Assembly: GCA_965112155.1 (NCBI GenBank)
Contig: OZ218101.1
Direction: 5' to 3' (one strand)
Source: Podarcis liolepis
Lineage: Eukaryota
DNA: 64,000 nt
Part shown: positions 1 to 64,000 of the stretch, piece by piece
Position numbering within the stretch: the stretch's first letter is position 1
Layout: every line of letters starts with the position of its first letter
Translations under genes and position numbers: made by a program
The notes under the pieces: generated by a model
The model's input: the letters and a program-made list of their open reading frames with translations, nothing else
Told to the model about the DNA's origin: nothing
Databases searched by the model: none

Positions 1-626
1 CCGCAAAACTGATGTATTAATAGAGGGGCCACAATACCCACTTGTTATGAGCTGGTTGTGCTTACTGTAGGCCACTAGAATATGTGAAAAGCTGGCACAA
101 CCCTGTAAAAAGCTTTCAGTAAAGTAAATGGTCAAGGGTTGGTGTTAGGTTGATAGTCACAAGTTGTCTAGCTGTTCCTGGCCAACTTGCTATGCTTAGG
201 TTGCAGTTTGCACAATTGCAACCAAAGCATATGTTGGTTGGGCCATTCGGGCTTTGATCCACAAATTACTTCATGGAGGGCATGTTCACATTTAAGCTTA
301 CTAAGCAGAAAGTAGGTCATTGGTTTTTAGTAGAACTTAATTTAATGTATCAAGGACCAGGAGATGAGAATGTTGACGATACATGTGGAATCTATAAGCT
401 GCATTTCCCCCCTGAGTGACCGAGCTGATGCATATTTAAGAAACACCCCTCACAAATGAAGCGGTCGTGTTGAATTTGTAACAATATTTTTGTTGGCAAG
501 AGGACACTCTAAATACAAGTTACAAAATGATGGAAAATCAAGAGGAACTTGGCTGACCTTCACACCCAGATAGAGTCTGGGTTTGTCTGCTGCCGTTGGT
601 TAAAGTATGACACTTTCCCTACATAG

Positions 627-707
627 ATGGTGTTGGCTACGTAGAAGATGGCAGGGAGATTTTCGATGAAGAGTTGGAAGATGATGCTCTTGATTCCAGC
701 AAGAAAA
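627..707 (+). CDS. POLA1: POLA1 exon 4 (first exon in window)
   Basis: acatag|ATGGT...AAGAAAA|gtgagt; 81 nt; encodes [27 protein letters not shown], matching the Pol alpha N-terminal region. Confidence 0.95.
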
Positions 708-879
708 GTGAGTGAACTTTTTTTTTAGCAGCTTTCCTGAGAGGGAGTTAATTAAAATTAGACTGAAGAATAGACATAGCAACTCATTGAAAGGGTACAC
801 ATTTTTATATCGCTGAAGGACAAAGTGGAGTTTCCCTGGCGTTGCTAGGAGCGTTCAGGCTTTGGATGATGTCTTAAAC

Positions 880-1017
880 CAGCCGTTCTCAACCTGTGGG
901 TCCCCAGATGCTGTTGGACTACAACTCCCATCATCCCTGAGCTCTGGCCTTGCTAGCTGGGGGTGATGGGAGTTGTAGTTCAACAACATCTGGGGACCCA
1001 CAGGTTGAGAAAGGCTG
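880..1017. mobile_element. Fold-back hAT-type MITE
   Basis: Long terminal inverted repeats CAGCCGTTCTCAACCTGTGGG.../...CCCACAGGTTGAGAAAGGCTG, 8-bp TSD TCTTAAAC/CCTTAAAC; related decayed copies near 10763-10875, 47240-47338 and 58165-58301. Confidence 0.8.
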
Positions 1018-1369
1018 CCTTAAACGGATGTTATTCTGAAACAGTAGTGGACATTTCCAATTGCCTCTTTGAGGCCATGTCAAGAAGGACAGAGTAGAGA
1101 GCATATGCATTATATTGCTCTTATCTGTAATAAATACTTACTGGTGTTTTGCTTTTAGTGTTTGAATGTGTCAAATGCCAGGTCAGGTAACTGCGTCCTT
1201 TTTCTGCTTCAGGAAGCAATTCCACTGCGTTGCTGTACAAATAAATCATTTAATCAATAAGCGTTCATATTTTTAGAGTAGCAATAGAAAGTTAAGTTGA
1301 AAGGGGGGGGGGAAGTAATTTCAAGAAAATGCTCTGAGAAGTGGCAACTGAAACATTAACAGACCTTTT

Positions 1370-1760
1370 GATTATTTTATAGAAATTATACACTGCTTTA
1401 TTGTAAAAAAACCCACACACCTCAATATGGTTTACAAAAAGATAAGACAAGAAAATCAAGAAAAAAATATGACTCTACAAGATGCAGTAGTTAAAATGCA
1501 AAAATGGATTAAAATTACCTCAACTTTCTAAGCATCTGCATAGGCTTGTCGTAAGCAGGAATGTTTTTAGCAGGCCCTGAAAAGGGTAAAGTGAAGGTGC
1601 TTGCTTGATCTCAATAGGCAGAGAGTTCTAAAGTGCAGGTCATGCCTCATTAAGTGTCCAGGTTCTTACAAATGTGGAATAGGTGTTATGTGGCCCTGGA
1701 GTAGGGCTACTTATACCCATCAAAGTGGTCAAATGGGCACGTGTAAGGTAAGGCTATTAT
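1370..1760 (-). mobile_element. Degraded L2-like LINE 3' fragment
   Basis: Recognised by eye from similarity to the other L2-like ends in the window (18010-18435, 24250-24830); boundaries approximate. Confidence 0.5.
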
Positions 1761-2840
1761 AAGTTAACATTTTTTAAAATAGTGATTTTCATTTCCAAAC
1801 TAGAAATAACAAAATGAGAATAGTTACACTGTATAGTTACTAACAGAAGTTAATGTGTGCAACATTCCCACCCCCCTCTTACGTGTAGGTAAGATCAATT
1901 TCAAAAGAATAGTTGGGCTGATTTTGTGACAGTTTAACAGCCATTTAAATAACTGAAGTGTGGTTTCACTCTGTCCTCATCAAGTTTCAAGTAAACTGAT
2001 GAATAATTCTATTTCATCATGACTTTATTATCAACATGTGCCAGGTGGTTTCCTTTGTATAATTCCAATAATTTGACACATTCTTTATTTTTCTTAGGCT
2101 GAGCTGAATATTAAAAGGAGCTAAATTTTCAGCATTAAAAACCCCCACAGGTTTTCAGGTTGAAGTGAGGAATCTTTCTTTTTTTAAAAAAACCACGTAC
2201 CTCTAACAGATTACCTTTTACTTGCTGATTTACTGCTGTTTGTTTTTCCAAACAATTGCATAGCCCTGTAAATTGGGAAAGGGGGCAAGTATACTAGGTA
2301 TTCTATAGTAAGGTATTTGCAGTGGATTCAACAGGCAACTATGGCAGCTGTTTTAAAACCAGTCTATGTGAAGTCTGCTCAATGTACGGATTGTTTGTGT
2401 AACAGTTTACAACATAATCTTTAGTGTGCTACTGCGAGACATCCCTCTTTATACGCCTGGTGGTTTCATACAGGGTACATATAAAGCTGCATATAAACTG
2501 CTGCCCATATAGAGCTATCTCCAGGTGGTCTGATCTTTGCTTAGTTATGTAAGACCTCCAGGGCTGCAATTCTGTGCCCACTTACCTTGGAGTAAGCCCT
2601 CTTGAACTCTGTTGGCCTCGTTTCTGAGTAGACAAGCACAAGATTGCACTGTACATCAGTTTTCAAGCAAACTTGCAGTGTAACTTGCAAGTGACTTGCA
2701 TGCAGCTGCTTGGTCCCTTATGGTTCATTTCTAATAATGGATGATTCAATCTTGAATATTGATCTGCAGTTGTCATTACTAATAGATTGTGACTTATCAG
2801 TAGGATTGTGATATTTAAAGGTACTGTATTAATCTGCTAG

Positions 2841-2956
2841 GAAGAAGAGACACAACTTCTGCAAATGACAAGAAAAATGTGAAGAAGCCTCTGGTATCAA
2901 AACCAAACACTATAAAATCTATGTTTATGGCCAGCACTGGAAAGAAAAGTACCGAC
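2841..2956 (+). CDS. POLA1: POLA1 exon 5
   Basis: ctgctag|GAAGA...ACCGAC|gtaagt; 116 nt; ...[30 protein letters not shown]. Confidence 0.93.
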
Positions 2957-3158
2957 GTAAGTTATATTTTAAGCAAAAAATATGTCTGCTGAATTTAGAC
3001 AAATAAAAATATATATGCCCTCAGATCTGTTGCTCTGTTTGTGTTTTGAAAAAAGCTGCCGTAGAAGGGCAGCACATGATTGCTTAGCTTTCGTTGTAAG
3101 TGTTGATCCTGTTTTTTCCAATGAGCAGTTTACTTAGCACATGTATCTCCTTTCACAG

Positions 3159-3221
3159 AAGGCTGTTGACCTGTCTAAGGATGATTTGCTAGGAGACATT
3201 TTGCAAGATCTAAATGCTGAG
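3159..3221 (+). CDS. POLA1: POLA1 exon 6
   Basis: tttcacag|AAG...GAG|gtagga; 63 nt; KAVDLSKDDLLGDILQDLNAE (Ctf4/AND-1 interaction-type motif region). Confidence 0.95.
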
Positions 3222-3318
3222 GTAGGAATTCATGTGTGTTCTGGGTGTGGTAGAGGAGCAAGGTGTAGAGTTTATGTTTTTAAAATGCTTGGAAGAGAAC
3301 GAAATATAAACTGGATTA

Positions 3319-3805
3319 GGGACTGCTATCATATAGTCCATGTAAAGGCATACTAGGGGCCAAAGGATATTGTAGACTTCTCTCTTCACAGACAGAAAAT
3401 GAGATCTGGTACTGGGGGTGTTTGTTGCAACCACATAAGGCTCCACATTTGTCCCTCCTTCACTGTTGGTGCTCCAGTGATATGGAGAGAAATGGGGCAT
3501 GCCGGAGCATATTGAGAGTGGCTTTGGAACCTGTTTCCCCACCCATGTGTTAAGTGAGATAACAGACACCAGTCCTATCATGCCTGATTCCCTGCAACTA
3601 CTCCCCCTTCCCCTGGCCAATGTGAGGCTCCCATGGCTTTGGATTTGGTGGTTCCTGTGCCAGATTCTGTCTTCTCACTGCTCATGTTGCTTTGCTCTGG
3701 ATAGGCAACCTGATAATACTTTAGTACCTGAAAGCAAGTCGTATTTGACCCAAAGTTAGTAAGGACCCAGTGGAATGTGGTTGCCTGTTGCAAACTGTGA
3801 GAGGA
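3319..3805 (+). other. Predicted multibranch structured RNA domain, intron 6
   Basis: Hand-identified nested helices; see findings. Confidence 0.6.
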
Positions 3806-3829
3806 TGGTAGGGCAAGGATACAAACATA

Positions 3830-4243
3830 CCGTCTTTTCCCGTGTATAAGACACCCCCATGTATAAGACGACCCATATTTTTTAAAACCCAAAATTGAGA
3901 AATTAAGTTGTTTAGCTTTTTTGGGGGGGGGAGTCACTTCTGCCAATCACTCACCGCTCACTGCTACCAACAGCCCACCCGCCCACTTGCTGCAGCTGCC
4001 ATTCGCCTGCCCGCCTCGCTACAGCTGCCAGTCGCCTGCTCAATTGCCGCAGCCACAGCCAATCGCCAGCAGGCCTTGCCGCAACCACCAATCACCCGCC
4101 CAATCACCGCTGCCAATCTCCTGCTTGCTGCTGCCATTAATCACACGTCCCCCTTCTGCATTCACTATTTGTGTATAAGACGACACCCATTTTTTGCCTA
4201 ATTTTTTAGCAAAAAGCATTGTCTTATACATGGAAAAATACAA
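3830..4243. mobile_element. Tc1/mariner-type non-autonomous element with GC-rich low-complexity core
   Basis: TA-flanked TIRs CCGTCTTTTCCCGTGTATAAGAC / GTCTTATACATGGAAAAATACAA; internal repeated GTGTATAAGAC; explains ORFs at 3908-4243. Confidence 0.75.
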
Positions 4244-4421
4244 TAATAATTAAAATCCTGTACCAGGGTTGCCCTTTCTTCAAGGAACTGGTGACTGTTT
4301 GGTGTGGGGAAGGGATATAAGGGGTGTGTGCATTTTTATGCGGAACATAGCAAACTCTTATCTTTCTTTTGTAAGTTCTGCTACAGCAGTGACTGATGCC
4401 TAATGTTTTTCTCCTTTGTAG

Positions 4422-4520
4422 CCAGTTCCTTTAGCACCACCACCGGTTGTAGTTCTAAAAAAAAAGAGGCTTTTTGGAACACCGTTGAATCCCTTTTCTG
4501 TGCAATCTCAAGTGTCCAAG
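4422..4520 (+). CDS. POLA1: POLA1 exon 7
   Basis: tttgtag|CCA...AAG|gtaata; 99 nt; PVPLAPPPVVVLKKKRLFGTPLNPFSVQSQVSK. Confidence 0.92.
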
Positions 4521-4717
4521 GTAATATTCCAAAATGGAAATGTTAATCATAAGATTTCTGAGACGTTTATGTGTGTGTTGCTTTAGAACTTCCATATGCT
4601 TCTTGATATTTTAAAATCTTAGTTTGATTTGTTGCTGTGCGAACGAACATAAAATCAAAGCTAGCAAAATCAGTATAGTTAATATCAGCTGGGAAAAATG
4701 CATTTGGCTATCAGTTG

Positions 4718-5148
4718 TAGGGTGGCTTTGTACCCCAAATCTACTTAAATAAACTTAATGTTTCAACTTGCATTCTTTGGAGAGGATATAGTAGTAGAGC
4801 ACAGTGTTTGAAAGGCCTTGCCTACATCTAGCCTTTTTGAAAATAGGTGTGGGGGTTCCTATTTGAAATACAGATTCTGTGAAGGGCATTGGCTGGAATG
4901 AAACTTATGCTTCCCTTCTTCCTCTGGGATGTCTGGGAGAAGAACTTCCCTTTTCACCCAGCCCAGTGATGGAAACTGCATCCTCCCTGCCTATCCTGAT
5001 CATCTGATGAGCGGGGCGGGGAGGATATTTTTTTCTTCCGTGGTGGTGCTGCTGCCACTGGAGGGAAATTGTAATGAGCGACTGGCAGGCTACTGTTGAA
5101 GGCTTGCTAGTCCAGCTGAAGTCCCCAGGCCAGGGGTTTGCCACCCTA
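4718..5148 (+). other. Predicted multibranch structured RNA domain, intron 7
   Basis: Hand-identified nested helices of 9-15 bp; see findings. Confidence 0.7.
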
Positions 5149-5183
5149 ATCTGATTTTTAATTAAAATTACTTGTGCTTATAG

Positions 5184-5379
5184 AGAACGTCTTCTGAGGT
5201 GAGAAAACCTGTCACGTCTGTCAAAAAAGAAGTTTCTTCACCAAATTCATCTCATTCTAAGAATTCAGTCTACACAGCTAGATCAGATGTAGTCGAAGAG
5301 AGAAGTGAACCTGAAAATGGAATGCAAATGGTTGAAAATGGAGAACGGACAAAAGCTAAACAAGAGGAACCTACTATAG
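5184..5379 (+). CDS. POLA1: POLA1 exon 8 (low-complexity, divergent)
   Basis: cttatag|AGA...ATAG|gtaata; 196 nt, open frame, phase 0 to 1 compatible with neighbours; RTSSEVRKPVTSVKKEVSSP...EEPTI. Confidence 0.8.
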
Positions 5380-5624
5380 GTAATAGTTATATTTTGGTAA
5401 TAGTGCTCATCGTCTTGTATTTTCAATGATATTCACCTCTGTGATTGATAGTTTATTTGATGATGTTTGACTTTATTTTATATTGTATTTGTACATATAA
5501 ATGTTCTTATAGAAACCTTATTGAAATCGCTGTGTGAAAAGAATAACTGCCAAAATAATTTAAATAAATAAAATCATTGAAATATAGTACATTGAGTCTT
5601 AAAGTCTCTGCATAATGCTTACAG

Positions 5625-5787
5625 AAGATGAACAGGCTATAATGGATTTTGATGACGGGGACTTTGATGAATCTATGGAGGAAGGTGCAGTTGTAGAAGA
5701 ATCTGTCACAATCCTGAAGGAAGAGGTGAAAACAGAAGATAGACAAATACAGCAAGTGGACTCTGTGAAAACAGGCTCATATTTCTT
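5625..5787 (+). CDS. POLA1: POLA1 exon 9
   Basis: cttacag|AAGAT...TTCTT|gtaagc; 163 nt; EDEQAIMDFDDGDFDESMEE...; the upstream AG at 5511-5512 gives an in-frame stop and was rejected. Confidence 0.88.
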
Positions 5788-6056
5788 GTAAGCACTTAAA
5801 AAAATCCTTAGGGACTTTTTGTTCTGGTTTCCACTTTTAACTTTCTTCTAAGTTCACTAACAGTATGAAAAGCTTCTCAAGGCTTCATAGAGATGGAGAA
5901 ATGTTCTCAGAAGATGTTGGTTGACTTGCAGTAATAAACTTAAGAATATCAAAAGCTTTTCTTCAATGTTCTTCTGAAGAAAAGATGACCCTTTAAAATA
6001 CTCATTTCACATGTAAAGCTATGCCTTTTTTTTCTTCCTCATGTATTGTATTTCAG

Positions 6057-6235
6057 AAACTCTGGCATCCCTGATGTTTCTTGTTGGGACAGAATTGATG
6101 AAGAAGAAGATGGGCAGCTAGCTTCCGAAATTCAAGTGGATTCCAGTCAGTTGCCCTTAATAAAAGGAGAAGATGGGGAGCAGATCTTCAGGTTCTATTG
6201 GCTAGATGCTTATGAAGATCAGTATAATCAACCAG
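6057..6235 (+). CDS. POLA1: POLA1 exon 10
   Basis: tttcag|AAAC...CCAG|gtatgc; 179 nt; [11 protein letters not shown]...[16 protein letters not shown]. Confidence 0.96.
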
Positions 6236-6244
6236 GTATGCATA

Positions 6245-6485
6245 CAGTGGTACCTCGGTTTAAGAACAACCCTGTTTATGAACTATTCGGTATACGAACT
6301 CTGCAAAACCGGAAGTAGTGTTCCGGTTAGCGAACTTTACCTCGATCTACGAATGGAAACCAAACAGTGGAAGGGCACTGGTGGCGGGAGGCCTCATTAG
6401 GGAAAGCGCTTCTCGGTTTAAGAACAGCTTTGGTTTAAGAACGGACTTCTAGAACGGATTTAGTTCGAAAACCGAGATACCACTG
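6245..6485. mobile_element. Tc1/mariner MITE
   Basis: TA|CAGTGGTACCTCGGTTT ... AAACCGAGATACCACTG|TA; only 9 nt downstream of the end of exon 10. Confidence 0.85.
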
Positions 6486-6688
6486 TACATAAGAAAATTC
6501 CTCTTTACTCTCCCTGCCTTCTTTTGACCAAAGTTATAAAGGACCATTTTTCAAAAGGGGCTTACTGTCCACTAGTTTCCTTGAAGCTGAATGTCTGTTA
6601 TGTCTGAACGTCAAGAAAAACATCTGCTTTGATACTGACTAGGCATAAACCTAGAACTATATATTAGTATCTTCAGGTTTCAAAAGGC

Positions 6689-7310
6689 TGGCTGAGGCCT
6701 CAGTGCTGCAATGTGTTGGAAGACGTTGATTTGCAGTGGAGGGGAGGTGCTTTAACCCTTCAGCCATTTTCCCTGTGCAGCTTTCCCACACATGGTTATG
6801 ACTATCTTCCAAAGGGCATAAAAGCTAAATGCCATTGCTTGTTTTTAATGGGCTGGATCAGTACTTTTTTCTCCTTGTCTCAGAGGAGCTCTATATCCAG
6901 GAGAAGCTCCTGCTGGAGGGAAGGGGTGGCAGAGGGTGGCACAACAGACTGTGGGGTGAAGGAGGTGATTGGTCAAAATTGCCAGGGGGACAGTCCCCTG
7001 GGTGGAATTTTACCCATTGATAATCTGGATAGAGCCTAGTAATAAGTAGCCCGATAGCAGCTTGCCCAGTGGGGTAGAGCTGCAGCAATAGCCTCATGGC
7101 AGCAGACTCACTGCAGTTTACTGGAAGGGGTGAGACGGTGGAGGGATCGGGGCTGTGGGGCCATGTGGGTGATGCTGGCTTGCCACCTCTTTGCTCATAC
7201 CAGTAAACAGCAGTGATCCCACTGCCAAGTGGCTCCAACCCAGCCATCAAACGGCTCCTTCCCCTGCTCCAGACACACACAGAAGTCCCTGGTAAAGGCT
7301 CCCTTTTATC
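6689..7310 (+). other. Predicted multibranch structured RNA domain, intron 10
   Basis: Hand-identified nested helices; see findings. Confidence 0.6.
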
Positions 7311-9042
7311 AGAAGTATTTTTTCCCTTTAATTTCTAGGGCTTTACCATAATGTACCTTAATTTGTATGCACATCAGATTCAGGAAGGAGTAAAATGAAG
7401 GTTAATGGCTACAGCTTGTTCAGCTCCCCCTCCCAGACGAACATTCATTTAGATCTTGGGCAGGGGATTAAACGCTGAATATACCCAATATTTTTGTGAA
7501 AGTAGCTAATGATCGCTGAAGTTTGGGTGAAACTGGGGACTAATGGGAAGGGGGCAATCCTATCCCTAAAAACTCTTGTTTAGTGTTTTTACTTTTATCT
7601 TGGATTCTGCACGGTGGCTTCTGAATGGTGTATAATTATGAAAAGACTTGTTCCTTGATTATGAAAAGAGATCCTGTCGTCATAACTTTTCAAGGATGAA
7701 TAATAAAGACTGCACCTGGTTTCAATTAGTAACGTAGAGGAAAATAAATTTTGGCATTACTTTTTGTTTAAAAGAATCATAATCATTATAGCAAATGAGG
7801 TATTAACTGTATTATGTGAAGGATTCATATTATACCAGGACGAATAAGAATTTCACACAGTCCCTGCACACCCACCCCATAATGGATAGAGGGTAAGACT
7901 GCAAATGGCTTAATTTCTTGATTTCATATATCTGATATAAATCACATTAACATCAGCTAGTGGAGATATAGTTTTTGTAACTGCCCTTGCCTTTACTCAT
8001 TTTTGTTGTGTGGTAGGAATGTTTAGTATTCTATGGGAAGAGGGTATGGTGATGCAGCAGAAACTCTTCTGAGCTGTTCACAAGTATTTGCATTTCAGTA
8101 TTTGTAGCTGCAAGTTGTGAATGCTTGTTTTTATGTATAATAACCGTTGAGACACTTTGCCGTTGAGACACTTTGGACCATTAGTTCTTTGAATGTCATT
8201 TTTGCCATCACAAGCTTGCTTTTTTCAGTCATCCTATGATATAATTCACATGCCCCTAGTCCTTTGAATGCGATAGCCATCCTCAAAATGGATTTTCAAA
8301 CATTTTGGGTAGTTCGCTGCACTTGTACTGACCTGCGGTTGAATGAAGATTGAAATGGGGAGACCAGGATCCACGTTGATTTCATGTAAAACGACATGTG
8401 ATGTGAATGTACTCACAATATTACCAAGTTATCCCAGACATTTAATGACATATATCTTCAATACCTATATCTCCTTTGCCTGTATATTGAAGTGTTTTAT
8501 AGTGACAAATTTAAGTTCGCTGATTTCAGTGGGTCTGCTCTGCATATGGCATGGTCATATACAATCCAGGAAAATGTATAACCTGCTGCTTCCCCCCTCC
8601 AGCAGAAATAATCAAAGTGGCTTGCAAAATAAAATAAGCAAAATACAATAATGAAAGAAAATAAAAATATAATATCCAAGCACTAAAACCAACATTAAAA
8701 ATGAGGAGTACTGTACTAGGAAATAAGGAGGGGGCAAGTAACAGAAGGTATGGGGAGGCGTAGTTTCAAGTTTCTTTTTGAAACAAGGTGGCATTTAATA
8801 CCTTGCATGCCATCGTGATGTGTGCCTGCATAGTACAAGACTCTTAAAGCAATCACTTGACTGTGGAGTACTGACTTTCAGCAGATGGAGCTGTCAATTA
8901 GGGACTACAAATTGGAAATCATTCTGCTCCCATGGGTGAATTAGTGTGTTTATTCAGTAATTCTTAGTATTGCAGCTTTTCCATTAGCAGCTGTGCTAAG
9001 CTGTTTTGATTAACGTGCATTGTCTTTACCTTTTCATTTTAG

Positions 9043-9155
9043 GAGTGGTATTTCTCTTTGGTAAAGTGTGGATTGAATCGGCACAGTCCTATGTGAGCTG
9101 TTGTGTGACAGTAAAAAATATTGAGAGAACTATTTACCTACTCCCACGTGAGTCG
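9043..9155 (+). CDS. POLA1: POLA1 exon 11
   Basis: ttttag|GAGTG...GAGTCG|gtacgt; 113 nt; [38 protein letters not shown]. Confidence 0.95.
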
Positions 9156-10168
9156 GTACGTCCTTTTATGCTGGAGACTTCTCTGTCATAAATTGTCTGT
9201 TTATGGAAAGTTATTCAGGCAAAATGCATTATTAGAAATTTATGGAATACTAGTGGCAGGTCCCTGGTGTTGCCTTGGAATTTTTAGAAACCAACAAATA
9301 CTGTGATTTTTTTAATGGATAGTGTGATGGGTTAGGGTTACGTCATGCCAAAGTCATGTTTTGGTCTACCATCTTGAATCAAAGGGGCATCCAGCATCCA
9401 AACATCAACAAAGACCACTGCCTCACCTTGGGAGCTCTCAAGCCAAGTTTGTTGATGATCTCTTGAGAGATGGTTGAACTTGTGCCCTGAAAAGGGAGAA
9501 GTCATGCCAAAGTGACATATTGGTTAGCCATCTTGATTCAAAATGGTGGTCAATGGCCCAACACCAACATAAACCACCCCTGCCCCTATTTCAGAAAGCC
9601 TTGTGCTGAGTTTGGCAACAATACCCCAAGGTGTGTCCAAATGCATAGAGGACGAACAAATGGAGAAATCATTTTCTGGAATATATAGTAGAAGGTATGA
9701 ATACCTTTATGTAACATGGGTTGTAATCAGAGATAAGGAAGAGAGTATTTATTAAATGACTTCAGGCAATATTATACAACAAACCAATGAAACTAATAAT
9801 ATTAAATGGGAAGGGGGTTGGTAGTAAAGAGATTTATGTCCCAAGTCACTCTGATTACATGCTTTGGTGCCCAATCTTTACAGTCTATAAGTTTCTAGAA
9901 AACCTAAGTTGTGCCACCTCGTTGACTTCAAAATCCATCTCTGCTGTGAAGCCATTGGCTTAGGTTTAATTCCTTACTCTGTAACCCCAACTAAAAAGAA
10001 GCCAGTGTGTGTGAAACTGTTTTGCTCGCATTTATCCCTTGTTACCCCTCTCTCCTTCCTTTGCCTCCATTTCTTTGGATAGGTACTATCTCTGGCTTAG
10101 CCTGTAATTGCTGTATAAATGTTAACCAAGAACAACATATAGCAAATACCAGTTTTTAATCTTTGCAG

Positions 10169-10288
10169 AAGCGAATTAAGTTATCTTCTGGTGAAGAGAC
10201 AGAGAATCCTGTGACTATGATGGATGTTTATCAAGAATTTAATGACAGGATTGCAGAAAAACACAAGATCATGAAGTTCAAGTCCAAG
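10169..10288 (+). CDS. POLA1: POLA1 exon 12
   Basis: ctttgcag|AAG...AAG|gttggt; 120 nt (117 if the downstream AAG of the NAGNAG acceptor is used); ...MDVYQEFNDRIAEKHKIMKFKSK. Confidence 0.94.
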
Positions 10289-11400
10289 GTTGGTCTTAAC
10301 CTTTTCTCCTTCATGTTTCATTTTTCTAACTGTGAAGGGCGCTCATTTTTCAGGCAGGAGAGAAGTAATAGGGAAGTATAAAAAGGTGCATGATGTCTAC
10401 ACAGGTCATTTTTTCAGCCAGAACTCAGTTCTGGCACCTCTCAGGTGGGTGCCATTGCTAATCTAAGCGAACAAGTGAGGCATTCATGGTGTGTTCCAGC
10501 ACCTTTCCCCCCAGAAAAATAGCACTAATTAAACTGGTAGTGTATCTTACCTAAACATCTAACATCAGATTGAGGAATCCTTGCTGTTGCAGATGATACT
10601 GTCTCATATTTAAACCATGTTCCTTTCTTTAGAAGCAACCACCTACTTACAAATTTACAAATTATCTGCTTTAATATGTTGTGTTAAAACTGAAACCATT
10701 ATACTTTCAGGGGCTGAGGTTAATGGGTTGGTTCCCACAACACTAAACTCATGGTTTTAGCACAGGACTAGGGAACCTACAGCCCTCCAGATGTTTCTGG
10801 ACTACAATTCCCAGCCATGCTGACTGATGGAGTTGGAGTCCCACAGCATCTGGAGAGCCACAGGTTCCCCACCTGTGGTTCTTAGCACTACACAGATGAG
10901 TTTTTTGAGCCTGAACAAATTGTCAGGCTTCCTCTGCTCTTCTGTCTCTTCCCACACAACTGGGAGGAAGCCAAGGTTACTTTCATTTCAAAGAATCTTA
11001 TCTTACTGATTGTGAGCCAGGAATTCTGGATTGAAACAAACTAAGCTTGCTTTAAACAAGACAACTTCTTAACCAGTTGTTTGAAACGGGTTTGTTTTGC
11101 AAGTAACTATTGTTTGTTTTATAATGGGATGCTTGTTGCATGTAATACTTGAAAGTCGTCTTAACAGAAGCCCTACTTGTGGGAGTAGGAAACAGCCTGC
11201 TCAATCTTGCTGATTCTGAGCTGCATAGGAAAGGCAGCTGTTTGCTAATGTAATTTGTCCAATTTTTGTATTATGAATTAGCCCCACAAAAACGCATTGG
11301 TGTTGCATAATGTGTTCTCTTGCTTAAGCATAATTTGTCTCTAATTTTTGTGTTCTCAAAATGGAAACTGAAATATTTTAAAAAGCAAACAATTATTTTC

Positions 11401-11661
11401 CTTACCACTGCGTTATCAGGAGTATGCAGGTGGTGACTATTTTGCCCATGTCCAATTGACGCATGGGTCCTTTTGGACTCGGAAGAGGGCGGAACAGCCT
11501 TAGGCATGCTCCCCTGGTGCATGCGAGGGCCAGGAATGGAACCTTTGCACAAAATGGATGCCACCTGTATTGCCCAGTGGCTCTTTGCTTTATGGCACAA
11601 AGAAGTTGCAATGCTTTTTATGTGTTGAAGTTCTATGAAATCCGTGGTGAGAGATCACCAT
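11401..11661 (+). other. Predicted multibranch structured RNA domain, intron 12
   Basis: Hand-identified nested helices and GNRA hairpin; see findings. Confidence 0.65.
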
Positions 11662-12116
11662 AATATTTAGTTTTTCATTGTGAGCGTACCTTATAAGCCA
11701 CCAATTTGTGTTCTGTTGCTTACATAGAACATATGGCAATTCCCCGAAGGCCTTCTTTTATTATACAATGTGGGCAAGAAACAATCTATTATCTGAGATA
11801 ATGGGCCAATTCAAATGTAATAAGATGTCTGAATCCCTTTGTAAATATTAGGGAGTTTATTTTAGAAGGAGAATAGATAAATGACTTAAACTCTAACCGT
11901 CTACAATATCCAGAGTTTTATTTAAGTTAAATAACTATTTGTATGATTTCTACAACTTGACAATCGGCAGGTTATATTTTAGGAGCAGGGAAAGTTTTTC
12001 ACATGGTGGTTCTCGCAGTTGAGATTCTGATGTTAAAAGTAAATTTGGTTTTAATGAGAAAACACTTTTACAGTACATCAGTGCCTGATGAATATCTCAA
12101 TTTGTATTTTGCATAG

Positions 12117-12191
12117 AAAGTAGAAAAGAATTATGCTTTTGAGATACCAGATGTTCCTGCAAAATCTGACTACTTAGAAGTTAGATACTCG
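12117..12191 (+). CDS. POLA1: POLA1 exon 13
   Basis: gcatag|AAA...TCG|gtgagt; 75 nt; KVEKNYAFEIPDVPAKSDYLEVRYS. Confidence 0.96.
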
Positions 12192-12641
12192 GTGAGTAAA
12201 TAGTTCTATGTTGTCTCTCTGAAAGTGACACTCACACTGAGGTTTGCATATCTTTTCAGTGCACATGATTTTTTTAAAAGAAAGATTATGAAACCTAAAC
12301 TCTGATGCTTAATAGAGTTTTTAAAATGGTGTGACTATTGCTCAACTTGCGCTACCTTTAGCCAATGAATATTTCCCAAACTCCTACAGTAAGTAAAGAG
12401 GAGCTAGATTTTCTAGTTAACTGCTTTGAGGGAGCATGGGCATGGTGGTCAAGCTTATTGCTTGCCTTACTGTTGCTCTGAAAACTCAGTACTTCAAGCA
12501 ATGCATGTTTGGACTGATTTGAAAGCATTTTTAAAGTCCGTGGTTTAATACATATATATCATTTCCCCTTGGTGAACACTAGAATGTACTTCCTCCTGTG
12601 TGCTGGAGGCAGCCTGATTTAATGTCTACTATGTCCTGAAA

Positions 12642-12829
12642 TACCTTGATGTTGGGAAAGATTGAGGGCACAAGGAGAAGGGGATGACAGAGGACGAGAT
12701 GGTTGGACAGTGTTCTCGAAGCTACCAGCATGAGTTTGACCAAACTGTGGGAGGCAGTGGAAGACAGGAGTGCCTGGCGTGCTCTGGTCCATGGGGTCCC
12801 GAAGAGTCGGAAACGGCTAAACAACAAAA
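12642..12829 (+). mobile_element. Bov-B/RTE LINE 3' fragment
   Basis: TLMLGKIEG...-like RTE C-terminus, CAA-type tail, 11-bp TSD ATGTCCTGAAA (12631-641, 12830-840); similar to 47351-47776. Confidence 0.85.
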
Positions 12830-13035
12830 ATGTCCTGAAACTAGGATGGTTAGGCGATTTCTGTGACAGGTTCAATGCAGCACAAGTGGGCATTCCCACA
12901 CGCAATGGAGTTTTTTCTTCCTGCAACCTCTGATGTGCCTGCCATGTTTTCCTCAGAGGGTTGGTGGAGCCTCAAGCTGAGCAGGTTCAGGTGTATGAAA
13001 GAGTTCCCTGCAAGGAACTCTCTTGTACAGCCAGA

Positions 13036-13330
13036 CTAAGCAGGATTCCCCCCCCCCCTTCCATCAGGTGATGCGTGGGGAGGGCAATCCTGCTTAGCGC
13101 TTACTATTGACAAGCCGCCTGTGCTGCCTCCTTCAGCTTCTGAAATCGGAGGCTGAAAGGAGCAGCAGCATGAAGTGACCTCAAAGAGCAGCACTGGGCG
13201 GGAAAAGGCCCTTCCACTGATTGGGAACCATTTCTGCTTCCATGAGCAAGGTGAACAACTGCTGCTCATCAGCCGATGGGTGGGAAAGAGTGCGGTTTCC
13301 TCCAGCTAACGAAAAACAGAAGCCCATTTT
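13036..13330 (+). other. Predicted multibranch structured RNA domain, intron 13
   Basis: Hand-identified nested helices including a perfect 12-bp stem; see findings. Confidence 0.7.
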
Positions 13331-13450
13331 AAGCTCTCAGTTGTTCCTTTGAAGCCTCACCATTACCCACATATCTGTTTTTACAAGTTAGGATATTTAG
13401 GAAGACTTGCAACACATAGTAACGGTTCGTTGAAATGCTTCCATTCTCAG

Positions 13451-13589
13451 GCTGAATACGGTCGGCTTCCTCAAGACCTGAAAGGAGAGACATTTTCTCA
13501 TGTGTTTGGAACTAACACTTCTAGTCTTGAACTATTCTTGATGGGCAGGAAGATTAAAGGACCAAGCTGGCTGGAAATAAAAGACCCAC
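13451..13589 (+). CDS. POLA1: POLA1 exon 14
   Basis: ttctcag|GCT...CCAC|gtatga; 139 nt; [46 protein letters not shown]. Confidence 0.96.
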
Positions 13590-14492
13590 GTATGAATATT
13601 ACATGTGGAATATGTTATGGATCCCTTGTATGCATGCACAAATGGAGTGGAGTTGTTCAGAGCAGTGCTTAGCTTGTTTAATGGTTGCCAACTTGAAAAG
13701 GGAAATATTACGAAAATGGTTTTTTTAGAATTTGTCAATTTTCAAAGTGAAGAATGCTCCTTCAGGCAGTCATCATCTTGTAAAACTAATTTTATTTTTA
13801 ATCTTACTACTTTAGACTTGGTTAAATCTATACTAGGTTAAATCTACTCGTGTTCCCCAAATGGCACCTGTTGTTCTGTCGTAATGTAGCTGTTGTGTAT
13901 GTGATAGCTTAATATAAAGGTATGGCCAACTTAAAATGGCTCAGGTCCTAGTCCAAGTAAAATAAGTTGTGACTGAGCTGCTATGGACTGATTTGCACAT
14001 AATGCTTAATCATGAATTAGCGCTACGTGGACTATCATGAACAAGCCTGTGTGCAATGTTGGACTCTCACGTCCCCACCCCGCCCCTGGCCATCTGGGAA
14101 GAGGGTTAAAATAAACTGTTTTCTTTCAGTGATGGTAAGGCTGCACTCCTCTACCTGGAAGTACATCCTATTGAACTCAACGAGGCTTTTAAGGAGATTG
14201 TGCCGTCAGTCAAAACGTTATCTGGCTTAGAGTCTAAGCGTGCGTGTAGCAAGGAGAATAGGGTTAGGATTAGGGTTGCTTCTGGGTTTAACATGCTTTG
14301 ATTAGTGTGTTTCATTTCAGGTAGTAAGACCAAGACCTAGGGGAAATGTAGAATGAAAAATATTTGTTATACCTGTATTATGCTATGCTTAATCTTTAGT
14401 GTTGAAATGTTCAATTTGTTGAGAAAAAGTTATAAGTGTAACTATTGTTTAAATATTGGGTATACTTATGTGCATGTTCTGTGTTACCTCAG

Positions 14493-14647
14493 AGCTCTTG
14501 AACCAGCCAGTCAGTTGGTGTAAGGTAGAATTAGTGGCCCAGAAGCCTGACTTGGTGAATGTGGTGAAAGATCTCCCTCCACCGCCTCTTGTGATCATGT
14601 CTCTCAGTATGAAGACAGTTCAGAACACAAAGAGTCATCAGAATGAG
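14493..14647 (+). CDS. POLA1: POLA1 exon 15
   Basis: cctcag|AGCTC...GAG|gtgagt; 155 nt; [13 protein letters not shown]...[12 protein letters not shown]. Confidence 0.96.
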
Positions 14648-15180
14648 GTGAGTCATGAACTTTATTATGTACAGGGGGAAACTCCACAATTAAACTAACT
14701 AAGGCTTCACAATAGCTATGTGAGCTATTGATTTCAAATCCTATGGATCTGGAAGCATACTTCTGCTAGTGGACTTCAGAATGTGGAGTGAATTGCCCCA
14801 ACCTGCTTGCAGCATAAAACCTGGAGATCTTGCCAGAACTGTAAATGCCCCAAAATTTGTTCTTATAATGTCTCTCCCTCCCCCCCCTGTAGTTTTACAA
14901 TAATAATGTGACATGTGATCCAGGCTATTGACAAACTGCTGATGTAGGAGTTTGTTGCCTCTTTTCATTAGTATGAGTTATTCATGTGTTTATCAGACAA
15001 GAAAGGGATTATAGCCCTATTAAAACTAGTCAAGTACTAAATAGAGACATACGGTTTGATTTGCTAAACCGCTTACTAAATATGTGCTTCATTTAACATA
15101 TGGACGACACCTTGTTTAAAAAGGTTCACTAAATTCATTAGTGTCATTTTCATTCTCTTTTTAAACTTTTGTCTGTGCAG

Positions 15181-15265
15181 ATTATGGCTATTACATCTTT
15201 AGTGCATCACAAATTTTGTGTGGACAAAGCACCACCCGTACCTCCCTTTCAAACTCACTTCAGCG
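15181..15265 (+). CDS. POLA1: POLA1 exon 16
   Basis: gtgcag|ATT...AGCG|gtaagt; 85 nt; [28 protein letters not shown]. Confidence 0.95.
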
Positions 15266-15342
15266 GTAAGTATAAGTAGAACCTCTTTGCGTTTAATTAT
15301 TTTCTCCCACTTACCACATTGACAGCACAAATGAAAGCTTGA

Positions 15343-15393
15343 ATGTGACTTGGCAGAACATGTGACTTGGCAGAACATGTGACTTGGCAGAAC
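15343..15393. repeat. Tandem repeat 3 x 17 bp (ATGTGACTTGGCAGAAC)
   Basis: Three identical units seen directly. Confidence 0.9.
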
Positions 15394-15519
15394 ATTGCTT
15401 CAACCTTGGAAAGCCACTGTCAGTCAGTGCAGGCAATATTGAACTAGTTGGATCAATTGTCTAACATTGCATGAGGCAGTCTCCTATGTTCCTATGTCAT
15501 TCTGCAGTGAAGAGTTTTA

Positions 15520-15743
15520 CAGTTGTACCTTGGTTGGTGAATGGAATACGTTCCGGAAGTCCGTTTGACAACCAAGGCGCGGCTTCCGGTTGGCTGCAGG
15601 AGCTTCCTGCACTCAATTGGAAGCCGTGTCAGACATTCAGCTTCCCAAAAAGTTCACAAACCGGAACACTCACTTCTGGGTTTGCGGCATTTGGGTGCCA
15701 AAATGGACGAGTGCCAAGGCGTTCGACAACCAAGGTACGACTG
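15520..15743. mobile_element. Tc1/mariner MITE
   Basis: TA|CAGTTGTACCTTGGTTG ... CAACCAAGGTACGACTG|TA; related to 34111-34360. Confidence 0.85.
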
Positions 15744-16041
15744 TAGTTTGATATGAGAGCATTTCTACATTTCCACATGTCACAGAAATCTAGGAAGACA
15801 ACTAAATTAAGTAGCATTGTAGTCATCAAGGTTTGAAAACAATTTTTGTTTTTCAAAATGGTGTCTGTCCTAATTTCCCTGCCCTATGGAAAGCTTCTGT
15901 ATATTTGAACAACATTTGTTGCAAGCCATACATTGTTTTCATGATAAATATTGTTCTAGCCAAAGCACTTACAGCACATAAAGCCATTTAGCTAAGCTCC
16001 ATATTGTATATTTCCTATTGACCTGGTTGTTTCCTTTGCAG

Positions 16042-16103
16042 TTATTTCCAAACCAAATGATTGCATTTTTCCATATGACTTCAAAGAAGTAGTTAAGAAG
16101 AAG
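16042..16103 (+). CDS. POLA1: POLA1 exon 17
   Basis: tttgcag|TTATT...AAG|gtaact; 62 nt; VISKPNDCIFPYDFKEVVKKK. Confidence 0.95.
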
Positions 16104-16586
16104 GTAACTTTGTGTTTCTTGTACATTGGCTTGCGTTCTGTAGTCTCCATCTTTGGAAACGCTTTGAACATGCACAAAGCTTTCATGCACTTTGGCCTGG
16201 TTTGGAAGTAATCTTATCTTGGCTAGCCAAGATATGTACGAGCTTTGTGCCTGAGCTCCTTGACTTTGCACCATATTTTCCTCCCCCAGTATCTATGATT
16301 GAACATATCCTGGGTTAATCATAATCTTCGGTGACGACCCAAGTGGAAAAGTATGGCTACCAAGTTGGGAACAAACAGAATCTGTAGCCATGATTTGAAA
16401 TTGCATTAAAATTCTAGGTTATTCCAAATTTGATAACTTTAGTTTCATACTGAAGTTTCATACAGATGTAACAAGAAATTTTGGTTAATTAACACAGAAA
16501 TATTTAAAACATGGCTGACTGAGGAGGAATAAGTTATTATGAGGACAAAGCTTTCAGATACAAGTGTTGAGCATATTTCAGCTTAA

Positions 16587-16784
16587 TTATTTAAAAAAAT
16601 ATATACTTTATTAATTAAAATTTTCCATACTTGGTACAGATACAACATCCAGTATTGCAAACTCTCACAACTGAGACACAATGCATAATGTAAAGTAAAA
16701 TAAAGCAGGCATAGGCTATGTTATAATCAAACCAGTGATCAGAAATGCTTAGGAATTACATCCACAAGGGTCCTTGCAGAATTG
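16587..16784 (-). mobile_element. Short retroposed insertion (probably a LINE 3' end)
   Basis: 18-bp direct repeat GAGCATATTTCAGCTTAA at 16569-586 and 16785-802, AT-rich left end. Confidence 0.6.
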
Positions 16785-17227
16785 GAGCATATTTCAGCTT
16801 AAACTGAGAGATGTTATGAAATAATAGTAATATTATTTATTTCATGTCTTACTGACCGTTCACCGCAAACTCCTTAAAGCCATTTAAAAATACAATTTTA
16901 ATAACAATTTAAACAGTAAAAACAATTTGCCTCCAAATTGCATCGTAATGGATTAAGGAAAATGTGTAGGAAAAAAATACTATCAGCTTCTCACTAATTT
17001 AGCTTTCCTTTTCTATTGTAGTGGGCCGGGAAGGGTTTCTGTATAATCTTTGTATAGTATATAAAGATTTCCAATAAGTTTAAAGAATAATAACAATTCT
17101 AAAACTTTGTTATTTGTGCTTAAATGTTCTTGGTTTCATTTAAACATGCATAATTAAGCATAGGATTGATGTGCAAAACTTTTAATTTTTTGAACATTTG
17201 GATTATTTAAATTTTGTGTTTATTTAG

Positions 17228-17317
17228 AATGCTAAAATAGAGATTGCCACAACAGAGAGGACACTACTGGGATTTTTTCTGGCAAAGGTTCATAAAATTG
17301 ATCCAGATGTTATTGTC
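17228..17317 (+). CDS. POLA1: POLA1 exon 18
   Basis: tatttag|AAT...GTC|gtaagt; 90 nt; [30 protein letters not shown]. Confidence 0.96.
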
Positions 17318-17963
17318 GTAAGTGGCTTTTTATATCTGCTTCTGAGATCCTTTTACACATTATTTTTTGCTACGTTACTTTAAGGTGATGGAATGTTGAT
17401 TAATATTTTAACATAATGTGTTACTAATGGAGACTTACAGCAATGGAGGACTCCAGTGGGGTGGCTGGGAAAGATTTTTAGATGGGGTATTGGCAAATGG
17501 CACTGTTTTGACCAAATGAGAAGAGATTTTTAGAAATGAAAGGAAGACTAGGCAACGTTAGTTAGTTAGTTAAGAGTTGTGGTCTCTTGAGGGTTATCTG
17601 CTGGGAGCTCTGTGTTGGTGGTGGATAGAGCCAGAGTAATCTGGAATATTGACTGTCTTGCTTCAGTTTCCCCCATAGCTACCTCAGTTCCTAATCTGGT
17701 TCAGGGCTATTTAGAGGTAGAGCACAGTTTGGTTACTTTCAAATAAGTATATAGACCAATACAGCTACTAAATGTGGGAAGCAGTTGGAAGTAATTTCTT
17801 TCTAACTTTACTGTGTTTTCTCCCTCCCTCCCTTCCCCTTTCCCTATGGCAGCCTATTTTATCTCAGATAATTGGGAGAAATTGTACACTTTCAAGACGT
17901 GTCAGGGCACCGCATGTTGCTCACCTCTGAATGATAGAAAGTAAGAGGCAGAGAGTGCTGATG

Positions 17964-17964
<1 letters not shown>

Positions 17965-18011
<47 letters not shown>

Positions 18012-18435
18012 TTTATTCATATCCCGCCCTCCCCAACCGAAGCTGGGCTCAGGGCGGCTAACAACAATAAAATAGCACAACATTCTAAAAACATTTCATT
18101 ATAAAAATTAATTAAAATCAAATTGATGGCAACCATTAAGCTAAAGTTCTGTGAAGATTGCCAGAGGAGGGAGTCAGGCTGTGCCCTGACCAAAGGCCTG
18201 GTGGAACAGCTCTGTCTTACAGGCCCTGCGGAAAGATGTCATGTCCTGCAGGGCCCTTGTCTCTTGTGACAGAGCATTCCACCAGATTGGAGCCGCAGCC
18301 GAAAAAGCCCTGGCTCTAGTTGAGGCCAGCCTAACCTCTCTGTGGACTGGGACCTTCAGGATGTTTTTGTTTGAAGACCATAAGTTCCTCTGTGGGACAT
18401 ACTAGGAGAGGCGGTCCCGTAGGTACGAGGGTCTT
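17965..18435 (-). mobile_element. L2-like LINE 3' end with (TAA)n microsatellite tail
   Basis: (TAA)n at 17965-18009 followed by a typical squamate L2 3' region in reverse; explains the poly-Y ORF. Confidence 0.7.
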
Positions 18436-18727
18436 AATGATGATGCTATGTCTGAAGGAAAAGGACAGAGTAGACAGGACCTGCGTAGCAGAAACCTAGG
18501 AATGATAGGTAGTGGAGTTGAGGACAGACCTAGTGAGAGTGGAGTTGGTGACATGTGAATGTCTTTTGTGTTGCTTCATTCACATGAGCATTAATAATGT
18601 GATACATCAGAGGAAGGACTTCAAATAGTATGGACCCTTGCCATCTCTGTTGTTTTAAGCTGAATACACAAGAGTAGGTATATACTGTATAACTGCTTGT
18701 TTTTGTTTCCTTTTCTTTCTTTTTAAG

Positions 18728-18844
18728 GGACACAATATTTATGGGTTTGATCTGGAACTTCTTCTCCAGAGAATTAACTTCTGCAAAGTTCCACATTGGT
18801 CTAAGATAGGTCGACTGAGGAGATCAAACATGCCAAAGCTTGGG
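18728..18844 (+). CDS. POLA1: POLA1 exon 19
   Basis: ttttaag|GGA...GGG|gtaaaa; 117 nt; [39 protein letters not shown]. Confidence 0.96.
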
Positions 18845-19638
18845 GTAAAATGTTGCTTATGTTGCATTGCTGTATTGAATGTGATTAAAAATGAATTATT
18901 TTAGTTGCTGTACTTTGAATGTCTTGCTTGATTGTTTTGACTATAGTCATGTATCATGACAACATTCCAATTTAGATTTTGGTAATGTTGTTAAGAGTCG
19001 TATTTCAGCCATGAGACAAAGCTAAGCAAATTTAGTTTACTTGTCTCAACTAGATGGAGTTATTGACAGATTAATGACTAACAGAGGTGCTTTTGTGTAT
19101 GGTAAATTGTGGGGGAAATGTATGTTGGCTTGACTGGCAAATCATTCCTTTGAGAATAGTTAAGGTTTTCTAGTTCTGCTGTATAAAGCTCTCTACATGT
19201 GGCATAGTTAATTGCTATCTACTCAGAAAGGATTTTACTCAGACTACCCCCCCCTTTCACATTGCTACAACATACTCTAGTACTGTGCTGGTAAAGAAAC
19301 TAACCAGCTCGCTTTTTTCTATAGTTATTGTTTAGGTATTTTAATGCATCTGCATGATGATTGCACTATACCATTAATCTTGGCAAAACCAAATTCTTGT
19401 GGTATTGACACTGTTCAGTGGTATATGTGCCAACAATGTGTGCATATTCTTATACATGTATACATGCGCAGGTGTGCTGTCCCACACACATTATAAGGAA
19501 TATATATCTCTATTTAACAAGTGCCATTTATTTCCCCAATGTGTTTTGTTTTCACAATATGGAAAATGTTTTTTGACTTGTGGCACCCTATTGAATGAAA
19601 GCCTTCTGTTTTCCTTTATCCTGTTACTTTGTGATTTT

Positions 19639-19720
19639 TGATTTATGCCCTGATTTATGCCCTGGTCTTGATGATGCCCTGATTTACATCCTGGTCTTGA
19701 TGATGCCCTGGCATTCTTGA
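19639..19720. repeat. Short imperfect minisatellite (TGATTTATGCCC / TGGTCTTGATGATGCCC units)
   Basis: Alternating 12- and 17-bp units seen directly. Confidence 0.75.
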
Positions 19721-20070
19721 ACTTTTTTTTAAGAACAGAAAAACTTCTCATTCAAAATAAGATAGGTAAAGAGCCAACACTGGTGTGGCTTAGATAGGGG
19801 AAAAAAATTCTCTTGTGTTAATGAAGCAGAGACCTATAAAGTCAGAACTATGAATTTGTTAGTTGTAAGTCCCCTCATTGGACGAGCTTTTCTCTCGTGT
19901 TTGCGACGATTAAAGTCCTTTGCAACCATTACAAGGTTGTTGAGGTGCATCTGCACACAGGAGAGAAGCGACTTCTGTGTGATGTAAAAACTGTGTTATA
20001 ATTAGTCCACAACAGAAATATAGCAATGATACAAAATCTGAAGATGTATTTTTCTTTCATGGCAATTAAG

Positions 20071-20246
20071 GGTCGTAGTGGATTTGCTGAAAAGAATGCA
20101 ACTTGTGGCAGAATGATTTGTGATGTAGAAATTTCAGCAAAGGAGCTGATTCGTTGCAAAAGTTACCATTTGTCAGAGCTTGTGGGTCAAATTTTGAAAA
20201 TGGAAAGAGTGGCGATTCCATCTGAAGAGTTACGAAATATGTACAG
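20071..20246 (+). CDS. POLA1: POLA1 exon 20
   Basis: aattaag|GGT...TACAG|gtaggc; 176 nt; [38 protein letters not shown]... Confidence 0.96.
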
Positions 20247-20289
20247 GTAGGCTACTAAATACATTTCTTGTTATAGCAATCCCATTAGC

Positions 20290-20560
20290 AATAAGAACAT
20301 CAGAGCCTACTAGATCAGTTCATCTTGTCCAGCATCCTTTTCTCACAGTGGCCAAGCAGATTGCCTGTTGGAAACACATAAGTAGGATATAAGCCCAAGA
20401 GCACTCTCTCCTGTGGTTTCCAACAACTGGTATTCAGGATAATTATTGCCTCCCAACTGTGGAGCCAGAGCATAGCTTTAATGGCTGGTGGTCATTGATA
20501 ACCCTCTGCTCCATGTATTTTTCTAATCCTCTTTTAAAGCCATCTAGGTTGGTGGCCTAG
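20290..20560 (-). mobile_element. CR1 LINE 3' UTR fragment
   Basis: Starts ATAAGAACAT (reverse of the CR1 tail) followed by the typical TCCAGCATCC...CTCACAGTGGCCAA block. Confidence 0.6.
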
Positions 20561-21016
20561 CTAAAACAGTGGTGGAATTTATTCACTTATAGAATAGAGA
20601 CAGGGAATTAAACACTGCCCTGGGAACTACAGATCATTTATTGGCTAGGAGTCCATCATCTATAACCCCACAGCAGTTTTCATACAACTATGAAACCAAT
20701 ATGAATAAAATGCTTGAGGTAAAACATCATCAATAAAATAAAAACAACAGTAGATACAATGATACAAGTATTGACTAGTGACTAACAGCAGTCCAGTTTT
20801 GGCTTCCAAAAGCACAAGAAAACAGATAAATAAAACCATATAGCAGAAGCCCATCTGTGTTGTGGTCATCCATGGGAGTTCCATAACTAGGGTGCCATTA
20901 CAGAGAAGTCTCTGCTCATAGTCCCCATCAGATAAGCTACATTTTTCAGTAGGACTGCAAGTAGGAACCCCCTCCACAACTTTAAGGCACAGAGTTGTGG
21001 GCATGGGAAGAGACAC

Positions 21017-21148
21017 TTGGTTTCTAGACCCTTTATCATCTTGGTTGCCCTCTGCACACATTCCAGCTTGTCAATATCCTTGTTAAAGTGTGGTTCCCAG
21101 AACTGTATTCCAGGTGTGGTCTGACCAAGGCAGAATAGAGCGGGACTC
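21017..21148 (-). mobile_element. CR1 ORF2 fragment
   Basis: Minus-strand peptide QFWEPHFNKDIDKLECVQRATKMIKGLE, characteristic of the CR1 RT C-terminal region. Confidence 0.8.
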
Positions 21149-21492
21149 ATCCCTGGTGGTCTAAAGAGAAGGCTTTGTGACATCTCTTGCAACAAACAGA
21201 GCCTGTCTCTGTTTGAATCTAACCCCCGATGGATACTTCTGTGCAGTCATGATATTACAACAGTTCTTGAAATCATGACTTACCGGAATATTGTACAGGT
21301 GCTGCTACTCCTATTTTTTCTTTCACACTCTTTGCAGTTAAAATGGGAGTTCCGTTGTGTTTTAAATTTGCACTGTAAGCAATCATTTGTGAGCTCTGGC
21401 TTTATGGGCATTGTGATAACGATTTGAATCTGCATGCCTTTAGAACATGTGGCGGAATTTATTAAAATTTCCTCTTCCTTTTCTTCTTTTAG

Positions 21493-21622
21493 TGATTCCC
21501 GTCATTTACTTTACATGCTGGAGAACACCTGGACTGATGCCAAGTACATTTTACAAATAATGTGTGAGCTCAATGTTCTTCCACTAGCCTTACAGATTAC
21601 CAATATTGCTGGCAATGTTATG
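21493..21622 (+). CDS. POLA1: POLA1 exon 21
   Basis: cttttag|TGAT...ATG|gtaaat; 130 nt; [43 protein letters not shown]. Confidence 0.96.
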
Positions 21623-21945
21623 GTAAATTTCATTTCTTAGCAAATTTACATCTCCGTTATTATATCTGATTTGAATATACAGTCTTATTCACAAAACTGT
21701 TTCCTTTACAAAAGGATATATATATTAAGCCTCATGACGGGAGGTTCATAATAGAGATGTGTTGATCAAGTCAAAGGGAGCAGATTGATGTTACAGATTC
21801 CAAGCAGAGCAAAGACAAAACGCCTTAAAGCCCAATAATACAATTTCTGAAAAATATTTAAAGCAAATGCTATTAATGCAATACCATTGTTGGCGTTTTG
21901 ATTTCTGTTTCAACCTGTAACTAATTGGCTTTTATTTCCTTACAG

Positions 21946-22065
21946 TCGAGGACGCTGATGGGTGGGCGAGCAGAGCGTAATGAATACTTGCTCCTGCATG
22001 CATTTTATGAAAAAGATTATATTGTGCCAGATAAGCAGCTCTTTAAAAAGTATCAGCAGAAGCAG
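21946..22065 (+). CDS. POLA1: POLA1 exon 22
   Basis: cttacag|TCG...CAG|gtgagt; 120 nt; [40 protein letters not shown]. Confidence 0.96.
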
Positions 22066-22699
22066 GTGAGTAATTTTTTCAGCCCCTCTACATTTGTTAC
22101 TTTTGGTTTATAGCAGGCACATTTACTGTTATGTGCACAAGCTGTGATGATCAAACTCTTGTGACACCCCTCAACTCTTCTCATCTATGCCAGGGAGTGA
22201 CAGTCGGAATTGTCTAGTTTTAGCCAGACCAGACTTTCCCATTAAGTCTGAACTTGGTGAACTCTGGTTAGTTGAAAACCTTGGCTTGTTTGAACTAATC
22301 ATAACTCTAAATGAACCAGATAACCAGAATTGTCCATGTTCAAACTCAACATGTTAATTTAAAACTGACAGTAGAAGTTTTTGACCTCCCTCTTTCCCTC
22401 ATTTTCATGCACCAGAGAAGTAATTAAGCACTAAGCTTGTCCCTCATGTACATAATGCTAAGTTATTCTTCAGTATTAGGTCTGAACCAGAATACTGTTT
22501 TGTTCTTCCACAGCACCAGAAAGTTGGTATTTTGGAGAGGTGTTTGTTTTTGGTTATGGGTTGTTGCTGCACATCTATATATATATATAGTGCTGTACAG
22601 AGAATGACAGACCCTGGGCCTGTCTAGCCTAGCACGGTCCGCACTAAGTCTCCATATAATTAGAACTTCAGTTTTGGCTTATTCTTATGTCTCATACAG

Positions 22700-22799
22700 C
22701 TGGAAGATGATGAAGATATTGAAGGTGATCAGAACAAATCAAAGATAGGTCGGAAAAAAGCAGCATATTCTGGAGGTTTAGTTTTGGATCCCAAAGTGG
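22700..22799 (+). CDS. POLA1: POLA1 exon 23
   Basis: catacag|CTG...GTGG|gtaaga; 100 nt; [33 protein letters not shown] (YxGG motif). Confidence 0.96.
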
Positions 22800-24249
22800 G
22801 TAAGAACTGCAGCTTCACTACTTGAAATGGTAGATCAAATAGAAAAGGCGATGAAGATACACTAAAATAAGTCATACAATCCTTTCTAAAGTCTTCCTAT
22901 ACTTCCTGTTCCTTTTTTTTCTAGTGAAGCACAAAAATGACGATAGTGGGATTTTTCTTATACTGCAGATTGTGAAAATACCATAGCTGTTTCTATTTTG
23001 AGAATGCAGGAACAAACATTAGCTTTAATTTAGAGAATAGTATATCTCCTCTTGAATGTGGAGGAGGAAAATGCGTACTTTATGGCAGTTATATCTAACT
23101 GAGATGTGTGGCAGTAATTCCCCCCCCCCCCCGCTTATATTGGAGCATGTGGGAAGAGAACAATTGTGTTTGAATTTGTATTTAATATCAAATACGTAAA
23201 GTGTATATAATATGAAGAATGATGATGAATAATTGGGACTTTCAATTAAGGTATGTCTTTGATAAAGGACTGGATGGGGTGTAACATGCTGATGTATAAT
23301 CCAGACAAAATAGAATTCCTGTTTATATGGGGTTTGGGTTTACAACTTTTCTAGGATGAGGCTTCACTGCGCCTAAAAGATGAGTATCTTTCAGGTTTGT
23401 GTGTACTCCTTCCATTGGCACTCTTGTAGGATGTGAAAGTAGTGTTGGTGGCATAAAGTGCTTTTCATTGAGCTTCAACTAGTTCACCCTTTGCTCTTAT
23501 GGTGCATCTCCATCTGTAAGACATACGTTTCTAGTCATACCTGGACAACATCTTGTGCCGGGGCCTTTCTCTTGCCCAGGCCACCCAGGACCTATAAACC
23601 ACCCTGGTGTGTCTATAACATGTGTTGTTAATCAGCCGGCTCAAGAACCACCTGCAGGCAACACATCAGGTGTCTTGGTCCAGATAGAGTCCAGAAGATT
23701 CAGTAGACAATCATGCCCTTCCAACTGCTCAAAATAGTGAACCTGCTGCAACTTGCCCACGTCCTCAACATGATGTCCTGAACTTAGATCCTCCTACCTT
23801 GGGCCTAAATTTTCCCTCAATCCTACTCCGATGGCTACTGTTGCTCTTCAAAGAGAAATTAGGCCACCATAAGGTTGACCTTACGCTTGACATTTAGGAG
23901 GCTTTCTGCTGGTAGACAAACTCTCACAACCTCAAGAGTTCCTCTTGAAGTTTCCATGTAGATAATTAAAATGATGGGCACTAGTCTCCATGGCTGCGGG
24001 AAATACTACCTAGCACAGATGACCTGGGGAATGACAGAAATAGGTCACAGTGTAAATTGGCTGGCTTGCAACATTTAAAAACACCATTATAGAATACAGA
24101 GTAATAAAAACAATAACAATAATGAAAATACAGGACCGTCTCTCCTGGTACGCCCCGTGGAGGACCTTACAGTCCACAAACAATAATACAGTAATACCTC
24201 TGAATGCGAACGGGATCCATTCCCAGTGACTAGCATCATCTACACCTTA

Positions 24250-25645
24250 GTTTTCGAAGGCCTGTCTGACTTAGGAAGTTCTTAGCCTCATATCTCCACC
24301 AAATGTGCCTCTGATGTTGCTGAGAACAAGACAAGGTCTTCATCTGAGGATCTTAGCACCCAGGTAGGTTTGCATAGGGAGATAAGATCTTTCAGATGGA
24401 CCCAAGCCATATAAGACTTTATAGGTCATTACCAGCATTTGAATTGTGCCCAAAAAAGGACTGGCAGCCAGTGATGTTGGTTTAACAGGGGACTAATATG
24501 CTACCTGTAACTTGGACCAGCTGAAGCTTCCAAACACTTTTGAAAGGTAGCCCTATGCAGAGTGTGTTGCATCAGTCCAGCCAGACTGTAACTAAGGCAT
24601 GCTTCACCGTGGCCAGATCAGATATCTCAGGGAATGGGTGTGTGATCCATAATTGTGCAAATGCATTCCTGGCCACCACTGAAATATGGGCATCCAGGTT
24701 CAGGGCTGAACCCAAACAAACTGCAAGTTTGAGACTTCAAGTGGAGTGTAACTTCATTGAACACAGGTTGAATCCCTGTTCTCTCATCTGCCTTGCGACT
24801 GACCAGGAACACCTCTGTCCCTACCTGAGATGGTGGTGATGATGATGATGATTATTATTTTATTATAGATTTCCTTAGTTTACAAAAGTATGTGCATTGT
24901 TGTATACAGACTAAAGTTGGGGAAGAAGAAGGGGGGCGAGGAGTGGTAAACTTATATTCTTATACTTAGGGTGTATGTGGGGTTTTTATGTCAGCGTCAT
25001 TTTGGTAGGTTCTCTTTCTGTTAGTTTTTTATATTTCCTTGGTAGTGAGAGAAGTTGGATGTGGGACCCAGGGTGTGATTGATTGTGTTTAGTTGGCTGC
25101 AATGAGGTTTGTTTGTGTGTGAAAGCTGGGGGGGGGGGGTTGTTGGGTCAAGTTAGCTAGATTGATTCATATGCTGTCGTGTCCCTACCTGAGTTAAACT
25201 TACCCAGTCCATTACTGAGATCACACACTGATTTAGAACAGAGTTGTGTGTCATCAGCATACTGATGGCATCATACTCCACAATTCTGTATGACCTCTCC
25301 CAGTGGTTTCATGTATTTGTTCAATAGCATGGAGGACAAGATGGAGTCCTGAGGTATCCCACATGTCAACAGCCACGGAGTCGACCAGGAGTCCCCAGCA
25401 CTACCTTCAGAACTTGTACCTTCTAGAAGGACTAGCGACACTGTTAAACAGTGCCCCTAAGTCTCATCCCTGACAGTGATCCAGAAGGATGCTATTGGGA
25501 GGTCCAGCAGAACCAACAGGGGCATACTCCCCCTGTCCAGTTCCTGGTGTAGATCATCCACCAAGATGATCAAAGCAGTCTCTGTTCCATAACCGGGCCT
25601 AAAGCCAGATTGAGATGGATCTAGATAATCTGGTTTATCCATTTC
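24250..25645 (-). mobile_element. Fragmented L2-type LINE, interrupted by another LINE 3' end at about 24850-25180
   Basis: Minus-strand peptide YLDPSQSGFRPGYGTETALIILVDDLHQELDRGSMPLLVLLDL (RT domains); ends about 50 nt upstream of SCARNA23. Confidence 0.75.
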
Positions 25646-25697
25646 ATTTTGTATACCGAGTATGTGTATAAAAATCCTCTCTGCTGCAGCTAATAAG

Positions 25698-25830
25698 TGG
25701 ATGCTTGCAGTTTCACATGGTGTCTCCTTTCTGTGGTGACAACTGTGCAGAAGCATCCCAGAGTAACACTGAAGCTATCTGTTCATCCCTGGATAGTTAA
25801 CAGGGTTGGATCGTTCCACTTCTGACATAT
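25698..25830 (+). ncRNA. SCARNA23: Box H/ACA guide RNA, SCARNA23/ACA12 ortholog, predicted guide for U6 snRNA pseudouridine 40
   Basis: Hairpin-hinge-hairpin-tail: 5' stem GGATGCTT(25699-706)/AAGCATCC(25751-758), H box AGAGTA 25760-765, 3' hairpin with pocket TCTG(25778-781) and TCGTTCCA(25811-818) complementary to U6 CAGA and UGGAACGA either side of U40-A41, ACA at 25825-827 14 nt below the pocket and 3 nt from the end. Human SCARNA23 is intronic in POLA1 (recalled). Confidence 0.9.
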
Positions 25831-26106
25831 CTGCACCATAGACTGGTGATATAGGGTAGTGTTTAGAAATAATGCAAGTGTTTTTCAGACCTGAATGCTG
25901 ACAGAATCACATGGACACACAATGATTTCATAATAAACCAGAGTACTTTTGAAGGAATCTGACTTTAAATGTCCCCCTCACCAATGACTCTTCACTCGCG
26001 TTCTGGTGTTCTTTTACAGAGTACTGCAAGTAACTTGTCTCTCACAGTCTCCATAGTAGGTATATATTGTAATGTGAATCTTGTGTGTGTGTATTTTTAA
26101 TTTCAG

Positions 26107-26231
26107 GTTTTTATGACAAGTTCATCTTGCTCCTCGACTTCAATAGCTTATACCCTTCAATTATCCAAGAGTTTAACATCTGTTTTACAACAGTTACCAG
26201 GGTGTCTTCAAGTGTGCCAAAAAAGACAGAG
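26107..26231 (+). CDS. POLA1: POLA1 exon 24 (polymerase region II / motif A)
   Basis: tttcag|GTTTT...GAG|gtgtgt; 125 nt; [30 protein letters not shown]... Confidence 0.98.
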
Positions 26232-27056
26232 GTGTGTGTTTAATTTGACAGGAGCTTTTAATGTTTGATTGTTAAAAAAGATCATATGTTTATATTCAAG
26301 AATACATTGAAGTCTCCTTAGACATTGCGGCTGTATTTAGTAATTGTAGTGTATTGCATGATACCATGTTTAATAGTATAATTTTTCATTATAAATTGTC
26401 TATAATCTCATGAAATCAGATTGGTTCCACCTTGACATGGAGTTCATTATATCTTCCTTTTTAGCAGCTGCATAGTATTTTTGTGACATTAAAAAGTGTA
26501 CATGGACCCTCCTTGTTTTCTTACATGCTTAGCTTATTCCCCATTTTTCCATGTAAAACTGGATCAGTCTTGCTTGCTGAAACAATTTTTCTATACCCTG
26601 TCCTTGTAAAGTTCATTAAATATGTATATAAACTATTTTTTTACATGATTTATCTGCCCGTATGCCTATGAGATGGCAACGATGGCATTGTATCATCCAA
26701 GTATTGTTCAGCAGAACTGTTGCAGACAAGGAAGGCTTTGATATTTTTTGCTATGTGTTCAAAGTGGTTTTGTATACTTCTCAGATGGTATCCAATCTGG
26801 GTAACTAGGTTACAGAACCAGGCTTAGCTTATGCCTTCAGAACATGCTTTGGCCAGCCAAGGATAGTGCAGATGTACCTTATACTCTACTTTGAGGTTTT
26901 CACTAGATATTTTGTCAATACCATTTATTTTCTTTATCTGTTTATTTAGTCATTAAATTTGTTTCCTGTTCTTTCTCCCAAAGGAGAAAAAGTCAAAGGA
27001 GTGTACTCAACTTCTGCTAGTCCAATAAAAACAAATCCACATTTTTGTGTTAATGG

Positions 27057-27540
27057 TTACCTGTCTGAGGTTACTTGGGCCACTTTCAGCCTCTGGTCCT
27101 CATGCATGCTTATGGTTTTCTTACGCACCAAGATCCTGTGTCCATTTAGGTTCCTTTCAGCTCATAGATGGGGCATGTGAACCGGAAGAGACTAGCAGTT
27201 TTAGGTTAGAACCAGGAGTTTGTCCTTGGTTGGGTGTGAAGTGCCAACTTTCCCCAAGGGGATGGTGATTAGGCCCTTAATCATGAAAACACCTTTTGGG
27301 TTATTTATATGCCAGTTTTTCACATTCCCTTCTTGGGGAAAGTAGGTGTCATCTCCCGAATGAGACGATTTGGGCACAAGACAGAGACCCACCGGGGGGA
27401 ATTCCTCCAGAGAGTAGATATCGATCTGAATGCCGATGGTTCTGGAAGGAATGGTTATCTGACCTAGTTGGGATGTCTTCTCCATTAGGGTCTTTTGAGA
27501 TAGAACCCAGCGGCATATCCTTGTTCATATGACAGGGTGG
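27057..27540 (+). other. Predicted multibranch structured RNA domain, intron 24 (3' domain)
   Basis: Hand-identified nested helices including a perfect 12-bp stem; see findings. Confidence 0.6.
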
Positions 27541-27610
27541 AAGCAGCAGTTTCAGGAATTGTTTCAGGTTATTCTGGTAGTATTAACTTGTCAAACTAAT
27601 AACTTCACAG

Positions 27611-27757
27611 GATGGAGAAGAAGAAATTCCAGAATTGCCAGATTCATCGCTAGAAATGGGAATCTTGCCTAAAGAGATCAGGAAGTTAGTTGAACGAAGG
27701 CGTCAAGTGAAACAGTTGATGAAACAGCCAGACTTAAATTCTGACCTCTACTTACAG
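27611..27757 (+). CDS. POLA1: POLA1 exon 25
   Basis: ttcacag|GAT...CAG|gtatat; 147 nt; [49 protein letters not shown]. Confidence 0.96.
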
Positions 27758-28228
27758 GTATATCTAACAGAATGAAAATGTCCATTGTTCAGAAACTAGA
27801 CCAAGATCCTGCTTGTTTGTATACATTTCTTCTCCAAGGCTAATCTTTAAATGTAAGAAATGAATATATAGGGCAATTTTTTTGCTGCTATTTCTAATTT
27901 CTGTTAGGCTAGCCTATCTTGCTTCTTATAGAAGGGGCTAAAATGAGCATCTAGATAATATTTGCCAGCGCAATTAACAGGACAGGCACCCACCCCCACT
28001 TACATGCATGCCACTCGTGGATGACTGCATTTAAATGGGTCACTGCTAAATAAGTAAGTAGATTGGACTTCAGTCGACCAGGAGCACTGGGTGAGAAGTG
28101 CCTTCTCCTCACTTCTGCCATTTCACTGGTTCACCTGGAGCCTTTGCCCCTCTACCAGATGGCCACTTGGCATTTTAACATCTCTCTTATAAGTGACTGA
28201 CTACATATGATTATATTTATATATTTAA

Positions 28229-28414
<186 letters not shown>

Positions 28415-31239
28415 TGACCTTCCCTTCTCATTTCCTCCTGGTGCACATCTGAGAAACGGACTGGGCAAGCGTTTGTTTCCCTTTGCCCTTGTGTGAATCC
28501 TGCTTGTCATTGCGTGTGAACTAGAGATTGCCGTTTATCACAAAGTCTGGTTGGTTTTGAAACGAGCCTGCTTCGAATCATGGGTTATGAACCAAAGTTT
28601 AATGCTGAGTGCAAATTTGGTTACTGAATGTTTGAGTCAGTTGTAACATTTATGAGAATGCATAAAAAGGTAAGAGCAGCTTGGCTGGATCGGACCCCTT
28701 TTACATGTATTCATCATAAGTTGTTCCATCCAGTTTCTGCATTAACCTGCAATAAAAAAGAAAAGTTGCAAATTAAATATGTATTTAAAGAGGTGCTTTT
28801 GAACATTTTCTCCAAAAAACGCACGTCCAAATGTATTTTATATAAAAATAGGCATTTTGTTACTAATATTTCATTACAATATTCACAGTTTTTAAAATAC
28901 AACACAAACTTCCTTTAACAATGCTGCCTGTACATCCAGCAATCTTTCACTTATCAAACCATGTAAGTGAACAATTAAATAATTGATTTTGATTCTTTTT
29001 TAAAATCGTTTTTAAGCTGACAATTGTATTGCAAAATTCAGAGGCGTACAAAGTTTGAAGGATAACTACATTCTAATCTACATAATTAGTTCATATCATT
29101 TCATGTTAGAATTAACAAAGAATCAGTTTCTGAAGCGGCCTTGGTCCTCTTCTGTTGCTTCCAAGCAGCTACTGCTGAGACGTGTATTGTGTCTGTAAAC
29201 CTATTCTCCATGTAACTGACTAATTCTCCATGTAACTAACTTGAAGCCATTGATAGACTTTACCTGCATTAATTTGTAAAATCATCTTTTAAAGTCATAT
29301 AAGCTAGTAGCCATTGCCACATTGGTGGCAGTGAATTCCATAAATTAACTCTGCACTGTTGATTTTGTCTATCTTGAATCGCATACTAATCAGTTTTATT
29401 TGATAAGCCCAGGTTGTTAGTATTATGGCGCAGGAAAAAACCCCACTCACTTGCCCCATATATGCATCATTTTATACACTATCTTCGTGTTCTCTTCCTT
29501 GCATTTCTTCTAACTGAAAAGCTCCAAACATTGTAGCTTTGCTGTTGTTGTAAAGACAGTGCTCCCCTTTCTGCACCTTTTTGCAGCAGTGCAGTATTGT
29601 TTATAGAATGTGGAGTGTCCTTTGCCCCCATCCTGAAGTGGGTGGAACTAACCCCACATGCTCCCAGTGGCCCTTTGCACATTCCTGAATAGAGCTACTG
29701 TTGCCATGCATTTATAGACCACAGTGGTGGCTCATGATGTTGGCTTTTTAAAAAACGACCTAGCAAGTTTGGTCAAACCATCTGCCCTAGTTAGTGGTGA
29801 AATACATTATAATATCTAGTGAGGGTCAGAAAGTGCTAAATATTTCAGCTGCCAGATTGAATCTTTAGAAAACCAGAAGGGTATGTTGTGTTTGGTGCAA
29901 TCTGGACTATTGATTGTGCTCCCAAACCTCTAATAATCTGATATTTATTGTCATGTGAGTAATCTCACTTAAATTAGAACATAATGGCTTGCTGTATCCT
30001 TTTGGAGCAAAAGTGTGGCAAACCTCTGTCTCCTTCAATACACTAGTATGTCTGAATTATTTACCAAAACTAAACCTTTTTCCTTGCTGAATAACATGCT
30101 GGTAAGTCATATTGACTTGGCCTACAGCTGTAGTTGAGTGGTAGAGTATCTGCTCCAGAGGTCTTAAGAATTATTAAAAGTTGTGTCCATATCAACCTTA
30201 ACCACCATTAATGCAATCCACATCCCCACTTAACCAAGGTTTTCAAATCAGTTTACAAACCCACATGCTCTCAGAGGGGTTGCTTGCTCTCAGTGGGGTT
30301 AAGGCCAGAACAGTGAATTATGTAGACGTTCCAGACAGTCTTCTATGTGGATTTGTGCTAGTTAGGAAAAAGATGAGGGGATAACTACACTTTATGACTT
30401 GTGGCTTTGCTTCTACATCATATACAAGGAAGAAGTTTATTTACAAAATTGGTCAGAAGGCAGTAGACACGTTCAGAAATTAGCTTGTAAGAACCTCCTG
30501 GCATAGGAAAATCTTAACTCTAAAAGTTTACATTGTTTTCTTGCAAAATATACTTCACTGGTCTGAAAGTGTCCAGTTTTGCTATTCAAATAGTTTTTCA
30601 TTGTTCCATTCAAAATTTTGCTTATTACAGCCCTGCTTGACTTTCAGCAACTTTGTACAAACTATATTAACCTTTAGCAGAAAATCTCAAGCAGAAGAAA
30701 GCATTCTGTTGTATTCGTTGTACAGTTGGCATTACTGTATATAGTTGTAGAGTGGTAATTATGCAGATTCTTCACTAGATGGCGATATATATCTTGTGTT
30801 TCTTAAAAAAATTAAGCCATTCCTGGTCACTAAATGTGAATTCTAATTATGTATAATTTGATATGACTTTAGAGATTTACAAAATTTCCTATATTATTAG
30901 AGCTTCACTGAGAATATGGGTTTTGTGCAGTTCAATCCAATAGGAGAAAACTGGTAAACTAGCAGTGCATAAGATTAGGGTAACACAAGAATATGGCTTC
31001 TGAGAAGGGTTTCTTCATAACTGTCTCCACAACATCTATTTTTCCATGTGGATAAAATTTTTGTACCCCTAACCTACAGCCTGAAATAACTGGTTGATTC
31101 TAGATTGAGTGCTAGATTCTGGCAGCTGGGAGTGGCTAGATTTGCAGTGGTCTCACCAGGAATTAGCTTCCTGATTTTTTTCTAGCTGTCATATTTGTGT
31201 TGCCTGTTGGACACACAGAGGTGGATGTGCACATCTGCT

Positions 31240-31699
31240 GCTTCTTTTTTTAAAATAATTTTTATTCATTTTCCAAACAAGTTTTATACAGTCAACAAAT
31301 TATTTTACACTCATGCTTCAATTTTTGACTTCCCTCAGTTTCTCTGTCAATCTTTCGAAAAATTTCTATTTATTGACGCATTTCTAAACATGATATTGCC
31401 TTTCCCCACTCCTTTTCCTCTTACTCTCTTTTTTGCAGTATTTCTTACTATTTCACAGAGTCTCTTCAAAACCAACAAGCGTTGTCTGTGCATCACATAT
31501 ATTTTTCAGATATTCTGTAAATTTCCCCCAGTCCTCGATAAAACTTTTGGTCTTTCTGATATCGAATCTTCCCAGTCAATTTGTCCAATTCTGCATATTC
31601 GGTCAATTTCCTTCTCCATTCTTCCACTGTTGGAATTTCTTCCTGTTTCCATCTTTGGGCCAGAAGTATCCTTGCGGCAGTCACTGCATATTGAAACAA
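31240..31699 (-). mobile_element. 5'-truncated L1-clade LINE
   Basis: 17-bp TSD GGATGTGCACATCTGCT (31223-239, 31700-716), T-rich tail at left, peptide AARILLAQRWKQEEIPTVEEWRRKL typical of the reptile L1 ORF2 C-terminus. Confidence 0.85.
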
Positions 31700-32780
31700 G
31701 GATGTGCACATCTGCTTCACCCCACCAAAGCACACTACACAGTCCCATTACTTTTACAGCAAACCCCTGCAGTTCATTTGCAATGCAACCAGTTCCTTCA
31801 ACACAGACTGAACACTTGAAGGGCTCACAGCAGAGATTTTGAAAACCTACATTACACTGCCATTACACTGAAGTGAAGAAACGAACTGATGCAGTCCAAG
31901 TGCTTCTCGGGAGCTTCTTAGGAGAGGTGCAGCCCTTCGCATCGCCTGCAGTTATTACTTGAAACCACTCAGTGATATACTTCCCATCTTGGAGACAGTG
32001 CTTTGCTTGGCTAAAGGTGTGCTAGCTAGAGAGACTGTCCTAATAAGGCAACAAATCCCACTTCCAGTTTTGTCTTCATATTTTCTCTGGCAACAGTGGT
32101 TGACGTAGGGAACTTTGGCTCATTTTATCTGTTTATCCTACCCAAGTGATGTATGCCATTACAGTGACCTTCTGTGATTTATATAGTTGAAACTGGTTAA
32201 TGAATAGGCAAAACCAGATGTTAAAAGTGGAGAGAAACCTGTGGGTCAATAATCTTGTTTGTTCTGTTACCACACTTAAGGAAAATATGTTTAGGAAATA
32301 GATACAGCATGAAGCTGCTGAGTTGAATGTTGTTCACTGTTGTGGCATGATTTCTTTTAGCTTGAATAGACATTGAATTTTGTTATAGTTGCTACAAACA
32401 GTCATTATGGATTATTTAGTGTCATGTAAATTGAGCACCAGCCAGCGAGTTTTGGGATAAGCCAAGAATGATTGACTCCTGGTAACTGAATCTTATTTCT
32501 TCGATTCATTACACTATACTGCTGCTTGCAGTATTTGTTCTTTCCATCTTTTTAACCTTACCTTATATAACAAATTATAGTGGCCACCACAAATTCCTAT
32601 CTTCTGGAACCTCATTTGTACATATCCAGCATCCTAGTGTATTGACTTCAGGCTTTGAAGTAGGCAGAGATAACCTGTCCATGGATCCCCTGATCCCTAT
32701 AGCAAAAACAATAACAGAAGGCAGCTTATGATTTTCATTCCTTTGTCCTGAATCAAAACAGATTGGTAGGTATTTGTAAG

Positions 32781-33018
32781 TGTGGTGTAGTGGTTAAGAG
32801 CGGTAGAGTCGTAATCTGGTGAACTGGGTTCGCGTCTCCACTCCTCCACATGCAGCTGCTGGGTGACCTTGGGTGAGTCACACTTCTCTGAAGTCTCTCA
32901 GCCCCACTCACCTCACAGTGTGTTTGTTGTGGGGGAGGAAGGGAAAGGAGAATGTTAGCCGCTTTGAGACTCCTTCGGGTAGTGATAAAGCAGGATATCA
33001 AATCCAAACTCTTCTTCT
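32781..33018 (+). mobile_element. tRNA-derived SINE (Squam3-like)
   Basis: Box A TGGTGTAGTGG, box B GGTTCGCGTCT, GGGTGACCTTGGG core, (CTT)n tail; older relative at 57125-57345. Confidence 0.8.
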
Positions 33019-33039
33019 CTAAGGAGCTGGAGTCAAATG

Positions 33040-33609
33040 TAGGTCAGCAATAAAAAACAACAACCAAGGTGTCCGTGAAGTTAACTCTTTATTCAAGAAA
33101 TCAAAACAGTGCAGACCTAGTGATCCCAGCAACTCTTCCCAGTACGTCTTGCTCCAACAAGGCAATTGTGAGGACTGAAAGTCCTCACCTCCCCACCGCT
33201 TCCTAAGTCTCCTCCTCTCCAGGATCTTTCCCAAGCAGTCACAGATGCTCTGCCCTCTTCATTTATCTGTGTGTTCTAGGAGAACAGGGGAAAGGGGAGT
33301 TGGTTGCAGTATGAGAGGGAGACTCCTGGCTTCTTCAACAGCCTTCTTCTCTCTCTCCTGACCCCACTCCGCTCCAGCCTCTGCTACTGCCTCAGAGTCT
33401 GAACAACCCTCTGCCACAGCCTCTTCCTGTTCACCCAACCTGTTACCTCTTCCGACATCCACCGCGTCCGACACCACCTCCTTCCAGTCTGCTCTTTCTT
33501 TTCCCTCTGACCATTCACCGTCGTCCCACCACCAATCTCCTGATCCTGAGCCTTCTTCCCTTGGGGTTCCCCAGCTGGTGCCCTCCACCACTTCTCTGCA
33601 TCCATGACA
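33040..33609 (-). mobile_element. Probable solo LTR
   Basis: Right end TCCATGACA (TGTCA on minus), purine-skewed body, TTTATT poly(A) signal on minus; similar sequence at about 40780-41210 and 39870-40180. Confidence 0.5.
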
Positions 33610-34110
33610 AGTTGGGGGGTGGAATTTTTTTGGTGGGTGGGCGGGCTTTTGTTTCTCTTCTACTGTTTAAAGTATTGTTTTATAGTTAAGTTGCAAAGTC
33701 ACTTTTTGTTTGTTAAAACCCAAAGTATTTTTTTCTTTAAGCTAGGAAGAAAATCAGATCAGGGTGAAGAACGCTTGTAAATATTCTGTTTCAATTCTCA
33801 TTGTTTTGTTTTTTTTAAGCTACACTAAAAGCCCCTTTAGAATAACAGTGTTTGACAGGTCTTGTGAAGCAGCTACTGCTGGCACTGAGTCAGGATGACA
33901 GAGCAATAATTTTAAAAACTGCTTTAGTTACTTAAATACAACTCACTTCTAGGAAGACTGCAATAATTTGTTATCTGGTCTAATCAACTCCATCTTTTCA
34001 TTACTACTTTCCTTGCATGGCTTTTTTTTTTTTAATGTGTGATACACACAATACGGTATCTGAATACAAACAAGGACCAAGAACCAAGTTTCCACTTCCA
34101 CTTCATAGTA

Positions 34111-34587
34111 CAGAAGTGCTTTGGATCCTGAACACCTTGCAAGTTGAACGTTTTGGCTCCCAAATGCCACAAACCCGGAAGTGACTGTTTCGGTTTGCGA
34201 ACTATTTTTGGAAGACGAACGTCCGATGGGTCTTCTGTGGCTTCCGATTGGCCACAGTAGCTTCCTGTGGCCAATCAGAAGCCACACTGGGGTTTCCGAA
34301 TGTTTTGGAAGTCCAACAGACTCCTGGAACAGATTCTCTTCGACTTCCAAGGTACAACTGTACAGTGGTACCTCGGGTTAAGTACTTAATTCGTTCCGTA
34401 GGTCCTTCTTCACCTGAAACTGTTCTTAATCTGAAGCACCACTTCAGCCAATGGGGCCTCCCGCTGCCGCTGCGCCGCCGGAGCACAATTTCTGTTCTCA
34501 TCCTGAAGCAAAGTTCTTAACCTGAGGTACTATTCCTGCGTTAGCGGAGTCTGTAACCTGAAGCGTATGTAATCCGAGGTACCACTG
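34111..34587. mobile_element. Two adjacent Tc1/mariner MITEs sharing one TA (34111-34360 and 34363-34587)
   Basis: TA|CAGAAGTGC...GGTACAACTG|TA|CAGTGGTACCTCGG...CCGAGGTACCACTG|TA. Confidence 0.8.
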
Positions 34588-36383
34588 TACTATTAATGTA
34601 TGAGTATCCATATGTTGGCATACATTGTATCAGAGGAGAAAGGTCTTTAATACGGACGGGCATAGTATTCATTTCCATACACTGGGTTGGATACAGACCT
34701 GCTATCCTGCAAACATACTCTGGTCCAGCAGAGGCTCCCACTGTAGGTAGAGATGGAAGCATTTTTTTCCTGATTCCTGCACTCCCCCCAGCATCCTTCT
34801 CCATTGTGCTGCAGTGTCCCCCAATCCTCTGGACCAGATTTTGAGGGCAATTAGATGGCTGCTGTGGGAATGGGATATTGGCTAATGCCACCCTGCTTCC
34901 ACCAGTGGGAGCATTTCCTGAGTGCAACTCTGTTCAGGGGAAATTTGGGTACAAACCCTTACATTCAGCATTTTAACAGCCCTGTACTCTTTACTATATT
35001 ACCTGGAAGCAAGTAATTCTAATTATGTAATTGTAAGTAATTATGAGATTGCAACAAAAATGCTTTGCTATTGGGTTGGGGAGCCCTTTTCCTCCCCAGG
35101 CTGCTTCCCCCTCTCCCACACTACTGGCTACCAGGTTAACCGGGCAGGCAAGAAGGTGGGTAAACCAAAATGATGGATGCGGTCTCTTTTCCCCAGCCAG
35201 CACTTTTTTGCTTTGCCCTCCTGCTGTAGCTGACTCTGTAGGTCCCACAGAGAGGTTCATGGGCTCAGAAGAAGTAAAGCAGGCAGGCAGGCAGGCAGGC
35301 AGGCTGCTCAGAATCATGTGGACAGGAGCAGGGGATGGGTAGAGGACCAAAAATGACCATGGAACCTAATTCTTACTGGGGTGTGGGCCTGGAGGGGAGT
35401 GGGTGGTTGTAACCCAGATAGAAGGACAGGAAGGCCTGTGGCTCAGGGTCAATGATCCTTCATAGAAAAAAAATGTTTCTCTATTTCTGCTTTATATGAT
35501 GCAACAGGACTGGGCTAAAAATAATGTCCCTCTAAAAGCACCAGAGTAACTTTAGTGACGTTTTTTTCCTAGCTGTGAGCATTGTCTTTGTATTGTTCTA
35601 GAAATTTATTTGCTCTGGTAATATGTTCTAATCTTACACCTCTTAACACTTATGTCCATTTTTTCACTGTTCAGCTCTTTTTCTTTAAACCAGTGTCCAC
35701 AATATTGAATTTTTTTTAAATTGAGCTAAGCTTTAAATTAAAGCACAACAGTCATTTTGTTGTGGCTACCAGTGCCGTCATCTTCTTTTTTTTAAGCATT
35801 TGCTATCCAAGCCCAGAGTGTTTTCCTAGGTCCTGGAAGAACATATTTGGCATGCTTGTTTGTGAAATGAACTTGCAGTGCTGCATTGTCCCATCTTCAT
35901 AATGAGGAAATGACTCTTTGCCAAGACAGGCAACTTCATTTACTGGGGGAGCATGTAAGGTATGCATGATAGTAGATTATCACATTTATCAAGTATCAGT
36001 ACTAACTTGGTATTTGTCCCTGGCCTTTTCTCTGCTAAGTGAAGTCCTATATTTTGTGTCCATCTGTTCTGTCGTTTCTCTCTCTCTCACACACACATAT
36101 ATTGAGAACAGTTGGTACAAATAGTTTATTAATAGTCTGTAGTTCATAGAACTTGATGTAAGGGCTCTGTGCTTTGTATTTCATTTATTTATGTCATATG
36201 ATGTGATGCTTCTGACCCAATGCCATACAGTTTGGGAATATTTTGCTTCTAGTGAGGCCTGCCATTTGGCTGCAGGGGTTCTTGTTTGGAGATTAGGCTT
36301 TTAATGTGTGAATTCTTCAATTACTCGTTACTTCTTCAGAGCTAAAGTTTTTGATAAAGCATTTCAGCTAGAAGCAAACAACA

Positions 36384-36387
<4 letters not shown>

Positions 36388-36416
<29 letters not shown>
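36388..36416. repeat. (CA)n microsatellite
   Basis: Seen directly. Confidence 0.95.
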
Positions 36417-36419
<3 letters not shown>

Positions 36420-39400
36420 TTCTTTTGTTTGGAATGGATGGGTGAGGAGCAAGAGGAACAGAGTTACATTTTCCGTACCATCTCTTTAAAAAAAATGTTT
36501 ATGTAAGGAAGGACTAGAAATAATTTCAAATTCCTGGAATCTACTTCTAAGATTTTCTGGGATCCAGCATTACGTTCAACAGATTCATATAAGAGCTTGT
36601 ACATATTTTGTAAAAGGACAAATCATAACGTCCATGTCCATGTTTTATGATGGTTAAAAAGACTGCAGATTTTCACTTCAGTTTGTTGTCTTACTGGGAA
36701 AATGGTATTTGACAGCTGCTGGCAAACATTGGCTCTTTCTCTCCGGCTACAGTTACTGTTGGTTTCCCACTATTGTGGTAACAGTTGGTTTGTACACTAC
36801 CTTAAAGGTATGTTTGCTGCTACCTGTTTGGGAGCATATGTAGTAAGGAGACCATGGAGAGCAATAGATGATACAGTACCTCTTGGCTGCTTAAAGCAAT
36901 TCATTCTGGCTGTGGGAATTTTATGGGGTGAAGAGGACACAGGCAGAATAAAGGGAAACAACCAAGAGTAGAAGCAGCAGCTGCTAAGATCCTGAGGCTG
37001 GGAATTCTGCCAGCTCCTGGTTCTGCTCGCAGTGGGCAATAATTGTTGAACAAGTTCCTAGTCCCAATGGGACTCAAATGCCCAGCACTACACAACACAA
37101 TTAATTACAATTATTATTTTTAACAAGAGTTGTGGTGATGGAGTTGAGCCGTGGATGAAACGTGTAAAAGAAATGGTATAATGCTGTTGGAATTTCATCT
37201 TATCTGTACTGGTTTTATGTGCACTTAAAGGTTACAATTTTCATGAGCTTGCAGCACTAAATTATGTCTTGTGGTATACAATTTCATGTTTTTGATGGAT
37301 CAGAGAAATTCCACTTGAATTCCAAGTCTCTTCCTGTAGCACAGAGCAGTGTCTGGTCGCTGAATTTTTATTGTGACTAGCTACTCCAGTGTTAACTGCA
37401 GCACTAATTTCTAAACCCTTCAGGGGGGAATGTAGTGCACTTACAACATGAGGATGAGGCAGTGATTTTTAAGAAAAGTATATTGGCTAAAACCAAACGG
37501 CTTTTTATGAACAAGCTACAACAAGTTTTAGCTATTGCATCCCAATATTCATTCATTCCCCTGAGGCTTTATGTAGCCTATTACATGCTTATGGCCAGTG
37601 TGGTAGTTTGTGTTTCTCCTAGGTTAACAATTTTTCAGTTCTGCAGAAAGCCATGGGCCTTTTGATGGTTTTTCATATTTTGCACATACATCCTATGACT
37701 GCACACCTGTGCAGCCTAAATGAATGCAACATTGCTGTATTTGTGTTTATTTCAAGCATTTTGCCTGTCACCACAGTTCAAGAGGAAAATCTGCACATGG
37801 GGAACAGAAGTTTAGTATGCTAATAAATTCTTTGCTCGGGAATGACAGCAATGTTGATGGCTGCAGTGTAACAATGACATACTGGTCCTGGAATGTTGAA
37901 ATGATCAAAGTAACCTTAGCATGTCTTTGTGCACATATCTCTATGTTATATACCAGTTGTTGGCATGAAAGTCATTTCTTCCATGCTATTGAATAAATGG
38001 CCTAGATCAAAGTTTACCACGGTGCTCTCTCATTTCCAGTTACTTTAAGATCGGTTGTGATAGAATGGCTAGAATTTTGGGACGGGATGTGAAAAGCCCA
38101 GATCACCACTTGGCTACGACGTTCACACAATAGATATGACGTTTGGCAAATCATTCTAAATTAAGTGTGAATAAAGAATGCATAAAATGTAAAAAAATGT
38201 ATAAAATATAAATAAAAGAATGAATAGAAATGAGAGACATGAAAATGGAAAAATAAGGGAGCATGGTGGAATTCGCAAACAGCAGAACTCTGCAAAATGC
38301 TCATTCTACTTGTTCAGTGGCCTTGTTCACACATCGTTGTAAGTCATGGTTAATGGCTCTTTCACTGCTCTCCTAGAAGGAAATGAGCCACTATCCTTCC
38401 CTGAGCATTCATTCTTAACCAGAGAGCGTGGTTTATTTTACTCCAAACAAACCATGCTCTTAAGCCAAGGACTGGGGTTGTTGTTCACACTAGTGGAGAA
38501 GTGAAGAGGGAGCAATCTAGTCATTCACAGAAGCTGTCATCCATGACTTAGGATGAGAAGCGAGCCTGCCTAAAAAAGTTACCATTAAAATGAAATGAAT
38601 ACTATCATTATAAAGTTCTAGGTAGTGGCCCTTCATTTCATGTATTGCAAAGAAAATGTACACAAGCATTATATGCATTTATATATTTTATTTGAGGCTT
38701 ATTGATGTTGCAGTTTCATGTATAGCTTGACAAAGAGGGATGTGACCCATTAGTCTTGTTAATGTGTTTTTGTAGGAGGCATCTGAGGAATTCTGCTATG
38801 AGTATTGTATTTCTTTGTAGCCACAATAAGCGTCCTCTGTTGAATAGTATCACTTTTCATGTCGGTCTTTAGAGCATGTGAAAGCATCTTCAAAACTCCT
38901 TTTAAAATGATCTGCAAGTACTAAGTGAATTCTATGCAGAACTTTTGAGTGATAAAAAGCAGAAGTTTTCTTTATTTGAATTTTGAGCTAGGGTGTTAAT
39001 CCTTCTCTGGTTATTTTCCCTTTTCATTTTTTATCATTAGTTGCTTTGTTGTGACGAGTGTTTCAGAGTTGGTAATAGTTGCATGTAGCGAGAAGCAGAG
39101 TGAACAAGCTGAAATTCTAACAACTTGTTCCTTGAGTGTGTTTATATAATGGTGTAAAAACGACACATCATGCTAGTTTTAACTACAGTTTGTATGAAAC
39201 GAAGCAAACTTTCATTTATCTCCGTGTGTTTAGAGATATGAGAGCAGAGGGTCTTCAGGTTAGAGTGATGGACCAAAGAGGCAGCATGATTTGAGTCTCC
39301 ACCGACTGCTTCCAAATATCAAATTCAGTTTTCATCTGCAGGTCTAGCTGAGAAAACGTGGCTGGTCCAAGGTCAACTAATAAGCTTCATGGCTGAATGA

Positions 39401-39535
39401 GGGATTTGAACTTGACTCTCTCCCAGACTGGTTCTGTCTCAGGCAGTGGTGCCAGCTTGGGGATGGGGCTCTAGCTGAACTAGGGTCCTCGGCTGGGCAC
39501 AGAGTCCAGGGCCAACGGATCACATTCCACTAGAA

Positions 39536-39866
39536 CAGGGGTCTGCAACCCGCGGCTCTGGAGCCGCATGTGGCTCTTTTACATCTTTGCTGCGGCTCCG
39601 GGGCGGATACTAGCAAGGGGAGGAGGCGCATTGTGTGCCCCGACACTCCTCACTGTGGCGGGCGCTGTACTGGCTGTGACGTCGCATGGGGGCGGTGCGT
39701 GCGTTAGTCACGCACCGTCCCGACGTCACCTTCCCGCCCGCTGTCAGATCGTGGCTCCGGAGATATATTTGTTTTAAATGTCGCAATGGTTTTGCGGCTC
39801 CCAGTTGTTTTTTCTTCGGAAACGGGTCCAAGTGGCTCTTTTTGTCTTAAAGGTTGCAGACCCCTG
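39536..39866. mobile_element. Young hAT MITE
   Basis: Perfect 15-bp TIR CAGGGGTCTGCAACC/GGTTGCAGACCCCTG, perfect 8-bp TSD CACTAGAA, CpG-rich interior. Confidence 0.9.
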
Positions 39867-42800
39867 CACTAGAACTAGTTCCAGATCCAGGAAGCTCCAG
39901 TTCCAGATCCAGGAAGTCAAACAAAGGTCAGGTTCCAGTGAGGCAAGTTCAGACAAAGCAGAAGTAAAGTCCGAAAGGCAAACAAGCTATGCTGAATAGT
40001 TCCAAGTGGCGTTTGGGAAGGCTACATGCCACTTGGAACTATTCAGTGCTCCAACACCCAGCCTGAGCCTTCCTTTCCCCACTCCTGATGAGGGAAGCCT
40101 CAACTCTTAAAGGGGCCAGCCTGTTTTTGGAGCTGTGGAGTCCAGTGGTGCAGGGGAGGCCATGGTTCTATTATGGCCTCTCAGCTGGAGTCCTTTGAGT
40201 CTAATGACAGTAATGCAACCTTTTGAGGCCAGAGAGGTGCTGGCATCACAGACTCCTGTGATGCTACAGCTTCTGAGAGGGCGTGCCTGTCAACAGCTGA
40301 CTCATAAGCTACATTCTCCTCCCAGTCAGATATATTTTCTAACTTCATGAACTCTTTGCCTGAGGATGAGGAGACAGAGGGCTGAGTCATGTACTTCTGC
40401 TTTTATACCAGGTTCATTGGCTTCCAATTCAAAATGTGCAGTTAAAGTTGAAGAGCACAATATGCTAAGGATTGCCTCCGCCAATATGGTCCTGCATGCA
40501 TCCTGCAATCAGCAGGAGAGGGTCTTCTTTGTGCTTTATCACTAGATGAAATAACTAATTATCAGGCTATGAGGATACAGCACCTTGTGAATTTAATTTT
40601 TGCTTTTGATCGCTTGTTTAGAATGGCACTAGAAACCTATAAAGGTACTACCAGTCAATCTAGTATTCAAGGCCATTTCAGATAAAATGAAAAGGATATG
40701 TGTATTCTGGAAAATACACTTTAGCATTGTGGCATTCCGCCTACCCTCTTGGTTTAAATAAGATTTTGTATTCACCTGCAATCAGGTACTGGCAGGATGC
40801 TGACAACTGTGCATCGGGAGAAGCAGGGCTAGAGTCTGACTTGGCAAAGAGGGCCAGTGGTTTATGGGGACCTGTGCCAGCCAGGAGGCCAGTCAGAGGC
40901 AGGGGAAACTTCAGAGCTGGAGGGTGGAGCACAGGAAGGATCAGAGGAAGACGCAGGTTTGGCAAGTGAAGGGCCTTCCACCCTCTCCTGCCCCACTATC
41001 TCCCAGAACCAGAAGGAGATTGAAGAGCGAAGAGCAGAGGAAGCTTCCATGCAAGCGTAGTTTCTGCATGCATCCCATCAGGAGGAGGTACATACCTGGT
41101 GGAGGGGGAGTGGCCTCTTGTTGCTGCAACTGCTCCATAGAACTGGGTATAGCAGCCTAGATGCTAGACCGGTGTGCATGGGCACTCGGAAATGTAGAAA
41201 TAATTGTGTCAGCTTAACAATGAAGAATTACCTTTCTGCCGTGTGCATTTGGCTGGGGAGTGCCCTTCACACCTGCATATGATCCATGGATTGCACAAAA
41301 AGAAAATTCACTTGTGTTGGATCCGAGTAAAAAGAAGAGTTCTCAGCATGAACACACATTGAATGGATTCAGTTGCAGAAATTGTTGCCACAGTCATTTC
41401 CCCGTCTTAAGAATTCAAAGTAAGATGCTTGAACAACAGGCAGACCATTGTAGAACTGTAAATTGTACACTTGAATATGCAGAATAGGTGGCTTCTGGGT
41501 TGTGCTAATTTACGTTGTGTGCTGAAAACTTTCCCCCCCTTCAGGTTCACCCCTTCACTAATTTTCTCTCCTGAAACAAGGATCAAATGTGGATGCTGAA
41601 GTTTTCCACTTAAATTATTCATTCATCTTTTCCAATGGATGACTCTTCTCCAGTGGCATAATCTCATGTGAAGCTGGTGTCCTAAAATATGTTTTGTTTT
41701 TTGATGTTTTAATTGTTTCCTCATTTGTGTGTGTGTTTGCCACCCTTGGCTTCTTTGGAAGGAAGGGTGGGATATAAATCATCTTCTTCTTCTTCATAGA
41801 TATAGTGTGTCCAATGACACAGGTTAATAAGCGTGCACAGGATTGTATGATGGAGGAGAGCGGGACCACGTAAGTTAACCTTACACTGGCCCCTTTCAAT
41901 GCTGTTTTTACACTGAGGGCATGTCTGGTGTGGGAGAGCCTGTCAACTTGCCCAAGCTGTCCTCATGAGCTAGAACTCTGATCATTCGTGGGGTACAGCA
42001 CTTCCCTGACTACATTACCCAGAATGCCTCACTTTGAGACAGGAACCCCTTGGCCTTTCCTAGAGTGAGGCAGGAGGCCATGCAGTGGCTGGTGGAGAGC
42101 CTTGTGAGGTGGGTGTGTAAGAAGTGGTGTGGTGGCAGTGGCAAGGCCAGATGGACAATGAAGCAGGCAAGCAAGCAATTGGGGAGTGGGAGGGGGTGAC
42201 AGTTTTTTGCTCCCCTGAACCCTGAGACAGTTGCATTCTCATTTCCTCCCCCGTTATGTAGCTTCTCTCGCTTGAGTTCAAGTGATTGGCGTTAAACTGA
42301 TGCTGGTGTCATGGTCAGTACACTTCCTTCTGCGCTTAACACTTATCTGTCAAACAGCCTACCAGCCATTCAAGAGGAATCTTACTCTCATATGGGTTCT
42401 ATTGGTACTGTTTTAATGGTGTAATGCCTTTGATCAGGTACCTGGCTGTGTAAACAAAACAAAGAACAGAAATTATGAACATTTTGAGGACTTTCTTGTG
42501 CTTGTTGTTTGTTTGCTACAAGACTTAAATTGGACCTTGTTGTGAGCGTATCTTCTCTGGATAATTTCATTTATTGGTGCCTTGAACTGAGGTGACTGTA
42601 TGGCCACACACACACCATACATGGTAGCCTAGTTCACAAGCCAATGTGTCCTTGAACCTGCCTTTTTGTTTGTCAAATCAAGAATGAGAAGCCTTTAAAC
42701 AGCTTAAGTGTCAGCACTTTCTGCAGCTGACAGGAAACTGATCTGCTGCTTGGCCCTTTGCAGTGGGTGCTTATATACTAATGGCATGTCGCTCGGACCA

Positions 42801-45800
42801 GAAATTCCCTTTTGCATAGGTCTCTCTACAGCTGAGATGGTGGTGACTAGGGACAGTGGTGGTGTCTGCCATTTTGCAACCAGTCAGGATTGTCTGTGGA
42901 AAAAGCAATCATGTGCTGCTTGAGTGGCTACTTTTGTCTGGGTGTGACACCTCCCCCCCCCCAAAAAAAAATTCCTCTGTCACGGTCAAAGCCTGCTTGA
43001 GAGGAAAAGATTGCACTGCTCTTCAGCTGTCAAAACACTGACTTGCTTCAGGGTTAAAGGTTAATGAAAACTGTAACTTGAGCTGCCTGATGTAGGAAAT
43101 CTAATTAGTAAGGGCAATTAATTCAATCACTTGGGATTTTTGGGATTCCCTCCCTCCATTCAGGATTTTAATAATATGTTTCGGATATACATTTAGTCCT
43201 TTTCTTGCGTTAAAGAACTTCCCTGTTTCAGATTAACTGACAGCACTTGAAGCTATGAGTTTTTGAAGTGGAGGAATGCATGAAGTATAAATTTGATGGG
43301 TGTGGCAATTAGGCTATTCGTAGCTCTGCTTTCTTCCTTTTGGGGTGATGTGTATTAAGGTACCTGGTGCAGATAAGAAGATAGTGCGCTGCCCTCATTG
43401 TTAAAGCATAATACAATTATTAAGCACCCGCCACCTGTTAGTATCATTCTTTCTAAAGGTCATTGTGTGGTGCCTTGCTGTCTGACTTTAACAGCCCTAT
43501 ATCAGGTTTGTTGGCTACTGTATTGTGTGGACAAATGTTTGAGAGAAGAATGTGACACCAATAGCCAAAAGAAGTTGGGAGGAGGAGAAACTCACTAATG
43601 TATCGCTTTATGATTTCTGCTGTGTTGAATTTATTAAGTAACTCAGACTTGGCAAAGATGTTTAGCAAAGTTCTAACAGTAAACTGCAACGCTACCACCC
43701 TGCAATCTACATTGTTGCTTTTCTGTTGTGTTTCAAGTTCAATGAGTCATTCTGCAATTTGTGTGTAATCACCCATGTGTGTTCTTAAAAATAAAGTAAT
43801 TGTAGCACTTTAAAAGGGTCTCAAAAGTCTAGTTCACTAATCCACTAAGAGAAACGTAATCAGAAGCAGAGCTCATTTTATACTAAACTCGTGGTCAAAA
43901 CTGAGGGGGGAAACCCCTATTGAACCCATAGTCAGAAGTACCAAGTTTCATTAACAGTGAATTAAAGGAGAGAGAGGAAAACCATTTAGCCATTAACCTA
44001 ATGGTTCGGATTTATAAACCCCATTGCTATAAGATCTTTTACATTTCCACTGAAGCCCGCTATGTGCTTGTTCTTGTTAATGAAAAAAATCATTCTTTCT
44101 TAATTGCCACTAAAAAGATACTTAATCGGTTGATGCAGAGTTTGACCACATCTTAATTAGCTACGCAAATCAGTCAGGTGATGAGTTGAGTTTCAATTTT
44201 GTACATGCTATATCTGCTCTAGTGGGGGGGGGGGAACGTTATTTGAGCTAAGTATGAATTTTTGTTGTTGTTGTTGTTGGTATCAACCGCCAAGAATGCA
44301 CCACCAGTTTTAAAGGTTGCTAATTATTTTCCAAGCTCAGTTTTAAATGCTGGTTCTTAACCTTTTAGAAGTCCTAAATGGCCTTTTATGATGCTACTTG
44401 AAGTGAGTGTCTCTTTCCACCTCATCTGGTGAAGGCCAGTTTTCCATTGCATCATCATCATCATTTCTACAGCCTTAAGTGGGGACAGACTATCATCTTG
44501 GGATCAGAAACAAATGCTTCACACTGCTACTTTTTATATTTATGTGTGAGCATGTGTGAGGCATGTCCCCCACATGACCTGCTTTTAGACTTCAAGTACG
44601 GATGTATTTCTTCCTTCAGGCCTGTGGACATGGCTGACTTTTGAGAGTTGGCGTCTTCTGCTGCTGAATTGCTGTTTTATTATGCTTTCATGGTTTTTAT
44701 GTGGCACTGCTGTGTTATATTTTAATGAATTGTTTGTGTATTGCCTGGGAACCTTCAATGTGTTATATATGCAATAAATAATAATTTTATCCACTCTTTT
44801 CTGATAATAATGGGATAAAATACTACCAATTGCCTGTACGTAGAAATTATTCAAGACCTATTAACTTGACTGCAGCTGTTTTTCTAACCTGTGTAGCATG
44901 GATTATAACTTTTTAAAATGTACTATTAGAAGTTATATGGTCAATATTTCACAGGAAAATGCTTCTGTCCTAATCTTCAGCTGTATAACTTGCTGCCATT
45001 AAGATAGGAATATCTGAAGTTAGATGTTGGCTCTTTTGACTGGATTTGCACTTTAAGATTTCATTCCATATAGACTAACTTGGACAGTAAATGAATAGCA
45101 CCACATCCTTTATCACATCATCACACCACAACATCCTTATTTACATTGTTCTGTTTAAATGAAATAGTTAATTTCAGTAGAAAGTTTCAAAGAGTTTTCT
45201 GTGACACATACCTTTCCATGATCTTACCTTTTAGTAATGTAAAATCCATAAAAGAGTTATGAAGTGGTTGAACAATGTTCTGAAATGAAAAACTTGTAAT
45301 ACTTGTTTTGAAATCTATTTATTAGACCTCTGAATTAAAAAAAAGAAAGAAATCTGTTTTGAATACAAGAAGTATAACCGTCCTGCCAAATTGTAGATAA
45401 GAACTGAGGGATTCATAAACATTATTAATGTTTTGGAAAGCCGCTTTTATGCTAAAGTATTTGGAATTCTGTACAAATGAGATAACAGTAGGTCTAAATG
45501 ACAAATTAAGGATTTTTTAAAAATCCCCAGCGTGTCTCTTGCAGTAATGGATTTATGGAGGAAGTATGTTTTAGTTGGATTTGTAATTAAGGTTTTTCCA
45601 TTAAAGGAAATAAAATCTATTCCTGTAGAGCAGTATCTTTCTGTTCAGAGTAGGTGGATTGAAAGAGTAGGAAAACTGAACAATTTTAATCCGATTTCCC
45701 TATGACAAGCCAGTATTCAGAATGGCTTCCTGTAGTGTAAAGTTCAAAGATTAAACATTGTTTGTTTTGCTAATCTTCAGTATATTCTGACTTTTAGCAA

Positions 45801-47350
45801 TTAAGAAGTGAATAAATTATTCCACTTCTCAGGGTAATGTACAATACATATAAAGGAACCAAGTGAGTGAGGGTTTTTTACCTGAATAAATGAATCTGGT
45901 GCAAGATAAATATTGAAATGTATGTATATTTCACATGGAGTCCTAAATTACTGGTTATTAGTGGTGACCTAAGCAAGATCAGAGACTAACAGCTTCCTAC
46001 TATAGTTACTTTTCAATAGCTTCTAAAGAGTTCATCCTTAGCCATAACTCCTGGAGTAAGTTGATAAATGCTATCAAAATTAATTTTGGTTACAGCAGTG
46101 CGTTTTCTAATTTAATTCAGGGACTCAGATTTCCAAAGCAACAATTGGATTCCACCCCACATGTATTTCATTTTAAAATACTATGAACCTTCTCCAACAG
46201 CTCGAACATTTTCTTACAGCTTTATATATTTTGGGTAAAGCCTGGCTTTGCCTGTTAGTCGCAAGGTACTGGAATGACTGTTATCTGAGAGACTGTGGGA
46301 CATTCTCCATCCTTTGGGCTTCCCTCTTCCATCATTAAGGAGGCAGAGACAGGTTGCTGAGAGGCTCCTTACCTTCCTGCCACTAACAGGGAAGCAGGGT
46401 TTTGCTTGTGCTATTTTGTGCTCTTTCTCTCACTCTGTCTCTCTCCTCTACTTTCCTTTCCATACCTGCATGGACTAGCCCAGTTACAGAAACCTTTTCT
46501 ATTAAATTGCTGGTTTCACTTGGTACCCTTAAGGGAGAAAGGGGGTGTCTCCAGGGGAAGAGGCAGAACAACCAGAGACTTCATTGAACAAGCTCTTCCC
46601 TAGAGAGCTTTTTCTCACAGCCCTTGGCTAAAGTTGTGTCCACCTCACAGTTTCCCTCCCATTCTCAGAAAGGAGCAATGACCACATCTTCTCTGCCAAA
46701 GGGGTCAGAACGGACCAGTCCGCCCATGCCAGTCCAATTCATTGTACATTCAAGTTCTCTTCCCTACAAAAGACCACCACGAATTCAGTACATTTCTGGT
46801 GCACATACCTGCGGCGAATCATTTTTTCATGACAATAATACCTGCTGGAGGTGAAGGCTTAAGGGTGCTTGTGATAAGCATGTGGAAGCAGCAGCACCCC
46901 CCCCCCCAAGGCTTCAGGGCCTTTTTACCTGCACTGAGGTTTTCTGTCATATAAATGTTTGGGCTTCTTTGCTAGAGCCACCTACCTCTGGGACAGCCAA
47001 AGATGGGCTAAATACTCTCAACAACATTGTTGCTGGATATTGTACAAAACTCTGGAATATCTTGCTCTGACACTGGGAGGCTGACCCAAGATTCAGTATT
47101 GGTTTCTGGGCATGTCTTTTCCTGGGTTAAGATATTTGGCAAAGCCTTAGAGGAAGAGTGGCCCTACAACTTATGTATGTGGTGGTTTTATATTCTGATT
47201 TTATCCTGTCAATAATGGTGGTGGTGGTGATGATGATGATACAACTGTCATCAGCCCCAGCCAGCATTGCCAATAGTCAGATGGTGGCAGCTGTAATCCA
47301 GTAACATCAGGACAGCTACAGATTAGCCGTCCCTGCCTAGTGACAGTGTT

Positions 47351-47776
47351 GTTGCTGTTGTTTAGTCGTGTCTGACTCTTCGTGACCCCATGGACCAGAG
47401 CACGCCAGGCACTCCTGTCTTCCACTGCCTCCCGCAGTTTGGCCAAACTCATGCTGGTAGCTTCAATAACATTATCCAACCATCTCGTCCTCTGTCGTCC
47501 CCTTCTCCTTGTGCCCTCCATCTTTCCCAACATCAGGGTCTTTTCCAGGGAGTCTTCTCTTCTCATGAGGTGGCCAAAGTATTGGAGTCTCAGCTTCAGG
47601 ATCTGTCCTTCCAGTGAGCACTCAGGGCTGACTTCCTTACGAATAGATAGGTTTGATCTTCTTGCAGTCCATGGGACTCTCAAGAGTCTTCTCCAGACCA
47701 TAAATCAAAAGCATCAATCTTTCGGCGATCAGCCTTCTTTATGGTCCAGCTCTCACTGTGAGAAGTGAGAAGCGAG
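47351..47776 (-). mobile_element. Bov-B/RTE LINE 3' fragment
   Basis: ORF 47201-47701(-) WRRLLRVPWTARRSN...YFGHLMRREDSLEKTLMLGKMEG; 12-bp TSD AGTGACAGTGTT (47339-350, 47777-788). Confidence 0.9.
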
Positions 47777-48444
47777 AGTGACAGTGTTAGTCAAGACCAA
47801 AACCAGCTTTTTGGCCAGAAGATGTGCAGCTGCTGGTTAAAAATTGGTCCCTGGTACATGATTTGATGGTGAGCAATATTTTTCCATGGATGTTGTGACT
47901 AGCTCTGCTCTAGGAACCAATACCATTCTCCTGCCTTCTTGAGGATCTTTGTCACCAGATAAAAGAGAGGAATGGCATAGAGTAGACCTCCAGGCCAATC
48001 TTGGTTTAGAATGTCTGCTTCTTCTGAATCCACACACATTGGGTATTTTGACTTGGCTTTGGGAGACTTAAATAGGTACCTAACAACGCCACCACCAAGT
48101 TAAATAATCATTGTTGTAGCTGTAAATGATTCATGACAGTACCTATACTTTATGCATGGGGATTGACACTGGGGTCCTACCTTTTTGCTTAATTGCAAAT
48201 AGGGGCAGGATGTATTGGTTTGAAGTTTTAGTTAGGTTTGACTTGTAAAGCTCTAAAACAAGTTGGTTTTTGCTACACGGGGGAGCACCTTCTTCCTACC
48301 AGCTGGTGAGCTTGTGCTGCAACCTGTAGAAAACTATTTGGTGGCAAAAAGAGGGAGAACATTCTTGGTAGTGGCACCTACTGTTTGGAATTGCCTTCCC
48401 TCTGAATTAAGGCAGACACATCATTGATGACAATTTGGTACCTG

Positions 48445-48585
48445 TAGTAGATAGGTAGCCGTGTTGGTCTGCCATAGTCAAAATAAAAAATTCCTTCCAG
48501 TAGCACCTTAAAGACCAACTAAGTTAGTTCTTGGTATGAGCTTTCGTGTGCATGCACACTTCTTCAGATACACACTTCTTCAGAT
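48445..48585 (-). mobile_element. Penelope-like element pseudo-LTR fragment
   Basis: Resembles reptile Penelope terminal repeats (GTAGCCGTGTTGGTCT...GCACCTTAAAGACCAAC...TGAGCTTTCGTG); flanked by direct repeat AATTTGGTACCTG at 48432-444 and 48586-598; inserted into an old L2-like 3' end. Confidence 0.75.
48534..48571 (-). ncRNA. Minimal type I hammerhead ribozyme motif of a Penelope-like element
   Basis: Minus strand reads GUAU-CUGAAGA-A-GUGUG-CAUG-CACAC-GAAA-GC-UC-AUAC: stem I GUAU/AUAC, CUGANGA core, 5-bp stem II, GAAA, palindromic AGCU in place of stem III, UC cleavage site. Confidence 0.8.
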
Positions 48586-49539
48586 AATTTGGTACCTGCT
48601 AAAACTTACTCATCCTCTCAGGCCTTTGCTGGATGTCAATACCAATCGACCGTAATAACATCATACCTAGAGTACCAGAGGAAGGGTAGAGCACTTCATC
48701 CGTTCTCCATCAGCCTGCACACTCACCTGTATAGAATTCTTGATCACTTATGGCTTCCAGACTAGTGCTTAAATATAAGTATGAGCTAACGTGCTTTTAT
48801 CCACACCTATTTAATATTACCCTAGTACTTTTAAAAGAAACTTAGTATTTATTACATTTCAAAAATAAATTTTAAAAAGTTGATTTTGTTGATTTTATTT
48901 AGTTTAGATTATTACCCATGCTGCATCAGGAACAGGAGAAAGAATTAGGAGCTAAAAACTTACAATGAAACTTGAGTCCAGAATTCAGGCGCATTCAGGG
49001 ATGTGTTGCCATTTTTAGATGAAGGGCCATGGTAAAATCTAATAACTACAATTTATGATGTAGCGGCTACAATGTATCTTTTAAACTGCATGGATTACAG
49101 AAGAATGAGCCACGATGGAGCAAAAAGCAGCTTGTTCTGTAAATTATGTTGCAGCGAGGAACAGGTGAATTCAAGTGAAATACAAAATAGTTCATCATAG
49201 AAAACAATAAGGAGCAATTTTTTGATTCTCTCGCTTTCTTTTGCCCAATCTCATCATAAAACTCCCATTTCATTCCACAGTTCTAAAAACTGCTAATGAT
49301 TGATATGATTGTAGTGCTGTCATTCTTAACAAAAAGTCACTTTTGTTCTAGGTATTTTAATAGATTCCCATTAAACATGTATTGCTGACTGAAATATTGG
49401 CATGAAGGGCTCTCACTGGGCTGAGCCCGGGAATTAAGAAGTCAGGAAATCAGCTGCTGCCTTGCAAAAGAGCCTTGTGTGACACAGGATCTCCTGATTG
49501 GGGGGATCATTACTGCTATTATGACTCTACTTGCGTAGG

Positions 49540-49841
49540 NNNNNNNNNNNNNNNNNNNNNNNNNNNNNNNNNNNNNNNNNNNNNNNNNNNNNNNNNNNNN
49601 NNNNNNNNNNNNNNNNNNNNNNNNNNNNNNNNNNNNNNNNNNNNNNNNNNNNNNNNNNNNNNNNNNNNNNNNNNNNNNNNNNNNNNNNNNNNNNNNNNNN
49701 NNNNNNNNNNNNNNNNNNNNNNNNNNNNNNNNNNNNNNNNNNNNNNNNNNNNNNNNNNNNNNNNNNNNNNNNNNNNNNNNNNNNNNNNNNNNNNNNNNNN
49801 NNNNNNNNNNNNNNNNNNNNNNNNNNNNNNNNNNNNNNNNN
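49540..49841. other. Assembly gap (302 N)
   Basis: Run of N; the true length of intron 26 is uncertain. Confidence 1.
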
Positions 49842-50705
49842 GCAGGTGTTTCTGTGAAATATGATAACTGCCAACTGATTTATTAATGAATTTAGCAAAC
49901 CTTCATAACCTATTCCCTAACTGTTGGCACTTAAAAGTGATTTTCTATTGGAATAGGTAATATTAATATTACGCCTGTCACTAGATGAACTTTTACTTGT
50001 CTTGTGACCCTCTTGTAATTGCCTATATTTGCTACTGCCCTTGTGAACAATTGAAAATATTCCCCATAATGAATCATTAGTTTCGCTAACAGGACTAACT
50101 CTGTCTGAAATGTCTTCCCATTTACCAATCTATGACATTCATGGGACTAGAAATAATAATATTAAAAAACCAAAAAATAATATATCAAATTGCCTGGCCA
50201 GCTTTTGGGATAAAAAAGTTATAATTTCATTATAGTCAGTTAATAATTGATATTTTTCTTAAAAGTATAAGCTATTCTCCATGTACAGACATGTTTGTGT
50301 GTGTGTGTGTGTGCATGCATGTGTGTGCATAGTACATATAACAAACTAGTTGGTATCTTGCTGTTTTTTAGAAGTATAAATTTTAGCCTAAGCTTTACAC
50401 AACACAAACATTCTGTCTTCTAGGTGGACAAGGTTGGTTAGTATTGTACCCTGTCTCTAGTAAAGAAGAAAGTAAATATATCTGTGCTACATTGTTTTAA
50501 GTGAGTTCTGTTTTCATGTTTTGCTTTCTGTAATGTTGTGAGCAGGACACAGTGTTGCATTACTATGGTCAAACATTGATTTGGTAGCTGTATCGCCTTA
50601 TTTTGTAAATCCAGAGATCTAAAGCTTACTCCCTGACTGGTATATACAAAATATACTATTTTGTAATGTGATCTCATCAGAATCAATCTTTTCTTCTCCT
50701 TCCAG

Positions 50706-50738
50706 ATTTTGATGCATACTAAGGAGCTGGTACAGAAG
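50706..50738 (+). CDS. POLA1: POLA1 exon 27 (33-nt exon after the 22-kb intron)
   Basis: ccttccag|ATT...AAG|gtagta; ILMHTKELVQK bridges motif B and motif C exons in frame. Confidence 0.95.
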
Positions 50739-52015
50739 GTAGTAACAAATGTTTTTTTTTTATTATCTAGCAACCCTTAAATAGAATATCTAGTGACTTA
50801 TTTTTTTAAAAAAACAACTATGAAAATGGTAGCCCAAATAATCGAAGTCACTTCTCAGGATGTCTAGTTTACAAATGCAATCCTTCCTAGTGGATTATAG
50901 CTCCCCCTCCTTTTGTGGGAAGGGGGAAAGCAGATGTGATCTAATCCCTGCTTGAAGCCTATGTTTGAGTATTTTGGACAAATTAGTAACAGTGCTAATT
51001 AGAGTTTAGTCACAGGCCAGTAACTATGTGTTCTAATGTCCTTTTTTGGGGACTGATACCCCCACCCCTTTCCTCTCTGTCTTGTAGTCTAGGAATACAA
51101 TATTTTATTTTCTATGGGTAGGATCAAAGGATCTGTGAGAAGAAAGAAAATAACTGCTTGTGGTGTTCTGTGACCACTTGCATATGAGTTGGTGCAAACA
51201 GTACTGCAATAGTATTCTATTTGCAGAAGTTATACAGGTAGAAAGCACCTTTTGGTTCTACTTTTCACTTTTGTCATGCAGTGAGTTAGCATGAGGTGTA
51301 AAACGGGGTTGTATTTAACATTGATGTTTCAGCAGACCTCTGCTTGCTCAGTTAAATTTCCCCCTCCCCCTCTTGCACATCCTCAAAATCTGGTCCAGAG
51401 GGTTGGAGGACCCTCCAGAGCTGATTTTGAGAGCCTGTTAGGCGAAGAGCAGAAGAGGAAGTCTCATTGTGTGAGCAGAATTCTGCACGCGCAGCATTGG
51501 ATGCAGGCCAGGGGCAATGGCTTTACAAAATTGCGCAAGTCTCTTGTGCCTGCCCTGCAAAGAATCCTACATGGCAAATACAAACCAGCTGTCCCATTAA
51601 GATGTAATAGCAGACTGTGCTATTAGGAGCTAGCTAATTAAACAGTGTAAATGGGAAGGAGGGAACGCTCAAGTACAGGGCTCATTCCATGTACCACCAA
51701 CCATGGTTTTTGGTACACGTGAAACAACCCACTATAGAAAGACAAATAATATTTTGTGTGAACAGACCCAATGTCAGTACAGTGGCTACAAGGAGGACTT
51801 GCAATAAAATGTTGCTGCTCAGATTTCTAGACATTCCATTCCTACTCTTCCCTCCCAGTTTTGGGCTTCCCCTCAACCATTTATCAGAATTCTATATCCA
51901 CCCAGCATGCTCCGTACTCACTGGGTTGTGTGTTGATGTTTTATTATTTGTCTTTCTGTAGTGGGTTGCTTCACATGTACCACAAACCATATATACTTTC
52001 TGTAGTTATCATGTA

Positions 52016-52451
52016 CAGTGGTGCCCCGCAAGACGAATGCCTCGCAAGACGGAAAACTCGCTAGACGAAAGGGTTTTCCGTTTTTGAGTTGCTTCGCAGG
52101 ACAAATTTCCCTATGGGCTTGCTTTGCAAGACGAAAATGTCTTGCGAGTCTTGAGATTTTTTTTTGCTCCCCCCCTTTCTTCTAAGCCGCTAATAGCAGC
52201 TAAGCCGCTAAGCCTTTAATAGCCGCTAAACCGCTAATAGCGCTAATCCACTAAACTGCTAATAGGGTTGCTTCGCAAGACGAAAAAACCACTAGCCTTT
52301 TAGCAGCTAAGCCGATAAGCCTTTAATAGCCGCTAAACCGCTAATAGCGCTAATCCGCTAAGCCGCTAATAGGGTTGCTTCGCAAGACGAAAAAACCGCT
52401 AGACGAATACACTCGCGGAACGGATTAATTTCGTCTTGCGAGGCACCACTG
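52016..52451. mobile_element. Tc1/mariner MITE with internal tandem duplication of about 100 bp
   Basis: TA|CAGTGGTGCCCCGCAAGACGAA ... TTCGTCTTGCGAGGCACCACTG|TA; duplicated GCCGCTAA-rich block at about 52193-52290 and 52301-52398. Confidence 0.88.
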
Positions 52452-52578
52452 TACATATATATGGCAGCTACTTTCTGCTCCTCTTGTCAAAGAAGTTATG
52501 TTAGATTTCTGACATGTCAGTTTTCAGTGTCCAAACAATGGTGTGTAATCTGTGTTACTTTGCTTATGCCCTTCTTAG

Positions 52579-52677
<99 letters not shown>

Positions 52678-55447
52678 TAATTTTAAGCTTTGTTGTAGCA
52701 CCATACATTTCTTTGTTGCAGTTTTATATTGCTAAGAATCCTTGTTTTAGTACAACTAGTGAACAGCGACCTTGTTAGCACCTGCAGGCTTAATACTTGG
52801 TAGTTGATAGAGAATGTTTATGAAAAGGCTTCTTTCTAAAACTTTTGTATTAACATATGCCAGTGTTTCTCAAATTGTTGATCCCTGCTTGTCTTTTTTC
52901 CACAATGACATTTCCACTCCTGTTTTTAAATAAATTTCAGCATTTAGCATAATTTGAATTGCTGTAATATGGCCTGTTAATGTTTTCCCACAAGGATATA
53001 TTTTCTTAACATATGCTTTGCAAGGTACATATAAGGTTGATACTTTGTTTAATAACTTAGTAATTTCACATAGCACATCTTGGGGTGTCTGTATACCATT
53101 TCTGTTAGAAAGGCAAGCCAAATGTTGCCATATATGGAATATTCTGTTAAGAGGGAATACTATTCTCCCCATAATTCCTTTGATTAATCCCCCTCACTCT
53201 CTCTAGCTGATAGAGACAGACCCTCTGAATACCCTCTAGATCACGTGATCAAATGCTTCTATGCTAAAGACAGCTGGTGTCTTACTTTATGACTACATTA
53301 ATTTGGTAACCATGTTTTGTTTATCTGTTTATTTTTAATTAAAATCTTGTGGCTCCTAGGGGGTATTATTTAACATCAGGATGACACCTTGCACCTGGAT
53401 TTACACATGATCCAGACCCCCAAGGGAAAGGCAACCCTGCTCACCCAGACAGCTCACAGAGCAGTAGGTTGTGCAGAGCTCCTGATAGCTCAGTATTCCA
53501 AGCTTTGATCTTTTCGCAGGCTGAGGCATTTAGCAAACACCGGACCACAGCTGGTGTGGCTGACCTGCCTGTTTGTCAGAGTTGGGACATCCTGTTAGCA
53601 AGCAGCACGGCAAGGGAAAGAGCTGCAGAGAGACTTTCTAGATGGCTGCAGCAAACCTTTGCATGCCAAAGGTTCCAGGTTCAATTTCTGGTGTCTCTGT
53701 GTGGGGCTAAGGCAGCAACTTAGAGGTATTGCCATGCCATTCCATGGAGACAGGACTGAGCTGGATGCGCCCATGTTCTGGTTTCCACATAAAGCAGCTT
53801 TCTGTGTTTCTAATGCTGGTTAGTAGGGACAGGTGCAACAGTGCCAAGTGAAAGGAGAACTTTGGTGTCATCCCAACTCCTTCCCCTCCTGCTCCTTATA
53901 GGGCTGGCAAGGGTGAATGCTATGGGACTGCCATCCTCCCAAGTACCCAGAAGCTCTGGGTTGCTGAAAATGCCAGCTCTTAGGAAGACGCTGAGACCAG
54001 CATCTTCTTGATGCACTCGAGGCAAAAATCCCACAAGGAGATGTTTTCTCATTAAGCCCAGTTTTGTGTCAAACAATGGGGGTTAACTCTTATCAATCCC
54101 ATCAGTCTTACCAAACCTCATTGGAGATCCCACTTCATGTGGTGGGTACTTGTCCTTGCTGTTCTTAACAGGTGGGGAGGGGGCCGTGCCTTTGGGGGCA
54201 GATGGTAGATCCTAGGCACACTCCTATGGGCAAGGCATAGGCAAGGGCTGTAGATTCTTAACTAGAAGGTCCTCTTCAAACAGCCTTTCTTCTCCCTGGT
54301 CCTCATCCTCTGCTGCTGCATTTTGCTCCACACTGGAAGCACCATGGGTGCAATCACACAAAACCATGATTTTAAGACCATCTTTGGGAGCATTGGCAAA
54401 GGTGGTTTCCAAAACCACCCCTTTGGGATTGCTTTTGTGGCTTGGACTCGGGGCTTTTAAACAACTGATTTCTTGACTCTGCCAGCCTGGAATATATTTT
54501 CCGATTTTGGGCAAATATTTTCTCCACACTGTTAGTAAAGGTGTACTTTACAACCTATTTCAGAACCCTAACCCCTATGCTTCCCAAGGAGGCCGCAACA
54601 GTTTTATTTCAAGGGCCTTCTAAGCCTAAGGTTACCTTTCCTGGATTTTTAAAAAAAGACATGGAAGGCAGGGTGGGTAAATCCATCTTTCTGTAAGATC
54701 ATTACTTAACAAATATGCTTTAATCTCTGCTGATGAACACCATGTAGCTACTGAAGGTGCCAGTGGTAGGTGCCCCGATAGCCACATTTATTTCTACTGC
54801 AGTCATTCCTACAGAAAACCCTTTTGTAGCTCAGTTATATTCAATGTGAGACTTTAATATATATAGTATAAGGTTGGGAGAGAAGAGAGAGCAGAATGAG
54901 TTTCCATCGTAGTACCGCCAGCACCAGTATGCCTGCTCATACCACCTAGGTTGTCTGCGAAAGTTCTTGGCAAACATCCCCTCAAAATTCCACAATGCAC
55001 AATAGATCATTTGCGCTTCCTGTTCAGTTCCTGCTTGCACACATTTCATCGGATGCCAGGATTGGACACCCAGCCCTCCCTTCCCTTCTGAACAGAGGAG
55101 CGGTGCAGTGAGCTGCCCTTTGTGAGAGAACGTGTTGGTGGCTGGTGTGGGTGCCTTTTTTTGCATGGGTGCCTTTTGATGGGGAGGGCATACCCACATT
55201 ATTTTGTGGCCTTGTCTCTTGAGGCCCTTTTCAATGTGCCAGCCGTTTTGTTTTGTCTCTCACACAGTAGACCTTTGGTGACTAGCGCTCACAGCACTTT
55301 CTCAAAATTCCAAGCCATGGTCAGGAGTATGGAATTCATTTTTTTTCATAACTGCTGCACACTATGGCAACATTTTCATTGTCACTGTTTATAGCCTTAC
55401 TGGCAGATACGCTTGAGGTGGTGGAACATGGGACTATTAGCAGTGTT

Positions 55448-55450
<3 letters not shown>

Positions 55451-55479
<29 letters not shown>
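55451..55479. repeat. (GT)n microsatellite
   Basis: Seen directly. Confidence 0.95.
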
Positions 55480-55518
55480 ATGTTATTGTTTTAAAGATTC
55501 TGCGGTAAATAGGACTAA

Positions 55519-56007
<489 letters not shown>

Positions 56008-57652
56008 TAGAAGCAGGGTTTACTGAAATAGTGGTATTTACTCTTAAATAAACATGTTTTAGATCAAAGGTGGTGCTTTACAGAAGGTTATTCCAAGATG
56101 GGTGGATTCAGCTACCACGCAAACAGATGCAGCCAACTTGGAACCGATTTAAATGCTTGACCTCATAGTAAATTGAGAGGCAGCATGATGGAGCGGTTAA
56201 TGTCAGATGAAATGGGAAAGGACCTATGTACACTGTCCTGATTTCCTTGGGGGAAAATGCAGCATATAATCTAACAAAATATGAATAGATAATGTGTGTT
56301 TGCCATCTTTTCTGGTCTAAGTTTTCTTCCTGCCTTTTCCTGTTAGGCAGAAACGACTCTGGGAAAAGTGTTTGTGTCTGTGTGTTTGCAAATATGTGGT
56401 GTGTGTGCGCATGCACACACCTCCCCCCCCCCCATCTTGGATTTTGCTGTTATCTACAATTCACAGCTGCTTTTAAACAGAAAAATGTTGGTTTGCATCC
56501 AGTGGTGGTGCTTGGCTGATGGTAAGGCTTCCTTTGGCAGGATAGGGAGGAAAGCAATTTTCAGTGATTCCCAGATCTCCGTGTAGCCTCTGCACCTCTC
56601 CTCCTCCTCCAAAATCTGTTATGGAGGGTTGTGTTTTTCAGGGGCAGAGGTTACTGAAATGAGCTTTCTTCTCTGTTCCTCTGATGGAAGCCTTACCATA
56701 AGTCGAGCAACATAATTGGATATAACACACTGTTAATGAAATAAAGGTTTTAGAGGGGCCAGGCGGGAGGCACACTTCATCAAATTCACCCTTTTCTAAG
56801 AAGGAAAGCAATAGTATTTTGCTGTCTTAGCACCTACAAATTGGGACTGTTATTTGATTCGGAAATCCCCTAGTTTTTGAGAGTTCACACTACTCATAGC
56901 ACCTTTAATTAAAATTGCCTTACTAAAAGTAGCAGGTAGCTTTCTTACACAGGTCATCCTGACGTTTGGGTACAAGAGGGAAAGCTCAGTGGTAGGGAAT
57001 TAAGGAGGGACTGTTAGTTCTGCTCCCATCCAGGTAATGTTTGCAGCATTATTCATCAGTATTCCCTCCATGACAGAAGATATGGGGGGCCTGCCCTCAC
57101 CCCTGCTTAGCTCCTTGGTAATCCGTGGTGTGGTATAGTGGTTAGAGTGTTGGACTAAGACCTGGGAGACCCAGGGTTCAAATTCCCACTCAACGATCCA
57201 GCTCACTGCATGACCTTGGCCATTTTCTTAGCCTAATCTACTTCACAGGATTGTTGTGAGGATAAAATGGGGTGGAGGACAACTATGTACATGACTGTGA
57301 ACTCCTTGCAGGAAAGGTGGGGTATAAATGTGAAAATAAATAAACAACCACTGGAAACTGGTTAACCTTTTGTGGCATATTTGAATAAATTTACACTTGC
57401 GTTTTGGAAAATGCTTAATAGGAAAATAAATGTTAGCTTAATTATTACTAATGTTTGGACTGGTAGCGTGCATCCCATGGAGCTAGTTTAAAGTTGTGGT
57501 GGTAACCTGGTATTCCACCTGAAGAAAATATCTACACAAAAGTAATTGGAAAATATTCTTCCTGTAAATTCTGAGGAACATAGTGTGCTGCAGGTGCGTA
57601 CTGTGTGTTTTTCAAAAATGTGTTTTCTCACACGCCTAAACTTTTCTTACAG

Positions 57653-57785
57653 CTATATAATTGGTCAGATTCTTTCTGACCAACCCCGAGATGCAATTGT
57701 AGAAAACATTCAGAGGAGGTTAATCCAAATTGGAGAAAATGTGGCAAATGGCAGTGTTCCAGTAAAACAATTTGAAATCAACAAG
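57653..57785 (+). CDS. POLA1: POLA1 exon 30
   Basis: cttacag|CTAT...AAG|gtaaat; 133 nt; [44 protein letters not shown]. Confidence 0.96.
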
Positions 57786-58994
57786 GTAAATAGTTTTGGT
57801 TTTTTTAACTGTTATGCCTGAATTTGTTTGAATGTATTCCATTCTCTCCTGGTGTCCATTTTTTGTGTTCATGGTAGCTGATCTTTTAGCAATTGCAGAG
57901 AGCATTTCTTAAAACATTTTAAAATTCTGACAGGAACAAAGAAAGTTAAAAAGAAAAAAGAATCTAAGTTTTAATCAGAGAGGAAGGCAAGATTTGTCTA
58001 GTGTAAGCCAAATTTGTACATAAATCTTTCCCTCAGATCTGTCTTTTTGCTCCCCCCCAAACCTCCCTCTCCAAACTGAACCAAGGCTTACAGTAGGGAG
58101 TGCCACACTTTCTCAGCATACTGCTTTTCATAAACCCATATTTCAAGCATAAGTAGTTTAAATAAGAGTTAGGGAACCTGTAGCCCTCCAGGTGTTGTTG
58201 GACTACAGCTGCCGTCATCCCTGACGGCTGGTCGTGGTGCCTTGGGCTGATGGGATTTGGAGTCCCAACAGCTTTTGGAAGGCGACAGGTTTCCCACCCT
58301 TTATTTCAGTCAATATATTTCTGAGCAGGTCAAGCATTTTTCTCAACCCCTGTAGGTGGGGCATGTTTGAACAGAAAGAGGAGCAGGTATGTATACAGTT
58401 GGTTAAACATTACAAACAGGATCTGAAAGCAGTACCCTCCTTTGTTGTAAATCCCCAACATTTGATATTTGGTCTGACCGTGGAGATTCTGTTTTGCTGC
58501 AATGACTGATGGAGAGCTCTTGATAGATGGACTGTTCATGAATCTGTGCCATCCATTTTAAAAGGTCATTCCCTTTCTATCCTGTAGTATATATTTTAAG
58601 TTGACTTTATTTCCTCTCCTTCCAAGTTTCCTGAAGTATTCTGACTTTACCCATTCTCCCTGTCCATTTATTTTAATCAATGACATCATTTATCTCTTCT
58701 GAGGGAGTGAGCCATTATTTGAGCCAAGTTAGAAGGGATGGATCTGCTCCTTAGCTTCTTGACATCATTCTGAATCTCTGTCTGCATTGCTATCCTTTAT
58801 GAGTTTTGTTGCCCAAGATGGCAACTAGGAAGGAAATGCCCAGGTAAAAATAAATAATCTCATTTTACAAGCCAGTTTATGGAAAGCAACAGACACAGAA
58901 CTTAATATTTATGCTATTTCAAACGTTGATGAATTTTGCAGTAGTTTTACCAGCAATTTCCCCTCTGTATTCTTTTTCTTTGATATATATATAG

Positions 58995-59153
<159 letters not shown>

Positions 59154-59279
59154 TAATAAAATGTTTATTAGTGCGGTAAATACTGTTAGCGATACGTTGT
59201 GTGCCAATACGAACTTAGAAAGTTATACGTAACTAAAAGAAACCAATAAACCTTTCTTTTTTGTTTCTTCTTTGTATAG

Positions 59280-59454
59280 GATGGATCAAACCTGAGTGCT
59301 AGCCAGAGAGCATATGCTCCAGAACAACTGAAAAAACAACCGAATCTTGCTATTGACACTCAGTACTATCTGTCGCAACAGATCCATCCAGTAGTGGCTC
59401 GTATTTGTGAACCCATAGATGGAATTGATTCTGTCCTTATTGCAGCATGGCTAG
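59280..59454 (+). CDS. POLA1: POLA1 exon 32
   Basis: tgtatag|GAT...CTAG|gttagt; 175 nt; [17 protein letters not shown]...[33 protein letters not shown]. Confidence 0.96.
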
Positions 59455-59488
59455 GTTAGTATTGCAGTTCAGTATTTACTTTGTGATT

Positions 59489-59842
59489 AAAGGTAAAGGT
59501 ACCCCTGACCGTTATGTCCAGTTGCGGATGACTCTGGGGTTGCGCGCTCATCTCGCTCTATAGGCCAAGGGAGCCGGCGTTTGTCTGCAGACAGCTTCCG
59601 GGTCATGTGGCCAGCATGACTACGCCGCTTCTGGGGAACCAGAGCAGTGCACGGAAACGCTGTTTACCTTCCTGCCGGAGCGGTACCTATTTATCTACTT
59701 GCACTTTGACGTGCTTTCAAACTGGTAGTTTGGTAGGAGCTGGGACCGAACAACGGGAGCTCATCCCCGTTGTGGGGATTCGAACGGCCGACCTTCTGAT
59801 CGGCAAGCCCTAGGCTCTGTGGTTTACACCACAGCGTCACCC
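59489..59842 (-). mobile_element. Full-length Sauria SINE
   Basis: (AAAGGT)n reverse tail at left, CATGTGGCCAGCATGAC core, reverse box B GGGATTCGAAC near the right end. Confidence 0.88.
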
Positions 59843-59869
59843 ACTTACCACTTATTAGTAATTAGTGTA

Positions 59870-60141
59870 TGGCAGAGCAATCCAACCCTGCCTCCTCCAG
59901 CTGTGCACGATGTGCTGTAGGGGACTTGTATTAAGCCAAGGTACCCCTCAGCTCTGCCAACTGAGCTGGCTAGCCACTGGCAAACCCCCCACCCTTCTTG
60001 TGGTATCCCAACCAGCAGACAGCCCCAAACAGAATGTTCACATGGTGGGGCTAAACTATCCCAAAATCCACTGGATACCCAGCTGGTCTCATTGCAGATG
60101 GACGGTGGCATTGGACCAGTCCTGAACCAATTGCTGTGCCA
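59870..60141 (+). other. Predicted multibranch structured RNA domain, intron 32
   Basis: Hand-identified nested Watson-Crick helices; see findings. Confidence 0.6.
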
Positions 60142-60179
60142 AGTTAGAATCAAGCCCTATTGTCCACAACTACCACCAC

Positions 60180-60229
60180 AGTCATCCGCGACTGGACCTA
60201 ACGATCAGGGTTCCCTTTACCTTTACCTT
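60180..60229 (+). mobile_element. 5'-truncated Sauria SINE tail
   Basis: GTCATCCGCGACTGGAC...(ACCTTT)n, 9-bp TSD TACCACCAC (60171-179, 60230-238). Confidence 0.8.
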
Positions 60230-63200
60230 TACCACCACCTTCAGCAGAGTTACTACTATTTGAATCAATGTTTTCATATGCTTTAAGCTTATCTTAGACT
60301 CTCCAACTGCTAGTGATCGTGTTGGCCCAATGCATGGCTGTTTGTTTGCTTACTTAATTTGTCTTTCTACCAAATGATGCTCGAGGCAGCCAAAACTAAA
60401 TTACAAAATAAAATACAAAATAAAATACGAAACAATAATACATTCCCATAGGCAGTGGTAGCAAGGCCTGTTTGTATCACTTATTCTCAAGGTAAACTCT
60501 GTTCAGCAAATTTTAGGATGTTAATTTTTCATTATTCCGACCGACCCGCACACATCCTCAGGAAAGGCAGTGCATAAATTAAAGGGGGAAATAATTAATA
60601 GCAATTATAAATAATAATGTTAGAAAATTCTTCTGACCAAGATTAGGATTCAGCATTTCAAGAATACGTAGGCACAGTTTGCGCATCATTGTAAATCGTA
60701 ATTAATGATTTACTGTAAGGTCACTGATCTTGCCTGCTTTGCTCTTCCCCACCGGTGAGCAGAGAAAACAAACGATTCTGGCATAGCCTTATCATGTTTT
60801 GTTTCATTGTTTTGTATGGCTCAGTACGACTGTAATCCACGGCATAACTTTCTTGACCTTTCAGTTTTAGCCAGCTAAGAATAATCGACAGTGTAATCCT
60901 ATGCATGTCTACTCAGAAGTAAGCCCTATTTAATATAGTGGGGCGAAACTATTGTTAGTGAAAAATGCTTGCAGAGTTAAATCTTTGTGGTCTAACTGTT
61001 AACCAAACAGGGCTATAAAGTACTATACAATTATTTTTCAAAAAGAGATTCAGGTTGGAAGCCTCTAGGTGGCAGCACTAGACACTATTTCCATTTTATT
61101 TTTCAAAAGCTTTAATGAGTTATGCAGCAGGGTGATTAACTTTTAAACTTGCATAGCTCTCAAGTAAGACTGGGGAAGAGTGGTCCCCCCCCCTTATTAG
61201 CTTGTTTATTAAAATAACTAATTTTGAAATAATCACCCTGCAAATGGAAACTTTAGTCTTTACAAAATATTTCCTTTAAGCATAAAAATTACATTTAACC
61301 TGAGTACTATTACTTATTAACTGAAATTTAATTTTTTACACTTTTCCCCAAGGCATGATCATATGAAAGCTTATTAGACTATTCTTGCTGTTAATAGAAT
61401 GTAATGGCTTTTAAAGTAAGAGATGAGTTTGTGATCTAAGATTCTTCTACCTCGCTACTTAATTTGGGGGATCCTAAGCGAATTAATTATTAAAAGCCTG
61501 TATATGAAAAAATAATTCACAATTAATTTTGACAGGTTAACTCATAAGCAAGAGAGATCAGTTCAAACAAGTCCTGGGGTTTCTCTTTTCTTTCTTTTTT
61601 TAAGGACTCTGATGGTAAGATGTATTGCTTCCATGAAATTTACTGATCGTTAGTTTTGTTTTATTTTTATTTCTGGAACAATGCTGAAAGTGGAACAAAA
61701 TACAATATTATTAATCCAGGTATTTACTTAGGTGTCCTTAAAATTATACCTCTTTTTTTGCTTGGTTTGCTGTGGGCTTGAATCAGGACCACAGTTGGTT
61801 ATGTTGTTTCCAGACAAAATAATTATTAATGCTAAAATGAAGGTTGGTGTAAATTGCTATTGATGAGCACCATTGACATCAGTCGAGCTCTGATTCACAC
61901 AAACTGTATCTGAACTTCTCATAAACGAAGACAGATGGCTTACCTATACCTCTTTGTTTCTGTATCTCCAGTTCCAATATATATTTTTTTCTGATAATAT
62001 TAAGTAAGGTTATCCATGCTACAGCATGAAAGCGCGGGGGGGGGGGGAATTCTATTCAATATTACTACTTAAATATATTTTAAGAGTCCCCCCCTTTCTG
62101 ATTAATTCTAACATGATGCAAAATATTACGATAGAAAATGGTATTCAGTAAGTTTTCCTTTAGCACCTCTACATTACAAATAAACTCTTTTTGTAAGCTT
62201 GTTCTCTTAGGGAAATAATCAGAATTTATTTTCAATTGCTAAAAATGCTATTTGTCAAGCATCCCAGTTATAAAATATTTTAATGTTAATGACTTTCTAA
62301 AACACTAAGTAGATGAAATGGGCATTCGTTTCAGACTTCAACCCATCAACCACTTCAGAATAGTATCAGAAGTAATAGTGGTACTTTTAGACTGCTCCAA
62401 CGAAGGTAGTATGTGGCTTGAAGTCCTAGTGAATGTATGAAGTAGTAGTAGTTGAACACTGAACATACATTTTTTAAAAAGCAAGTTGTTGAAATATTGT
62501 TTCACCTATCTTATGTTTTTACAATTTAAACTGGAATTAATTTTGTCAAAACCCTATAATCCCTATCTAAATTCATTAAGCTAAAATAGATGCCCTGTCA
62601 GTCAAGGGTGTGCCATGTGTCAGTGTTAATATTCCTTATGCTGTAAAAAGCATTCCTTTTAATTCTTCATTAGTAATGATAAATTCAACTCTCTTCCTAT
62701 TACACATGGAAGTTTTAAATAAAATAAGTAAGCAAGCCCTCATGACGTGAGCATTCTTGCAATACTTTTTTTTTGTCACTCCTGAAGGTGACGTACCTAT
62801 TGCTTAACAATTATAATGACACTCAACCAAATTCTTATTCTGTATCCTTGTGTGTTAAATTAGTTACCTTTATCTTTGATCCTGGCCGGCTTTTTAAAAT
62901 GCATCTCTAAATACAAAACACATTAGTACAATAATAAATTGTTGCTCATATTTCCCAAACTTTCTGTGTTCTGGTAACCAAAAGTGCTTTTTTGTCTTCA
63001 ATTCGCACTTTTTAAATACTGCTGCTGAATTTTAACAACTGCATTAGATTGAAACCTACATGCTGTTAACCACTGAGCCAAAATGAAATCGACCACTGCA
63101 TTGAAGTCTGAGTTGGCAGTTGTGTACAGTCTTGAAGGAGTGGGTAATAGCAGTACAACCAGGTTTCTTTTAATGGAGTTTTTATATTCTCCCTTTCATT

Positions 63201-63603
63201 TTAATGATGCCATTCTGGTTTAAAGACTTTCCTAATAAAGATGCACAATTTTATTCAAATATTCTCTGTGTAACTTAAGAAAATAGCAATAAAGCTGTTC
63301 TCTAGGAGTAGCATCTTCGTAAACAAAATGTTCTATTGCATACTCCCCATGGTAGATAATGCATTGTGCTTGTTTTATTTATAAAGCAATTTTGTGTGAA
63401 AAGATAAGTAATTTCTTCATGTTACTCAGCTCTTCATCTTAAGTTTAAAATGGGAAAACGTATTCTCTTCTCTTTTTTTAAACACCTTTTCCTTAGGATT
63501 CAGTCTTCCTTTGGATTTTACAGTTTGTAATTCCTATTTGAAGCTGTATCAACTTAGATGAATTGCTTTCTACGGACTTTGAATTTATATTTCTTATTAC
63601 CAG

Positions 63604-63785
63604 GGCTGGATCCCTCACAGTTCAGAGTCTCTCACCATTATCATAAAGATGAGGAGAATGATGTTTTGTTTGGAGGGCCAGTTCAGCTCACTGATGAAGA
63701 GAAATATAAAGACTGTGAAAGGTTCAAGTTTGCTTGCCCAAAGTGTGGGACAGAGAACATTTATGACAATGTCTTTGATGGTTCG
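63604..63785 (+). CDS. POLA1: POLA1 exon 33 (start of C-terminal zinc-binding domain)
   Basis: taccag|GGCTG...TCG|gttagt; 182 nt; [20 protein letters not shown]...[24 protein letters not shown]; the gene continues beyond the window. Confidence 0.96.
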
Positions 63786-64000
63786 GTTAGTATTCTGATA
63801 TTTATATTTTGAGAACAAATTCTCTGTATAGGAGATGGTATAAGAAGGAAAAGAGCCAGTTAGATTTTCTAAGTTTCCATAAGGGGCATTTGTATGTTAA
63901 TGCCAAATCCAGTTTTCCATACTATTCTCATGTGCTTTTTCAAAGTGTTACACATATATAGCATCTTAGAGCTGCTTACTTAATAAGGCCTATTCAGTGT

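What the first reader, a model, noticed from the sequence alone, without database searches (positions are those of the whole stretch)
13036..13330. Intron 13: very stable 300-nt domain upstream of exon 14
Seen: perfect 12 bp CTAAGCAGGATT(13036-47)/AATCCTGCTTAG(13086-97) extended by C-run/G-run pairs; CCGCCT-GTGCTGC(13115-27)/GCAGCAC-T-GGGCGG(13188-201) enclosing CTCC-TTCAGCTTC(13128-40)/GAGGCTGAA-A-GGAG(13149-62); ATGAGCA(13242-48)/TGCTCAT(13263-69) within TTCCAC/GTGGGA. CpGs are retained. Ends about 120 nt before the acceptor.
Basis: seen in the sequence. Interest (0 to 1): 0.75.

Follow-up and report, generated by a model that had tools for sequence, protein, structure and literature searches.

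The report
Decayed repeat hairpins in lizard POLA1
Two real hairpins in an intron of a lizard DNA polymerase gene share pieces with scattered sequences elsewhere in the genome, so they are likely the ordinary remains of an old mobile repeat and not a purpose-built RNA domain.

Summary
The window is a squamate POLA1 locus; this is the intron before residue 459, human intron 13. It is not one domain: two hairpins are significant, the last third folds at chance (z -0.55), and the antisense strand folds equally well (z -3.8). CpG retention is slight (o/e 0.37 against 0.27). Laid at 80% likeness, DNA contigs of two species show extra contigs on three blocks and two contigs joining those blocks in the same order, while exon 14 stays flat. 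The left neighbour is a decayed palindromic repeat. No Rfam family, snoRNA layout or Pfam hit. Best reading: an old, low-copy, unclassified hairpin repeat with no function. Much of the stretch drew no paralog, and bird or mammal conservation could not be tested. One lead remains: hairpin 1 covers the intron's most pyrimidine-rich unused splice acceptor.

The parts
12117..12191 (+). POLA1 exon upstream of the intron (human exon 13 equivalent), phase 0, donor TCG|GTGAGT
   Evidence: read from the sequence; donor printed
12642..12829 (+). 5'-truncated retroelement tail (RTE/BovB-like by recall) with 11-bp target duplication at 12631-41 and 12830-40; used as positive control for multi-copy sequence
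   Evidence: duplication; second copy at 47356-47543, 92.6%; summed depth about 4 million against 42
12901..13035 (.). Decayed copy of a palindromic interspersed repeat that has three other copies in the window; includes hairpin 12992-13029; abuts the finding
   Evidence: profile from copies at 34.7, 51.3 and 56.5 kb hits 12913-13022, E 0.0044, no hit in the reversed window
13036..13097 (.). Hairpin 1: 21-bp arms, 19 of 21 Watson-Crick; folds better antisense (-43.0) than sense (-35.3); block A with extra contigs
   Evidence: bins 13040-13099
13036..13067 (+). Acceptor-like motif inside hairpin 1: CTAAG (branch-point-like by recall), C11TTCCAT, CAG, followed directly by donor-like GTGATG; use not shown
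   Evidence: 16 of 17 pyrimidines, best in the intron, 7 of 4189 AG in the window as good; motif and most of the tract paired, AG unpaired
13122..13170 (.). Hairpin 2: arms differ by two C-to-T changes (one at a CpG) and two single-base gaps; absent from one paralog
   Evidence: table 5c (13101 to 13181 with 18 other letters)
13164..13198 (.). Block B, shared with two separate contigs in run X4 and one in X17 (left edge estimated from bin depths)
   Evidence: tables 2, 5, 5c
13213..13284 (+). Third predicted hairpin; chance-level, no paralog laid on 13220-13309
   Evidence: z -0.55
13310..13369 (.).
   Evidence: at 13337, 14 contigs in X1, 9 in X4 (one the ortholog), 4 in X17 read C; summed depth 13.7 and 12.9 times baseline
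13451..13589 (+). POLA1 exon = human residues 459-504 (exon 14); single-copy control
   Evidence: E 2.9e-22 to the 1462-aa chain; flat depth 42.3 and 10.8

Best explanation
The stretch holds two real DNA palindromes in POLA1 intron 13 of a lizard and is likely a decayed copy of an old, low-copy, hairpin-rich interspersed repeat, probably of the non-autonomous DNA-transposon kind, whose RNA folding is a by-product. Shown: the hairpins, the shared blocks on other contigs in two species, the strand-neutral folding, presence at the same place in a related species. Inferred: the palindromes came in with the element, it inserted before these species split, it has since drifted (arm mismatches, C-to-T changes, slippage in the C run, loss of hairpin 2 in one paralog), and the intron is spliced out with the hairpins as passengers. 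The transposon class is not established.
For: (contigs at 80% likeness): extra depth on 13040-13099 (X1 64-104 against 42.3; X4 27-43 against 10.8), 13160-13219 and 13310-13369 (X1 354-439; X4 92-95); one contig joins 13101 to 13181 (X4), another 13198 to 13317 (X4, X17), blocks in the same order; exon 14 flat, so no gene duplication. Sense and antisense fold alike (z -4.02 and -3.79; G.U in 6 of 59 and 8 of 49 confident pairs). The abutting 12901-13035 is a decayed palindromic repeat. Stronger hairpins in the window are inverted-repeat elements. No excess conservation against the related species: 6 changed sites in 295 nt inside, 7 in 405 nt outside, p 0.78. No Rfam, snoRNA-layout or Pfam support. 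Repeats fill about 38% of two lacertid genomes, 12% unclassified (PMC10214862, passages); short non-autonomous elements mimic ncRNA hairpins (PMC3495686, abstract).
Against: No second copy of the stretch in the window. About 13220-13309 and most of 13100-13150 drew no extra contig, and no paralog was read in full. The tool warns that summed contig depth is no copy number. No terminal inverted repeat over 7 bp and no target duplication over 5 bp. In the related species none of the five substitutions inside breaks a stem pair (three C-G to U.G, one repairs a C.A mismatch, one unpaired), which selection would also give; but four lie in one C run and C-to-T opposite G always keeps a pair. Counted as events, 2 in 295 against 7 in 405 (p 0.32), a weak test.
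Confidence: 0.7

Rival explanations
1. Repeat-derived but kept: hairpin 1 would pair the branch-point-like motif and pyrimidine tract of an unused acceptor at 13067 and so protect exon 14 splicing. If used, the site would give either a zero-length recursive site (AG|GTGATG) or a 183-nt exon to a donor at 13251 with a stop at codon 10, a poison exon.
For:: best pyrimidine count in the intron (16 of 17; the true acceptor has 11 of 17); donor-like 7 of 9 at 13068 and 13251; 13036-46 paired above 0.95, most of the C run mostly paired. The related species has more U in the tract with pairing kept. A repeat-derived hairpin controls exon inclusion in a human case (PMC4615370, abstract). Human intron 13 holds a cryptic exon whose activation causes XLPDR (PMC10178534, PMC7846528, passages).
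Against: No splice joint in X17 or X23, and the one RNA-labelled contig crosses 13251 unspliced; X23 had no depth even on exon 14, so it says nothing. The score is a crude count. C-rich tracts are poor acceptors and pseudo-sites are common (own knowledge). The tract is itself part of the palindrome arm. No homology to the human intron was shown.
Confidence: 0.09
2. A unique-sequence region whose two hairpins arose locally (fold-back copying or chance in GC-rich DNA), with only short unrelated repeat fragments at its edges; no function.
For: No in-window copy; baseline depth over much of the stretch; no termini found.
Against: Two contigs carry blocks from both sides of hairpin 2, or from B and C, in the same order; only 7 perfect 12-bp inverted repeats with arms within 100 nt were seen in 64 kb outside the N gap, so chance alone is a poor source.
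Confidence: 0.14
3. A conserved structured intronic RNA element or undescribed small RNA (editing substrate, stable intronic RNA, snoRNA-like).
For: z -4.0; POLA1 hosts a real scaRNA in another intron; a 161-nt contig on 13175-13335 in a run guessed to be RNA.
Against: No Rfam match at gathering score; best E 0.2, on the antisense strand, to an unrelated hairpin family. No H box or ACA at hairpin bases, no exact C box. No strand bias. The RNA contig has depth 3.7, about what two read pairs of one fragment would give (inference), covers the chance-level third and neither strong hairpin.
Confidence: 0.07

Closest known systems
Non-autonomous DNA transposons and MITEs that mimic ncRNA hairpins (PMC3495686, abstract)
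   Same: Short, non-coding, palindromic, dispersed pieces, intronic, folds on both strands
   Different: No terminal inverted repeats or target duplication found; few and divergent copies; CpG more decayed than the MITE-like elements in this window; superfamily not assigned
Truncated, low-copy transposon remnants in lacertid introns (PMC10058329, passages)
   Same: A single-locus stretch containing a degenerate transposon piece with tens of copies in relatives
   Different: No sequence comparison with those elements was made; family identity untested
Human POLA1 intron 13 cryptic exon 13a, XLPDR c.1375-354A>G (PMC10178534, PMC7846528, passages)
   Same: Same intron position in the gene; an unused acceptor a few hundred nt before exon 14
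   Different: No sequence homology shown; no evidence that the lizard site is used
MIR-derived single-hairpin exon (PMC4615370, abstract)
   Same: Repeat-derived hairpin that contains splice signals
   Different: That exon is shown to be spliced; here only motifs are seen

Membership tests
MITE / non-autonomous DNA transposon | Dispersed copies in the genome | tested here: met
   extra contigs on three blocks, 14 contigs at 13337 in X1, two ordered joints; partial and low-copy, no full paralog read
MITE / non-autonomous DNA transposon | Terminal inverted repeats at both ends | tested here: inconclusive
   longest exact match 7 bp between 12980-13060 and 13300-13420; ends unknown and decay would hide them
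MITE / non-autonomous DNA transposon | Target-site duplication | tested here: inconclusive
   only 5-bp matches, chance level
MITE / non-autonomous DNA transposon | No coding capacity | tested here: met
   longest stop-to-stop frame inside 89 aa; 0 Pfam hits for 10 of the 15 listed frames
MITE / non-autonomous DNA transposon | Match to a curated consensus or an empty orthologous site | not testable with these tools
   No Dfam or Repbase library and no genome held; the one related species read carries it
H/ACA snoRNA or scaRNA | Hairpin, H box, hairpin, ACA three bases from the end | tested here: not met
   no ANANNA in the hinge after hairpin 1; nearest after hairpin 2 is 15 nt off; ACA 32 nt after hairpin 3; no Rfam hit
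C/D snoRNA | RUGAUGA near the 5' end and CUGA near the 3' end, closed by a stem | tested here: not met
   no exact C box; the one 1-mismatch match (13068) lies in the loop region of hairpin 1
pre-microRNA | Discrete 22-nt reads from a conserved single hairpin | not testable with these tools
   No small-RNA run laid; miRNA models scored 14-18 bits against thresholds of 52-100
Conserved intronic RNA structure | Orthologous sequence with compensatory changes across amniotes | not testable with these tools
   Only one close ortholog read (11 substitutions and 2 indels in 838 nt); no change on both sides of a pair
Poison exon or recursive splice site | Junction reads at 13067 or 13251 | tested here: inconclusive
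   none, but the raw RNA run had no depth on exon 14 either

The most novel reading that the evidence does not exclude
A transposon-derived hairpin hides a strong unused splice acceptor in lizard POLA1 intron 13 and so acts as a structural switch for a poison exon or recursive splice site, in the same intron where a cryptic exon causes human XLPDR.
Probability: 0.07. Interest if true: 0.55.

Novelty: new member of a known kind. Interest (0 to 1): 0.14.

Why it matters
As a decayed repeat copy it matters little: it shows how lizard introns full of palindromic repeats give false structured-RNA candidates. If the splice-masking reading held, it would be a natural, independently arisen control point for POLA1 dose in the intron behind a human interferonopathy, testable with one minigene.

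Tried and rejected
Own-genome copy count: no genome held. In-window BLAST and nhmmer for the 295 nt: self-matches only, next best E 0.68. Pattern of the hairpin 1 arms in metagenomes: 30 loci, all 59-70% GC contigs with a different short palindromic repeat, 24 of 30 with an 18-nt spacer, no lizard-like flank; rejected as coincidence. Block C pattern in viral and prokaryote contigs: 0 and 0. Rfam: nothing here at gathering score; 11 weak matches below threshold. Pfam on 10 of 15 frames: 0. Expression: no RNA holder listed on record; raw RNA run X23, about 12% read, had no depth on 12860-13669, exon included, so editing and splicing were not assessed. Earlier findings: six look-ups, nothing that bears on this. 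Papers: 0 hold POLA1 + intron + RNA secondary structure + cryptic splice + conserved; searches for lizard hairpin repeats listed no description of this family (listings only); the library lacks most subscription papers, and no supplements were opened. Helitron, solo LTR and SINE anatomy were considered by eye and gave no convincing ends.

Full report
Context. The exon that starts at 13451 translates to a 46-residue stretch matching human DNA polymerase alpha catalytic subunit residues 459-504. The intron runs 12192-13450. The repeats in the window (Tc1/mariner-like MITEs, an RTE-like tail, a hAT-like element) point to a squamate, probably a lacertid lizard; these family names and the taxon are recalled, not from a call. 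No whole genome was held.

The observation. The arms are as stated. The 295 nt fold at -119.3 kcal/mol, z -4.02, 0 of 200 shuffles. The signal comes from two hairpins: 13036-97 (z -5.3) and 13122-67 (z -6.3). The last third, 13206-92, is at chance (z -0.55). The long outer stem competes with hairpin 2 and is only partly predicted. A third significant hairpin lies just upstream, 12992-13029. In the window the finding is 3rd of 216 tiles of 295 nt by energy; among the 40 most stable tiles, for which z was computed, two score better. Its 150-nt tiles rank 19th and 30th of 639. CpG o/e is 0.37 against 0.27, matched by 47 of 216 tiles and well under five nearby MITE-like elements at 0.67-1.31.

DNA palindrome or RNA structure. 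The antisense strand folds as well: -125.5, z -3.79. Hairpin 1 is better antisense, hairpin 2 better sense. G.U makes up 6 of 59 confident pairs on the sense strand and 8 of 49 on the other. The arms of hairpin 2 differ by two C-to-T changes, one at a CpG, and two single-base gaps, as drift of a palindrome would give (inference).

Copy test. A run search with 12850-13440 listed 24 runs of six organism labels, shares 0.58-1.00 for the 16 best. Four runs were laid on 12770-13669 at 80% likeness. The retroelement tail, as positive control, gave summed depth in the millions; exon 14, as single-copy control, stayed at 42.3 (X1) and 10.8 (X4). In between, extra contigs lay on 13040-13099, 13160-13219 and 13310-13369. 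At 13337, 14 contigs in X1, 9 in X4 (one is the ortholog) and 4 in X17 read C; summed depth is 13.7 and 12.9 times baseline, which the tool says is no copy number. One X4 contig runs from 13101 through 18 other letters to 13181, so it lacks hairpin 2; another, in X4 and X17, goes from 13198 to 13317. The ortholog contig of X4 spans 12832-13669 unbroken, so I read these as paralogs, not alleles. Against this reading: 13220-13309 drew nothing, the link between hairpins and block C rests on two contigs, most pieces were not shown (7565 more), and no copy lies in the window. The left neighbour 12901-13035 matches a profile of three other palindromic repeats in the window (E 0.0044; none in the reversed control). 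No termini or target duplication were found.

Conservation. The X4 ortholog differs by 11 substitutions and 2 indels in 838 nt: 6 sites in the 295 nt, 7 in 405 nt of flanking intron (p 0.78; as events 2 against 7, p 0.32). None of the five substitutions inside breaks a stem pair, and none changes both sides. The species are too close for power. Birds and mammals could not be aligned.

Known RNA or protein families. Rfam finds only SCARNA24 at 25698-25830 and nothing near threshold here. Box motifs are not placed as in snoRNAs. Ten of 15 frames were scanned against Pfam, with no hit.

RNA evidence. The raw RNA run showed no depth on intron or exon, so it is uninformative. The run guessed to be RNA has one 161-nt contig, 13175-13335, depth 3.7, unspliced; I infer one or two fragments.

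How it most likely works. An old hairpin-rich repeat inserted beside another decayed repeat before these species split, and it is removed with the intron; its stems form in pre-mRNA only as a by-product (0.70). Rivals: local unique palindromes (0.14), a kept splice-masking role (0.09), a conserved structured RNA (0.07). The splice lead is this: hairpin 1 contains a branch-point-like motif, a C11 tract and CAG at 13067, the most pyrimidine-rich acceptor in the intron (16 of 17; true acceptor 11 of 17; 7 of 4189 AG in the window as good), followed by a donor-like hexamer, with a second donor at 13251 that would give a 183-nt exon with a stop at codon 10. The motif and most of the tract are predicted paired. 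A repeat-derived hairpin can govern exon choice (PMC4615370, abstract). No read supports use of the site.

Literature seen. Passages: PMC10178534, PMC7846528, PMC7831139 (no relevant passage), PMC10058329, PMC10214862. Abstract and outline: PMC3495686, PMC4615370. Listings only. One search found no paper on a conserved POLA1 intronic structure among those held. No supplements were opened; repeat libraries there could name the family.

Verdict. Real hairpins, ordinary origin; an unclassified copy of a known kind of sequence. Interest 0.14.

Noticed in passing
window 25698-25830 (+): Intronic scaRNA, Rfam SCARNA24 model, 91 bits against threshold 70; the real structured RNA of this window.
   Followed up: no
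L001-L030 (metagenome contigs): A short bacterial-looking palindromic repeat in 59-70% GC contigs, often two hairpins in tandem between genes, has the same 12-base arms as hairpin 1. Unrelated to the lizard sequence; resembles alphaproteobacterial palindromic elements by recall.
   Followed up: partly
window 12642-12829 and 47356-47543: Two 188-nt copies (92.6%) of a truncated retroelement tail; the first has a perfect 11-bp target duplication.
   Followed up: partly
window 6243-6487, 15518-15745, 34102-34590, 52011-52456: TA-flanked MITE-like elements with 24-27 bp terminal inverted repeats and high CpG; the two at 34.1-34.6 kb are adjacent; the one at 52 kb carries an internal 107-nt duplication.
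   Followed up: partly
window 39536-39866: GC-rich element with terminal inverted repeats and an 8-bp target duplication, hAT-like by recall.
   Followed up: no
window 874-1023, 10771-10869, 58170-58291, 47249-47324: Family of long fold-back repeats; the first gives the best folding score in the window (z -8.6).
   Followed up: no
window 34705-34941, 51319-51502, 56498-56720, 12901-13035: Old palindromic repeat family of about 170-230 nt, four copies in the window.
   Followed up: partly
window 51703-51990: 49-bp inverted repeat (92%) with 190 nt between the arms, next to the 52-kb MITE-like element.
   Followed up: no
window 49540-49841: Assembly gap of about 300 N.
   Followed up: no
window 13175-13335, runs X17 and X18: Two runs guessed to be RNA, same study, both hold 0.32 of the words; only X17 was laid, giving one low-depth 161-nt contig. 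Whether X18 holds the same piece is unknown.
   Followed up: partly
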